DNA of 35,473 bases from a bacterium (GTDB taxonomy: Bacteria; Bacteroidota; Bacteroidia; Bacteroidales; UBA932): assembly GCA_004561775.1 (NCBI GenBank), contig SFUD01000001.1, positions 1-35,473 on the forward strand, given 5' to 3'. Positions within the stretch are counted from its first letter, which is position 1, and the number at the start of each line of letters is the position of its first letter. The position numbers were made by a program, and so were the translations under genes. Under the pieces are notes generated by a model, which was not told where the DNA came from, ran no database searches, and saw only the letters and a program-made list of their open reading frames with translations. Below, in pieces: positions 1-35,473 of this stretch.

Positions 1-99
1 TACTTATAGTGTGCGCCCGGTCCTTGCTCTTGAATGGGATGCTTAAATCCTTAACCTTTCACCCCTGCGCCTTGAAAGCGCAGGGGATATAAAACCAAT
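1..99. repeat. Terminal direct repeat identical to 35375-35473. It is an assembly overlap of a circular molecule, not a biological LTR.
   Basis: Compared base by base: both copies read tacttatagtgtgcgcccggtcc...gcgcaggggatataaaaccaat. The repeat holds the last 46 nt (including the TAA at 44-46) of the 34020-35420 CDS plus the downstream hairpin. Confidence 0.95.
62..86 (+). promoter_or_regulatory. Hairpin downstream of the DGR variable repeat (duplicate copy of 35436-35460).
   Basis: cccctgcgc / cttgaaa / gcgcagggg: perfect 9-bp GC-rich stem and a 7-nt loop ending in GAAA. No T-run follows. Confidence 0.7.
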
Positions 100-107
100 C
101 GCATCAT

Positions 108-536
108 ATGGCAGATACAAGAGGTCTCGCAGTCAATAGAGACATATACAACTTTGAGACAATGATGTACCGGGTGTATGACAACATTCCGGCAAAGCAC
201 AAGCATACCCTGTCTGCATTGGCACTCCAATCCACCCTTGATATGAGGCATTACTCCAATCTGGGGTGCAAGATGTACAAGGCGTGCATAGCCGAAAAGG
301 CAAGGCTATTCTCGCTCTCTCTTGGGTATTGTGAGGACTTGCAGGATAGTCTCAATCACCTGTACGATATGGACCTGTTGTCCGGCAAGACCAAATGCAC
401 CCTTGATGCGGCACTTGATGGGATAAGAGGGCAACTCTCAAGATTGGTCAAATCCTTTGAGAAACAATTAAGCAGAGGGGCGGAACACCGGGAGGAAACA
501 ATCGGTGGAGACTCAATATATCAAGAGGAGGGATAA
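108..536 (+). CDS. avd: DGR accessory variability determinant (Avd)-like protein.
   Basis: 142 aa, sitting between the VR-bearing gene and TR/RT as in Bordetella phage BPP-1. The segment YRVYDNIPAKHKHTLSALALQ resembles the Avd / 23S-rRNA-IVS four-helix-bundle family motif (..IP.KH..). The C-terminus is basic. Confidence 0.7.
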   Translation: MADTRGLAVNRDIYNFETMMYRVYDNIPAKHKHTLSALALQSTLDMRHYSNLGCKMYKACIAEKARLFSLSLGYCEDLQDSLNHLYDMDLLSGKTKCTLDAALDGIRGQLSRLVKSFEKQLSRGAEHREETIGGDSIYQEEG

Positions 537-541
537 CTGCA

Positions 542-1939
542 ATGATTTGTAGTCGCATCAACATATCCCATTTACTTCCTTGTGCGGAGTATTCGGCCAA
601 CAACTCGTTCAATTACAATGGCAACAATGGCAAATTGAACAATAACAATAAGAATAATACTTATAGTGTGCGCCCGGTCCTTGAACTTGGTAGATTGCAG
701 ACCTATTTTGAGGATTGCCCATTTCCATTAAGTGAGATATATGACATATACAGGATAACGAAGAAACACAAGGCCTCAAAGCCATCGCACCTGTTGTTTC
801 AACTATACTATCCGCAGTACCTGCGGAGTCTCTGGCAGGACATAAACAACTGCCATTACAGGCCATCATCATCCATTGCCTTTATAATCACGAAACCCAA
901 GGTGAGAGAGGTGATTGCCGCAGATTTCCGGGATAGGGTTGTGCAGACTCTCCTTGTGCAGGAGATGCTGCCATCTCTGGAGGAATACGAACACCCACAC
1001 TCCTACTCTTGCCGAAAGGGCAAGGGTTGCCTTGCCGCAGTCCAACGCCTGCAGGAACTCAATGACCAATACTATGATGGTGTGGTGTGCTTTGTGGACA
1101 TTGCCAATCACTTTATGTCCATAGATACGGAACTCTGGACACCCAGAGTCCTGCAGTTCATTGATGAACACTACGACAAGGGAGAGGACCGCAAGGCTAT
1201 CCTCAAGTACCTTGCCAATACCATATACACCCATAGGCCGCAGGACAATTGTGTCCGTAAATCCCCTATGTGGATGTGGGAGATGTTGCCTCCGCAGAAA
1301 TCCCTGTTCCACTCCGAAAAGGGTGTCCCCATCGGCAATGTGACATCTCAAACCCTCTCCAACTTTGTGACCACAGGATACCTGCGGCTCATAGAGGCGG
1401 CAGGGTTTGACTTTGCGTTCTACACCGATGATACAGGGATGTTTTGCCACAGGGAGGATAAGGACCGCCTCCTGTCCTATCTGCCCATCTTTGAGGACTA
1501 CCTCAAGAGGGAATGCGGCCTCAAGATGCATCCCAATAAGAGATACATACAGGACACTCGCAAGGGTTTCAATGCCTTTGGTTTTCGTATCAAGGACCGC
1601 AACATCACTCCATCCAAGAGGCTTGTGTACAATTTCAAGAGGTTAGTGGGATACCTCCTCCTTTTGGCGGAGGAGGATGTGCGCAACCTGTACCTGTATA
1701 GAGAACAGGCGCAGGCGAGGCTCAATTCCTACCTCGGCCTGTTGAGGTGGTCGCATTCGTACAACCTCCGTAAGGCCCAGATGATACGCCTGCAGGCCTC
1801 CAAATGGGCGCAGATATTCCGTTTCCCTGTAGGATACGAAAAGGTGGAGATAAAGGCCTCCAAGAGCAAGATGGAACACTACAGGAGGCTCAACAAGGTA
1901 AGATATAGGCAGCAACTATCAATATCTAATGCAATATGA
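542..1939 (+). CDS. DGR reverse transcriptase. The start is uncertain: ATG 542 would make TR part of the ORF, and TTG 695 is the only other in-frame start before the RT domain.
   Basis: RT motifs were read in the translation: KPKVREVIAADFRDRVVQ, SYSCRKGKG, FVDIANHFMSID, PIGNVTSQTLSNF (the DGR-type [I/L]GxxxSQ signature), FYTDD (1421-1432) and GFNAFGFRI. Confidence 0.9.
   Translation: MICSRINISHLLPCAEYSANNSFNYNGNNGKLNNNNKNNTYSVRPVLELGRLQTYFEDCPFPLSEIYDIYRITKKHKASKPSHLLFQLYYPQYLRSLWQDINNCHYRPSSSIAFIITKPKVREVIAADFRDRVVQTLLVQEMLPSLEEYEHPHSYSCRKGKGCLAAVQRLQELNDQYYDGVVCFVDIANHFMSIDTELWTPRVLQFIDEHYDKGEDRKAILKYLANTIYTHRPQDNCVRKSPMWMWEMLPPQKSLFHSEKGVPIGNVTSQTLSNFVTTGYLRLIEAAGFDFAFYTDDTGMFCHREDKDRLLSYLPIFEDYLKRECGLKMHPNKRYIQDTRKGFNAFGFRIKDRNITPSKRLVYNFKRLVGYLLLLAEEDVRNLYLYREQAQARLNSYLGLLRWSHSYNLRKAQMIRLQASKWAQIFRFPVGYEKVEIKASKSKMEHYRRLNKVRYRQQLSISNAI
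579..689 (+). repeat. DGR template repeat (TR).
   Basis: 111 nt aligning without gaps to 35296-35406. There are 21 mismatches, all at TR adenines. In the VR frame it reads as AAC/AAT-rich codons (CAEYSANNSFNYNGNNGKLNNNNKNNTYSVRPVLEL). Confidence 0.93.
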
Positions 1940-2214
1940 CAACACAGGAGAAAATCAATGAGTTGGAAAGCAGGCAGATTGTCCTCTCCAACGAGATGGC
2001 ATCATCCGATGCCCACGCAGCGAAATGCATAAAACTTGGTCTCAACTTTGGTGAGGCTTACCCGGAGGAACTTGAGAGATACAAGGCCTCAAGGGATGAG
2101 TACAACGCTAATGAGGTGGCCCTGTCGGACCTCTACACCGCCCTTGAAAAAGAGGCGCAGGCAGATGCCGCAGACCATCACATTGAAATGATGGAGGGAC
2201 AGGCAGATGCGTAA
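1936..2214 (+). CDS. Hypothetical protein (92 aa, acidic, no TM segment).
   Basis: An ATGA overlap with the RT stop suggests translational coupling. No recognisable domain. Confidence 0.5.
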   Translation: MTTQEKINELESRQIVLSNEMASSDAHAAKCIKLGLNFGEAYPEELERYKASRDEYNANEVALSDLYTALEKEAQADAADHHIEMMEGQADA

Positions 2215-2497
2215 GGTTTGGGAATGGCTCAAGGCCCTGCCGGGCAAGGTGTGGGATGCCCTTGTCAATTGGCTCAACTCTATCCGCAGGGATAGGCTTT
2301 ATCACTTTATCTGCGGCCTCATCATTGCCGCCTTTGCCTGCATCACCCTCCATATGGGAGTGTGGTGTTTCGTGCCTGTACTTTTCGCAGGTTTCGTAAA
2401 AGAGTTCATTGACCAATGGAGGAGACAGGCCTTTGATTGGGTAGACCTCACTGCAACAATGGTGGGCGGCCTCCTCATAGCACTATTTGCCATATGA
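2207..2497 (+). CDS. Membrane protein, putative holin.
   Basis: 96 aa with hydrophobic stretches (LYHFICGLIIAAFACITLHMGVWCFVPVLFAGF; LTATMVGGLLIALFAI). Located directly upstream of the endolysin. Confidence 0.55.
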   Translation: MRKVWEWLKALPGKVWDALVNWLNSIRRDRLYHFICGLIIAAFACITLHMGVWCFVPVLFAGFVKEFIDQWRRQAFDWVDLTATMVGGLLIALFAI

Positions 2498-2718
2498 CAA
2501 GCAATATAAATCCCAAGGCTACTGCGCAGTTTATCCTTGGATGCATCGTGACCATAGGTGGACTTATCCTCCTATTTACAGGGTGCTTCATACCTCCAAC
2601 AGGAGAGATACACTCATCACTCCTTGTGGCGTTTGGTGAGGCATCTACCTTTGCAGGCGCACTCATCGGTGTAGATTACCACTATAGGTATAAATACGGA
2701 GAACGCAAAGATGAGTAA
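2494..2718 (+). CDS. Small two-TM membrane protein, putative holin or antiholin partner.
   Basis: ATG 2494 overlaps the upstream TGA (ATATGA). 74 aa: MTSNINPKATAQFILGCIVTIGGLILLFTGCF...LLVAFGEASTFAGALIGV. The upstream part of the track ORF from 2437 overlaps the previous gene. Confidence 0.55.
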   Translation: MTSNINPKATAQFILGCIVTIGGLILLFTGCFIPPTGEIHSSLLVAFGEASTFAGALIGVDYHYRYKYGERKDE

Positions 2719-3148
2719 GTATGCCAATTTCACCCTTGCCGAGTTCATTAAGAGCGACACCGCTGCCCAGAAAGGGATAGACAACGCCCCGGACTTTGAT
2801 GAGGTGGCCCACCTTGATGAGTTGATAGGGACTATCCTGCAACCCCTCCGGGAGGCCTGGGGCAAACCCCTCATTATCTCATCCGGCTACAGGTGTAAGG
2901 AACTTAACAAGGCCGTAGGCGGTGCGGAGACATCTGCCCACCAATACGGATATGCTGCAGATGTGCAGGTCACCCGGTCCAAGGACTTTGATGCCTTTAT
3001 AGCCTTTGCCGAGGATTGGCTCAAGACCAATGATGTACCTTTTGACCAGAGCATCCGTGAGTCCTCCAAGACTGCCTATTGGTGGCACATAGGCCTGCGG
3101 AACTCCAAGGGATTGCAGAGGAGGCAATTCAAGGCTATCAATGTATAA
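2711..3148 (+). CDS. Endolysin, peptidase M15 (zinc D-Ala-D-Ala carboxypeptidase / L-alanyl-D-glutamate peptidase type).
   Basis: Motifs SSGYRCKELNKAVGGAETSAHQYGYAADV match the H..D...H metal-site region of M15 phage lysins. Confidence 0.8.
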   Translation: MSKYANFTLAEFIKSDTAAQKGIDNAPDFDEVAHLDELIGTILQPLREAWGKPLIISSGYRCKELNKAVGGAETSAHQYGYAADVQVTRSKDFDAFIAFAEDWLKTNDVPFDQSIRESSKTAYWWHIGLRNSKGLQRRQFKAINV

Positions 3149-3632
3149 GTGGTGGCATACTCTCTTATTAGGGGTGGGGATTGCGCTTGCAGTCCTCGCC
3201 TCGTACTGCATTGGCCTGCATTATGGTCGGAAATCACCCACAATCATCACGCAGGTTGAGTTGGACACTTTATACCTCACAAGGATTGACACCCTTGTGC
3301 TGCCTCCAAAAGTGATTGAGAGGAGGGTGGTAGATACAATGTGGTTTGCTGCGCCCGGTGACTCCCTTGCTCTCCCTGTGGAGGAGAGGGAATACGGAGA
3401 CTCCACCTACTATGCCAAGGTGTCCGGGATACATCCATCCTTGGACTCCCTTGTGGTCTACCCTCGCATACAGGACAGGTACATCACCAAGGAGACTACC
3501 AAGACTATTCCTGCCCCAAGGTGGAGTCTGGGCATATCGGTTGGTCCTGCCGTAGGGTATTTCTTTACTCCTGCAGGATGGCAACCGGGTGCAGGGATTT
3601 CCTTGCAGGTCGGTGTTTCCTACCGATTTTGA
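3141..3632 (+). CDS. Membrane-anchored lysis-cassette protein with an OMP-like C-terminal beta-signal (spanin-like candidate).
   Basis: N-terminal TM segment (TLLLGVGIALAVLASYCIGL). The C-terminus ...GISLQVGVSYRF alternates hydrophobic residues and ends in Phe. Overlaps the endolysin stop. Confidence 0.45.
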   Translation: MYKWWHTLLLGVGIALAVLASYCIGLHYGRKSPTIITQVELDTLYLTRIDTLVLPPKVIERRVVDTMWFAAPGDSLALPVEEREYGDSTYYAKVSGIHPSLDSLVVYPRIQDRYITKETTKTIPAPRWSLGISVGPAVGYFFTPAGWQPGAGISLQVGVSYRF

Positions 3633-3663
3633 CACCTACCCTCAAAATTTCTTGAAAAAATTT

Positions 3664-3695
3664 TCGGCCTTGCAGATACCTGTAGGGCCGATTTT
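3664..3695 (+). terminator. Rho-independent terminator ending the late, DGR and lysis transcription unit.
   Basis: tcggcct...agggccga stem followed by TTTTG, and preceded by an A-run. Confidence 0.6.
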
Positions 3696-3737
3696 GTAAA
3701 AAAGTGCAAAAAAGTTGCTTTTCCCTATTGAAAAGGT

Positions 3738-3768
3738 ATTGCTATTTCAAATAATTGTTGTACCTTTA
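3738..3768 (+). promoter_or_regulatory. Bacteroidota-type promoter (-33 aTTG, N19, -7 TACCTTTA).
   Basis: About 45 nt of homology to the module at 5308-5337 (TTGaaaa.GT.TTG.TAT.TCAAA.A..TGT.TACCTTT). Confidence 0.55.
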
Positions 3769-3819
3769 CATTGTCGGAATGACACAAGAGATAATACAAA
3801 CCCTTAATTCAAAAGAAAA

Positions 3820-4185
3820 ATGAAAGCAACTATCATCAAGAATGACAACTTTGAGACCATCGGTTTCGTAGTAATGGCAGAAAACAACACCCTGTTCTCT
3901 TGGGGAGTAACCTTTACAGGTTGGAACTACTGCAAGACATTTGACCTCAAGGATGAGGACATTATCAAGGTTATGGACCTTATGAGAATGGAACAGGAAA
4001 TCAAGGACCTTGACCACATACCATCCGACTTTATGTTCAACTCCATCCACAAGGAACAACACGATGTCATTCGTAAAGCCGCAGAGAAAGGCAAGTGCCA
4101 AGAGGGATACAACTGCAAGGCCTTTATGGACAGGGCAAGCGAACTCAAGGCCAAGGTAGAGGAGACAATCAAATCTTTCAAATAG
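3820..4185 (+). CDS. Hypothetical protein (121 aa), accessory or moron-like.
   Basis: Has its own promoter upstream, a leader motif at 3800-3812 and a hairpin at 4193-4210 downstream. No recognisable domain. Confidence 0.6.
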   Translation: MKATIIKNDNFETIGFVVMAENNTLFSWGVTFTGWNYCKTFDLKDEDIIKVMDLMRMEQEIKDLDHIPSDFMFNSIHKEQHDVIRKAAEKGKCQEGYNCKAFMDRASELKAKVEETIKSFK

Positions 4186-4192
4186 CAATACC

Positions 4193-4210
4193 GGGGAGGG
4201 CAACCTCCCC
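4193..4210 (+). terminator. GGGGAGG / GCAA / CCTCCCC hairpin (member of a 5-copy family).
   Basis: 7-bp GC stem with a GNRA loop. No clear T-run. Confidence 0.45.
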
Positions 4211-4269
4211 ACCAAATATCTTTCAGTCAGTTATACTCAATTATTAACCCTTAATCAATCTAAATCATT

Positions 4270-4671
4270 ATGAAACAGGTAATCCTTACCAACACCAATG
4301 GTCAGTACAACGACCTCCTCACCAACAATCTCTACTTTGCTTACTGCAATGCCATCAACACCAAGGCGATTGAGGAGGCAAAACGCAATGCCAACCTTAT
4401 CATTGTATGCCCCTGTGACCGCAAGGAGAATGAGTTTCTCTATTTCTTTGACCTCCGAGACACCACTAACGAGAGTACACGGAGACAGGGAACAACCACC
4501 ACCGAGGCCCTCAAGTTTTATGAGTCGGAGGTGTGCGACCTGTCAAGCAGAATTGGCTATCTCTCCGAGGGGGCAGATATATCCGAGGCTGAATTTGACA
4601 TCCTTGATAAGGTGGGACAACACCTTGACAAGGCCGCAGATGCCCTCTATGATGTCTGGGCCAAGAGGTAA
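4270..4671 (+). CDS. Hypothetical protein (133 aa).
   Basis: Leader motif at 4247-4260 and a hairpin at 4679-4699 after the stop. No recognisable domain. Confidence 0.6.
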   Translation: MKQVILTNTNGQYNDLLTNNLYFAYCNAINTKAIEEAKRNANLIIVCPCDRKENEFLYFFDLRDTTNESTRRQGTTTTEALKFYESEVCDLSSRIGYLSEGADISEAEFDILDKVGQHLDKAADALYDVWAKR

Positions 4672-4678
4672 TCATTCC

Positions 4679-4702
4679 GGGGAGGGTATCCCCCTCCCCT
4701 TT
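4679..4702 (+). terminator. GGGGAGGG / tatcc / CCCTCCCC hairpin plus TTT.
   Basis: Perfect 8-bp stem, 8 nt after the stop codon. Confidence 0.5.
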
Positions 4703-4731
4703 CATTCCAATCACACAAAATACCATCTACT

Positions 4732-5022
4732 ATGTCACTCTTGAAAGAAATAAGCAGGATGCCCCTGCACTCCGAGATATTCAAGCATTGGGAAATTAAC
4801 TACGGCCAAATCACTTCAAACCATCATCCTATCTGCCACATTATGATTTACCGCCTCAATACCCGGTACTATATTGAGATGTCTGGGTGGTACACAGGAA
4901 AGACCTTTTGGTCCGCACCTGCATCTGCCTCTTTGGTGGACCTGTATTTTGAGGTCAAGGCAATTGCTGATGAGAGGACCTTTAGGTCACTCAAAGACTA
5001 CGAAAGGAGGGGTGCGCTATGA
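4732..5022 (+). CDS. Hypothetical protein (96 aa).
   Basis: Open frame. ATGA overlap with the next ORF. Confidence 0.5.
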   Translation: MSLLKEISRMPLHSEIFKHWEINYGQITSNHHPICHIMIYRLNTRYYIEMSGWYTGKTFWSAPASASLVDLYFEVKAIADERTFRSLKDYERRGAL

Positions 5023-5276
5023 CACTCAACAGATGCGCCATTGATTGGCAGGATGCCTCCGACCTCCCATCCTACTGCGGTATGTGTCCTTTCTGGTATG
5101 GTGGTGGTGACTCCTATGTCCCCGGTATCTCATCCCATTCCACCGCAGGCATATGCAATCTACGATGTATGAACAAGGACCGCTATGCCGATACACCGCA
5201 GGCCTGCCTGCGCCTGTTCCGCAAATGCCTCAAGTACCCGGCAGACACCGAATTGGTGGTAGTTTTGAAAGATTAA
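5019..5276 (+). CDS. Hypothetical Cys-rich protein (85 aa).
   Basis: Translationally coupled to 4732-5022. Contains 8 Cys residues, including CGMCPFW. Confidence 0.5.
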   Translation: MTLNRCAIDWQDASDLPSYCGMCPFWYGGGDSYVPGISSHSTAGICNLRCMNKDRYADTPQACLRLFRKCLKYPADTELVVVLKD

Positions 5277-5307
5277 CCCCAAAAATGTTAATTTTCTTTG
5301 AAAAAGT

Positions 5308-5337
5308 GTTGTATATTCAAAAATAGTGTTACCTTTG
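5308..5337 (+). promoter_or_regulatory. Bacteroidota-type promoter (-33 GTTG, N18, -7 TACCTTTG).
   Basis: Perfect TAnnTTTG box at 5330-5337. Paralogous to the 3738-3768 module. Confidence 0.6.
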
Positions 5338-5390
5338 TATCCAGATGAGGGGAGGTACTCCTCACGATAACAACCTTAATTCAATATAAA

Positions 5391-5789
5391 ATGGAAAAGA
5401 CAAATAACTCAATCATCGTGAAAGAATTTGTAGGTAGTCACTATGAGGATGTTCCTGTGATGAGGAATGGTAAAGCAACCAAAAGGACCAAGCAGGTAAG
5501 GGTTTGTGATTATGCAGAACTCAACGCAACAGGATACCTCTACAATGGTCACGAGATTTTCCTACTTGACAAGGATGCAGAGGATGAGGAGATGAATTTT
5601 ATAAGGACCTACCGGGCCGATGGTACACGACTCACCTGTATGTGTCAGTTTGGTAGATACGGAGAGGCTGACCACGAAACCACCTGTGACTACTACAAGA
5701 AATCAAAGGTCATCTCTACCCACTCAAGTGGATACCAAGGCTCAACAGGTAGGGGATGGGGAGCATCCATAAAGAGAATAAATTGGTAA
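5391..5789 (+). CDS. Hypothetical protein (132 aa).
   Basis: Has its own promoter, a leader motif at 5373-5385 and a hairpin at 5796-5816. Confidence 0.6.
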   Translation: MEKTNNSIIVKEFVGSHYEDVPVMRNGKATKRTKQVRVCDYAELNATGYLYNGHEIFLLDKDAEDEEMNFIRTYRADGTRLTCMCQFGRYGEADHETTCDYYKKSKVISTHSSGYQGSTGRGWGASIKRINW

Positions 5790-5795
5790 CTAACC

Positions 5796-5816
5796 GGGGA
5801 GGATGACCTCCTCCCC
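5796..5816 (+). terminator. GGGGAGGA / tgacc / TCCTCCCC hairpin.
   Basis: 8-bp stem. No T-run. Confidence 0.4.
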
Positions 5817-5853
5817 TCTATATCAAATAAAAGACCCTTAATTCGCAATCATT

Positions 5854-6165
5854 ATGACAACCAAGACCATCAAGATAATAGATTTCTATAGGACCGCAGA
5901 CTATGACAAGAACTATGAGAGGAACTGCGGAGATGATGTTGAACTCTGCGAGTGCTGCGGTAGGAAACTCAATCCCAAGACAATGAAAATGGTGCAGGCC
6001 ATTGAGCCGGGGTATATGACCGATGAGACCGAGGACTTGGGATTTCACCCAGAGTACAAGAACAGGCAGGTATCAATGGGTTTCTACCCTGTAGGCCCAA
6101 AGTGCTATAGAGAGATAATGAGATTGTGCAGGGAGTCAAATAATACAATGGAGGTTACATTATGA
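5854..6165 (+). CDS. Hypothetical protein (103 aa), possible zinc ribbon.
   Basis: CECCGRK...GPKCY cysteine pairs. Leader motif at 5834-5844. Confidence 0.55.
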   Translation: MTTKTIKIIDFYRTADYDKNYERNCGDDVELCECCGRKLNPKTMKMVQAIEPGYMTDETEDLGFHPEYKNRQVSMGFYPVGPKCYREIMRLCRESNNTMEVTL

Positions 6166-6350
6166 AAACAAGATTGAACAAGAGAGAGGTGGAACTCCTC
6201 CTCTCTCTCCGAGACAGGATAGACTCATTGAGGGACAGGATAGACCCGGAGGATGAGATTATGCTACAGGTAGAGGGCAATGGCACGATAGGAGGACAAC
6301 TTTCCTGTGCATCCGCCTCAATAGACACCATACTACAGGAATATCTATGA
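6162..6350 (+). CDS. Hypothetical protein (62 aa).
   Basis: ATGA coupling on both sides. Internal repeat SLRDRIDSLRDRIDPED. Confidence 0.5.
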   Translation: MKTRLNKREVELLLSLRDRIDSLRDRIDPEDEIMLQVEGNGTIGGQLSCASASIDTILQEYL

Positions 6351-6532
6351 AAGGAGGTGCAAGGCCGGGAGCAGGTCGCAAGAGAGGCCCGGAGGGATTG
6401 AGAGTGACCTTTACCTGCAAGGTCCTCCCCTCAACCAGAGAGAGGATAAAGGAACTCAAGAGACAAGGTATACACATCGGAGAGTTGATGGATAAGTGGG
6501 TGAGAGATTATGCACAAGAGTTTGGTGATTGA
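6347..6532 (+). CDS. Small basic DNA-binding-like protein (61 aa); possible excision or regulatory factor.
   Basis: N-terminal GGARPGAGRKRGPEG motif. Located immediately upstream of the attP-like region and int. Function is inferred from position only. Confidence 0.4.
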   Translation: MKGGARPGAGRKRGPEGLRVTFTCKVLPSTRERIKELKRQGIHIGELMDKWVRDYAQEFGD

Positions 6533-6551
6533 GATAAATTGACTACCTTTG
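6521..6551 (+). promoter_or_regulatory. Near-consensus Bacteroidota promoter: TTTG, N19, TACCTTTG.
   Basis: TTTG at 6521-6524, a 19-nt spacer, TACCTTTG at 6544-6551. Overlaps the stop of the upstream CDS. Confidence 0.6.
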
Positions 6552-6555
6552 TGCA

Positions 6556-6622
6556 GGAGTTTTGGAGTCATCCATCCTCCGATTGAATTAAGGGTGGGGT
6601 GACCGAAAGGTTACCCCTTTTT
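6556..6622 (+). ncRNA. Candidate ~65-nt small RNA (promoter-to-terminator unit without an ATG).
   Basis: Bounded by the 6521-6551 promoter and the 6596-6622 terminator. Segment 6583-6595, TTGAATTAAGGGT, is the reverse complement of the recurrent leader motif ACCCTTAATTCAA. Confidence 0.3.
6596..6622 (+). terminator. Rho-independent terminator.
   Basis: ggggtgacc / GAAA / ggttacccc (9 bp, one G-T wobble) followed by TTTTT. Confidence 0.75.
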
Positions 6623-6632
6623 GCGTAGAAAT

Positions 6633-6845
6633 TGCAATTGTTGGTCCTATGTTGGTCAATAAATACGCAAATCTGCACCTCGCATATCTCTACGGGAGGT
6701 GCAGCAATTCTAACCTATGTTATAACCAAATCCCCCTTGGACACATTCCAGATGCAAGAAATGCAGAAATAGGCTCTCTGCATAGGTTAAAAATAACCCA
6801 TATATTTGTATATTTGCTTGCAAATGTTGGTCAATCCGACCAACA
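6633..6845. promoter_or_regulatory. attP-like region with repeated TGTTGGTC sites (putative integrase arm-type sites) and inverted repeats.
   Basis: TGTTGGTC at 6639-6646, 6650-6657 and 6825-6832, and inverted as GACCAACA at 6838-6845. 9-bp inverted repeat taacctatg (6711-6719) / cataggtta (6781-6789). Hairpin 6673-6681 / 6696-6704. Confidence 0.5.
6801..6816 (+). promoter_or_regulatory. Tandem -7 boxes TATATTTG TATATTTG upstream of int.
   Basis: Two back-to-back perfect TAnnTTTG matches, ending 49 nt before ATG 6865. Confidence 0.5.
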
Positions 6846-6864
6846 ATTATAAGCAATACACATT

Positions 6865-8148
6865 ATGCCGACTTTCAAACCTGTAGTATCCGCCCATCAA
6901 AAGAGGTCCGATGGGTCATACAATATTAAAATCCGCATCACGCATAAAAGAGTATCCCGGTGGATACCTACCAACCTCAACGCCTATGCCTATGACCTCA
7001 CCCGGTCTCTCAACCTCAAGAACAAGGACCTTGAATGGAAATGCAATGACCTTATACGGCAGATGAGGGCCGCACTCGCAGATGTCCCCACCTTTGTCTT
7101 GGAGGAACAGGACATTGATTGGGTGGTGCAGCGCATCAAAGATAAGATGTCCGGCAAGACATTCAACCTTGATTTCTTTGTGTTCGCAGAGGAGTATATT
7201 ACCGCAACCAAGATACCTGCGACACAAAGCAACTACCGCACCGCCCTTAACTCATTCAAGGAATATCTGGGCAAGGAGTCTATTGACATCAATGACATCA
7301 CACACGCAATGGTGCTTGGTTTCAAGGAATGGGTAGATACAACACCCAAGAGGTCAAGGGTTGGGAGAAAGAGACAGGAGGCAAAGGATGACACAACGGC
7401 CAAGAGGCCAAAGTTGCCCGGTGGCGGTAACTCCTCCATCCAGATAATGAAACTTGCACATATCTACAACAAGGCAAAGGATAAGTACAATGATGAGGAT
7501 GAGGACCTCTACCTCATACCTCGCAATCCTTTCAAGAATGTACCTCTATCCTTTCCTCCTGCCCAGACAGGCCAAAAAGCATTGGGGCAGGAATTGATGC
7601 AGCGCATCATCTCTGCGGATGCCACGGGTTCGGACAGGGTAGCACTTGACACCTTTATCCTGTCCTTTGCTATGATGGGGATGAACTTGTGCGACCTGTA
7701 TGCCTCCGCTCCTCCCAAGGGTGGAGTGTTGAGGTATAACAGGAGCAAGACACGGAACAGGAGGGCAGACCACGCAGAGATGGAGGTGATAGTCCCGGAG
7801 GAGGTGGCTGCGATATGTAGCCGATTATGCTCTGCCGATGGGCAGTATTGGCTATCCGACCTCCATAAGAGGTGTCCCTCTGCGGAGAATGTTACCGCCT
7901 ACATCAATAAACTCCTCAAGCATTGGGCCGACAAGGAGGGACTACCTCCGTTCACTTTCTATGCCGCACGGAAAACTTGGGCAACCCTCGCTCGCAAGGC
8001 AGGTGTGGAAAAGGCCACCATTGATGAGTGCCTTGTACATATCGGAGACCTCAAGATGGCCGACATCTATATTGAAAAGGACTATACAATTATGAACGAT
8101 GCCAACAGGATAGTGATGGCCCTCTTTGATTGGCCTATGATGGAATAA
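6865..8148 (+). CDS. int: Tyrosine-recombinase family integrase (Bacteroidota phage/CTn type with an N-terminal arm-binding domain).
   Basis: 427 aa. The N-terminus KPVVSAHQKRSDGSYNIKIRITHKRVSRWIPTNL is typical of the arm DNA-binding domain. The C-terminus has FYAARKTWATLA ... LVHIGDLKMADIYIEKDY (R...H...Y region). Confidence 0.8.
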   Translation: MPTFKPVVSAHQKRSDGSYNIKIRITHKRVSRWIPTNLNAYAYDLTRSLNLKNKDLEWKCNDLIRQMRAALADVPTFVLEEQDIDWVVQRIKDKMSGKTFNLDFFVFAEEYITATKIPATQSNYRTALNSFKEYLGKESIDINDITHAMVLGFKEWVDTTPKRSRVGRKRQEAKDDTTAKRPKLPGGGNSSIQIMKLAHIYNKAKDKYNDEDEDLYLIPRNPFKNVPLSFPPAQTGQKALGQELMQRIISADATGSDRVALDTFILSFAMMGMNLCDLYASAPPKGGVLRYNRSKTRNRRADHAEMEVIVPEEVAAICSRLCSADGQYWLSDLHKRCPSAENVTAYINKLLKHWADKEGLPPFTFYAARKTWATLARKAGVEKATIDECLVHIGDLKMADIYIEKDYTIMNDANRIVMALFDWPMME

Positions 8149-8213
8149 CCTTACTTTGGTCCTCATCAATGAACATAAGGTCAATGAGGGCCAATATCAT
8201 CCTTATGTCATCC

Positions 8214-8242
8214 GGGGAGAGTGTATCTTTTACATCCTCCCC
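8214..8242 (+). terminator. GGGGAG...CTCCCC extended imperfect hairpin after int.
   Basis: ggggag-a-gtgta...tacat-c-ctcccc followed by ctctttt. Confidence 0.4.
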
Positions 8243-8287
8243 CTCTTTTATATTACCCATATATAGTTTACTCATTACACAATAATG

Positions 8288-8315
8288 CAGGAGGCCGTAG
8301 TGATACGCCCTCCTG
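8288..8315 (-). terminator. Hairpin after the repressor gene (minus strand).
   Basis: caggagg (8288-8294) / cctcctg (8309-8315). Lies 10 nt beyond the stop at 8325-8327. Confidence 0.4.
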
Positions 8316-8324
8316 TTGTAGTAT

Positions 8325-8741
8325 CTACTTGGACAGGTGGCTATGAGGGTAAATGCCCCCTTTAGAGATGTATCCCTCTCCCTCCTTAGTGGTGAGCCTG
8401 TCTACCAATTGGGTGAGCCTATCAATGGACTGCGCCATTGAGGTATACATCTTGAGTGTCTCCGCAGGGATGAATACGCCCTCTTGCACCTTGGGTTGAG
8501 GCCGTTCCTCTGCCTGTTCCGGCAGGAGTGTTCCGACTCCTGTGATGAGATAGTTAGCATCAAAGCCGAACAGGTCAGCATAAGCCTTTGCCACCCTGCC
8601 GCCAATAGGCCTCCCAGATAGTTGATTGCTTACTGCCTGTTGGCTGCATCCCATCATTTCTGCGACCTCCGCCATTGTCAAATTGTGGTCCTCAAAGTAT
8701 GATTTTATCTGCCTTGAGATGATTTTGTGTATATCCGCCAT
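8325..8741 (-). CDS. XRE-family HTH repressor (CI-like).
   Basis: The only convincing minus-strand gene. HTH LTMAEVAEMMGCSQQAVSNQLSG. Divergent from the early operon. Confidence 0.8.
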   Translation of the reverse strand: MADIHKIISRQIKSYFEDHNLTMAEVAEMMGCSQQAVSNQLSGRPIGGRVAKAYADLFGFDANYLITGVGTLLPEQAEERPQPKVQEGVFIPAETLKMYTSMAQSIDRLTQLVDRLTTKEGEGYISKGGIYPHSHLSK

Positions 8742-8750
8742 AATATTTTT

Positions 8751-8821
8751 GTGAAAATTTCACTTTTGATGTTGTAAATACAATATAAATGTGTATCTTT
8801 GCAGTCAGTTAATCAAATATA
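8751..8821. promoter_or_regulatory. Immunity switch region: palindromic operator candidates plus early (+) and repressor (-) promoters.
   Basis: GTGAAA-A-TTTCAC palindrome at 8751-8763; TTGTA-aa-TACAA at 8772-8783. + strand: GTTG (8771-8774), N19, TATCTTTG (8794-8801). - strand: TATATTTG, read as CAAATATA at 8814-8821. Confidence 0.5.
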
Positions 8822-8836
8822 CGAAACTTTTTAGAT

Positions 8837-9100
8837 ATGCATAACATACAAGACATACTCCGAGATGCAGCGCAGATGGGGGCAGTAAAGGCCCTTGAGA
8901 GTGTGGGCCTTACCACCGGGGAAATCTCGCAGAGGCAGGCCTATGAGACCTATGGTCGCAAGTATATATGCGAAATGGTGGAGAGTGGCCGCCTGCGGCC
9001 CTCACACATCGGCAACGGCAAGACCGGGACAATCCGCTATGCTATTGCTGACATCCTCGCCTGCAGAACCGCAGACAAGATACAAGCATCAATCCTTTAA
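8837..9100 (+). CDS. Small HTH DNA-binding protein (excisionase/MerR-like fold) in the Cro position.
   Basis: 87 aa and the first gene of the early operon. ISQRQAYETYGRKYICEMVESGRLRPSHIGNGKTGTIRY resembles Xis/AlpA-type HTH proteins. Confidence 0.5.
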   Translation: MHNIQDILRDAAQMGAVKALESVGLTTGEISQRQAYETYGRKYICEMVESGRLRPSHIGNGKTGTIRYAIADILACRTADKIQASIL

Positions 9101-9110
9101 TTCAGTCAAT

Positions 9111-9305
9111 ATGAAAACAATCAAATCTATCATCAAGGTAATTGCTACCATTGTATTGTTAACTGCCCTCGTACTCGCAACGGCAGAGGCAGAAACTGCT
9201 AACGCACAACTCCTATGGTCTGGAGGATGCCTCTTGGTCCTCTATATCAGTTACAAGGTACTTGTCTGGGCAGACCCATCACTCCTTGAGGATGAGGATA
9301 TGTAA
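9111..9305 (+). CDS. Small membrane protein (64 aa).
   Basis: ATG 9111 lies 11 nt after the upstream stop. MKTIKSIIKVIATIVLLTALVLATAEA is signal/TM-like and a second hydrophobic segment follows. The track ORF start at 8895 overlaps the previous gene. Confidence 0.5.
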   Translation: MKTIKSIIKVIATIVLLTALVLATAEAETANAQLLWSGGCLLVLYISYKVLVWADPSLLEDEDM

Positions 9306-9332
9306 GTACATAAACCCTTAATCAATCATATT

Positions 9333-9740
9333 ATGCAAACATTCAAATGTTATGAATTATCTCTAAAGGATAGGATGAACACTATCCAACTATCGTTAAT
9401 GGATGACACCAACGAGAAGATAGTGTATGTCGCCTCTCTCCCCAAAGATGCTTTCTTCAATGGGGACTTTACCTCCAAGTGCAAAACAACTCTGGCTATG
9501 AGATGCACCAAGCAAGTGGCAGGCCTTGCGGCCTATGCACAGGTGGAGGATATTATCCACTACAACACCACCATCTCAAAGATGGTTGCACTACTCAAGG
9601 ACTCTCCGCAAAATGCTCTTAATGTGGCAAATGAACTCATCAGCATATCATCCAAGTTTTTACGCAGGATAGATGAGGATGGCATCAACGCCTTTGCCTT
9701 ATACAGGTCAGTTATAGCAACCCTTAATCGCTTTTGTTAA
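9333..9740 (+). CDS. Hypothetical protein (135 aa).
   Basis: Leader motif at 9314-9327. No recognisable domain. Confidence 0.55.
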   Translation: MQTFKCYELSLKDRMNTIQLSLMDDTNEKIVYVASLPKDAFFNGDFTSKCKTTLAMRCTKQVAGLAAYAQVEDIIHYNTTISKMVALLKDSPQNALNVANELISISSKFLRRIDEDGINAFALYRSVIATLNRFC

Positions 9741-9742
9741 TT

Positions 9743-10408
9743 ATGATATACCAGAAACTCGCCAAGATACAGGCCGCAGTCAAGGGTCTCACCAAGGACA
9801 CCAAGGCCTATTCTTACAAATATGTTGATGGCAACAAATGCCTTGCATCAATCCGCCCATTGATGGTGGAATATGGCCTCCTCCTTATGCCGGAGGTCCG
9901 GGAGATTTCCACCAAGGAGGTCACCTACAAGGTTTGGAATGACAAGGCCAAGAGTCTTGTGGATAAGACCGAGGTGTTGGTCACCATCAAGATGCAGATG
10001 ACTTGGGTAGACTCCGAGGATGGAGAGATGCTACGCCAAGAGTGGGCAGGTACAGGTATGAATGACTTTGACAAGGGGTTTGGCTCTGCCCTTACCTATG
10101 GTGAGAGGTATTACCTCCTCAAGTTTTTCCATATACCTACCGACAAGGATGATGTGGACTTTCTTGCCACTACAAGAGATGCTGCCCTTGAACAGGCGCA
10201 GGACAAAAAAGGCTGCGTATTCCGCCCTCTGGATGAGGAGTCCTATTGGAAAATAGTGAGAGCCTATGTTGAGGGTCGCAAGGCCAAGAGTGGCAATGAT
10301 TACAGGACCGACTACCAAGCCATCACCAATGCCGGACAGGCAGAGATGGCCAAGTTTGACCACGATGTTGAAAATGTACGCCTCGCAATGTCTGCAGGCG
10401 CAAGATAA
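9743..10408 (+). CDS. ERF-family single-strand annealing protein (recombinase).
   Basis: KIQAAVKGLTKDTKAYSYKYVDGNKCLASIRPLMVEYGL and GFGSALTYGERYYLLKFFHIPTDKDDVD match ERF hallmarks. ATG 9743 is preferred over the TTG at 9734. Confidence 0.8.
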   Translation: MIYQKLAKIQAAVKGLTKDTKAYSYKYVDGNKCLASIRPLMVEYGLLLMPEVREISTKEVTYKVWNDKAKSLVDKTEVLVTIKMQMTWVDSEDGEMLRQEWAGTGMNDFDKGFGSALTYGERYYLLKFFHIPTDKDDVDFLATTRDAALEQAQDKKGCVFRPLDEESYWKIVRAYVEGRKAKSGNDYRTDYQAITNAGQAEMAKFDHDVENVRLAMSAGAR

Positions 10409-10431
10409 TTAACCCTTAAATACAATCAATT

Positions 10432-11016
10432 ATGACTTACAAAGACATTAAAGAGGCTATGTGCGCATTGTCACAGGCCGCAAGAGAGGTGGAGGACATC
10501 TACATTGAGAATGGTGGCGAGGTCACCGAAGAAACCGAGGCAAGAGAGGCCGAAATAGCGGCCATTGAGGACCTTTTGGATGGAGAGGGTATTGACTCTC
10601 TGGGTAGATGGCTCAAGGCCAAGGAGGATGAGAAACAGGCCATCAAGAACGAAAAGGCGAAGATTGCCCAGATGGAAAAGGCCTGCGACAAGACCATTGA
10701 GTTTATCAAGGTTACCATAGGACAGGTCCTCCGCAGGACAGGCAAGGAAAAGGTAAAGGGTACTCTCTACTCCTTTGCGCAGTACACATCATCCAAGACA
10801 TCTGCCGACAAGGAGGTACTCAAGGCCCTGTACGAGGACAAGGTGCAGGAGGCTCTTACTGCAGCACATATCCCTCCTTACATCGGTGTCACACTTACTG
10901 CATCATCAACCAAAGCCGCAGAGTTCGGAGTGGTAGAGGGTGATGAGGACCTGTTCTCCACCGAGACCACCGAGACCTGCAAGTTTACCAAACCTCGCAA
11001 TGTAAAGGAGGCATAG
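10432..11016 (+). CDS. Siphovirus Gp157-like protein.
   Basis: 194 aa, acidic coiled-coil N-terminal half. Located directly after the recombinase, as for Gp157-family genes. The similarity was judged by eye. Confidence 0.45.
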   Translation: MTYKDIKEAMCALSQAAREVEDIYIENGGEVTEETEAREAEIAAIEDLLDGEGIDSLGRWLKAKEDEKQAIKNEKAKIAQMEKACDKTIEFIKVTIGQVLRRTGKEKVKGTLYSFAQYTSSKTSADKEVLKALYEDKVQEALTAAHIPPYIGVTLTASSTKAAEFGVVEGDEDLFSTETTETCKFTKPRNVKEA

Positions 11017-11019
11017 GCT

Positions 11020-11688
11020 ATGGGTAAAGGTTTCACCACCATCCTTGATGATATGCTCACCCTTGACTTGGACCTTACCGAGACAATGGTGTATGCTATC
11101 ATCTTTGGATTTTCGCAGGATGGGGAGTCCGCCTTTACAGGGTCGCAGGCTTATCTTGCCAAGAAATGCAAGTGCAGCCGCCACAAGGTTATCACATCCC
11201 TCTCCAAATTAGTGGAGAGGGGACTTGTGGCCAAGACTGACCGCACCATCAATGGCATCAAGTTCTGCGAGTATAGGGTGTCCCCTATGGGTACAGGTTG
11301 TACCCCACAGGTACAGGGGGGATGTACCCCGGAGGTACATAATAATATAGATAATATAAATATAGATAATACTCTCTCTATAAAGGCTGCGCCCAAATTC
11401 AAAAAACCAAGTGTTGAGGAGGTAAGGGCATATTGTCTGGAGAGAGGCAACTCCGTAGATGCGCAGGCATTTGTTGATTTCTACGAGAGCAAGGGGTGGA
11501 AAGTTGGCAACGCAGCAATGAAAGATTGGCGTGCCTGCGTAAGGACTTGGGAGAGCCGTGAAAAGCACTCCTCCCCCCGCCCCTCCTCTCGCAACACCAC
11601 CAACAAGAGTTCCAATTTCCAAGTGATGAGGGATATGTTAGAGCGCAACAGGGCAACAATGCAAGGAGGACAGGTAGATGAGCAATGA
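11020..11688 (+). CDS. Replication initiator or organiser protein (N-terminal winged-helix domain, C-terminal conserved phage replication domain).
   Basis: LDLDLTETMVYAIIFGFSQDG...SQAYLAKKCKCSRHKVITSLSKLVERGLV (wHTH). C-terminus VEEVRAYCLERGNSVDAQAFVDFYESKGWKVG. Iterons lie in the linker-coding DNA. Confidence 0.6.
   Translation: MGKGFTTILDDMLTLDLDLTETMVYAIIFGFSQDGESAFTGSQAYLAKKCKCSRHKVITSLSKLVERGLVAKTDRTINGIKFCEYRVSPMGTGCTPQVQGGCTPEVHNNIDNINIDNTLSIKAAPKFKKPSVEEVRAYCLERGNSVDAQAFVDFYESKGWKVGNAAMKDWRACVRTWESREKHSSPRPSSRNTTNKSSNFQVMRDMLERNRATMQGGQVDEQ
11289..11371. repeat. Origin-like iteron cluster plus AT-rich direct repeats inside the replication gene.
   Basis: GGTACA-ggt-TGTACC (11290-11304) and GGTACA-N7-TGTACC (11310-11328), with GGTACA again at 11334-11339. 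Then the 11-nt repeat TATAGATAATA at 11346-11356 and 11361-11371. Confidence 0.55.
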
Positions 11689-12199
11689 ACTGACAACACA
11701 GGCGTACAATAACCTTGTAGCCTATAACCCAAAGACATCTCTGGTGGAGGTGCGCCTCAACCCGGACAAGTACCCAAGAATAGGTAAGACCAACGAGTCA
11801 CAGGCATTTGTCCTTATGAAAGAGATAGTGGTATCTGCCTATATGTACAGGGGACAACAGGCAGATGAGGAGATGGTCAATTTTACTACCGCCAATCTCC
11901 TCGCTGAACTTACCGACCCCAATAATGAGTATGGCACTCAACACCTGTCTTGGTTTGAGATTGCACGAGCCATAAAGAGGGGTGTACTTGGATTGAGTAA
12001 AGAGATGTACGGCATCTCCGTATCATCACTCTATGCTGCCATTATTGACTACATCAAGAAAGAGGGACTTGAGGCCGACAGGAAAGCCAGGGAATTAAGG
12101 CGGGGCGAGATGCCTATTGCTATGCAGACCGCCATTACATCCAAAAGTGTAGACCTCGCCAACGCCTTGGTGGAAAAGACAAAGGAGGCGTACCGATGA
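11678..12199 (+). CDS. Hypothetical protein (173 aa), replication-module associated.
   Basis: 11-nt overlap with the upstream gene (ATG 11678, stop 11686-11688). No recognisable domain. Confidence 0.55.
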   Translation: MSNELTTQAYNNLVAYNPKTSLVEVRLNPDKYPRIGKTNESQAFVLMKEIVVSAYMYRGQQADEEMVNFTTANLLAELTDPNNEYGTQHLSWFEIARAIKRGVLGLSKEMYGISVSSLYAAIIDYIKKEGLEADRKARELRRGEMPIAMQTAITSKSVDLANALVEKTKEAYR

Positions 12200-12612
12200 T
12201 AAAGCCAAAGTATGAGGAGAGCATCTGGAGGCTCTGCCGGGAAATCAACGATATTGCCTCAACTCTGCCTGTAGGTAAGCGAAATATGATAGCCAATAGG
12301 TTGAGCCGGATACAATTATTACAATCAAAAATCAATAGAAAGATGGATAATGAAATAACCAACCAATCCAATGAGCAGATTGCTGCTCGTTACAATGCAA
12401 AGAAAGCCATACTGCAAGCAATGATAGATGGCCGCACCATTTCATTCCTTGACTCAAGTGAGTTCAAGGTCTCCGAGATGCATACCCAGATGCATTGCAT
12501 ATCAAGGGATATAGAGGAAAAGAAACTCCCATACATACTCCGCAAGGAGTGGTTTGAGTTTGCCCCCGGAAAGAGAGCCAAGAGGTACTCCATAATCCAC
12601 AAAGAGTCATAG
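12196..12612 (+). CDS. Hypothetical protein (138 aa).
   Basis: ATGA coupling. No recognisable domain. Confidence 0.55.
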   Translation: MIKPKYEESIWRLCREINDIASTLPVGKRNMIANRLSRIQLLQSKINRKMDNEITNQSNEQIAARYNAKKAILQAMIDGRTISFLDSSEFKVSEMHTQMHCISRDIEEKKLPYILRKEWFEFAPGKRAKRYSIIHKES

Positions 12613-12614
12613 GT

Positions 12615-12749
12615 ATGGAAATCATTGCAATATCATTTATGATTGTCCTTGTGGCCGTTATCATAGTATTTGGCGCATTGCTCATAGCATTGGCACATCT
12701 GGTAGTGGATGACAAGGACAAGCAAGACAACAATAACAGGAACAATTAA
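12615..12749 (+). CDS. Small single-TM protein (44 aa), not in the ORF track.
   Basis: ATG lies 2 nt after the upstream TAG. MEIIAISFMIVLVAVIIVFGALLIALAHLVVDDKDKQDNNNRNN. Confidence 0.4.
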   Translation: MEIIAISFMIVLVAVIIVFGALLIALAHLVVDDKDKQDNNNRNN

Positions 12750-12761
12750 CACATAACTATT

Positions 12762-13145
12762 ATGATTACAATAAAGTTTAGAGGTACAATTGACTCCATT
12801 GGCGAGGTCAAGGGAGGCGTATCGCAAAAGACAGGAAAAGAGTGGAAAATGGTTGATGTCATCTTTGATGTGCCAGAGGGCAGGTATAGTGACAAAATCA
12901 TTATGACTGCATCCAACGAGGTGGTAGATGAGGTACTTGACTGCAGGATTGGTGAGGAGGTCGCAGTTGAGGCCTACATCTATGCAAGGGAGTATAATGA
13001 CAGGATGTACAATAATGTAAACCTGTTCAAGTTGTACCGCCATAGTGCCGCAAGGCCTGCCGCCCCTGCCTCTACACCGCAGGCAACCGCCCCGGCATAC
13101 AACGCCCCGGCCAATGACAACCCAGATGATGACCTGCCATTCTAA
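12762..13145 (+). CDS. ssb: Single-stranded DNA-binding protein (DUF3127/OB-fold type).
   Basis: N-terminal OB-like domain, Pro/Ala-rich linker and acidic C-terminal tip DDDLPF, as in SSB C-termini. Confidence 0.7.
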   Translation: MITIKFRGTIDSIGEVKGGVSQKTGKEWKMVDVIFDVPEGRYSDKIIMTASNEVVDEVLDCRIGEEVAVEAYIYAREYNDRMYNNVNLFKLYRHSAARPAAPASTPQATAPAYNAPANDNPDDDLPF

Positions 13146-13157
13146 ATCTGCCGCCAT

Positions 13158-13553
13158 ATGACACTCAATGAATATCAAGAGAAAGCAATGGCAACCTGTA
13201 TGGCAACCTGTTCCAATTTCTCCTATATGGCTCTCAACCTTGTAGGAGAGGTTGGAGAGTTTGCCTCCAAGGTCGCAAAATGTATCCGAAAGGGTATCCG
13301 CACAATAGAAAAGGACCACCTCTACAAGGTATTACGAGGCGCAGACTCAATAGAGGAGTCCATAGAGTTACACACTATTGACCGCACCCTTGATGAGGAA
13401 CTACGCAAGGAGGCAGGTGACATCCTGTGGCAACTCTCCGGCCTGTGCAAGGTGATGGGTTGGAGTCTTGAGGATGTCGCACAGGAAAACCTTGACAAGT
13501 TAGCCTCAAGGCAGGCAAGAGGTGTGATTGATGGTAACGGAGACAACAGGTAG
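13158..13553 (+). CDS. MazG-like nucleoside triphosphate pyrophosphohydrolase.
   Basis: LNEYQ...LVGEVGEFASKV...EAGDILWQLSGLCKVMGWSLEDVAQENLDKL are typical MazG/NTP-PPase motifs. Confidence 0.8.
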   Translation: MTLNEYQEKAMATCMATCSNFSYMALNLVGEVGEFASKVAKCIRKGIRTIEKDHLYKVLRGADSIEESIELHTIDRTLDEELRKEAGDILWQLSGLCKVMGWSLEDVAQENLDKLASRQARGVIDGNGDNR

Positions 13554-13555
13554 AT

Positions 13556-13843
13556 ATGGACATATTGATACATACAAACTTTGCCATAGGTGAGAGGGTG
13601 TGGTTTGAGGTTGAGGACCGAGATGATGGTACTGCCATTATGGGGACAATAGTTGGCATCTCCTACTTTCTGGGGAAATCTGCCAAGGAGAGCCTCAAGT
13701 ACACCATCATAGAGGATGGCAATTGCAATAAGCATCACATCTATGCCTCCGTAGTTCACAAGGCCTTTGAGGCCGAGGGTAAGGTCCACACATTCCCTCC
13801 GTACAAGAAAAAGACATTCATACAAAAACTACTACACAAATGA
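13556..13843 (+). CDS. Hypothetical protein (95 aa).
   Basis: Tightly packed with its neighbours. No recognisable domain. Confidence 0.5.
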   Translation: MDILIHTNFAIGERVWFEVEDRDDGTAIMGTIVGISYFLGKSAKESLKYTIIEDGNCNKHHIYASVVHKAFEAEGKVHTFPPYKKKTFIQKLLHK

Positions 13844-14112
13844 ACAAATCAATGAAATCATCAAGAAATGTCCCGCCTATGCCCAAGGAGACACAGGCGA
13901 GAGTAATGCAGCAGCAGAGGATGGCGTTTTATGCCCAGAAAAGGGAGATAATTGCCATCAACGCCCTCAAGGGCATCCTGTCCAATCCATCCGTAGATAC
14001 TGCCAAGGTAGAGGACAATACCTCCCTCGCCCTGCAGTATGCGGATAAGTTGTTCCGCAGGATGTATGTGGTAGCCACCGAGGATGACAAAACCAAGGAG
14101 GAGACCGAGTAA
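13840..14112 (+). CDS. Hypothetical protein (90 aa).
   Basis: ATGA coupling. Confidence 0.5.
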   Translation: MNKSMKSSRNVPPMPKETQARVMQQQRMAFYAQKREIIAINALKGILSNPSVDTAKVEDNTSLALQYADKLFRRMYVVATEDDKTKEETE

Positions 14113-14306
14113 TGGGATACGAGGGATGCATTGCCCATTGGCGAGGGAAAAATGGTGAAATCACCGCAGACATCATTAGGGACTCTAATGGTGAACTTAT
14201 TGCGGTTACCGACCCAAAGACAGGCGCAGGCATCCCTCTATACCTTTTGAAAGGCAGCAAATCATTCAGTATTGAACACCCACAAAGCAATCTATTTGAC
14301 ATATGA
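14112..14306 (+). CDS. Hypothetical protein (64 aa).
   Basis: TAATG overlap upstream and ATGA overlap downstream. Confidence 0.45.
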   Translation: MGYEGCIAHWRGKNGEITADIIRDSNGELIAVTDPKTGAGIPLYLLKGSKSFSIEHPQSNLFDI

Positions 14307-14740
14307 TATACATTGGGATAGACTGCGGCGACCACACAGGCTTTGCCGTATGGGATAGTGAGGCTTATGCTTTCACTCGCATTGAAACCCTCAAGATATG
14401 GCAGGCCCTGGCAGAGGCCTATAAGATAAACGCAGCACACAATGGCAAGGTCAAGATAGTATTTGAGGATGCCCGGCAGCGCAAGTGGATACCAAAGGAG
14501 ACATCCGAGTCCGACTATAGAGGCAAGTTGATGGGGGCAGGGTCGGTCAAGAGAGACTCCAAGATATGGGAGGAGTTCTGCACCGATAACCATATACCTT
14601 TTGAGGCAGACCCTCCGAGACCGGGACTCACAAAATGGAATGCCAAGTATTGGGCCGATGTCATAGGTTGGAAAGGCCGCACATCCGAACACGCAAGAGA
14701 TGCTGCACTACTTGTATGGGGGCGCAAAGACATACGATAA
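14303..14740 (+). CDS. RuvC-like Holliday junction resolvase.
   Basis: IYIGIDCGDHTGFAVW (first catalytic Asp), VFEDA, and SEHARDAALLVWG (H..D motif). Confidence 0.65.
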   Translation: MIYIGIDCGDHTGFAVWDSEAYAFTRIETLKIWQALAEAYKINAAHNGKVKIVFEDARQRKWIPKETSESDYRGKLMGAGSVKRDSKIWEEFCTDNHIPFEADPPRPGLTKWNAKYWADVIGWKGRTSEHARDAALLVWGRKDIR

Positions 14741-14743
14741 TGG

Positions 14744-14760
14744 GCGATTTTATATTTATG
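14744..14760 (+). promoter_or_regulatory. Late-operon motif, copy A (variant: gcgATTTTATATTTAtg).
   Basis: Shares the ATTTTATATTTA core (14747-14758) with four other copies. Precedes ATG 14766. Confidence 0.5.
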
Positions 14761-14765
14761 TGTAG

Positions 14766-15101
14766 ATGGATAAGATGCAGATTATATCGTTATTGGCACA
14801 GGAATGTAGAGTGGAGGAGGCAGTCAAGAGTCTCTCCCACACCCATTGCCTGTCTCAAGAACTCAAAGACCTGTGTCAAAACATTTACCTGCGCCTGTTG
14901 GAGTACCCGGACTATATGATTGAGGACCTATGGTCACATCCTGCCCAATATGGTCCACTATCCCAGATGGATTGTTTCATACTTGGTATTGTCCGCAATC
15001 AACTCTCCCCCACAGGGCAGTACGGCCACCAACAGGTGGTGCAAGCAAGGTTTGTGTCAATAACAGGTAAGGATTGGATTGATAATGATACCGCACAATG
15101 A
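14766..15101 (+). CDS. Sigma-70/ECF region-2-like protein (N-terminal half of a split sigma factor?).
   Basis: ELKDLCQNIYLRLLEYPDY...MDCFILGIVRNQLS resembles sigma regions 2.1-2.4 (..DL.Q..fl.l... f..WL..I.rN). Confidence 0.45.
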   Translation: MDKMQIISLLAQECRVEEAVKSLSHTHCLSQELKDLCQNIYLRLLEYPDYMIEDLWSHPAQYGPLSQMDCFILGIVRNQLSPTGQYGHQQVVQARFVSITGKDWIDNDTAQ

Positions 15102-15372
15102 AAACGAGGTAGTAAAGGAGTTCCGGGCCATCAAGGAGATGTATGCCTACAACCCAGACATAATGTGCCTTGATGATGACAGGGTGCGAAAACTCAAGTA
15201 CATCATAGACAAACGCCTTGATGCGGTGGACCGCACTATCATCCTCCTGTATACGGATTGTCAGTCCCTCCGAGAGGTGGCAAAGAAAGTTGGGGTATCC
15301 CACGCCACCATCCGCACTTGGGTGAACAAGATAAGAGCAAAGATTATCAAGGAATATGAACAAATGCATTGA
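15085..15372 (+). CDS. Sigma-70 region-4-like HTH protein (C-terminal half of a split sigma factor?).
   Basis: LDAVDRTIILLYTDCQSLREVAKKVGVSHATIRTWVNKIRAKI is a classic region-4 HTH pattern. Overlaps the previous ORF by 17 nt in the +1 frame. Confidence 0.5.
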   Translation: MIPHNENEVVKEFRAIKEMYAYNPDIMCLDDDRVRKLKYIIDKRLDAVDRTIILLYTDCQSLREVAKKVGVSHATIRTWVNKIRAKIIKEYEQMH

Positions 15373-15682
15373 ATATCTCCTCATCACCGCCATTGTGGTG
15401 TATATTGTAGACCTTTCCGGCTTTACCCAGAGTTGGAAACAGGCCATCTCCGCCAAGTTCGGAGGCAAGTGTCGCATAGGGAAACCTTTTGATTGCTCCC
15501 TGTGTATGACTTGGTGGGTGTGCAACATCATTGCAATCATCTCTGGGGAGTGGTCGCTTTCCCTGTGTGCATATATCGCAGGCCTGTCATTTATGGCAGA
15601 CATCATAGGCCAATCCCTCAACATCATCAAAGAATTAGTCAAGATGGCCCTGCGCCACCTGTATAATATCACTCAATTATGA
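15356..15682 (+). CDS. Membrane protein (108 aa).
   Basis: Three hydrophobic segments. CSLCMTWWVCN motif. Confidence 0.5.
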   Translation: MNKCIEYLLITAIVVYIVDLSGFTQSWKQAISAKFGGKCRIGKPFDCSLCMTWWVCNIIAIISGEWSLSLCAYIAGLSFMADIIGQSLNIIKELVKMALRHLYNITQL

Positions 15683-15834
15683 AAAGAGAATACCGCATCA
15701 TTCCTGCCTCGCAGGCAGGCCGCTTTTGCATCCAAATAAGGACTCTCAAGGGTGCAGTCAAATCAAAGTGGGAGACTCTACCAACCATCTACTCATCCGA
15801 ACTATCTGCACAGGAGGCAATCAAAAGTTTATGA
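15679..15834 (+). CDS. Small protein (51 aa), not in the ORF track.
   Basis: ATGA overlaps at both ends (15679-15682 and 15831-15834). MKREYRIIPASQAGRFCIQIRTLKGAVKSKWETLPTIYSSELSAQEAIKSL. Confidence 0.45.
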   Translation: MKREYRIIPASQAGRFCIQIRTLKGAVKSKWETLPTIYSSELSAQEAIKSL

Positions 15835-16232
15835 CACAGGAGTTACAAGAAACAATCAAAGGACTCTCCGTTAGGGACAAGCGCATCCTCTTGCATTCCC
15901 TGTCTGCGGAACTATCCGCCATAGACAGGACTGAAATGGCGCAGAATGCACAGGCCAGAGGCAGAGAACTCAAGGATATAATGATTGCGGTGTCCGGCTA
16001 TGATGTATCCCTCAAGGACAGGATGCGCCCAATCCCGGACTGCCGAGCCATCATTGCATCCCAGATGCGCAGGGAGGGTTATACTCTCAAGGAGATTGGA
16101 CTTTCTTTGGGCGTGGACCACGCAACCATCATACACTATATTGGGGTTGTTGAGGCAATAGTAAAGTACCCAATGTCCGCCCAATATTCATATAAGATTT
16201 ACCAAGATTTCAACAAGGCTATTGGATTATGA
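15831..16232 (+). CDS. DnaA domain-IV-like HTH DNA-binding protein.
   Basis: RPIPDCRAIIASQMRREGYTLKEIGLSLGVDHATIIHYIGVVEA resembles the DnaA C-terminal HTH (..R.iamyl.r..t..sl.eIG..fg.dHsTv.h). ATG 15831 is preferred over the TTG at 15726. Confidence 0.45.
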   Translation: MTQELQETIKGLSVRDKRILLHSLSAELSAIDRTEMAQNAQARGRELKDIMIAVSGYDVSLKDRMRPIPDCRAIIASQMRREGYTLKEIGLSLGVDHATIIHYIGVVEAIVKYPMSAQYSYKIYQDFNKAIGL

Positions 16233-16555
16233 AACTCACTCAAGAACAAATGACATACCTGTCAAGGTTTGAGGGGAATATGCTTACTGCGGTGCGCAGT
16301 AATTGGACATCCCCCCTATCGGCATCCGACCTGCAAATGGTGGCCGACATATACAATAAGGTCACAGGGCAAAGCCGCAGGGCCAACGCCAACTGCGCAT
16401 CCTGTATCCTTGAACTCCTCACCGATATGGGCCGCATCTACTTTGCCCAGAAAGAGGCCTCACAGGCCGAAACAAAACCAAAGGTGAGGAAATCATCAAC
16501 CAAGGTGGCAAAGGTCGCAGGAGTGGCAGTTAAGACCAAGAAAACGGCCAAATAG
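16229..16555 (+). CDS. Hypothetical protein with a Lys-rich tail (108 aa).
   Basis: ATGA coupling. C-terminus KPKVRKSSTKVAKVAGVAVKTKKTAK. Confidence 0.5.
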   Translation: MKLTQEQMTYLSRFEGNMLTAVRSNWTSPLSASDLQMVADIYNKVTGQSRRANANCASCILELLTDMGRIYFAQKEASQAETKPKVRKSSTKVAKVAGVAVKTKKTAK

Positions 16556-16557
16556 AT

Positions 16558-16989
16558 ATGCAGTACAATCTTTCATCCCAACTTGATGTTGCCCGCATAC
16601 AGGAGAGACTCAACGCCCTCCTCAAAAAGGGTGCGGTGGTTGAACTTACCGAAAAGGCGTTCAAGACACCCAATCAAAACCGATATGCCCACCTGTTGAT
16701 GGGTATGGTTGGACTTGAGGTGGGAGAGCCTCTGGAATATGTCAAGGTTGAGTATTTCAAGAAACTCTGCAACAGGGACATTTTTGTCCGAATGAAAGAG
16801 GATAAGTATGTTGGGCAGATTGAGGAGATACGCAGTTTTACGGACCTATCAATGGAGGAAACCTCCCTCGCCATTGACAGGTTTAAGAGGTGGGGCAGAG
16901 AGCAAGGATGGGTGATGCCAGACCCTTGCGATGAGCAACTCCTCAAGGAAATAGAGATAATGATGGGGAGGTATAGACAATACCTGTAA
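16558..16989 (+). CDS. NinB/Orf-like recombination mediator (tentative).
   Basis: VVELTEKAFKTPNQNRYAHLLMGMVG and SFTDLSMEETSLAIDRFKRWGREQGWVMPDP parallel lambda NinB (..RSLDQNRKLWA..; STS.M...EF..L...I.AFG.ERGV.WSD). Confidence 0.4.
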   Translation: MQYNLSSQLDVARIQERLNALLKKGAVVELTEKAFKTPNQNRYAHLLMGMVGLEVGEPLEYVKVEYFKKLCNRDIFVRMKEDKYVGQIEEIRSFTDLSMEETSLAIDRFKRWGREQGWVMPDPCDEQLLKEIEIMMGRYRQYL

Positions 16990-16992
16990 GAT

Positions 16993-17466
16993 ATGGAGAT
17001 GTTACCTTTCAAGAGTCCACTTGGGCGGCCTCTCAAATACACTCCAAAGCAATTGGCAGAGGAGTTTGTCAAATATGCCCAATGGTGTGAAACCAACCCC
17101 CTTGAGGCAAGAGTCCGGGTGGACTATGCCAAAGGGTACTCCGACACCACCGACTATAGACCCCGCAGGGTGTCCATTGAGGGTTTCCTTGTGTTCATCG
17201 GAGGCACTTGGGATTGGTGGTCGCACCTTGATGAGTCCAAGCGAGGGGCAGAATTTTTCAAGGTCAAAGCCTCTATCAAAGAATACTGCGAGACTTACCA
17301 AAAGGAAATGGCCTCTGCAGGATTGCTCAATGCCAACATTATATCACGCCTCCTTGGACTCGCTGACAAGAAAGAGACCAAGATAGAGGGAGAGCAATTG
17401 ACAATAGTTGTCAAAAGCGAGGAGGACAAGGCCAAGATAGAGGACATTGGAAATATAGGGATATGA
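16993..17466 (+). CDS. terS: Terminase small subunit.
   Basis: N-terminus GRPLKYTPKQLAEEFVKYAQWCETNP is typical of small terminases. Immediately upstream of, and coupled to, terL. Confidence 0.65.
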   Translation: MEMLPFKSPLGRPLKYTPKQLAEEFVKYAQWCETNPLEARVRVDYAKGYSDTTDYRPRRVSIEGFLVFIGGTWDWWSHLDESKRGAEFFKVKASIKEYCETYQKEMASAGLLNANIISRLLGLADKKETKIEGEQLTIVVKSEEDKAKIEDIGNIGI

Positions 17467-18662
17467 TACAACCGGGAAAGGTGTTCTGGCTCATCTACGA
17501 TGCAGCCAAGCGCAGGCCTCGCTACATCTCCAACCGAGGTGGCACGAGGTCCGGCAAGACCTATTCCACCCTGCAGTTCCTGCACATCCTCATCCCCAAG
17601 GCTGACAAGGCAGGTGACATCACCTCCGTAGTATCGGAGACCCTACCACACCTCAAGAGGGGTGCAATAAGGGACTTTGAGTCCATCATTGGCCACTCAC
17701 TCAAGGATGACTCCCATTGGAATGCCACCGACTTTGTGTACACCTATGATAATGGCGCAAAGTTGGAATTTTTCTCTGCGGAGTCATCTGCCAAGGTCCT
17801 TGGACCTGCCCGCAAACGCCTATTTGTTAATGAGGCCAACCACATAGATTATGAGACATTTCGCCAACTCGCAGTCCGTACCACAGGTATCATATTCATT
17901 GACTACAACCCTGCCGCCACATTCTGGGCAATGGAAAAGGTGGAGGTCAAGGATAACTGCATCACCATTGTCACCACCTATAAGGACAATGAGTTCCTGT
18001 CCCCGGAACAAGTGGCAGAGATTGAGGACAACAAGAATGATGAGAGATGGTGGAAAGTGTACGGAGAGGGTAAGGTGGGTACACTTGAGGGTGTCATCTA
18101 CGATTTCACCCAGATAGATGCTCTGCCCACAGGCGATGAGGCCTCCTCTCTTGTGGAGTGCTACGGACTTGACTTTGGTTTCACCAATGACCCCACCGCT
18201 ATCGTGCGCATCCTTGCAGACACAAGGCGCAAGCACCTGTATGTGCAGGAGGTATGCTATAAGAGGAGGATGACAAACCCAATGATTGCGGAACACCTCA
18301 AGAGTGCGGGCCTCAACAACAGGGTAGAGGTCTTTGCCGATTGCGCAGAGCCGAAATCCATTGCAGAGATAACACAGGCAGGCCTCAACATCAAGGCCTG
18401 TGACAAGGATGCCCCGGTCAAGAGCGACAAACTAAAGTTCCAACTCAATTGGATGCAGGGGTGGAAACTATTTGTCACAAAGGACTCCCTCAATCTCATT
18501 GAGGAACTGCGCAACTACACTTGGGCAAAGGATAAGGATGGCAATCCCCTCAACATCCCCATTGATAAGTTTAATCACCTGTTGGATGCCCTGCGCTATG
18601 GCGTATGGTCCAAGTTTGGGCAGAGGGCAGGATATGGACAATATAACATTTCGGTACGATGA
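17463..18662 (+). CDS. terL: Terminase large subunit (PBSX/Terminase_3-like).
   Basis: Walker A NRGGTRSGKTYS. Nuclease half with YGLDFGFTNDPTA and DALRYG. Confidence 0.9.
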   Translation: MIQPGKVFWLIYDAAKRRPRYISNRGGTRSGKTYSTLQFLHILIPKADKAGDITSVVSETLPHLKRGAIRDFESIIGHSLKDDSHWNATDFVYTYDNGAKLEFFSAESSAKVLGPARKRLFVNEANHIDYETFRQLAVRTTGIIFIDYNPAATFWAMEKVEVKDNCITIVTTYKDNEFLSPEQVAEIEDNKNDERWWKVYGEGKVGTLEGVIYDFTQIDALPTGDEASSLVECYGLDFGFTNDPTAIVRILADTRRKHLYVQEVCYKRRMTNPMIAEHLKSAGLNNRVEVFADCAEPKSIAEITQAGLNIKACDKDAPVKSDKLKFQLNWMQGWKLFVTKDSLNLIEELRNYTWAKDKDGNPLNIPIDKFNHLLDALRYGVWSKFGQRAGYGQYNISVR

Positions 18663-19333
18663 TAAACAATTACAACCGCCTGCCTATAGGCAAGTACATA
18701 GACATCTGCGCCATATATGCAGATACATCTCTGGATGACCTCACTAAACAGGTCAAAACCCTGTCTATTTTAACCGATAAGACCGAGGATGACATCTTGG
18801 ACCTCCCAATCCTTGAATACCAAGGAATGGCAAAAGAGGCCAAATTCCTTGAGGCCTCATTCAGCATCCCCAAGGATGCAGGCCGTATAGGTCGCACCTA
18901 TAATCTGGGCAAATGGAAACTCAAGCCTGTCTCCGAGATTGGCAAGATGTCCACCGCCCAATATGTGGACTTTCAACACCTGTGCGATGACCCCCTGCAT
19001 CACTTGCCAGAGTTGGTGTCGGTATTCCTCATCCCGGAGGGCCACAAGTACAATACAGGCTATGACATCATAGAGTTACAGGATGACATCCGCAATACCC
19101 TGTGTGTAGCAGATGCATCCTCCTTGCTTGCTTTTTTTTTGCGGAAATTCAACGCCTCAATCAAGGGTATCCTACTCTATTCCAAGTTGCAGGTAAAGAT
19201 GATGAGGGACAAGAGCAAGAGGGAGGAGATGATGGTAAGGATACGGCAGGCGGAGATGAGTTTAGCCGAAAGTGGGGATGGATTGCAAATGTTGATGGAG
19301 TTGCCGAGACCTGCAGATGTAGTTGGGATGTAG
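18659..19333 (+). CDS. Hypothetical virion-assembly protein; zero-frame product of a probable frameshift pair (tail-assembly-chaperone G-like?).
   Basis: 224 aa. Contains a T9 run at 19132-19140. A -1 frame ORF stays open from before the run to 19437. Confidence 0.5.
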   Translation: MINNYNRLPIGKYIDICAIYADTSLDDLTKQVKTLSILTDKTEDDILDLPILEYQGMAKEAKFLEASFSIPKDAGRIGRTYNLGKWKLKPVSEIGKMSTAQYVDFQHLCDDPLHHLPELVSVFLIPEGHKYNTGYDIIELQDDIRNTLCVADASSLLAFFLRKFNASIKGILLYSKLQVKMMRDKSKREEMMVRIRQAEMSLAESGDGLQMLMELPRPADVVGM

Positions 19334-19437
19334 TATGGGATATGCCTGTGCAGGAGTTCCTCAACATCATATGCTACCGCAGAGATAAGAATGAACACGA
19401 AAAACAGGAGATTGAGAAATGGAAAATGACTCATTGA
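19102..19437 (+). other. -1 frame extension with no usable start of its own (GT-like frameshift or slippage product).
   Basis: The conserved-looking C-terminus SRKWGWIANVDGVAETCRCSWDVVWDMPVQEFLNIICYRRDK has no internal ATG, GTG or TTG before it. It is reachable only from frame 0 via the T9 run. Confidence 0.4.
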
Positions 19438-19976
19438 TACGATTGAACAACCTGCGGCAGGTCCTATTGGAGATTGCCAAGGATGCGCAGGAAACATACA
19501 GGTATCAACTTGCGATAGGAGGCAAGAATGCATCACACAAGTTGGCCGACTCCGCCAAGTGCTATGTTGAACACACAGGCACTCTCTATGAGGTCAAGAT
19601 AGACCTGTTGGAGTATTGGAAATATGTGGAGGGTGGCGCACAGGGTACAGAGTCCTCCCCTGCGGGTGCGGTGTTCCCATCTCATTTCCCACCTCCTTGG
19701 GCCATTGAAAAGTGGGTCAATGTCAAGCCTGTCATACCCAGACCGATGGACAACGGCAACTTGCCATCTCCCAAGCAACTCTCCTATATGATTGCCCACT
19801 CCATTGAGAAACGAGGCATCCCTCCTCATCCCGCCCTGCAGGCAACCATTGATGAGATTGCTGCCAAGTGGAATGCCCAGATAGAGGAGGCGTTTGCCAA
19901 AGATGTGCAGGGGTGGCTCTCCGACACCATCACCATACTCGCAGGGAGTGCGGAGGTGACTGCATTTGTAGGATAA
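19419..19976 (+). CDS. Virion protein, HK97 gp10-like (tentative).
   Basis: 185 aa. EYWKYVEGG resembles the gp10-family ..Y..vEfG motif. The match is weak. Confidence 0.35.
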   Translation: MENDSLIRLNNLRQVLLEIAKDAQETYRYQLAIGGKNASHKLADSAKCYVEHTGTLYEVKIDLLEYWKYVEGGAQGTESSPAGAVFPSHFPPPWAIEKWVNVKPVIPRPMDNGNLPSPKQLSYMIAHSIEKRGIPPHPALQATIDEIAAKWNAQIEEAFAKDVQGWLSDTITILAGSAEVTAFVG

Positions 19977-19988
19977 TTCCGCATAGAG

Positions 19989-20007
19989 GCAATTTTATAT
20001 TTACAGG
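19989..20007 (+). promoter_or_regulatory. Late-operon motif, copy B (gcaATTTTATATTTACAGG).
   Basis: Core at 19992-20003. The leader agagatatactATG is homologous to the copy E leader. Confidence 0.55.
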
Positions 20008-20022
20008 ATATAGAGATATACT

Positions 20023-21048
20023 ATGATACCTATTTGGAAAGACAAAGATGTGATACTCACCCCGGATGCCACAGGCAGAGTGCCTTTTACCATTATGGTA
20101 GATGGCTCAAGCGCATACCTTGGGGTTGCCGTATCTAAAGGCATAGGAAATTGCGAGGTGAGGGTAAATGATATTGTTGCGGATTACATGTACAATATCA
20201 TTCCCTCATCATTCACCCCGGATGGAGGCTTGTCCGAGGCGGAGGACACCGCATACAATGTGGCTCTGCCTGTGCAGGTCATAGACCGCAATGATGGCGC
20301 ATCCAAGATGTCGGATGTGTTCAAGTACGATTGGTCCTATGACAACGCAGTCTCCGCAGTCACCAAGTTCTCCGACCCTATCAATGGCCGCATAGACCCA
20401 AGGATGCCCTTGATGTGGACATCCTATGTAGGTGCAGATACCACCATTGAGATTGTCGGATATGCCCGGACAGGAGATTTCCTTTATGAGGACTACAACA
20501 ATGACTACTCCGCATCCAATGTAGAGGACCATCTTACTATAAATGTGGCAGAGGGGGCGCACAACATATACCTCTATGGTGCGGATGTGGCAAAATACCA
20601 ATGGTTGGTACGAGATGAGGATGGGTTTGTGTACAAGGTGGTGACCCCTTGCCACCGCTATGCCCTGTACTATGTCAATGCCTATGGAGGCATAGATTTC
20701 CTCCTCCTTGAGGGGACTTGCAAGATGCAGGACAACCTCACCCGGTACACAACCAAAAAGACCTACAACAACTCCACCCCATCCGCAAGGGGCAAGGCGG
20801 AGTACCTCAATGAACAGGTCCGAGTATACACCCTCAACACAGGATTGATGACCGAGGCAGAGGCCTCCAAGATGCATCACCTGTTGGAGTCTACCAATGT
20901 GTGCTTATGGGACAATGTAGAGGGTGTGATGCGCCCTGTAGTCCTTACTGACAATAATGTGGCCCACAAGACCTATAAGGGCGAGGGCCGCAATCTTATT
21001 CGTTACACCATCACCGCAGAACTCGCAAGAGATAGGCAAAGGAGATAG
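20023..21048 (+). CDS. Virion structural protein (341 aa), function unknown.
   Basis: First gene after late motif B. Tightly followed by the 1072-aa gene. Confidence 0.55.
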   Translation: MIPIWKDKDVILTPDATGRVPFTIMVDGSSAYLGVAVSKGIGNCEVRVNDIVADYMYNIIPSSFTPDGGLSEAEDTAYNVALPVQVIDRNDGASKMSDVFKYDWSYDNAVSAVTKFSDPINGRIDPRMPLMWTSYVGADTTIEIVGYARTGDFLYEDYNNDYSASNVEDHLTINVAEGAHNIYLYGADVAKYQWLVRDEDGFVYKVVTPCHRYALYYVNAYGGIDFLLLEGTCKMQDNLTRYTTKKTYNNSTPSARGKAEYLNEQVRVYTLNTGLMTEAEASKMHHLLESTNVCLWDNVEGVMRPVVLTDNNVAHKTYKGEGRNLIRYTITAELARDRQRR

Positions 21049-21050
21049 AT

Positions 21051-24000
21051 ATGGAACTGAAACTCTACATTGCAGGGACACAGGTAGACCTCAATAGTGA
21101 CAACCTCATCCTGTGGAACTATACGCAGGAGGACCTTGCCAATCCTGCCATAGTCAAGAACTCATACTCACAACAAATCACCCTCCCCGGCACACCAACC
21201 AACAATACCCTGTTCGGTGACATCTACCGCCTTGACAGGTCGCAGTTGATAACAGGTAGCGAGGGCGGGGTGGCTTTCAATCCATCCAAGCGCACCTCCT
21301 TTGAGATACGCAATGACAAGGATGAGGTGTTGGAGTCTGGATATATGAAATTGGACAAGGTGACAAAAAGGGGAGGCACACAAGAGTATGCCATAACCCT
21401 GTATGGCGGCCTTGGCTCATTTTTCTATGCCCTGTCCTACGATGACAATGGAAACAAGAGGACACTTGCTGACTTGAGGTATCTATCCACAGGAAACAAG
21501 GATAATGAGTTGGACTTTCTCATCAATGCCTCCTTTGTGCAGTCCTGTTGGTCAAGATTGGATGGTGATGACCCAGACTACCCGGAACAGGTGGCCGATG
21601 TCATTAACTTTGCGCCTTGCTACAATGGCATCCCGGACAACTTTGATGCTGACAAAGGACTCATTGACCCTGCGACTTGTGGATTGCCTACATCCGTATT
21701 GGTTGATGGTGTCACATATACCACCAAAGGAGGGTATACCCTTGTGGAACTCCCGGAGGCGGTCACCGAGTGGGCGGCCAAAGACCTGCGCTCATACCTG
21801 CAGAGGCCTGTGTTCTCCATCAAGGCGTTCCTCAACGCCCTCACCAACCCAGATAACTGCGGAGGATACTCCTTTGATTGTTCCGAGTTGATGGACTCCC
21901 ATTTCACTTATGGTGGCTTGTGGATGACATTGCCCCTGTTGCCCTCCCTGCCGACATATAGGCGAGAGAGTCACACCCTCAACCTCACCACAAGCGGGGG
22001 TGTGACACCTGGGGATAACTATATCCCTATCACCCTTGGGGAAACCCTGCCTGCCAATACAAAGGTGGATATTAACTACAATGTAAAATTAGCATTCTAT
22101 TGTCCAGATGCGGCCTCTGCAGGGGCAGCAAGGATTAGTCTTATGCGGAATACGCATACTCAAAGCGGTTCTTGGAATTACTATAACCAAGATGCAATGG
22201 GCCTATTTGTTCAGTTGGTGGCTTATGATGCTCAAGGCAACCCTCTTACTGCATCAAAGGTAGTCTGCATAGGCAGTTACGAGGGCCAACGCACATCCAT
22301 TGGAGTTACAACAGGTATTCCAAAGAGTGCAAAAGAAAGGGCAAAGATTGTTGGGTTTACCCCTCACTTTACCGACCTTGAGGATGTGTGGGGTGACTAT
22401 ATCTCCGCATCTCCAAATGCCGACAACATCAACAGGAGGCTTACAACCAACTACTATGACTTTCCGCAGGAGTTGTCATTCAGTCTTTCCGCCTACGATA
22501 TTGCCTCGCTCCGCCTATATGTCACACCATATCATTGGTACAACTATCATAAAGAGGGATGGTGGCCTTGGCAACGCTATACGGATGAGGATGGCACATA
22601 TGGCATCAATGCGCAGAAAGTGATTGCAAATGGCGTAAAATCATACACAGGCTATGAGGGAGCGGCAGGCACGCAACCGAATACCGCAGAGTACCAGACA
22701 TCGGACACATTGAGGAGTGGTGCAAAAATCACCAAGGCATCCCTCTTGTCCACCGACTACACCCCTGCGGACCTCCTCCTGTCTCTCACCAAGATGTTTG
22801 GCTTTACCTACACCTATGACAGGGCAACCAAGAGGGTCAAGGTGATGCACCGCAACTCATTCTATCAAGATGAGACTATTGACCTGTCCGGCAGGATTGA
22901 CAGGTCCAAAGACATCTCTATCAACCCTCTCGTATTTGATACAAAATGGCTATCAATGGAGACCGAGATGGTGGGAGGCGAGTTTGCTGATACCTACGAG
23001 GCTCTATATGGTGTCCCCTTTGGCGTTCAGCGCATAGACACCGGGTATGATTTCAATGCGGAGACCAAGGCTCTTATGTCATCCATTGTAGTCAAGGGTG
23101 CGGTTACATCACTTGAGTATGGCAAATACTACAATGATGTTACACAGGATGGGGTGTTCCGCCCATCTCCGTTCCTTACTGCAGGGTGTAAGCATACCCT
23201 GTGGTCCACAGGCGGTCTCTCTACCGAGTTGAATGTCCCTGTGCCACCCTCCCCGGTCATATACTACTACGGAGAGGAGGATGCCGCTTTGCCGGGATAT
23301 GACTATGCTCTTGACAGGAAACTGCAACTCCACGATGAGGATAACAAGCCTATAGATGGTGATGGTATCCTTGTGCACCTCAACTCTTGGGGCAACTACC
23401 CATATTTCAAGGTGTCCGATGACTCCGCCACAATGAACAACCTAAATGATGGCAAGGCCTGTTGGATTTTGACCGCAGGTCCTGCATATGGCAACCATCT
23501 GCGCATTCCTATCTTTTCCAGATACTCCGATGGAGATGGATGGCTTATAGATGTCTCTCTGGATTTTGGCAGAACAAGGGAACTCAACGCCCCCGGTCTT
23601 GTCTATTCCCAAAATGATGTCACAATCTATGAGAGGGGTTGGAAAAGGTATTTGACTGACAGGTACGATGTGAATACGAGGGTGGTAACCTGTTATGTGG
23701 ACCTCCGAGGAATGAGGGTCGGGCAGGACCTGTTGCGCAAGTTCTACCATTTTGACAACGCCCTCTGGGTGCTTAACAAAATCGTGAACTATTCCCTCAC
23801 CTCCAACGCACCTGTACAATGCGAATTTGTCAAGGTGCAGGATAAGAGTGCCTATACCGAGGGTCAAAACTACGGCCTTGAGCATCCATTCTATGAGGAG
23901 GATGATGTAGAGTTGAGTGGGTCGGTAGTCAAATGGCTCAAGGATACGCATAGGATAGGCTTTTATGGGGACAAGACCAACTCCGCCGGGGCAGGGTATG

Positions 24001-24269
24001 GGTATGTGAAACTACGCATCCTCCGAGAGTGTAATGTCTATATTGCTCCATCCACCGAGGCATCATATGACATAGGGTATATCTGCAAGGAGCATCCTTG
24101 CCTCACAAAGACCGAGATTGAGAATGATGCCGACTTGTATACCTCTGGGGCATCCGTAAGTGCTGACTTTCATTGCGCTGCAGGTGATACCCTGTACATC
24201 GGATATACCAAGGACTCTACTGCGGTTAATGGTGATGATAAGGTGACATTCTATTTTAATGAAATATAG
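21051..24269 (+). CDS. Large virion or tail-associated structural protein (1072 aa).
   Basis: Called from size and position in the late operon. No catalytic motif recognised by eye. Confidence 0.55.
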   Translation: MELKLYIAGTQVDLNSDNLILWNYTQEDLANPAIVKNSYSQQITLPGTPTNNTLFGDIYRLDRSQLITGSEGGVAFNPSKRTSFEIRNDKDEVLESGYMKLDKVTKRGGTQEYAITLYGGLGSFFYALSYDDNGNKRTLADLRYLSTGNKDNELDFLINASFVQSCWSRLDGDDPDYPEQVADVINFAPCYNGIPDNFDADKGLIDPATCGLPTSVLVDGVTYTTKGGYTLVELPEAVTEWAAKDLRSYLQRPVFSIKAFLNALTNPDNCGGYSFDCSELMDSHFTYGGLWMTLPLLPSLPTYRRESHTLNLTTSGGVTPGDNYIPITLGETLPANTKVDINYNVKLAFYCPDAASAGAARISLMRNTHTQSGSWNYYNQDAMGLFVQLVAYDAQGNPLTASKVVCIGSYEGQRTSIGVTTGIPKSAKERAKIVGFTPHFTDLEDVWGDYISASPNADNINRRLTTNYYDFPQELSFSLSAYDIASLRLYVTPYHWYNYHKEGWWPWQRYTDEDGTYGINAQKVIANGVKSYTGYEGAAGTQPNTAEYQTSDTLRSGAKITKASLLSTDYTPADLLLSLTKMFGFTYTYDRATKRVKVMHRNSFYQDETIDLSGRIDRSKDISINPLVFDTKWLSMETEMVGGEFADTYEALYGVPFGVQRIDTGYDFNAETKALMSSIVVKGAVTSLEYGKYYNDVTQDGVFRPSPFLTAGCKHTLWSTGGLSTELNVPVPPSPVIYYYGEEDAALPGYDYALDRKLQLHDEDNKPIDGDGILVHLNSWGNYPYFKVSDDSATMNNLNDGKACWILTAGPAYGNHLRIPIFSRYSDGDGWLIDVSLDFGRTRELNAPGLVYSQNDVTIYERGWKRYLTDRYDVNTRVVTCYVDLRGMRVGQDLLRKFYHFDNALWVLNKIVNYSLTSNAPVQCEFVKVQDKSAYTEGQNYGLEHPFYEEDDVELSGSVVKWLKDTHRIGFYGDKTNSAGAGYGYVKLRILRECNVYIAPSTEASYDIGYICKEHPCLTKTEIENDADLYTSGASVSADFHCAAGDTLYIGYTKDSTAVNGDDKVTFYFNEI

Positions 24270-24272
24270 ACT

Positions 24273-26825
24273 ATGGCAACAACCGAAACCAAAATCATAC
24301 TGAATGCCGAGACCGGGCAGGCGGTTAAGAATGTCCGGGAACTGCAGGATACCATCAAGGCATACAAGCAGGCTCTGGCCGATGAGAATGCGACTGCAGA
24401 GGAGAACAGGGCCACCGCAGCGAAACTTGCGGAGGCGCAGGGCGTATTGCGTGATGTGATGAACTCCTCCAACCTCACTCTTGAGGAGGCAAGAAAGGGC
24501 ATCAATACCGCCAATATGTCCTACAATGACCTTGTGCATACAATGGCCGACCTTACCAAGGTGTGGCGCAGCACCACCGATGAGGTGGCGAGGGCGCAGA
24601 TTGGTAGCCAGATAAACCAAATCAACAACAAACTCAAGGAACTTGATGCTACCAAAGGCACTTTCCAAAGGAATGTGGGTAACTATGGCAACCAACTTGG
24701 GCAGGCGTTCACGCAGGTAGGCTCTATTGTCGGAGGCCCATTCCAAAAGGCCGTAATGGCAGGCAACAACGCCCTCAAGGTGATGTCTGCCAACCCAATT
24801 ATGCTCATCCTTACCGCCATTGTGACTATCCTCCAAAAGGTTATAGATGCCCTCAAGAGTTCCGAGGAGAATACGAATGCGATGAACACCGCAATGGCGG
24901 CCTTTGCCCCAATAGGTGATGCCGTTACCAAGATACTGCAGGCGATAGGTAGTGCAGTTGCTTGGGTTGTTAGCGGCCTGTCCAAGTTGGTGTCCGCAAT
25001 TATCGGCACTACCGAGGCAATGGCAGAGAGGCAGAGGATTGCGGAGATGGAGATTGAACTCACCAAGAGGCAGAGGGAAAACATCATCAAGAATGCGGAG
25101 GCAGAGAGGGATGCTGCAAGGCTCAAGGCAGAGGCTGCAGAGAAAGACAAACTCACCTCCGAGGAGAGGCTTGCCCTCCTTGAGGAGTCCGCCAAGAAAG
25201 AGAATGAGATTGCGCAGAGGGCCTACGAGGATGCCAAATTAGCCTATGAGATACAAAAGGCCAAAAACGCCCTCACCGCCTCATCTGCGGAGGAAAAGCA
25301 AAAGGAGGCGGAGGCTTATGCCGCTATGGTCAAGGCGGAAACCGACTACTACAAGAAAATCAAAGAGACCGCATCCCAGATGGCCGAGACTCGCAAGAAA
25401 ATGGCCGATGATGCCAAGAAAGCAGCCAAGGAGAGGCAGGATGCATTGAGAGCGCAGGTGCAAGCGGAAAAGGATTTGATTGAGCAAGAGATTGAACTTG
25501 CAGTCAAAGGTAGCGAGGAGGAACTGCGCCTCAAGAAAGAGAAACTCAAAAAGGACCTCATACTCGCACAGGGTGATGCCCGGACCAAGATTAAGGACAA
25601 GACCATCCTTGCCCAGACCCTTGCCAACCTGCAGACCAAGTACAACCGAGATGAGCAAAAGTTGGAGAGGGAACATCAAAAGACTTTGCAATCTATCCGT
25701 ATACAGGGCCTCAAGAATATTGCCAACCGATATGCCGAGGGTACACTTGAATACCTCAAGGCAATGGCCGATGTGCGCAAGCAGGAGATGGCCGATGTGC
25801 AGAGAGAGGAGGGTGAGACTATGGAGTCATATCACGCCCGCAGACTCGCCTCTCAAAAGGCTTATTACGATGCCATATCCGCCCTCAATAAGGAAAAGGT
25901 AAGAGAGTCTACCCTCAACCTTGAACTTGCCTATGCACAGGGTGTGCAGTCCACCGAGAATGCACTCGCCTTTGAGATGCAGATGGCGGAGGCAAGGGCC
26001 GAGGCTATAGAGAAACTTGGCAAACAGGTCGGAGAGACCGAGGCCGACTACCTCATACGCCTTGCACAGGCAAGGAATGAGGCGGCACAGGCCACCGACA
26101 ACTATATCAACTATACGGAGGAGCAGGAGAGGTTGCATCTGGAGAATAGGATGAATACCCTGCAGGAGGGGTCATTAGAGTACCTGTCCGCAGCCATAGA
26201 CCTCAAGGCCTTTGAACTTGACACCCTGCACAAGATGGAGGAGGAGAGCGATGAGGAGTTCTATGCCCGCAAGATAGCCGCAGAGAAAGCCTACATTGAG
26301 TCCAAAAAGGCCCTCACCTCGCAGCAAATTGCCCTTGCTCAACAATCGGTATCCGCAGTCTCCGGCATCCTTGGCTCACTCGCAGACATCTATGAGAGTG
26401 ATACCGATGCCACCGAGGCGGAACTGAAAAAGGCCAAGAATATGCGCATAGCAGGTGCGACTATTGATATGTTGAGTGGTGTTGTAACCGCCATCTCTAC
26501 TGCAATGCAACTTGGCCCTATTGCCGGACCTATTATGGGAGCAATCAATTCTGCCGCAGTCATTGCTGCAGGTGTTGCGAACATTACCAAAATCAAGCAG
26601 CAGTCCACATCCAAGAATGCCTCATCATCGCAGACTCCTACCACCGCACAGGTGTCTGCCCCTGTCATCGGTAGCGAGATGCAGGCGGTGCGCAATGTCA
26701 CATCTGCCTCCGAGGAGGACCGCCTCAATCAAATGGCATCCGACCAGAGAGTTGTCCTTGTGATGTCCGACCTTGAGGTCAAGCAGGCACAAAAGAGGGT
26801 GCAGGTGGCAGAGTCATCATTCTAA
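24273..26825 (+). CDS. Tape-measure-like protein.
   Basis: 850 aa. Long Ala/Glu/Lys coiled-coil core flanked by hydrophobic segments (ANPIMLILTAIVTILQ; GPIAGPIMGAINSAAVIAAGVANI), typical of TMPs. Confidence 0.6.
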   Translation: MATTETKIILNAETGQAVKNVRELQDTIKAYKQALADENATAEENRATAAKLAEAQGVLRDVMNSSNLTLEEARKGINTANMSYNDLVHTMADLTKVWRSTTDEVARAQIGSQINQINNKLKELDATKGTFQRNVGNYGNQLGQAFTQVGSIVGGPFQKAVMAGNNALKVMSANPIMLILTAIVTILQKVIDALKSSEENTNAMNTAMAAFAPIGDAVTKILQAIGSAVAWVVSGLSKLVSAIIGTTEAMAERQRIAEMEIELTKRQRENIIKNAEAERDAARLKAEAAEKDKLTSEERLALLEESAKKENEIAQRAYEDAKLAYEIQKAKNALTASSAEEKQKEAEAYAAMVKAETDYYKKIKETASQMAETRKKMADDAKKAAKERQDALRAQVQAEKDLIEQEIELAVKGSEEELRLKKEKLKKDLILAQGDARTKIKDKTILAQTLANLQTKYNRDEQKLEREHQKTLQSIRIQGLKNIANRYAEGTLEYLKAMADVRKQEMADVQREEGETMESYHARRLASQKAYYDAISALNKEKVRESTLNLELAYAQGVQSTENALAFEMQMAEARAEAIEKLGKQVGETEADYLIRLAQARNEAAQATDNYINYTEEQERLHLENRMNTLQEGSLEYLSAAIDLKAFELDTLHKMEEESDEEFYARKIAAEKAYIESKKALTSQQIALAQQSVSAVSGILGSLADIYESDTDATEAELKKAKNMRIAGATIDMLSGVVTAISTAMQLGPIAGPIMGAINSAAVIAAGVANITKIKQQSTSKNASSSQTPTTAQVSAPVIGSEMQAVRNVTSASEEDRLNQMASDQRVVLVMSDLEVKQAQKRVQVAESSF

Positions 26826-26842
26826 ACCTTTACGATTTCAAT

Positions 26843-26860
26843 GGATTTTATATTTACAAG
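26843..26860 (+). promoter_or_regulatory. Late-operon motif, copy C (ggATTTTATATTTACAAG).
   Basis: Core at 26845-26856. The motif feature ends 3 nt (the core 7 nt) before ATG 26864, so the mRNA may be near-leaderless. Confidence 0.55.
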
Positions 26861-26863
26861 TGT

Positions 26864-28102
26864 ATGGCAACAATAGTGACAATAGATGGCATCCCTGTAT
26901 ACGATGCAATTATCTCCGACTCCTCGCAGGGTATGGACAAGATTTCTCTTGTAGATGCCCCTGCGGTGATGTCCGATTTCCTAAAGTTCAAAGAGCAAGA
27001 CAAGCAGGTCCTCTTTTCGGTAGCGGATGAGGATAAGAGACTTGTGTACGGAGTCATTATGAGGGCCGATTTCCCTATCTACCGCAAGGATGAGCAGATG
27101 GGGGAGTTTTACATCATCTACAAAGCAGACACCATACGCCAGATGGCCGAGAAATACCTTGCAGATGGCAAGTGTAACAACATCAATTTGATGCACCAAG
27201 ATGGTAGTGATGTGGATGGAGTGCAGATGGTGCAGTATTTCATCAAGGACTCCGCAATGGGTGTCTGCCCGGCAGGCTTTGACAACATCTCCGATGGCAG
27301 CCTCTTTGGCGAGTTTCACATCACCAATGATGAGGTGTGGGCCAAGGTTAAGGATGGTACATACAAAGGCTTTTCATTGGAGGGATACTTTGACCTCATC
27401 CCGGAGACCAACGAAAAGGATGTGCAAAGCATTGTAGACACCCTTGCAGGTGCATTTAGCAGACTATTCAAACAATCATTCAATATGACAAAACTTGAAA
27501 AAATCAAGGCCGCACTTGCCAAGATATTGGTAGAGTGCGCAAATTGCACTACCGACAAGGGTATCCTGTATTGGGATGGTGATGACACCCTTGCAGTTGA
27601 TATGCCTGTCTTTACGGATGAGGCCAAGACTACCCCTGCGGAGGATGGTGACTACATCAAGGAGGATGGCTCTACCATTGTTGTCAAGGATGGCAAGGTG
27701 TCCGAAATCAAGCCAAAGGTTGAGGACAAGCCTGTTGAAAACGCAGATGAAAATGAGCCTGCAGCCGAGGGTGGAAACGATGAGCCTGCAGCCGGGAATG
27801 AGCCATCTGCAGATGGTGGTGACGGAGGAAATGCCGACTCCGACATTGAAAAGAGGATAGCATCTCTTGAGTCCATAGTGGCAAAGATTGCGGAGTGGCT
27901 TGGCATTATCGTAGTACACGATAAGGAGAGCGCAGTAACCGAGTCCTTTGCCGCCCAGATGGCAAGTATAAAGGCGGAGATTGCTGCCCTCAAGAAAACC
28001 CCTGCCGCACCGAGTGCGCACGAGGCTTTCAAAAAAATGTCTGCGGAGGACACCACAACCACCCCCGGTGACAGGAGATGCGTTACTCGCAAGACCCTTT
28101 AA
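26864..28102 (+). CDS. XkdF-like prohead protease / scaffold fusion protein.
   Basis: N-terminus IPVYDAIISD...ISLVDAPA...YGVIMRADFPIYR...GFSLEG resembles the PBSX XkdF family. The C-terminal half is acidic with low complexity, plus a coiled coil (scaffold-like). Confidence 0.55.
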   Translation: MATIVTIDGIPVYDAIISDSSQGMDKISLVDAPAVMSDFLKFKEQDKQVLFSVADEDKRLVYGVIMRADFPIYRKDEQMGEFYIIYKADTIRQMAEKYLADGKCNNINLMHQDGSDVDGVQMVQYFIKDSAMGVCPAGFDNISDGSLFGEFHITNDEVWAKVKDGTYKGFSLEGYFDLIPETNEKDVQSIVDTLAGAFSRLFKQSFNMTKLEKIKAALAKILVECANCTTDKGILYWDGDDTLAVDMPVFTDEAKTTPAEDGDYIKEDGSTIVVKDGKVSEIKPKVEDKPVENADENEPAAEGGNDEPAAGNEPSADGGDGGNADSDIEKRIASLESIVAKIAEWLGIIVVHDKESAVTESFAAQMASIKAEIAALKKTPAAPSAHEAFKKMSAEDTTTTPGDRRCVTRKTL

Positions 28103-28132
28103 CCTCAAATCTCTCTAATAATTTCATCATCT

Positions 28133-28163
28133 GGGCCTCCTGCCGCCAAGGGAGGCCCTTTTT
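28133..28163 (+). terminator. Rho-independent terminator.
   Basis: gggcctcc / 10-nt loop / ggaggccc followed by TTTTT. Confidence 0.75.
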
Positions 28164-28204
28164 ATGGCCTATTTTGCCCTGTAACGAAAATTTTACAGGC
28201 GGAT

Positions 28205-28223
28205 GGGATTTTATATTTACAAT
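28205..28223 (+). promoter_or_regulatory. Late-operon motif, copy D (gggATTTTATATTTACAAT).
   Basis: Core at 28208-28219. Upstream TTTACAGG element at 28192-28199. Confidence 0.55.
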
Positions 28224-28250
28224 GTAGAGACACCAAATAAAACAATCTAT

Positions 28251-29168
28251 ATGGCAACATCACCTATCGTTACAGGTCTTACAGGTTATGTAGAGCAGAA
28301 CCGAGACCTCATCCGCAGTACCTCCATCATCGGTAGCCGTACTGCGCAGTTATTCACCAAGCAGAGTGGAGTGAAAGGTAGCGCAGCCATCAATATCCTC
28401 TCTACCGCCATCTCCTTTGGCAATGGCGCAGAGTGCGGATGGAATGAGGCAGGCAGCCAGACTCTCTCGCAGCGAGTAATCGTTACCGGGCAGGTAAAGG
28501 TCAATATGGCCTACTGCGAAAAGAAACTTATCGGCACTTGGGCCGAAAAGCAGGTAGAAATCAAGGCAGACCCAAAGGCTCTCCCATTTGAGGAGGACTT
28601 TATGAATGGGGTTGTAGAGGGCATACAGGATGCTCTTGAAAAGGCCCTCTGGCAGGGTGACACCACATCAAGCGATGTCAATCTCAAGAGGTTTGATGGT
28701 ATGCTCAAGGTCCTTGCCAATGCAGAGGGTGTACTTGCAGAGACCATCGCATCCAACACCTCTTACATCAACGCAGTAAAGCAGGTGCTTATGGCAATGC
28801 CTGCAAAGACCCTCAAGGATGATGCAGTCATCTTCTGCGCCCCAGAGTTCCTGCGCAACTATGAGCAGGCTCTTGTGGCTGCCAACCTGTACCACTTTGT
28901 GCCGGGTAAGGATTACGAGGACATCACCATACCGGGTAGCAATGTCAAACTCGTATCGGTTGCAGGCCTTGTGGGCATCAAGAAACTCGTAGCAGGCCGC
29001 CTCTCCAATTTCTTCTATGGCTATGACATAGAGGATGCACCAGAGTCCTTTGACCTGTGGTACTCCAAGGACAACAGGGAGTTCCGCCTTGCAGTTGAGT
29101 TCAACGCAGGTGTACAGGTTGCATTCCCTGCAGAGGTTGTAGTTGGTACTTACACTACCCTCTCGTAG
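28251..29168 (+). CDS. Major capsid protein (HK97-fold type, tentative).
   Basis: 305 aa from ATG 28251; the track start at 28203 lies inside the promoter motif. Follows the protease/scaffold gene and is flanked by strong terminators, implying high expression. Confidence 0.6.
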   Translation: MATSPIVTGLTGYVEQNRDLIRSTSIIGSRTAQLFTKQSGVKGSAAINILSTAISFGNGAECGWNEAGSQTLSQRVIVTGQVKVNMAYCEKKLIGTWAEKQVEIKADPKALPFEEDFMNGVVEGIQDALEKALWQGDTTSSDVNLKRFDGMLKVLANAEGVLAETIASNTSYINAVKQVLMAMPAKTLKDDAVIFCAPEFLRNYEQALVAANLYHFVPGKDYEDITIPGSNVKLVSVAGLVGIKKLVAGRLSNFFYGYDIEDAPESFDLWYSKDNREFRLAVEFNAGVQVAFPAEVVVGTYTTLS

Positions 29169-29174
29169 TTGACT

Positions 29175-29198
29175 GGGGAGGGTAACCCCCTCCCCTTT
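29175..29198 (+). terminator. GGGGAGGG / taacc / CCCTCCCC hairpin plus TTT.
   Basis: Perfect 8-bp stem, 7 nt after the capsid stop. Confidence 0.55.
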
Positions 29199-29224
29199 AT
29201 GTTTAACCTTAATACGCACTCACT

Positions 29225-29737
29225 ATGTCTTGTAGTCAAACACTTTCCGGCATCGCAAGGGACTGCGCTGCATCAATGGGCGGTATTGCAGAGGTACTTA
29301 TCTGCAACCACGATGAAATTACTGCTGTTACCCTCTCCGATGGCATTGTGTCCGCAATCACTACGGCCACAAGCAAAAAGTTCAAGAAATACGCATTCCG
29401 CCCCGGCACAGGCTCAATGACCTCAACCCTCAATGTAGACCCTGCCAACGGAGTGAACTATGTGTCTACTGAACTCGTATTGCAGTTTAATAGAATGGAG
29501 ACAACCAAAAGGGTAGAAATGGCTGCCCTCGCCACCAATGACCTTGCAGTCATTGTCAAAGACAACAACGGCAAGTATTGGTATCTGGGATATGATGAGC
29601 CTGTAAGCGCATCCGCAGGTGATGGTGTAACAGGACAGGCAAGGGGAGATGCCAACAAGTATGGTATCACCTTGCAGGACAACTCCCACGAATTTCCTTA
29701 CGAGGTGGCAGAGGAGGTCATTGCTACTATCCTTTAG
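29225..29737 (+). CDS. Major tail (tube)-like protein (tentative).
   Basis: 170 aa. The pattern ...LAVIVKDNNGKYWYLGYDEPV...TGQARGDANKYGITLQD resembles small siphovirus tube proteins. Bracketed by terminators. Confidence 0.4.
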   Translation: MSCSQTLSGIARDCAASMGGIAEVLICNHDEITAVTLSDGIVSAITTATSKKFKKYAFRPGTGSMTSTLNVDPANGVNYVSTELVLQFNRMETTKRVEMAALATNDLAVIVKDNNGKYWYLGYDEPVSASAGDGVTGQARGDANKYGITLQDNSHEFPYEVAEEVIATIL

Positions 29738-29759
29738 TCCATCTCACCCTCACCCTATT

Positions 29760-29787
29760 CACCCGGTCCGAAATGGCCGGGTGTTTT
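29760..29787 (+). terminator. Rho-independent terminator.
   Basis: cacccggtc / cgaaat / ggccgggtg (one G-T wobble) followed by TTTT. Confidence 0.7.
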
Positions 29788-29803
29788 GCTCTTTACAGGA
29801 TAG

Positions 29804-29823
29804 GCGCAATTTATATTTACAAG
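29804..29823 (+). promoter_or_regulatory. Late-operon motif, copy E (gcgcaATTTATATTTACAAG).
   Basis: Core at 29809-29819, one T shorter than the others. Upstream TTTACAGG at 29792-29799. Confidence 0.55.
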
Positions 29824-29838
29824 TAAAGAGATTATACT

Positions 29839-30171
29839 ATGATTTACCTACTTTCTACCGAGAATAGACAGGAAATGCGCATCCCTCGCAATCTGCCGGA
29901 TACATCTGGACCTATGGCCCTGTTGTTCCGCAGTACGATGGGAGAGGAGGCGGTGGAGATAGCGGTACAAGACCACTCGCCTGCAGGGTCAAGGTATCAC
30001 ATAGTGTATGTTGATAAGGTGCTTACGCCCGGTGAGTATGAATACATCCTCAAATGCGGAGATAGCATCCTGTCAAGAGGTGTTGTCAAGGTACTCCCGG
30101 CAAGCGATAACGCAGTCATAGAGTACGCCCAGAATGAGATAGATATAGTATACGAACAATATGGAGAATAA
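29839..30171 (+). CDS. Hypothetical virion protein (110 aa).
   Basis: First gene after motif E. Overlaps the portal gene start. Confidence 0.5.
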   Translation: MIYLLSTENRQEMRIPRNLPDTSGPMALLFRSTMGEEAVEIAVQDHSPAGSRYHIVYVDKVLTPGEYEYILKCGDSILSRGVVKVLPASDNAVIEYAQNEIDIVYEQYGE

Positions 30172-31255
30172 GACTGAAAAGAGGCTCATCTTTGCTGCCA
30201 TTGACCAATCTCTTGAAAGCAACATTGTGCTGCCTACGGAGATTAAGGCAAAGGGCAAGGATATGGTATCTTGGGGAGATAGGAATAACTACCCGGACTA
30301 CCTGTTAAGCCTGTACAACAATGTGACATCCCTGCGCTCTATTATCAACGGCACAATTGACTTTGTGGTGGGAGATGGTGCGACCATTGCTCACACCCTA
30401 CAGGGAGATGCAATGAATGATAAGGGAGATACCATCATTGACCTCATCAAGAGTCTTGCCAAGGATTACCTCATATATGGAGGTATGGCCCTGCAGGTTG
30501 TCCGGGGAGAGGACCTTGAGACAATATCTGCACTCTATTATGTGGATATGCGCTATCTGCGTAGCAACAAGGAGAATGATGTATTTTACTACTCCGAGGA
30601 ATTTGGCCAAAAGTATGTCAAGACCGATAAGGTGGTGGCTTATCCCAAGTTCATCCCCGGAGCGCAGCACCCTGCCTCTATCATCTTTGTCAAGAATGTC
30701 AATACACAGGTATACCCTGCACCTCTCTATGCTGCATCCGTAAAGGCCTGCGAGATTGAGAGGAATATAGATGACTACCATCTTAACTCCATACACAATG
30801 GCTTTTCTGGCTCATATATCATCAATTTCAACAATGGTGTGCCATCGGATGCCATTAAGGAGGAGATAGAAAGAGATGTCAATACCAAGTTCGCAGGTGC
30901 GCAGAATGCAGGCAGGATTGTCCTGTCATTCAATGACTCCAAGGACTCGCAAACTACCATACAAAAGGCCGAACTGCAGGACTTTGGAGAGAAATATCAA
31001 GCACTTGCCAAGCACTCAAGGCAGCAGATATTTACTGCGTTCCGTGCAACCCCTAATCTGTTCGGTATACCTACCGAGACCACAGGTTTTAGTGAGCAGG
31101 AGTTTAAGGAGTCTTTCCGCCTGTACAACCGCACTATGGTGAAACCTATCCAAGTGCTTATTGCCGATATGTTTGAGAAAGCCTTGGGAGAAAAGGGAGT
31201 CCTGTCAATCACTCCATTCACCCTTGATGGTACAGGCGAGGACAATGTAAGATAA
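30161..31255 (+). CDS. Portal protein.
   Basis: 364 aa. VSWGDRNNYPDYLLSLYNNVTSLRSIINGTIDFVVGDG matches the portal-family N-terminal region (wG.dN.yP..l..l...s..h.aii). Confidence 0.65.
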   Translation: MENKTEKRLIFAAIDQSLESNIVLPTEIKAKGKDMVSWGDRNNYPDYLLSLYNNVTSLRSIINGTIDFVVGDGATIAHTLQGDAMNDKGDTIIDLIKSLAKDYLIYGGMALQVVRGEDLETISALYYVDMRYLRSNKENDVFYYSEEFGQKYVKTDKVVAYPKFIPGAQHPASIIFVKNVNTQVYPAPLYAASVKACEIERNIDDYHLNSIHNGFSGSYIINFNNGVPSDAIKEEIERDVNTKFAGAQNAGRIVLSFNDSKDSQTTIQKAELQDFGEKYQALAKHSRQQIFTAFRATPNLFGIPTETTGFSEQEFKESFRLYNRTMVKPIQVLIADMFEKALGEKGVLSITPFTLDGTGEDNVR

Positions 31256-31264
31256 GGAGGCAGT

Positions 31265-31855
31265 ATGAAAGTACAACTTATAACATCCGAGTCCTTTGTT
31301 AAGGCGGTAACAAGCATATCCGACAATATTGCCGGAAAGTACCTCCTGCCATCAATCACCGAGGCGCAGGAAATACACCTCAAGGCTATCCTTGGGGATA
31401 CCCTCCTCGCCAAACTCAAGTACCTTATAGCCAACAATGGTTTCCGGGGTGATTTCGGCCCTGCGGAGGATGCTGACTACAATAAGGACTACTCCACCAC
31501 CAAGGGAGGGCCAAATGAGCATTATCGCACCCTCATCACCAAGTGCCAATACTACCTTGCCTACAAGAGTGTGGCGGAACTTACCGCCAAGGTGACATAT
31601 AAGGTCACCAATTTTGGCGTAGGCAAGAGCAATGATGAGAATATCCAAACGGCCTCCTATGATGAGATGGTCAAGATGAGGGATTACTACATCTCCAAGG
31701 CGGATTTCTTCTGCATTGAGGTGCAAAACTACTTGTTGAACAATCGCACCCTGTTCCCGGAACTGACCGAGGGTGACATCCACCGCATACATAGTTGCCT
31801 GTATAGTGCAGCCTCGTGCGGCCTGTGGTTGGGAGGGCCAAGAGGTAGAAAATGA
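31265..31855 (+). CDS. Head-tail connector/adaptor-like protein (tentative).
   Basis: 196 aa. ISDNIAGKYLLPSITEAQEIHLKAILGDTLLAKL resembles gp6-like adaptor N-termini. Located after the portal gene. Confidence 0.35.
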   Translation: MKVQLITSESFVKAVTSISDNIAGKYLLPSITEAQEIHLKAILGDTLLAKLKYLIANNGFRGDFGPAEDADYNKDYSTTKGGPNEHYRTLITKCQYYLAYKSVAELTAKVTYKVTNFGVGKSNDENIQTASYDEMVKMRDYYISKADFFCIEVQNYLLNNRTLFPELTEGDIHRIHSCLYSAASCGLWLGGPRGRK

Positions 31856-32295
31856 CACTCCTTGAGACCATACGCACCATTGAGAGGGTAGCCGCAGCAC
31901 AACCTGCGGTCAATATGATTGTTGAGAATGATGTATTCAAACTCAACGCCTGCCCGGATGCCCTTTATGGAGTCTTTGCCTTTGTGCAGGGGCAGCACTC
32001 TGGAGACATCTCCTCCGATTTCATCTCCTACAATTTCACCCTGTTCTATGTAGACCGCCTTACCTCTGCCAAGGACAACCAGATAGAGGTGCAAAGCACA
32101 GGGGTGCAGGTTCTTGACAATATCATCCGCATCTTGCAGGATGAGGGGATAATGGCCACCCCATACTCATTCCAACCTTTTAACCAGAGGTTTAACGATG
32201 AGTGTGCAGGTGTGTTCTGCAATGTGACATTTGAGGTCCTCAATGCTCCTTGTGGCGAGACCTTTACTGACAATAACAATATCAAGATTATCTAA
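31852..32295 (+). CDS. Hypothetical virion protein (147 aa).
   Basis: ATGA coupling with the upstream gene. Confidence 0.5.
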   Translation: MTLLETIRTIERVAAAQPAVNMIVENDVFKLNACPDALYGVFAFVQGQHSGDISSDFISYNFTLFYVDRLTSAKDNQIEVQSTGVQVLDNIIRILQDEGIMATPYSFQPFNQRFNDECAGVFCNVTFEVLNAPCGETFTDNNNIKII

Positions 32296-32296
32296 T

Positions 32297-34015
32297 ATGG
32301 CAGATTTCTCAACACTCAAATCGCAAGTTGCTGCGGTTGTCCGGGCCAACGGCCTGCAGGACATCAAGGGGTCAAACCTGCAAGAGCAACTCTTTAACAT
32401 CATTGACACGATGAATGCGAGCAAGGTGGATGTGGAGGCAGGAAAGGGCCTCTCAACCAATGACCTCACCACCGCCCTTGTCAATGCCATCACCTCCGCA
32501 GTTCAGCCTGCAGAACTCGCATCTGCAATTGCTGCCGCAGTTGCCTCCTATGTAGCAAAGGCGGATATTGTGGCTATCACAGGTAGCGCAACGGACAAGG
32601 TGATGAGCCAAAAGGCAGTCACCGACAATCTCGCACTCAAGGCTAACAAGGCGGATTATGTAGCCAAGACTGACATTGTGGCAACCGAGGGGTCAAGCGG
32701 CACAAAGGTGATGTCACAGGCTATTGTCACCAACCGCCTTGCCGCAAAGGCTAACGCCTCCGATGTCTATACCAAGGCAGAGGTGGACACCTCCCTTGCA
32801 GGGAAAATGGACACCAATGGCGCATACACCAAGGCCGAGACCCTGGGACTCCTCGCCTCCAAGGCCAATACGGATGATGTGTACACCAAGAATGCGGTGG
32901 ACAACCTCCTCCTGTCAAAAGCATCACAGGCAGGACTTGATGCGGAGGCCGAATTGAGGGCCAATGCGGATGCTGCCCTCAACACCGCAGTTGCTGCCAA
33001 GGCTAACTCTGCGGATGTCTATACCAAGGCACAGGCAGATGCCATAACCAATGCCCTTACCGATAACCTGTCACGCATCCTCCGAGACTTTGGTATGTAC
33101 CCCAACCCAACGGAGTATGTGCTTGTGGTAGGTGTGAGTGGCAAATACATTGACAAGGACTCCGCCCTTGAGGTGGCCAATGGCAACTACTCCATCTCGC
33201 AGCCTATCTCGCTGAAAGCAGGGGACATCTTGCTCGTGCCATCTGCCTCTGCAGTCGCAGCCGCCTGTTCGGTAGTGTCCAAGAAAGTGACCAATACCTA
33301 TGACAAGGTTATCATCTACGCATACACCTACGATGAGTTTGGCAGGATTAACACCGCCACCGCAGACTATAACCCCTCATTGGTCTACACCGCATACTAT
33401 GAGTCCGATGAGCAGACCACCCCTACCAATTGGATAAGGGGCGGAGAACACATCGCAGAACTCCCGGAGACCCACGAGGTCACCGAGTCATTCTATGAGC
33501 CTCTTGTCAAGCAGAGTGTGGCAGGTATGCCGGATACAGGATACTATGTATACCTCGCATCACAGGCAATGGATGTGGTAGTGTCTGCATACAACGCCAC
33601 CATCAACGGAGGTCACGCCATCATTGCAGGTTGGGGCATTTTTAAGAATATTGCCACCAATTTTGTGGGCATTGACAAGCAGAGGGTTATTGCCGAGGCC
33701 ATTGCTGCCCTCTTTGCGCAGGTTGAGGGTATCAACGAGAAACTCACCAACGGCCTTGACCGCCTATCCGTTAAGCACCTGCACATTGACAGGGAACTCT
33801 CTGGACTCAATATCGCAGGGACATTCTGCCTGCAGGGCGCAGGCGTTCCATCTGCATCCGTAGTACCTGTCAATTGGGACTTTGGGCGGTATGGTGATTG
33901 GAAAGGCATTCCGCAGTTCATTGGACAGGAATACTTTGACACTATTGACAAGGTATTCTACAAGGCTCACGGAGTGACTGCCGTATCCGATTGGAAACGA
34001 ATAACAAACGCATAG
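32297..34015 (+). CDS. Tail fiber protein with repeated KA(N/D)..DVYTKAE.D motifs.
   Basis: ATG 32297 lies 2 nt after the upstream TAA; the track start at 32231 overlaps the previous gene. Repeats include KANASDVYTKAEVD, KANTDDVYTKNAVD, KANSADVYTKAQAD and the duplicated KADIVAITGSATDKVMSQKAV / KTDIVATEGSSGTKVMSQAIV. Confidence 0.8.
   Translation: MADFSTLKSQVAAVVRANGLQDIKGSNLQEQLFNIIDTMNASKVDVEAGKGLSTNDLTTALVNAITSAVQPAELASAIAAAVASYVAKADIVAITGSATDKVMSQKAVTDNLALKANKADYVAKTDIVATEGSSGTKVMSQAIVTNRLAAKANASDVYTKAEVDTSLAGKMDTNGAYTKAETLGLLASKANTDDVYTKNAVDNLLLSKASQAGLDAEAELRANADAALNTAVAAKANSADVYTKAQADAITNALTDNLSRILRDFGMYPNPTEYVLVVGVSGKYIDKDSALEVANGNYSISQPISLKAGDILLVPSASAVAAACSVVSKKVTNTYDKVIIYAYTYDEFGRINTATADYNPSLVYTAYYESDEQTTPTNWIRGGEHIAELPETHEVTESFYEPLVKQSVAGMPDTGYYVYLASQAMDVVVSAYNATINGGHAIIAGWGIFKNIATNFVGIDKQRVIAEAIAALFAQVEGINEKLTNGLDRLSVKHLHIDRELSGLNIAGTFCLQGAGVPSASVVPVNWDFGRYGDWKGIPQFIGQEYFDTIDKVFYKAHGVTAVSDWKRITNA
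32558..33058 (+). repeat. Intragenic tandem fiber repeats.
   Basis: Nucleotide-level recurrences such as gatgtctataccaaggc (about 32761 and 33013) and aaggctaac. Confidence 0.6.
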
Positions 34016-34019
34016 AACT

Positions 34020-35420
34020 ATGGCAAATCTATTTTTGTACAAGAATAAGGCAGGGTACAACTCTGCAACTGACCGACCTGCGCAGCAGAGTTCGGTGTCC
34101 TATGATGGGCAGGAGACCATTGTAGATGGCAAGAATGTCATTCTGCCTTTCAAACCCGCTAACGCCCAGATGGGTGATATGGTGGTATATGATACCATTG
34201 ACAACTGCCGCAAGATACTCAAGTGGAAAACCTACCACGCAGGTACTTTTGACTCCTCAAGGTATATTATGGGTAAGGCCCTGTACTTTGGGGCGCAGAA
34301 TGGCAAGGGCATCTGGGCGGGTATTGAGAATGCAGTAAGTGCATCCAAGATGTGGGCAGAGAAATGCTATTTCCGCCTTACAGGCATCAATGTGTCTGCC
34401 GCAGGCTCATTCACTTTCAAGACCTACTACTCTTGGGCATCTCATCCAGACAATGTTGTCTCTTGGGATGCAGGCGCAACCCTCGCATCTATTGTTGCCA
34501 CCATCAACGGCCTTGGCCTGTCTGCCTCCTATTTCAAGGCTGCGGTCCTCGCGGATGGTACAGGTATCGGTATCTGGGTGAACTACCCTACTACTGATAA
34601 TGTCTCCGCAATATTCTCCATCACCGCAGGTGGGGAGGGTATCAATGTGGAGTATATGAACAAGTACAACGGACAGGATGTGGTATGGCAATATGTTACC
34701 ACCTCTACCATCATTCCGGGCAGGACTCCTGCCAAGAATGTACTGCGCAGGAATGGCCTGTCTACATATTGGGGAGGCGGCCACTTTGCCAAGTTTGTGG
34801 ACTATTATGGTACAAATGGCAAGGCGGAATACGCCCCGGAGACATCTAATGACCCTATGAACAGGGCCACATTCAACGCCCTTGCCGAGTCCTTGGTTGA
34901 GGCAGAAAAGGCCCTCTATGACAAGTACAATGGTTCATATGAGGAGTATATTGAGGGCGCAATGGTCCTCTGCGATACCGCAAGGGATATTATGGGTGTC
35001 TCATACGATGATGCCTCCTACCAGACTGCCCTACTTGGACAGGTGATGACCAAGGACTATGACAACAATGTCATCCCGGCATTCCCTGCCGCCTACTACG
35101 CCCATATCTATGGAGTCAATGCCGCAGTACCTACAGGCTTTGAGACAGGCAAGTGGGGACTCCCTACCACCTACCAGATGGTGAAACTCATTGAGTTGGT
35201 AGGCCTCAACGCCAATAACAAAACGGATTTCAACAGGGCCATTGACAAGTTCAATGCTGCAGGAAATTTCTATGGTAGCGGATACTATTTCTGGACTTGT
35301 GCGGAGTATTCGGCCGGCGGCTCGTTCAATTACGGTGGCGACTATGGCTTTTTGTACATTGACCCTAAGTATGGTACTTATAGTGTGCGCCCGGTCCTTG
35401 CTCTTGAATGGGATGCTTAA
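34020..35420 (+). CDS. DGR target protein: receptor-binding or adhesin protein with a C-terminal DUF1566/C-type-lectin-fold variable domain.
   Basis: 466 aa, immediately after the tail fiber. The C-terminus GKWGLPTTYQMVKLIEL...YYFWTCAEYSAGGSFNYGGDYGFLYIDPKYGTYSVRPVLALEW follows the DUF1566 pattern (W.LP...EL..L ... YWS....... VR.V). The VR occupies the last 125 nt. Confidence 0.85.
   Translation: MANLFLYKNKAGYNSATDRPAQQSSVSYDGQETIVDGKNVILPFKPANAQMGDMVVYDTIDNCRKILKWKTYHAGTFDSSRYIMGKALYFGAQNGKGIWAGIENAVSASKMWAEKCYFRLTGINVSAAGSFTFKTYYSWASHPDNVVSWDAGATLASIVATINGLGLSASYFKAAVLADGTGIGIWVNYPTTDNVSAIFSITAGGEGINVEYMNKYNGQDVVWQYVTTSTIIPGRTPAKNVLRRNGLSTYWGGGHFAKFVDYYGTNGKAEYAPETSNDPMNRATFNALAESLVEAEKALYDKYNGSYEEYIEGAMVLCDTARDIMGVSYDDASYQTALLGQVMTKDYDNNVIPAFPAAYYAHIYGVNAAVPTGFETGKWGLPTTYQMVKLIELVGLNANNKTDFNRAIDKFNAAGNFYGSGYYFWTCAEYSAGGSFNYGGDYGFLYIDPKYGTYSVRPVLALEWDA
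35296..35406 (+). repeat. DGR variable repeat (VR).
   Basis: Ungapped 111-nt alignment to TR 579-689 with 90 identities. All 21 differences correspond to A in TR. The invariant GC-rich 3-prime end gtgcgcccggtcc is IMH-like. Confidence 0.93.
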
Positions 35421-35473
35421 ATCCTTAACCTTTCACCCCTGCGCCTTGAAAGCGCAGGGGATATAAAACCAAT
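35375..35473. repeat. Second copy of the terminal overlap (= 1-99).
   Basis: Exact 99-nt identity with the window start. Confidence 0.95.
35436..35460 (+). promoter_or_regulatory. Hairpin 30 nt downstream of VR (DGR target-site structural element candidate).
   Basis: cccctgcgc / cttgaaa / gcgcagggg. No U-tract, and the essential lysis genes lie downstream in the same orientation. Confidence 0.6.

Follow-up and report, generated by a model that had tools for sequence, protein, structure and literature searches.

The window, by which we mean the whole analysed stretch of 35,473 nucleotides, is a circular assembly of a temperate phage genome of 35.4 kb. A self-comparison of the window returned a 99-nt direct repeat at its two ends (100% identity), so that the unique genome measures 35374 bp and the junction is real. 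Read across this junction, the elements follow one another as target gene, GC hairpin, avd (accessory variability determinant), template repeat (TR) and reverse transcriptase (RT) ORF, with the variable repeat (VR) near the end of the target (Table 1), and all parts listed in the original prediction of a diversity-generating retroelement (DGR) spanning the circular junction were found where it had placed them. The same target/avd/TR/RT order is carried unbroken on linear contigs of more than 12 relatives (L001 and L073-L082 by name, with target, avd and RT). The proposed location of the cassette between fibre and lysis genes likewise held: a fibre-like gene of 590 aa immediately adjoins the target upstream, and downstream of the cassette lie an M15 endolysin and small transmembrane-like ORFs, the latter being holin candidates. 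The phage also encodes an integrase, a repressor-like HTH protein and ERF. We regard the locus, with high confidence, as a genuine and structurally intact DGR of layout target-avd-TR-RT in a temperate phage probably of Bacteroidales; Wu et al. 2018 (PMC5758913) class this common layout as architecture B1. Each refuting check put forward with the original prediction instead favoured a DGR.

Table 1 Features of the DGR locus, in window coordinates
Feature	Position	Strand	Description
Terminal direct repeat	1-99 (= 35375-35473)	.	Assembly overlap; circular or circularly permuted genome
avd, 142 aa	108-536	+	Four-helix bundle in the structural model
RT ORF, 465 aa	542-1939	+	RVT_1 3.7e-12; phrog_1423 1.5e-50
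TR	579-689	+	37 adenines in 111 nt; codons 13-49 of the RT ORF
IGNVTSQ, DGR RT signature [I/V/L]GxxxSQ	1331-1351	+	I264 aligns with bRT I181
YTDD catalytic box	1421-1432	+	Invariant in the family
DGR target, 466 aa	34020-35420	+	Last gene of the virion module; C-terminal ~65 aa DUF1566/Lcl_C-like, holding the VR
VR	35296-35406	+	81% identical to the TR over 111 nt; mismatches all at TR adenines
IMH-like 3' constant segment of the VR, GTGTGCGCCCGGTCCTTGCTCTTG	35383-35406	+	Invariant in all cassette-bearing relatives
GC-rich hairpin, CCCCTGCGC / GCGCAGGGG	35436-35460 (= 62-86 in the terminal repeat)	+	9-bp stem, 7-nt loop

Bacteroidales MAGs contain distant homologues of the target protein, and the host of the phage is probably a member of this order. 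A megablast search with 28 kb of the window detected no DNA similarity in a collection of 50,697 deposited phage genomes, neither the target nor a 1072-aa protein of the phage had a match in the same collection (tblastn), and a scan of IMG/VR viral contigs with the RT core returned no relative. The lineage is undeposited and differs from the known DGR phages of Bacteroides. An index of public assemblies contains the exact Avd protein in 584 blocks, and the phage is very widespread in the gut.

We realigned the two repeats computationally. Of the 111 aligned positions, 21 are mismatched between TR and VR, and all 21 are adenines in the TR (10 A>G, 8 A>T and 3 A>C; hypergeometric P = 5.5e-13). 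Not every one of these mismatches is mutagenic: two of them, at 684-685 (AA in the TR, CT in the VR), are constant in every relative and, judging from this constancy, are a fixed IMH*/IMH distinction rather than a product of mutagenesis, which leaves 19 mutagenic changes. They account for the sole difference within the IMH-like segment (GCT in the VR, GAA in the TR), with CT always found at 35401-35402 and AA at 684-685; the role of this segment as an IMH would follow by analogy with the BPP-1 literature summarised in PMC5758913. The 70 non-adenine positions of TR 579-683 are all matched at 35296, and the next best site in the window matches 35 of the 70, so that the window contains a single VR. 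Within the 81-nt core of the TR (591-671), 33 of 34 adenines occupy codon positions 1 or 2 (16, 17 and 1 at positions 1, 2 and 3, respectively), and the core contains 12 AAY codons. The VR makes up the last ~40 codons of the target ORF; its mutagenised core extends over 35316-35374 in the window genome, and the variable columns that face TR adenines in the population extend over 35308-35382. Among homologues at least 93% identical, variation between residues 430 and 455 is confined to codons with a TR adenine.

The RT has BPP-1 bRT as its best relative in the PDB (8ub7_A, E = 3.7e-13, 24% identity), with retron-type and group II RT structures scoring about 1e-5, and its homology to other RTs begins at about residue 60 (nt ~719). 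The motif [I/V/L]GxxxSQ, in place of QGxxxSP, characterises DGR RTs, and residues R74 and I181 of bRT promote adenine mutagenesis (PMC7826257). Both residues have equivalents here, R122 aligning with R74, and [I/L]GxxxSQ is present in 124 of the 143 nearest RT cluster representatives, in agreement with the DGR-specific signature that had been predicted. These features support, at the level of sequence, an assignment of the RT to the DGR clade. A quite different reading would combine a retron or group II intron RT with an ordinary partial gene duplication of 111 nt. The highest-scoring NCBIfam model is indeed that of group II RT/maturase (TIGR04416), but its 87 bits, like the 18 bits of the retron RT model, fall far under the respective cut-offs of 300 and 235. 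Moreover, the motif is IGxxxSQ and not QGxxxSP, the closest structure is bRT, no Rfam model met its gathering threshold in any part of the window (a tRNA scan of the window was also empty), the TR/VR mismatches lie exclusively at adenines and population variation is limited to adenine codons. We consider this reading vanishingly improbable, since the adenine-specific pattern already refutes it.

All 11 close relatives examined have an intact RT as well, and in the comparison with L006 the differences are biased to third codon positions (89, 56 and 202 at positions 1, 2 and 3, respectively); judging from such comparisons, the gene is under purifying selection. The catalytic box, YMDD in BPP-1, is YTDD in the window. 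It had been described as less usual, a description that did not survive comparison with its own lineage: the 143 related representatives have YVDD in 81 cases, FVDD in 16 and YTDD in 14, and four relatives, the most distant of them at 51% identity, all have YTDD. We therefore dropped the box as a point of interest, since it is typical of the lineage.

Assignment of the 142-aa product as Avd rests on its fold and on Pfam matches of its homologues. As a single sequence it stayed below the Pfam threshold for bAvd (E = 0.048), and searches of PDB chains by sequence, both with the single protein and with a 7-sequence profile, returned matches at chance level only. Homologues at 60-70% identity match PF05635 (best 7e-7), and 7 of 7 match bAvd weakly. 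The AlphaFold2 (AF2) model (pLDDT 85) has helices at residues 7-26, 35-55, 61-87 and 93-131; top Foldseek matches were 2gsc, 2rld, 8ub7_B and 4dwl (bAvd), each with a probability of 1.00, and TM scores against PF05635-family structures and bAvd were 0.79-0.89, normalised to the target structure. The modelled bundle is thus consistent with the Avd-like protein that had been proposed.

The original prediction also equated the avd-TR-RT layout with that of BPP-1, and this stood for the components and their order but not for the place of the TR. In BPP-1 the TR precedes an intergenic spacer of ~140 nt; in the window it lies wholly within the ORF that starts at ATG 542, and any spacer-like RNA must therefore overlap the RT coding sequence. 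The ATG of this ORF overlaps the avd stop codon or follows it within 18 nt in four lineages, no in-frame ATG occurs between the TR and the RT core, and an in-frame TTG at 695 offers an alternative RT start. Judging from the reading frame, translation may run through the TR and give the RT an Asn-rich extension at its N-terminus. In a survey of 50 further DGR loci whose TR is similar, 11 had the TR in an open frame continuous with that of the RT, which is about the chance expectation, so that a TR inside the ORF is generally no evidence of translation. A consensus RNA fold of the avd 3' end, TR and RT 5' end from four lineages predicts pairing of the conserved avd 3' end (AAGAGGAGGGATAACTG) with the 3' flank of the TR (CCTTGAACTTG); almost all columns of this predicted pairing are invariant and so speak neither for it nor against it.

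We examined the target protein by family-profile search of the PDB, by fold searches and through the Pfam matches of its homologues. Single-sequence searches yielded little: full-length target alone had no Pfam match, its C-terminal 106 aa reached E = 0.17 with Lcl_C, and a search of PDB chains gave chance-level matches only. The family profile, in contrast, matched the C-terminal domain of Legionella Lcl (8q4e_A, E = 5.5e-4, residues 403-461), and 5 of 31 family members match PF07603 (best E = 4.3e-4). In Foldseek, the AF2 model (pLDDT 90) retrieved 8q4e_A with a probability of 0.93 and phage DUF1566 proteins with probabilities of 0.96-1.0, tail-fibre proteins being also among the matches; its N-terminal part gave weak matches (TM about 0.15). 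The evidence that the C-terminus is DUF1566/Lcl_C-like and of the CLec2 VR class is therefore weak but consistent across four tests, and the DUF1566/CLec identity suggested for the target is upheld by family profile, fold and homologues, its own sequence remaining below the Pfam threshold. Similarly weak matches to DUF1566/Lcl_C are described for CLec2 or 'category d' VRs (Wu et al. 2018, PMC5758913). With this class and with the Legionella pneumophila DGR the window shares the VR type W-T-C-A-E-Y-S ... N-rich ... K ... S-V-R-P-V-L. Unlike the Legionella target, which is a cellular lipoprotein on an integrative element, the present one is a phage virion protein, and it has a 400-aa N-terminal part without family match.

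The GC-rich hairpin begins 16 nt past the target stop codon and folds with -15.1 kcal/mol (z = -2.5). It is kept in L001, L003, L004 and L006, and L007 has a different stem (GTGCGGC/GCCGCAC). Comparable hairpins are found 3' of other, unrelated genes at 4188, 4674, 5791 and 29170, and there is one downstream of the VR and none downstream of the TR. The hairpin does follow the target, as predicted, but it has no feature peculiar to DGRs, and as a candidate DGR-specific cruciform it is indistinguishable from an ordinary gene-end hairpin. It also departs from BPP-1 in having a loop of 7 nt and in starting 29 nt past the end of TR homology.

By analogy with BPP-1, a transcript that runs from the 3' part of avd through the TR into the RT gene would be bound by an RT-Avd complex. 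Reverse transcription of the TR would be accurate except at adenines, opposite which the RT would misincorporate. The cDNA would then take the place of the VR in the 3' part of the target gene, the GC-rich IMH segment marking the recipient. Some 20 codons at most, of which 12 are AAY, could in this manner be rewritten in the DUF1566/Lcl_C-like domain, enough for about 1e20 different proteins. Of this scheme, we infer the use of an RNA intermediate, the complex between RT and Avd, what IMH and hairpin do, and receptor binding or tropism switching.

Judging from gene position and fold, the target is most likely the receptor-binding tip of the virion, and tropism switching would be the outcome of its diversification. 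A rather unlikely alternative is that the DGR is active but that its target is a virion-surface adhesin for mucus, glycans or other cells, with no switch of tropism. Receptor binding is predicted from position and fold, a separate fibre-like protein of 590 aa is encoded immediately upstream, relatives have a second, short target of 163 aa consisting of DUF1566 only, and the literature leaves the ligand open for two-target DGRs of gut phages (PMC10743442). Against such a role in adhesion, the target closes the virion module and directly follows the fibre-like gene, like mtd in BPP-1, its Foldseek matches include tail-fibre and DUF1566 phage proteins, and phage DUF1566/CLec targets are usually tail-associated (PMC10743442).

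Natural variation was read from 16 near-identical genomes assembled from public metagenomes. Of the 15 genomes other than the window, 9 have the same TR as the window, and the 17 VRs comprise 16 distinct sequences. Mismatches between each VR and its own TR fall at adenines in 234 cases and elsewhere in 17, 9 of the latter coming from one aberrant genome. Clustered at 90% identity, the closest homologue of the target belongs to a group of 1789 distinct sequences, compared to 183 for the closest homologue of Avd. The VRs differ almost only at TR adenines and most genomes keep the TR unchanged, from which we conclude that the element is active in nature. Judged across genomes rather than within the window genome, mutagenic retrohoming is ongoing in the lineage. 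The element had been called intact and probably active; intactness applies to the ORFs and motifs of the window itself, and activity to the lineage, as seen in hypervariation of the VR across natural genomes.

It is conceivable, although improbable, that the window cassette is a recently silenced relic whose TR/VR pattern records past activity, for instance through the RT substitution G352D or through lack of expression. G352D is private to the window among 12 genomes, being absent from the 11 relatives, the TR of L069 no longer matches the VR of L069 itself, and four independent cassette deletions in relatives imply that loss is tolerated and frequent. All ORFs of the window are nevertheless intact, its catalytic and signature motifs are conserved, position 352 lies outside IGNVTSQ and YTDD, and its TR equals the population consensus with all adenines present. 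An element that is still active thus remains our preferred reading, with the qualification that activity is not obligatory in a lineage whose members repeatedly lose the cassette.

Compared with previously described systems, the element most resembles the BPP-1 DGR (mtd-avd-TR-brt) in its parts and their order, in a VR that closes the last gene of the tail module and is followed by a GC hairpin, in a putative IMH/IMH* distinction, in an RT homologous to bRT and in an Avd fold that matches 4dwl and 8ub7. The phages themselves are unrelated, and the BPP-1 target is of the Mtd-type CLec1 class, not of the DUF1566/CLec2 VR class found here. A gut and Bacteroidales context is shared with the DGRs of Bacteroides phages (Bacuni_F1/F2/F4 and Hankyphage) and with the viral gut clades of Roux et al. 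2021 (PMC8144416); phage DGRs targeting tail proteins are described as predominant in gut phages. Identity of the RT is 31-36% both to the RTs of phages F1, F2 and F4 of Bacteroides uniformis and to RTs from human faecal phage contigs. There is no DNA similarity to any of the 50,697 deposited phages, nor does the target protein have a homologue among them.

DGRs of this layout and VR class have been catalogued in thousands, especially from gut phages, and the element itself adds no new principle; it is a clean new example of a well-known gut-phage system. Its value lies in a natural experiment, in which many near-identical genomes share one constant TR and each has a different VR. Other genomes, in which the TR is eroded, the cassette deleted or a second target present, open the way to studying how DGRs are kept up, tuned and lost in the wild, and also allow recent theory on TR adenine loss to be tested.

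With regard to such variants, adenines were lost from the TR itself in L001 (12 adenines) and in L069 (18 adenines), and relatives have lost the avd-TR-RT cassette through at least four distinct deletions. Adenine loss from the TR is predicted in a theory preprint of 2026. We tentatively propose, as a possibility that we hold to be somewhat short of even, that the template is not immutable: the TR would have been overwritten by an adenine-mutagenised copy, the cassette elsewhere deleted and the TR perhaps translated. Overwriting could proceed by leaky retrohoming into the TR or by VR-to-TR gene conversion, and under this proposal the new template may have been passed to both VRs in L001 and not passed on in L069. 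If this is true, TR overwriting and cassette loss would lock in favourable receptor-binding residues naturally, and far faster than point mutation.

L001 and L067 carry a second short target of C-lectin type (163 aa, DUF1566 only), which is served by the same TR. In this they resemble the two-target tentaclin phages nd4 and nd12 (PMC10743442); the window differs from these phages in having one VR only, and the second target of the relatives differs from the 'tentaclin' described there, with its N-terminal C-lec and Ig domains, in consisting of DUF1566 alone.

The two ends of the window carry the same 99 nt (1-99 and 35375-35473, 100% identical), so the assembly is a circle of 35374 bp closed by this overlap. 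Across the junction, a 466-aa open reading frame (ORF), a GC hairpin, a 142-aa ORF and a 465-aa ORF follow one another, corresponding to the diversified target, accessory variability determinant (Avd) and reverse transcriptase (RT) of the diversity-generating retroelement (DGR) in the original prediction. The junction is real and not an assembly artefact, because the target, avd and RT genes run unbroken on linear contigs from public assemblies, namely locus L001 and ten loci encoding an identical 142-aa protein (L073-L082). Judging from homologues in L001, after which they were named, the integrase, HTH repressor-like and ERF-type recombinase genes form a temperate-phage module; the loci of three relatives (L004, L078 and L079), on longer contigs, have the look of integrated copies.

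Coordinates of the DGR components and associated features in the window and in relatives' loci
Feature	Position	Strand	Remarks
DGR target ORF	34020-35420	+	466 aa
Variable repeat (VR)	35296-35406	+	81% identical to 579-689
GC hairpin	35436-35460, same sequence as 62-86	+	9-bp stem, -15.1 kcal/mol, z = -2.5
avd ORF	108-536	+	142 aa
Template repeat (TR)	579-689	+	81% identical to 35296-35406; longest repeat pair in window
AAA / AAG codons	35349-35351 / TR 632-634, and TR 650-652		Codons that can mutate to stops
RT ORF	542-1939	+	465 aa
IGNVTSQ	1331-1351	+	RT signature [I/V/L]GxxxSQ
Tyrosine integrase	6865-8148		427 aa
HTH repressor-like gene	8325-8741	-	Divergently transcribed
ERF-type recombinase	9743-10408
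GC-rich hairpin family (GGGGAGGG...CCTCCCC)	4188-4213, 4674-4699, 5791-5816, 29170-29195		Directly past stop codons of unrelated genes
Slot of second target	4270-4699		Unrelated 133-aa ORF, then similar hairpin
L001 TR	L001:2696-2806		12 adenines lost (A>N)
L001 VRs	L001:2039-2149, L001:6807-6917		Both carry the TR changes
L069 TR	L069:2972-3082		18 adenines lost (A>N)
Cassette loss, L066	L066:5401-5480		Precise deletion, avd ATG to next gene's ATG, ATATG microhomology
Cassette loss, L067	L067:2145-2200		Deletion from just past target stop; hairpin gone, last ~45 nt of RT left
Cassette loss, L003	L003:7463-7900		TR and RT gone, avd kept
Cassette loss, L004	L004:7404-7470		Cassette-less prophage, bacterial genes flanking
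Second target	L001:6437-6928, L067:4042-4533		163 aa, DUF1566-only, own VR and GGGGAGGGG/CCCTCCCC hairpin

On the computed alignment, the TR/VR mismatches proved adenine-specific, as predicted: all 21 fall at adenines of the TR (10 A>G, 8 A>T, 3 A>C; hypergeometric P = 5.5e-13, with 37 adenines in 111 nt), and all 70 non-adenine positions of TR 579-683 are kept in the VR. A search for a second VR gave at most 35 of these 70 matches anywhere else, so the VR is single. Positions 684-685 (AA in the TR, CT in its VR counterpart) are constant in every relative; from the sequences, we read them as a fixed difference between the 3' constant segment of the VR (IMH) and its TR counterpart (IMH*) rather than as mutagenesis. 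The 34 core adenines occupy codon positions 1, 2 and 3 of the target frame 16, 17 and 1 times, with 12 AAY codons, giving a capacity of ~3e20 DNA and ~1e20 protein variants. Only the AAA and AAG codons can produce stops; all three positions of the former, which is mutable to stop codons, vary in nature.

The RT ORF matches RVT_1 (3.7e-12) and the PHROG reverse transcriptase family (1.5e-50), and its best match among solved structures is bRT, the RT of Bordetella phage BPP-1, in the DGR ribonucleoprotein (8ub7_A, 3.7e-13, versus ~1e-5 for retron-type and group II RTs). Scores for the curated group II and retron models lie far below their cut-offs (87 versus 300 bits and 18 versus 235 bits, respectively), against such an identity. 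Residues R122 and I264 align with R74 and I181 of bRT, two residues shown to promote adenine mutagenesis (PMC7826257). When 1.84 billion cluster representatives were searched exhaustively with HMMER, 3677 RT relatives emerged; among 143 near-full-length sequences from the top 150, [I/L]GxxxSQ occurs in 124 and the YxDD box reads YVDD in 81, FVDD in 16 and YTDD in 14. The YTDD of the window had been singled out as less usual, a view that did not hold: it is constant in the RTs of the phage's relatives down to 51% identity and is a trait of the lineage. RT differences from the relative L006 number 89, 56 and 202 at codon positions 1, 2 and 3, mostly third positions. The sole private substitution of the window RT is G352D (1595-1597), where all 11 close relatives have Gly.

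The 142-aa protein alone was sub-threshold in Pfam and matched bAvd, the Avd of BPP-1, at E = 0.048, and PDB sequence searches with it found nothing. The Avd-like assignment is supported by its family and fold: homologues at 60-70% identity match PF05635 (best 7e-7), all seven aligned family members match bAvd weakly, and the AlphaFold model is a four-helix bundle (pLDDT 85) whose top matches in Foldseek are two PF05635 structures (2gsc, 2rld) and bAvd (8ub7_B, 4dwl; probability 1.00, TM 0.79-0.89 normalised to target). Together, the adenine-specific repeats, bRT-like RT and bAvd-like fold bear out the DGR interpretation of the cassette.

Full-length target has no Pfam match, and its C-terminus alone reaches Lcl_C at E = 0.17. 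A family profile built from 31 sequences matches the C-terminal domain of Legionella Lcl (8q4e_A, E = 5.5e-4, residues 403-461), five of the 31 members match PF07603 (best 4.3e-4), and the confident model (pLDDT 90) matches 8q4e_A (probability 0.93) and several phage DUF1566 proteins (0.96-1.0), in line with the expected DUF1566/CLec identity. The C-terminus is consistent with the VR class that Wu et al. call CLec2 / category d, for which their matches were likewise weak and mixed (PMC5758913). The target gene closes the virion module, after genes for a portal, a DUF6712 protein and a fibre-like protein of 590 aa, and is followed, past the DGR, by small transmembrane-like ORFs (putative holins) and an M15 endolysin; from this position, it is reasonable to infer a receptor-binding protein. 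Distant homologues occur in Bacteroidales MAGs.

Clustered at 90% identity, the closest target homologue (94% identical) represents 1789 distinct sequences, and the cluster of the closest Avd homologue (99% identical) holds 183. Among target homologues ≥93% identical, all variable positions at residues 430-455 map to adenine-containing TR codons and none to adenine-free ones. E429 and K450 are fixed although their codons contain adenines, indicating selection; Lys450, the TR AAG codon, is constant in the examined sequences ≥83% identical despite two adenines, which argues for strong selection for lysine. In 16 genomes with both repeats, the TR equals that of the window in 9 of the 15 others, and 16 of 17 VRs are distinct. 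VRs differ from their own TRs at 234 adenines and 17 other positions, nine of the latter from one aberrant genome, and the bases opposite TR adenines are A (316), T (129), G (122) and C (28). These comparisons are strong indirect evidence that the DGR diversifies its target in the wild, at the level of the population and not as proof for the window copy. As predicted, the element is structurally intact, and the RT is intact in 11/11 close relatives too; its probable activity is supported indirectly, across natural genomes.

The layout is architecture B1 (avd-TR-RT, target upstream), and families A and B, B1 included, together comprise 88% of DGRs (PMC5758913). Unlike in BPP-1, the TR is not intergenic but lies in the RT ORF, which opens at ATG 542, five bases past the avd stop, and traverses the TR in the frame of the VR in the target. 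The relatives L001, L006 and L007 share this layout, with the ATG ≤18 nt after the avd stop or overlapping it; in four lineages, whose RTs are as little as 51% identical, the TR is open in the RT ORF (window 542-718), with no in-frame ATG between it and the conserved RT core. The TR may be translated as an Asn-rich N-terminal extension; an Asn-rich N-terminus is also present in 70 of 143 related RT gene calls. However, among 50 other, unrelated DGR loci whose TR is similar, it is in frame and open in only 11, about chance. A TTG in frame at window 695, common to all four lineages, could be the real start, and the part homologous to other RTs starts near residue 60. If there is a counterpart of the BPP-1 spacer RNA, it has to overlap RT coding sequence. 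The avd 3' end may pair with the TR 3' flank, going by a consensus fold in which no informative covariation was found.

The DGR belongs to a known kind of system, and the phage is absent from 50,697 deposited phage genomes. The nearest RTs in deposited phages, from human faecal contigs and Bacteroides uniformis phages, are 31-36% identical. DGR clades that are virus-encoded and consist mainly of gut phages have been well described (PMC8144416).

Metagenome assemblies of relatives give provisional evidence on how DGRs are tuned and lost, as predicted by a 2026 theory preprint (10.64898/2026.02.18.706561). In the L001 TR, 13 positions depart from the consensus, and 12 of these are adenines; the 13 changes recur in each of its two VRs, which differ from the new TR only at its remaining adenines. 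Similarly, the TRs of L068, L071 and L073 have 1-3 adenine changes common to their VRs. The 18 losses in the L069 TR were not passed on: its VR still agrees with the consensus TR, from which it has 23 mismatches at A and 4 elsewhere, rather than with its own (7 at A, 9 elsewhere). The outgroups L006 and L007 have adenine-rich TRs, so the losses are derived. These TR changes suggest that the TR was overwritten by a mutagenised copy, via self-homing or VR-to-TR gene conversion. In relatives keeping a diversified VR, the avd-TR-RT cassette was lost in at least four ways, at sites corresponding to window 35420-35473 plus 100-1940. Two relatives (L001 and L067) encode a second target.

In relatives, the hairpin after the target is either kept or swapped for a different stem. 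The predicted hairpin is present; similar hairpins close several unrelated genes of the genome, so nothing marks it off from ordinary gene-end hairpins as DGR-specific. A CCTTAA(T/C)C motif also recurs close to where genes end or start (3800, 5372, 5834 and 35423, among others); it and the GC-rich hairpins are probably terminators or phage regulatory signals.

What the first reader, a model, noticed from the sequence alone, without database searches (positions are those of the whole stretch)
6521..6622. Candidate phage sRNA whose single-stranded segment is antisense to a leader motif upstream of about 9 phage genes
The sequence TTTG (6521-6524), N19, TACCTTTG (6544-6551) matches the Bacteroides -33/-7 consensus better than any other promoter I found in the window. 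About 45 nt further on is a strong intrinsic terminator at 6596-6622 (9-bp stem, GAAA loop, T5). The ~65-nt unit has no ATG on the + strand.

Just 5-prime of the terminator stem, 6583-6595 reads TTGAATTAAGGGT. This is the exact reverse complement of ACCCTTAATTCAA at 3800-3812, which ends 8 nt before ATG 3820. The extended segment (reverse complement ccccACCCTTAATTCAATCgg) can pair over 8-14 nt with related motifs lying 3-24 nt upstream of the start codons at 4270, 5391, 5854, 9333, 9743, 10432 and 29225. A promoter, a seed and a terminator hairpin together make the classic trans-acting sRNA layout.

Such an RNA, made from the attP-proximal end of the accessory region, could co-regulate translation of many early and accessory genes. 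I am not aware of a described equivalent in Bacteroidota phages. This is a hypothesis drawn from sequence alone.
Basis: inference. Interest (0 to 1): 0.75.

Follow-up and report, generated by a model that had tools for sequence, protein, structure and literature searches.

The report
Phage small RNA matching gene leaders
A temperate gut phage, probably of Bacteroidota, carries a roughly 67-nt promoter-to-terminator unit whose unpaired middle is antisense to a short tag just upstream of eight or nine of its own start codons. Related phages keep the same unit with a different, matching tag, which makes it a strong candidate for a new phage regulatory RNA that has not yet been detected experimentally.

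Summary
6521-6551 is the only full TTTG-N17-21-TAnnTTTG match in the window. 6596-6622 is a terminator. The predicted RNA (6556-6622) folds into a 5' hairpin, a 15-nt unpaired linker and a terminator.

The linker (6581-6595) is antisense to ACCCTTAAT(TCAA). This motif has 7 exact 8-mer copies against 0.9 expected. Six lie 7-14 nt upstream of ATGs, and the seventh is the antisense copy.

Comparative data give the main support:
- Every integrase-linked relative with enough upstream DNA has the same unit at the same place. So does the cultured Bacteroides phage Versailles, though its second hairpin lacks a clean T run.
- RNA bodies differ between lineages, but each linker is antisense to that phage's own start-site motif.
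- In an 8-lineage swap test, cognate pairs gave 31 hits against at most 8 for any mismatched assignment (0 of 14,833).
- Targets recur across lineages: Erf, Gp157, SSB, integrase and the CI-like repressor.
- In one subfamily the seed is invariant while both stems covary.

Best reading: a trans-acting sRNA that blocks translation initiation of switch, early and accessory genes (confidence 0.65). Expression and effect are untested. There is no Rfam or literature match. I rate it a new variant of a known kind, interest 0.78.

The parts
6521..6551 (+). Predicted Bacteroidota-type promoter: -33 TTTG (6521-6524), 19-nt spacer, -7 TACCTTTG (6544-6551). The -33 element overlaps the end of ORF 6347..6532.
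   Evidence: It is the only full-consensus match in the window. A TA(C/T)CTTTG box sits at the same relative position in L001-L009, L014-L036 and phage Versailles, usually with (T/C)TTG 19-20 nt upstream.
6556..6622 (+). Predicted small RNA, about 67 nt. The 5' end is inferred from the spacing to the promoter.
   Evidence: MFE -27.7 kcal/mol, z = -3.25 against shuffles, MFE structure equal to the centroid. The sequence is identical (0-1 mismatch) in six strain variants whose accessory genes differ. No Rfam match.
6556..6580 (+). 5' hairpin (GGAG...CUCC enclosing GGAG/UCC).
   Evidence: Fold. Every relative has a 5' hairpin of different sequence, and it covaries in the subfamily.
6581..6595 (+). 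Unpaired linker, the seed: GAUUGAAUUAAGGGU.
   Evidence: Unpaired in both the MFE and centroid structures. It is antisense to the leader motif.
6596..6622 (+). Intrinsic terminator: 9-bp stem, GAAA loop, U5.
3800..3812 (+). Target leader motif ACCCTTAATTCAA, 7 nt before ATG 3820 (121-aa accessory gene).
   Evidence: 13-nt perfect complement; duplex -19.4 kcal/mol.
4247..4261 (+). Target ACCCTTAAT-CAATC before ATG 4270 (133 aa).
   Evidence: 9 + 5 bp with a one-base bulge, -18.1 kcal/mol. The same leader precedes a different 163-aa ORF in strain variants.
5374..5385 (+). Target CCTTAATTCAAT, 5 nt before ATG 5391 (132 aa).
   Evidence: 12-nt complement. The same leader precedes a different 121-aa ORF in variants L042 and L044.
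5834..5844 (+). Target ACCCTTAATTC, 9 nt before ATG 5854 (103 aa).
9093..9105 (+). Degenerate target tCCtTTAATTCAg, 5 nt before ATG 9111 (64-aa gene called in source annotations).
   Evidence: It pairs over 11 bp including one G:U.
9314..9328 (+). Target ACCCTTAAT-CAATC before ATG 9333 (135 aa, early operon).
9720..9728 (+). Target ACCCTTAAT, 14 nt before ATG 9743 (Erf-like recombinase).
10412..10419 (+). Target ACCCTTAA, 12 nt before ATG 10432 (Gp157/Gam-like).
29207..29213 (+). Weak possible target CCTTAAT, 11 nt before ATG 29225.
   Evidence: Only 7 nt and -9.1 kcal/mol, which is not above background.

Best explanation
6556-6622 is a small non-coding RNA gene of a temperate phage, probably of Bacteroidota. 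It is transcribed from its own host-type promoter and ended by its own terminator. It sits at the end of the genome that becomes the attR side of the prophage.

Its 15-nt unpaired linker, plus a few bases of the neighbouring stems, base-pairs in trans with a short leader tag (ACCCUUAAU...). This tag lies 5-14 nt upstream of the start codons of eight or so phage genes. Four are accessory cassette genes before attP (3820, 4270, 5391, 5854). The rest are early genes after the repressor/cro switch (9111, 9333, Erf 9743, Gp157-like 10432).

The duplex falls inside the ribosome's initiation footprint. In relatives it covers the ATG itself. The most likely effect is therefore occlusion of the start site, that is, translational repression. 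That would place a whole set of switch, early and accessory genes under one RNA. The tag and the seed evolve together.

Shown:
- the anatomy of the unit;
- conservation of the unit;
- seed-target co-variation across lineages;
- recurrence of the same target genes across lineages.

Inferred:
- that the RNA is made;
- its exact 5' end;
- repression rather than activation;
- the physiological role, either damping leaky lytic and int expression in lysogens or immunity against related incoming phages.
For: - **Anatomy.** This is the only full-consensus promoter in the window. It has a terminator and a two-hairpin fold with an open seed.
- **Motif enrichment.** 7 copies against 0.92 expected. The top-7 duplex energy is beyond all 1000 shuffles.
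- **Conservation of the unit.** It lies 210-313 nt upstream of int in the 22 of 31 surveyed relative loci where the automatic detector found it. L001 (with its duplicate L012) and L004-L006 were added by eye. It is 61-85 nt long and always has the layout hairpin, 15-21 nt linker, terminator. Four loci had too little upstream DNA, and L028, L029 and L034 gave no call and were not examined further.
- **System-level covariation.** There are eight different seeds, each antisense to its own genome's start-site motif. The diagonal sum is 31, against a best of 8 among 14,833 derangements. The off-diagonal mean is 0.29 (details).
- **Orientation.** The motif follows gene orientation. In L009, L018, L023 and L027 it sits at the start of the minus-strand CI-like repressor.
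- **Recurrent targets despite different seeds.** Erf, Gp157, SSB, int and the CI-like repressor.
- **Subfamily signature.** In the 10-sequence subfamily, TGTATAAAGATT is invariant and 6 of 13 stem pairs show compensatory changes.
- **Strain variants.** The RNA is unchanged while different ORFs sit behind the same leader.
- **Cultured phage.** Bacteroides phage Versailles has an analogous unit whose seed is antisense to 4 annotated starts over 10-15 nt.
Against: - There are no expression data of any kind, so the promoter and 5' end are predictions.
- The window's int start is not a target, although int is one in many relatives.
- Several targets pair over only 8-9 nt.
- The mismatch spectrum at imperfect sites does not clearly favour G:U-compatible changes (12 against 7, not significant). 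There is therefore no direct signature that selection acts on RNA pairing rather than on DNA identity.
- In some relatives the CI-like repressor is also a target, which does not fit a simple 'keep lysogeny' model.
- The Versailles unit lacks a clean T run after its second hairpin.
Confidence: 0.65

Rival explanations
1. DNA-level explanation. The repeated 9-16 bp motif is an operator for a phage DNA-binding protein, such as the CI-like repressor or the small RHH-like protein encoded just upstream. The copy at 6583-6595 would simply be one more binding site in the opposite orientation, and no RNA pairing would be involved.
For: The motif is a repeated, phage-specific sequence, as operators are. 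A small protein that looks RHH-like by eye is encoded right before the unit in the window and in several relatives. The wobble test did not show an RNA-specific signature.
Against: - The sites are not palindromic.
- They sit 0-17 nt from start codons, often inside operons, not at promoters.
- They always follow the sense strand of the gene, including minus-strand genes.
- The only antisense copy is always the one framed by a conserved promoter and terminator, and it lies in the unpaired part of a conserved two-hairpin fold.
- In several phages the complementarity runs through the ATG.
- The RHH-like gene is absent upstream of the unit in L001 and L007, and Pfam did not recognise it.
Confidence: 0.1
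2. No trans function. The hairpin and T run merely terminate the upstream operon. The leader motifs are boundary sequences that drive recombinational swapping of gene cassettes, and the inverted copy is a by-product of such recombination. A variant of this idea is that the unit is a cis leader or attenuator of int, whose read-through transcript folds back on the int start.
For: Strain variants do carry different ORFs behind the same leader. G-rich terminator hairpins flank the cassettes (families D6 and D12). The terminator lies 64 nt after the last ORF. In the circular form the unit is on the same strand as int, about 280 nt upstream, and int's start is complementary in L001, L002, L003, L009, L016 and L025.
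Against: - A by-product would not be kept in 8 lineages with different seeds, each matched to its own genome. It would also not keep a consensus -7/-33 promoter between the ORF and the terminator.
- The seed is invariant while the stems covary.
- Most targets are kilobases away, on other transcripts and even on the other strand, so cis folding cannot explain them.
- After integration, attP recombination separates the unit from int.
Confidence: 0.1
3. The RNA is real and pairs with the leaders, but it activates or stabilises the mRNAs, or guides their processing, rather than blocking translation.
For: Pairing alone does not give the sign of the effect. In the window the duplex ends 5-14 nt before the ATG, leaving the start codon itself free.
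Against: In the largest subfamily, in L016 and L025, and in Versailles, the duplex abuts or covers the start codon, with a gap of 0 to -4. This is hard to reconcile with activation. No inhibitory leader structure that pairing would open was seen.
Confidence: 0.1
4. The minus-strand copy is the leader of a small minus-strand gene (ATG 6571 or 6575), not an antisense RNA.
For: On the minus strand the order is hairpin, ACCCTTAATTCAA, TCGGAGG, ATGGATG, which mimics the cassette layout. A 46-aa minus-strand ORF (6571..6431) exists.
Against: - That ORF overlaps the conserved + strand gene 6347..6532.
- L001 has no ATG after its inverted motif.
- In L002 and in the other frame of the window, the ORFs are 10 codons long and end in the reverse complement of the -7 box (read).
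- There is no minus-strand promoter.
Confidence: 0.03

Closest known systems
c4 antisense RNA of phages P1/P7 (immI immunity; Rfam C4 family)
   Same: Both are phage-encoded small RNAs of about 70-80 nt. Short unpaired stretches pair with complementary sites at a ribosome-binding region and repress phage genes. Seed and target differ in a matched way between related phages, which in P1/P7 gives heteroimmunity (from my own knowledge of the literature).
   Different: c4 is cut out of the same transcript it controls and acts on one operon (icd-ant). This unit has its own promoter and terminator and matches 8-9 starts on several transcripts and on both strands. There is no sequence or structure similarity (no Rfam hit). 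The hosts are Bacteroidota, which lack Shine-Dalgarno-led initiation and Hfq.
CI RNA of satellite phage P4, and lambda OOP / P22 sar antisense RNAs
   Same: All are small phage RNAs that control lysis-lysogeny genes by pairing.
   Different: P4 CI causes transcription termination within its own operon. OOP and sar are cis-antisense RNAs with full complementarity to one neighbouring gene. This unit is trans-encoded with a short seed and many targets.
Bacteroides trans-acting sRNAs (e.g. GibS of B. thetaiotaomicron) and RteR of the conjugative transposon CTnDOT
   Same: They share the host-type -33/-7 promoter, a single-stranded seed, an intrinsic terminator and action on mRNA start regions. RteR shows that mobile elements of Bacteroides use sRNAs (my own knowledge).
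   Different: Those RNAs are chromosomal or ICE-encoded and are unrelated in sequence. None is known to read a repeated leader tag on a phage's own genes.
Prophage sRNAs of enterobacteria (DicF, IsrK, AsxR/AgvB, svsR, Pas)
   Same: All are encoded by prophages and are base-pairing regulators (papers listed).
   Different: Those act mainly on host mRNAs or host sRNAs and depend on Hfq. This unit's visible targets are the phage's own switch, early and accessory genes.
PeSL-type mobile regulatory cassettes of T4-like phages / boundary sequences of lambdoid phages
   Same: Both are short repeated intergenic modules (a hairpin plus a conserved leader) flanking small genes that are swapped between strains.
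   Different: Those repeats are thought to act through DNA recombination and promoters. They have no matching antisense RNA gene.

Membership tests
Trans-acting base-pairing sRNA (generic class) | Own promoter | tested here: met
   It is the only TTTG-N19-TAnnTTTG match in the window. The -7 box, and usually the -33 element, are conserved at the same position in all relatives. This is prediction plus conservation, not a mapped start.
Trans-acting base-pairing sRNA (generic class) | Intrinsic terminator forming the 3' end | tested here: met
   Present in relatives. Atypical in Versailles.
Trans-acting base-pairing sRNA (generic class) | Accessible, conserved seed with covarying flanking stems | tested here: met
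   The linker is unpaired. The seed is invariant, and 6 of 13 pairs show compensatory changes in subfamily A2.
Trans-acting base-pairing sRNA (generic class) | Complementarity to several mRNAs above chance, at functional sites | tested here: met
   The sites lie 0-17 nt from start codons.
Trans-acting base-pairing sRNA (generic class) | A discrete transcript is made and changes target expression | not testable with these tools
C4 antisense RNA (P1/P7) and other curated phage RNA families in Rfam | Match to the family covariance model | tested here: not met
   There is no hit at gathering score in the whole window. The only hit at E <= 10 in 6450-6900 is a chance-level one on the other strand (RmaA, E = 5.2).
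C4 antisense RNA (P1/P7) | Processed from, and acting on, its own operon transcript | tested here: not met
   The unit has a separate promoter and terminator. Its targets lie on other transcripts and on both strands.
Bacteroidota sigma-ABfr-type promoter | -7 TAnnTTTG with -33 TTTG about 19-21 nt upstream | tested here: met
   The consensus itself is from my own knowledge (Bayley et al. 2000).
Integrase arm-type sites of attP | Repeats clustered in the two arms around the attP core | tested here: not met
   The arm repeats are a different sequence: TGTTGGTC at 6639-46, 6650-57 and 6825-32, and inverted at 6838-45. The leader motif lies kilobases away at gene starts.
Small protein-coding gene | Conserved ORF with a start codon | tested here: not met
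   There is no ATG on the + strand in 6556-6622. In relatives the ORFs through the unit vary from none to about 34 codons, with stops at different places (read from the sequences).

The most novel reading that the evidence does not exclude
These phages run an RNA 'address-tag' regulon. One constitutively made sRNA reads a short leader tag placed on the integrase, the repressor, the early recombination genes and whatever accessory cassette is plugged in behind the tag. Seed and tag co-evolve and so define RNA-based immunity groups among Bacteroidota temperate phages. This would resemble P1/P7 c4 immunity, but acting genome-wide and without a chaperone. Newly acquired cassettes would come under control automatically.
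Probability: 0.35. Interest if true: 0.85.

Novelty: new variant of a known kind. Interest (0 to 1): 0.78.

Why it matters
Very little is known about how temperate phages of Bacteroidota, the dominant gut phylum, control lysogeny, and I found no description of an sRNA encoded by one of these phages. If confirmed, this would be a compact post-transcriptional layer over the lysis-lysogeny switch in hosts that lack Shine-Dalgarno-led initiation and Hfq.

It comes with a natural set of eight matched seed/tag pairs that behave like a compensatory-mutation experiment. It would also explain why swapped accessory genes keep the same leader. It suggests a programmable knock-down tool for Bacteroides, in which a gene is tagged with the leader and the sRNA is supplied.

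The question is directly testable, because a cultured member exists: phage Versailles in B. caecimuris I48 of the OMM12 consortium.

Tried and rejected
- **Minus-strand gene.** The minus-strand ORF 6571..6431, with the motif as its leader, was rejected. It overlaps a conserved + strand gene, and relatives have no equivalent ORF.
- **Peptide coded by the unit.** Rejected. The window has no ATG, and the ORFs in relatives are of inconsistent length.
- **Arm-type integrase sites.** Rejected. The arm repeats are a different sequence.
- **Rfam.** Nothing at gathering threshold or at E <= 10.
- **GenBank phages by DNA (blastn).** No match.
- **IMG/VR pattern scans.** CTTTG-N-TGTATAAAGATT was too loose. 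It gave 120 hits, none a true member on inspection. TACCTTTG-N-TTGTATAAAGATTT found only L002's own contig and unrelated low-GC contigs. Prevalence beyond the integrase-linked set therefore remains unknown.
- **Wobble-bias test at imperfect sites.** 12 G:U-compatible against 7 non-compatible transitions. This is inconclusive, and the sites are not independent.
- **Count of start regions with duplex energy <= -10 kcal/mol.** Uninformative, because the GC-rich ends of the seed window pair with SD-like GGAGG stretches. Only the top-7 energy sum and the exact-match counts were used.
- **GTDB genome scan.** It gave one short contig binned into an 'Eubacteriales' MAG (L009) and one unrelated Bacteroidales locus (L010). 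No integrated copy with host flanks was found, so attB and the host species are still unknown.

Full report
**1. The observation**

Direct reading of 6200-7000 confirms every coordinate:
- TTTG at 6521-6524, a 19-nt spacer and TACCTTTG at 6544-6551.
- TTGAATTAAGGGT at 6583-6595.
- The hairpin GGGGTGACC-GAAA-GGTTACCCC at 6596-6617, followed by T5.

The -33 element overlaps the end of a 61-aa ORF (6347..6532). The consensus scan also reports the terminator. The pattern TTTG-N17-21-TAnnTTTG occurs once in the 35.5-kb window, at this site. A single hit is not significant on its own.

The predicted RNA 6556-6622 folds into a 5' hairpin (6556-6580), an unpaired linker (6581-6595) and the terminator. 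The MFE is -27.7 kcal/mol, z is -3.25, and the MFE structure equals the centroid.

**2. The leader motif is real**

ACCCTTAA occurs 7 times against 0.92 expected, and 0 of 100 shuffles reach 7. Six copies are on the + strand, each 7-14 nt before an ATG: 3820, 4270, 5854, 9333, 9743 and 10432. The seventh is the minus-strand copy inside the unit.

Other sites:
- ATG 5391 has CCTTAATTCAAT, a 12-nt complement.
- A degenerate copy before ATG 9111 pairs over 11 bp with one G:U.

For one given 13-mer, an exact inverted copy in 35 kb is expected about 5e-4 times (my calculation, 35,473/4^13). The antisense copy is therefore not chance. Against 49 curated start regions, the sum of the seven best duplex energies is -123.8 kcal/mol. 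Seed shuffles give -92.5 +/- 7.1, and 0 of 1000 reach the observed value.

**3. Context**

The window is a circular contig: bases 1-99 equal 35375-35473. The unit lies between the last gene of an accessory region and an attP-like region, which is followed by a tyrosine integrase (6865..8148).

- 8325..8741 (minus strand) is an HTH repressor.
- 9743 encodes an Erf-like recombinase.
- 10432 encodes a Gp157/Gam-like protein.

The tagged genes are therefore four accessory genes before attP and the first genes of the early operon. No late gene carries a convincing tag; the only late-region candidate is the weak site before ATG 29225. After integration the unit would sit at the attR end, separated from int.

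**4. Relatives**

Integrase-based searches gave loci from three sources: IMG/VR (L001-L008), one MAG contig (L009) and metagenomes (L011-L039). Integrase identity to the window is 41-46%.

Among the loci with enough upstream DNA, most show the same unit:
- a TA(C/T)CTTTG box, usually with (T/C)TTG 19-20 nt upstream;
- a 5' hairpin;
- a 15-21 nt unpaired linker;
- a GC-rich terminator with a T run.

The unit is 61-85 nt long and ends 210-313 nt before the int ATG. The automatic detector found it in 22 of the 31 relative loci surveyed. By eye I added L001 (with its duplicate L012), which the T-run rule missed, and L004-L006, whose terminator tail is atypical. Four loci (L013, L017, L021, L039) had too little upstream DNA to include the unit. 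L028, L029 and L034 gave no call and were not examined further. The body of the RNA is not conserved between lineages.

**5. The decisive result**

In each lineage, the linker, often with the 3' arm of the first hairpin, is antisense to a motif repeated at that phage's own start codons. The motif differs between lineages.

| Lineage | Start-site motif |
|---|---|
| window | ACCCTTAAT(TCAA) |
| L001/L016 | TCAACACAACGGAA(CG) |
| L003 | AAGTTTCACAATCTACC |
| L007/L035 | TAACACCTTTTTA |
| L008 group | CCTTTAACACTC |
| L014 | ACCTTTTCAATA |
| L025 | CCACCAC(TA)CCGCTATG |
| L002, L009, L018, L020, L022-24, L027, L030, L031 | AAATCTTTATACAATG |

I ran a swap test with one representative per seed type. 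It used the linker only, and counted 9-nt or longer perfect complements within -25..+4 of ATGs opening at least 50 codons, on both strands. The cognate diagonal sums to 31 and the off-diagonal mean is 0.29. The best of all 14,833 derangements reaches 8.

The motif always lies on the sense strand of the gene. This includes the minus-strand CI-like repressor (HTH_3 + Peptidase_S24) in L009, L018, L023 and L027.

The same kinds of genes recur as targets although the seeds differ:
- Erf: window 9743 and L009 3602.
- Gp157: window 10432, L009 4302 and L001 14235.
- SSB: L001 16838.
- The integrase start itself in many lineages, with 12-16 nt of complementarity that often covers the ATG.

The window's own int is not a target.

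**6. RNA-type conservation**

In the 10-sequence subfamily alignment A2, TGTATAAAGATT is invariant. Both stems vary, and 6 of 13 predicted pairs show compensatory changes. L001 and L016 share the seed but have different 5' hairpins.

Six strain variants of the window phage, all with identical integrase, have an identical unit (0-1 mismatch). They carry different ORFs behind the same leaders: 163 aa in place of 133 aa, and 121 aa in place of 132 aa.

**7. A cultured member**

The integrase's nearest isolate is Bacteroides phage Versailles (ON453897.1, 35% identity). It is an induced prophage of B. caecimuris in the OMM12 consortium (PMC10197239).

At its right end it has TTTG-N19-TATCTTTG, a hairpin, the linker GTTGCATTGTA and a second hairpin. 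Integrase arm-type repeats follow. The second hairpin lacks a clean T run.

The hairpin arm plus linker is antisense to (ACA)ATGCAACACCGA(T) at four annotated starts:
- CDS 5468: 14 nt, covering the ATG.
- CDS 32166 on the minus strand: 15 nt, directly abutting the ATG.
- CDS 20087: 10 nt.
- CDS 13737: 10 nt.

Together with the Bacteroides-only hits of the integrase and of the reverse transcriptase, this supports a Bacteroidota host. It also gives an experimental system.

**8. Mechanism**

Steps that are shown:
- a conserved promoter-to-terminator unit;
- an open seed;
- seed-to-start-site complementarity that co-varies across lineages and follows gene orientation.

Steps that are inferred:
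- The RNA is made.
- It pairs in trans.
- Because the duplex lies within the initiation footprint and often covers the ATG, it blocks 30S binding and represses translation.

The long seeds (9-17 nt) fit a host without Hfq (my own knowledge).

The physiological role is less clear. One option is damping of leaky int and early-gene expression in lysogens. Another is RNA-based immunity to related incoming phages. Targeting of the CI-like repressor in one subfamily complicates a simple lysogeny-maintenance model.

**9. Rivals**

- **DNA operator for a phage protein.** This does not explain the strict sense orientation, the position at start codons inside operons, or why the only antisense copy is always framed by a promoter and a terminator.
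- **Plain operon terminator plus recombination boundary repeats.** This explains the cassette swapping, but not the conserved promoter or the eight matched seed/tag pairs.
- **Cis attenuator of int.** This cannot reach targets on other transcripts or the other strand, and it is cut off from int by integration.
- **Minus-strand or + strand peptide gene.** This was rejected on ORF inconsistency.
- **RNA against DNA signature.** A wobble-bias test that could have separated the two levels was inconclusive (12 against 7).

**10. Comparison with known systems**

The unit works like the phage immunity RNAs, above all c4 of P1/P7, where matched seed and target differences give immunity specificity. 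It also works like ordinary trans-acting sRNAs of Bacteroides.

It is not a member of the C4 family or of any other Rfam family. Five literature searches found no description of it.

It differs from c4, P4 CI, OOP and sar in three ways:
- It has its own promoter.
- It has a short seed.
- It has many targets spread over several transcripts.

It differs from enterobacterial prophage sRNAs in that its visible targets are the phage's own genes.

**Verdict:** a new variant of a known kind, well supported by comparative sequence evidence and untested experimentally.

Noticed in passing
window 108-1939 and 34020-35420 (TR about 579-689; VR 35296-35406): A diversity-generating retroelement. ORF 542..1939 matches reverse transcriptases of Bacteroides phages F1/F2/F4 and BS-TP1 at 28-32% identity. 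The 111-nt repeat is 81% identical (D1). Compared with 15-nt flanks, 26 of the 43 differences are A in the 579-689 copy changed to another base in the copy at the 3' end of ORF 34020..35420. This is the hallmark of adenine-specific mutagenesis.
   Followed up: partly
window 1-99 and 35375-35473: An exact 99-bp terminal direct repeat. The window is a circularly closed contig of about 35,374 bp (D2).
   Followed up: yes
window 6623-6864: An attP-like architecture. It has direct repeats TGTTGGTC (6639-46, 6650-57, 6825-32) and an inverted copy (6838-45), which are probable integrase arm-type sites. It also has a hairpin (6675-6702) followed by CAATTCTAACCTA (6705-6717). The core (C)AATTCTAACCTAA is conserved in L004-L009, and in altered form in L001, while the hairpin sequence varies. 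It is probably the crossover core. attB and the host gene are unknown, and the window has no tRNA.
   Followed up: partly
window 4193-4210, 4679-4699, 5796-5816, 29175-29195: A family of G-rich hairpins, GGGGAGGG-loop-CCCTCCCC followed by TTT. Each closes a small accessory gene and precedes the next leader tag (D6 and D12). Together with the tag they form cassette boundaries.
   Followed up: partly
L040-L045 (strain variants of the window phage), window 4270-4671 and 5391-5789: Strains with an identical integrase and sRNA carry different ORFs in the same slots: 163 aa in place of 133 aa, and 121 aa in place of 132 aa. The leader tag is kept. In some variants a sense copy of the tag also sits just before a terminator hairpin.
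   Followed up: partly
window 19992-20014, 26829-26859, 28192-28222, 29792-29822, about 14745-14765: A conserved motif, (TTTAC...)ATTTTATATTTAC(A), lies 15-20 nt upstream of the ATGs of late genes 14766, 20023, 26864, 28203 and 29839 (D7 and D16; listing). It is probably a late promoter giving very short leaders. These genes lack the sRNA tag.
   Followed up: no
window, upstream of ATGs 542, 2207, 5019, 11020, 11678, 12196, 14112, 31265: Shine-Dalgarno-like (A)GGAGG sits 6-9 nt before many translationally coupled genes (listing). This is unexpected for a Bacteroidota host, where such sequences are generally not used. The tagged genes have no such sequence.
   Followed up: no
window 6347-6532 and homologues in L002, L004-L006, L008, L009: The small basic protein encoded just upstream of the unit (N-terminus GGARPGAGRK, then a pattern that looks like ribbon-helix-helix by eye) is conserved in many relatives, but not in all: it is absent in L001 and L007. 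Pfam and PHROGs give no hit. It might be an excisionase or regulator, or be linked to the RNA.
   Followed up: no
window 32739-33035: Three copies of a 45-nt repeat (64-84% identity) inside ORF 32231..34015, probably a repeat-containing tail fibre protein (D4).
   Followed up: no
window 9333 vs 9375: Source gene calls start this gene at 9375 (121 aa). The leader tag at 9314-9322, with its usual 10-nt spacing, argues for ATG 9333 (135 aa).
   Followed up: no

Follow-up and report, generated by a model that had tools for sequence, protein, structure and literature searches.

The two 111-nt repeats at positions 579-689 and 35296-35406 of the window (the whole stretch of 35,473 nucleotides analyzed here) are almost certainly the template repeat (TR) and the variable repeat (VR) of a functional diversity-generating retroelement (DGR) in a temperate phage of ~35.4 kb. 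As judged from its sequence, the element is a genuine and complete DGR, and the ~35.4-kb temperate phage that carries it is a gut phage. Around the circle, the cassette runs from a target gene with a C-terminal VR through a GC-rich stem-loop and avd to the TR, which lies in the 5' end of the reverse transcriptase (RT) ORF. Demonstrated features of the element are its sequence anatomy, the family assignments of its proteins, a polymorphism of VR that is restricted to TR adenines while TR stays constant, a fixed IMH/IMH* difference and covariation in the stem-loop. The initial, sequence-only reading of the repeats as a DGR, with adenine mutagenesis concentrated in AAY codons, is supported: an RT, an Avd-family gene, a structural target, an IMH and a stem-loop are all present.

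The VR/TR pair is the top direct repeat in the window, and it is the single 111-nt pair of this kind in the window genome. TR (579-689, plus strand) has 37 adenines among its 111 nt and contains 12 AAY codons together with AAA and AAG; it ends with IMH* (…CCTTGAACTTG). VR (35296-35406, plus strand, 111 nt) forms the 3' end of the target gene, and 14 nt separate its end from the target stop codon. The gapless alignment of TR with VR was reproduced with 21 mismatches over 111 nt, all of them at TR adenines and each falling on the adenine originally assigned to it (10 to G, 8 to T and 3 to C). A recount of the TR adenines gave the same total, and the translations of both repeats in the shared frame proved correct. 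The probability that all 21 differences fall on A by chance is (37/111)^21 = 9.6e-11, or 5.5e-13 in a hypergeometric test. The codon tallies required revision: twelve rewritten codons (10 AAY, AAA and GAA) had been reported, and the recount gives 13 differing codons (11 AAY, AAA and GAA); likewise, the A-rich codons left unchanged number not three (2 AAY and AAG) but only one AAY plus the AAG.

In the linear window the two repeats appear to lie 34.7 kb apart, but across the circular junction they are separated by ~650 nt. A repeat search of the window showed that positions 1-99 are identical to 35375-35473, forming a 99-nt terminal direct repeat (an unstranded feature). This terminal repeat implies that the genome is circular or terminally redundant, with a length of 35,374 bp, and that VR lies ~650 nt upstream of TR, where it adjoins avd-TR-RT. 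Owing to the terminal overlap, the last 32 nt of VR recur at window positions 1-32. In sibling contigs of 35.1-35.8 kb the cassette is contiguous.

The avd-like accessory gene (108-536, plus strand) encodes a protein of 142 aa. On its own, the window protein remains below threshold (NCBIfam Avd, E=0.1; Pfam bAvd, E=0.048), and its assignment to the Avd family comes from its homologues: among the aligned homologues, which are 60-92% identical, 7/7 match bAvd (best 2.7e-4) and 5/7 match PF05635 (best 7e-7). The identification of the 142-aa protein as Avd is thereby supported at the family level. A search of the PDB with the Avd alignment profile was discarded, since it returned spurious helical proteins only. 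The RT ORF (542-1939, plus strand, 465 aa) includes the TR in frame as residues 13-49, and matches Pfam RVT_1 (E=3.7e-12) and the PHROG 1423 reverse transcriptase family (E=1.5e-50). Residues 264-270 read IGNVTSQ (nt 1331-1351), and residues 294-297 read YTDD (nt 1421-1432); the [I/L/V]GxxxSQ motif is a hallmark of DGRs. The best match in the PDB is a 328-aa reverse transcriptase, 8ub7 (E=3.7e-13), which to judge by its length may be the Bordetella bRT.

We analyzed VR variation in a sibling set of 16 independent metagenome assemblies of the same phage, retrieved via the exact Avd protein, for which 584 blocks of public assemblies are indexed. Over the compared 6.4 kb, most siblings share ~97% identity with the window; two of them (L024 and L025) are 78% identical in gapless comparison. 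The 19 VR copies from sibling genomes comprise 17 distinct alleles, and in these 17 alleles 317/324 differences from TR are located at TR adenines. The remaining differences at non-A positions (7/324) are compatible with background polymorphism, which is not proved as their source. Variation was seen at 31/37 adenine positions, with a mean change frequency of 0.51 over A599-A663, and the substitutions across the alleles are distributed as 129 to G, 120 to T and 29 to C. TR itself is identical to the window TR in 15/17 copies, and in the first 9 genomes only 1/111 TR sites was variable, as compared with 85/1276 in the rest of the target gene. One sibling (L019) has A663G in its TR, and its VR also carries G at this position, which is what faithful copying of non-A bases predicts. 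The same restriction is seen in diverged relatives, where the mismatches located at TR adenines amount to 17/17, 20/20, 16/17, 14/14 and 20/21.

A multi-allelic VR at TR adenines, combined with a constant TR, had been predicted from the window, and this is the pattern found across the 16 independent assemblies, that is, between samples and not within one. As judged by these comparisons, the DGR is demonstrably active at the population level; the variation across samples reflects past and population-level activity, and not activity in the window genome itself. The size of a 90%-identity protein cluster (1789 members) was considered as a measure of VR diversity and rejected, as RT and target protein are reported in the same cluster. 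Natural variants of the element with one target and with two targets exist.

A single genome cannot demonstrate ongoing activity, and the window element might be a relic, i.e., a DGR that once diversified its VR and is now inactive in this genome, leaving VR as a frozen allele. Decayed relatives illustrate such an outcome: one (L117) has neither TR nor RT but retains target, stem-loop and an Avd-like gene, another (L111) has a TR that is short of 8 adenines, and a third (P0009) has a TR-like LEL at its IMH. Against a relic, the window RT ORF is intact with its catalytic motifs, the window TR is the canonical A-rich version common to 15/17 siblings, and the IMH keeps its CT. Moreover, almost every sampled sibling has a different VR despite ~97% genome identity, which points to frequent recent homing in the lineage. 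Based on these observations, we consider it very unlikely that the window holds an inactive DGR.

Two alternatives to a DGR are more improbable still, and we regard both as virtually excluded. The first dispenses with a retroelement and takes the copies as paralogous repeats that ordinary mutation, gene conversion or A-specific deamination has driven apart, a view for which nothing speaks beyond the existence of a repeat. Here, 21/21 differences at A of one copy only (P about 1e-10), an A-rich copy that is constant while the other varies between samples, and RT and Avd genes in between the copies all argue for a retroelement, and the substitutions to G, T and C (129/120/29) are incompatible with deamination, which converts A to G only. 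The second, a mis-joined or collapsed repeat that mimics a VR/TR pair, could be entertained because 111-nt repeats can confuse short-read assemblers and because 389/584 blocks are avd-bearing contigs of <2 kb, suggestive of breaks at repeats, but the same contiguous arrangement recurs in no fewer than 16 assemblies, produced independently by different projects with different assemblers, and also in diverged relatives.

At the VR 3' end, the IMH-like segment (35383-35406, plus strand) consists of the adenine-free, GC-rich GTGTGCGCCCGGTCCTTG (35383-35400), the dinucleotide CT (35401-35402; AA in TR) and a final CTTG. The AA/CT pair is fixed and is positioned directly 3' of the adenine-free GC-rich 18-mer (666-683 in TR): A684 and A685 of TR correspond to CT in all 19 VR copies, converting the codon GAA to GCT. 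The same combination of GAA in TR and GCT in VR occurs in four other lineages (L115, L116/L001, L118 and L119), the targets of which are only 51-71% identical to that of the window, and 'LAL' is nearly invariant across 34 homologous target proteins. From position 665 onward, no adenine varies among the VR alleles.

The 21 differences had all been attributed to adenine mutagenesis. This attribution holds for 19 of them and fails for A684/A685 -> CT, which the alignments identify as a fixed mark that distinguishes IMH (in VR) from IMH* (in TR) and not as a product of random mutagenesis. Hence, the pair differs by 19 mutagenic differences plus a 2-nt recognition mark. In known DGRs, the distinction between IMH and IMH* marks the 3' limit of information transfer (PMC5758913). 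A fixed recognition mark among apparent mutagenic differences is a caveat for automated counts of A bias generally.

Downstream of VR, a 25-nt GC-rich stem-loop with the sequence CCCCTGCGC-CTTGAAA-GCGCAGGGG is located at 35436-35460 (plus strand; copy at 62-86), 29 nt past the VR end. A 9-bp GC-rich stem is present 24-29 nt after VR in every DGR-bearing lineage, and folding revealed no equivalent hairpin downstream of TR. In a hand alignment of six lineages, 8/9 stem pairs have changes on both sides and none is broken, and the sequence of each of the six lineages folds into a hairpin on its own. A target homologue with 43% identity from a locus devoid of a DGR (L120) is also devoid of the stem-loop. 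By analogy, the stem-loop agrees with the homing-promoting inverted repeat of BPP-1 and Legionella (PMC5758913), and a corresponding role may be assumed here; a GC-rich inverted repeat follows VR in only about a third of DGRs (PMC5758913). We also considered an intrinsic terminator, which was rejected because the stem-loop has no T-run and is not flagged as such a terminator. Alternatively, the stem-loop may serve transcription or RNA processing in the late operon instead of homing, a regulatory role that we count as possible. The phage has other GC-rich intergenic hairpins, of different sequence, elsewhere in its genome.

The target gene (34020-35420, plus strand, 466 aa) closes the structural module and carries VR at its C-terminal end. 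An AlphaFold model of the full-length target has a pLDDT of 91.9, and Foldseek matches its C-terminus to the C-terminal domain of Legionella Lcl, 8q4e (prob 0.97, TMt 0.44), as well as to a Bacteroides fimbrial protein and to DUF1566 phage proteins (BFVD); structural matches over the full length of the target are weak (TM 0.13-0.44). A model of the isolated C-terminal domain was too poor (pLDDT 61), and its fold search was therefore not used. At the sequence level, a profile of the last 132 aa matches 8q4e with E=1.5e-5, and Pfam Lcl_C matches 5/34 target homologues, the window protein alone being below the Lcl_C threshold and giving no Pfam match. The assignment of the VR-bearing domain to the Lcl_C/DUF1566 type (C-type-lectin-like, CLec2 class) is supported at the family level. 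The CLec2/DUF1566 class of DGR targets has been described by Wu et al. (PMC5758913).

Variation within VR is not uniform. The AAG Lys codon (650-652) is unaltered in all 17 distinct alleles, an outcome with a probability of ~3e-12 were its adenines to change at the same frequency as the others, and the target family as a whole conserves Lys or Arg here. That the AAG Lys is never altered indicates purifying selection. The AAA codon, on the other hand, is freely diversified, and no stop codon was seen in the VR alleles. Virtually no change is seen at A615, A627 and A665 either. With the count limited to adenines at which variation was observed, the repertoire amounts to about 4.6e18 variants at the DNA level and about 6.6e17 at the protein level; the set of codons open to rewriting would comprise ~17 (12 AAY, AAA, ACT, TAT and others).

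Domain searches of the window identified an integrase with Bacteroidota-type arm and SAM-like domains, a large terminase, a portal and an M15 endolysin. Further phage genes encode a head protease or capsid-like protein, a tape-measure-like protein and a tail-fibre-like protein, the last of 594 aa and positioned just upstream of the target gene. The terminase is 45% identical to those of cultured Bacteroides phages with genomes of 34-38 kb. No nucleotide-level match was obtained in a megablast search of 20 kb against GenBank phages, and the RT reached at most 36% identity in GenBank phages and GTDB species genomes. Look-ups of the integrase and of Avd returned contigs of at most 50 kb only, all without host flanks; no tRNA genes were found in the phage, and no Rfam family matched. 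The host, assigned indirectly, is probably a human-gut Bacteroides or another member of the Bacteroidales.

The position of TR within the annotated RT ORF is unusual and not new, as an overlap of TR with an annotated RT ORF has already been catalogued as DiGReF group 3 (PMC3521204). That group is defined by annotation, whereas here five lineages have kept an in-frame start downstream of the avd stop: an ATG (GTG in one) directly follows the avd stop codon, 37-40 nt before TR. From there on, no stop codon interrupts the reading frame through TR and into the RT domain. The segment immediately 5' of TR (551-578, plus strand; AGTCGCATCA.. ATATCCCA...), located inside the annotated RT ORF, is near-identical in nucleotides across five lineages with targets that are 51-100% identical, and the SSR..ISH codons between the start codon and TR show synonymous substitutions. 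The conserved start and the synonymous changes upstream of TR hint at real translation; the high conservation of the segment at the nucleotide level makes an RNA-level role equally possible. The window and two relatives (L001 and L002) also share a TTG at 695 that could serve as an alternative start.

Among 70 related, more distant DGRs, TR shares the RT frame in 39, and in 24 the frame is also open through TR. The proportion of 24/70 suggests that an in-frame TR is a feature of phage sub-lineages with a short TR-RT gap and not of the wider group. That TR is translated as part of the RT, such that the same RNA would serve as mutagenesis template and encode an Asn-rich N-terminal extension, is in our estimate a tentative and rather doubtful proposition. 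If TR is translated, the translation of RT would be tied to the use of the template: nascent RT might, for instance, load preferentially in cis onto its own TR RNA, or ribosome traffic might gate reverse transcription. In one sibling genome (L111), the look of TR suggests that it may itself have been overwritten by mutagenized cDNA.

Returning to the DGR as a whole, we infer the RNA intermediate, its priming, the part played by Avd and the effect on phenotype by analogy with characterized systems. As in Bordetella phage BPP-1, a complex of RT and Avd would bind the avd-TR-RT transcript, and the TR RNA would be reverse-transcribed with random nucleotides inserted opposite adenines. The resulting cDNA would then replace VR, entering from the GC-rich 3' end at the IMH and being resolved in the 20-nt 5' homology. 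The rewritten codons are predicted to sit on the Lcl_C/DUF1566-type domain, at the tip of a tail-associated protein, and their change would presumably alter receptor specificity and so allow the phage to track variable host surface receptors in the gut. Roux et al. (PMC8144416) have proposed that DGRs encoded by viruses serve to track host receptors.

The cassette resembles the BPP-1 DGR (mtd-avd-TR-brt; PMC5758913) in several respects: (i) the order of a target with C-terminal VR, avd, TR and RT; (ii) adenine-specific mutagenesis; (iii) a GC-rich IMH as 3' boundary, with a non-identical IMH* in TR; (iv) a GC-rich inverted repeat downstream of VR only; and (v) a tail-associated phage target of the receptor-binding type. 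It differs from the BPP-1 DGR in that the RT identity is <30%, the target domain is of the Lcl_C/DUF1566 (CLec2) type and not that of Mtd (CLec1), and the stem-loop lies 24-29 nt past the end of the VR/TR homology. There is also no non-coding spacer between TR and RT, as TR is inside the annotated RT ORF, and any spacer-like RNA would consequently overlap coding sequence.

The Legionella pneumophila DGR exemplifies the CLec2/DUF1566 class, category 'd' of Wu et al. 2018 (PMC5758913). In common with it, the element described here has its VR in a DUF1566/Lcl_C-like domain, as reflected in the profile match to 8q4e, and it shares with the class the scaffold motifs W.LP…, …W…AE.SA… and K….VRPV. 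Unlike the Legionella DGR, the element is phage-borne and not chromosomal or on an island, and its target, whose N-terminal ~330 aa are unrelated, belongs to the virion and is not a lipoprotein. With the DGRs of Bacteroides phages, namely Hankyphage (PMC6199706) and the B. uniformis phages F1, F2 and F4 (PMC8143477), it shares the ecosystem and the probable host group. These phages are likewise temperate or siphovirus-like, with genomes of 30-43 kb, and their DGR diversifies a protein of the tail module. The RTs of F2, F1 and F4 are only 31-32% identical to that of the window, and on sequence grounds the phage DGR described here is a lineage separate from the known Bacteroides phage DGRs.

The element is therefore a new lineage of a well-known system, and a clean but ordinary example of it. 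DGRs of gut phages are already well documented, so that the overall picture is unchanged. The element is compact, complete and very widespread, and its value is practical: the clean anatomy, with a sharp IMH/IMH* mark, a covarying stem-loop and natural decay intermediates, makes it a good natural data set, of use for work on DGR boundaries, on the selection acting on scaffold residues such as the AAG Lys, and on the host-range dynamics of a Bacteroides-type phage.

The two termini of the record share an exact 99-nt direct repeat (positions 1-99 are identical to 35375-35473), and the record is therefore a phage genome of 35,374 bp that is either circular or terminally redundant. It also follows from this repeat that the window holds two copies of the stem-loop (35436-35460) and of the last 32 nt of the variable repeat (VR). 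The avd stop codon is separated from the start of the reverse transcriptase (RT) ORF by 5 nt, and the ORF runs through the template repeat (TR) in the same frame as the VR (542-700). In five lineages, the start codon and the codons SSR..ISH that precede the TR are conserved and show synonymous changes, and the 28 nt immediately 5' of the TR are strongly conserved at the nucleotide level too.

Hairpins of a family with the form GGGGAGG-loop-CCTCCCC are located at gene ends (4188-4213, 4674-4699, 5791-5816 and 29170-29195; also at 3800, 5372 and 5834), and probably represent terminator or promoter-type signals of the phage. The motif ACCCTTAATTC often comes after them, just 5' of the start codon that follows. 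Upstream of the VR-proximal stem-loop, too, there is a CCTTAAC motif. Three imperfect direct repeats of 45 nt, spaced by 114-138 nt, lie at 32739-33035 within a 594-aa tail-fibre-like gene directly upstream of the DGR target, and similar repeats are present in the diverged lineages L115 and L119.

Some sibling phages carry a second DGR target (L113:4322-4813, L110:6570-7061 and L111:6537-7028), a protein of 163 aa that bears a diversified VR of its own, ending ...SVRPVLALAKS. In these three contigs the second-target cassette is swapped in for the region corresponding to about 3825-4690 of the window, where the window itself encodes an unrelated 133-aa ORF (4270-4671) without a VR. Homologues of the principal target protein are also encoded without a working cassette, at L117:3001-5028 and L120:3001-4425. 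The L117 locus has no TR/VR pair and no RT, and retains the stem-loop together with a gene for an Avd-like protein of 188 aa; the L120 locus, whose target homologue is 43% identical, lacks both the stem-loop and all DGR parts. A further homologue (P0009, 71%) has the C-terminal sequence ...VRPVLELEWDA, in which a Glu of the TR type occupies a position that is elsewhere a near-invariant Ala, and it looks as if the IMH has here been converted to IMH*.

The TR of sibling L111 (2962-3072) is itself altered: eight adenines are replaced, while AA is kept at the IMH* position. VR1 of this contig (at 2305) corresponds to the altered TR with additional changes at the adenines still left, and VR2 (at 6907) is incompatible with it. 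Unless the altered TR is an assembly artefact, these repeats look like the outcome of an event in which mutagenised cDNA once overwrote the TR itself.

For the 465-aa RT and the 466-aa target protein, one and the same 90%-identity cluster of 1789 members is reported. The two proteins have in common only the TR/VR-encoded region of about 37 aa, and the joint cluster may be an artefact of the clustering that grew from this shared repeat. In the contig-length distribution for the Avd protein, the longest avd-bearing contig is shorter than 2 kb in 389 of 584 blocks, which fits assemblies that break where the VR/TR repeats flank the gene or where the VR is heterogeneous, and may hint at VR diversity within samples.

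Finally, the AAG Lys codon (TR 650-652, VR 35367-35369) is in principle fully mutable. Its lack of change in all 17 distinct VR alleles, together with the family-wide conservation of Lys or Arg at this position, implies that the residue is under strong purifying selection after homing.
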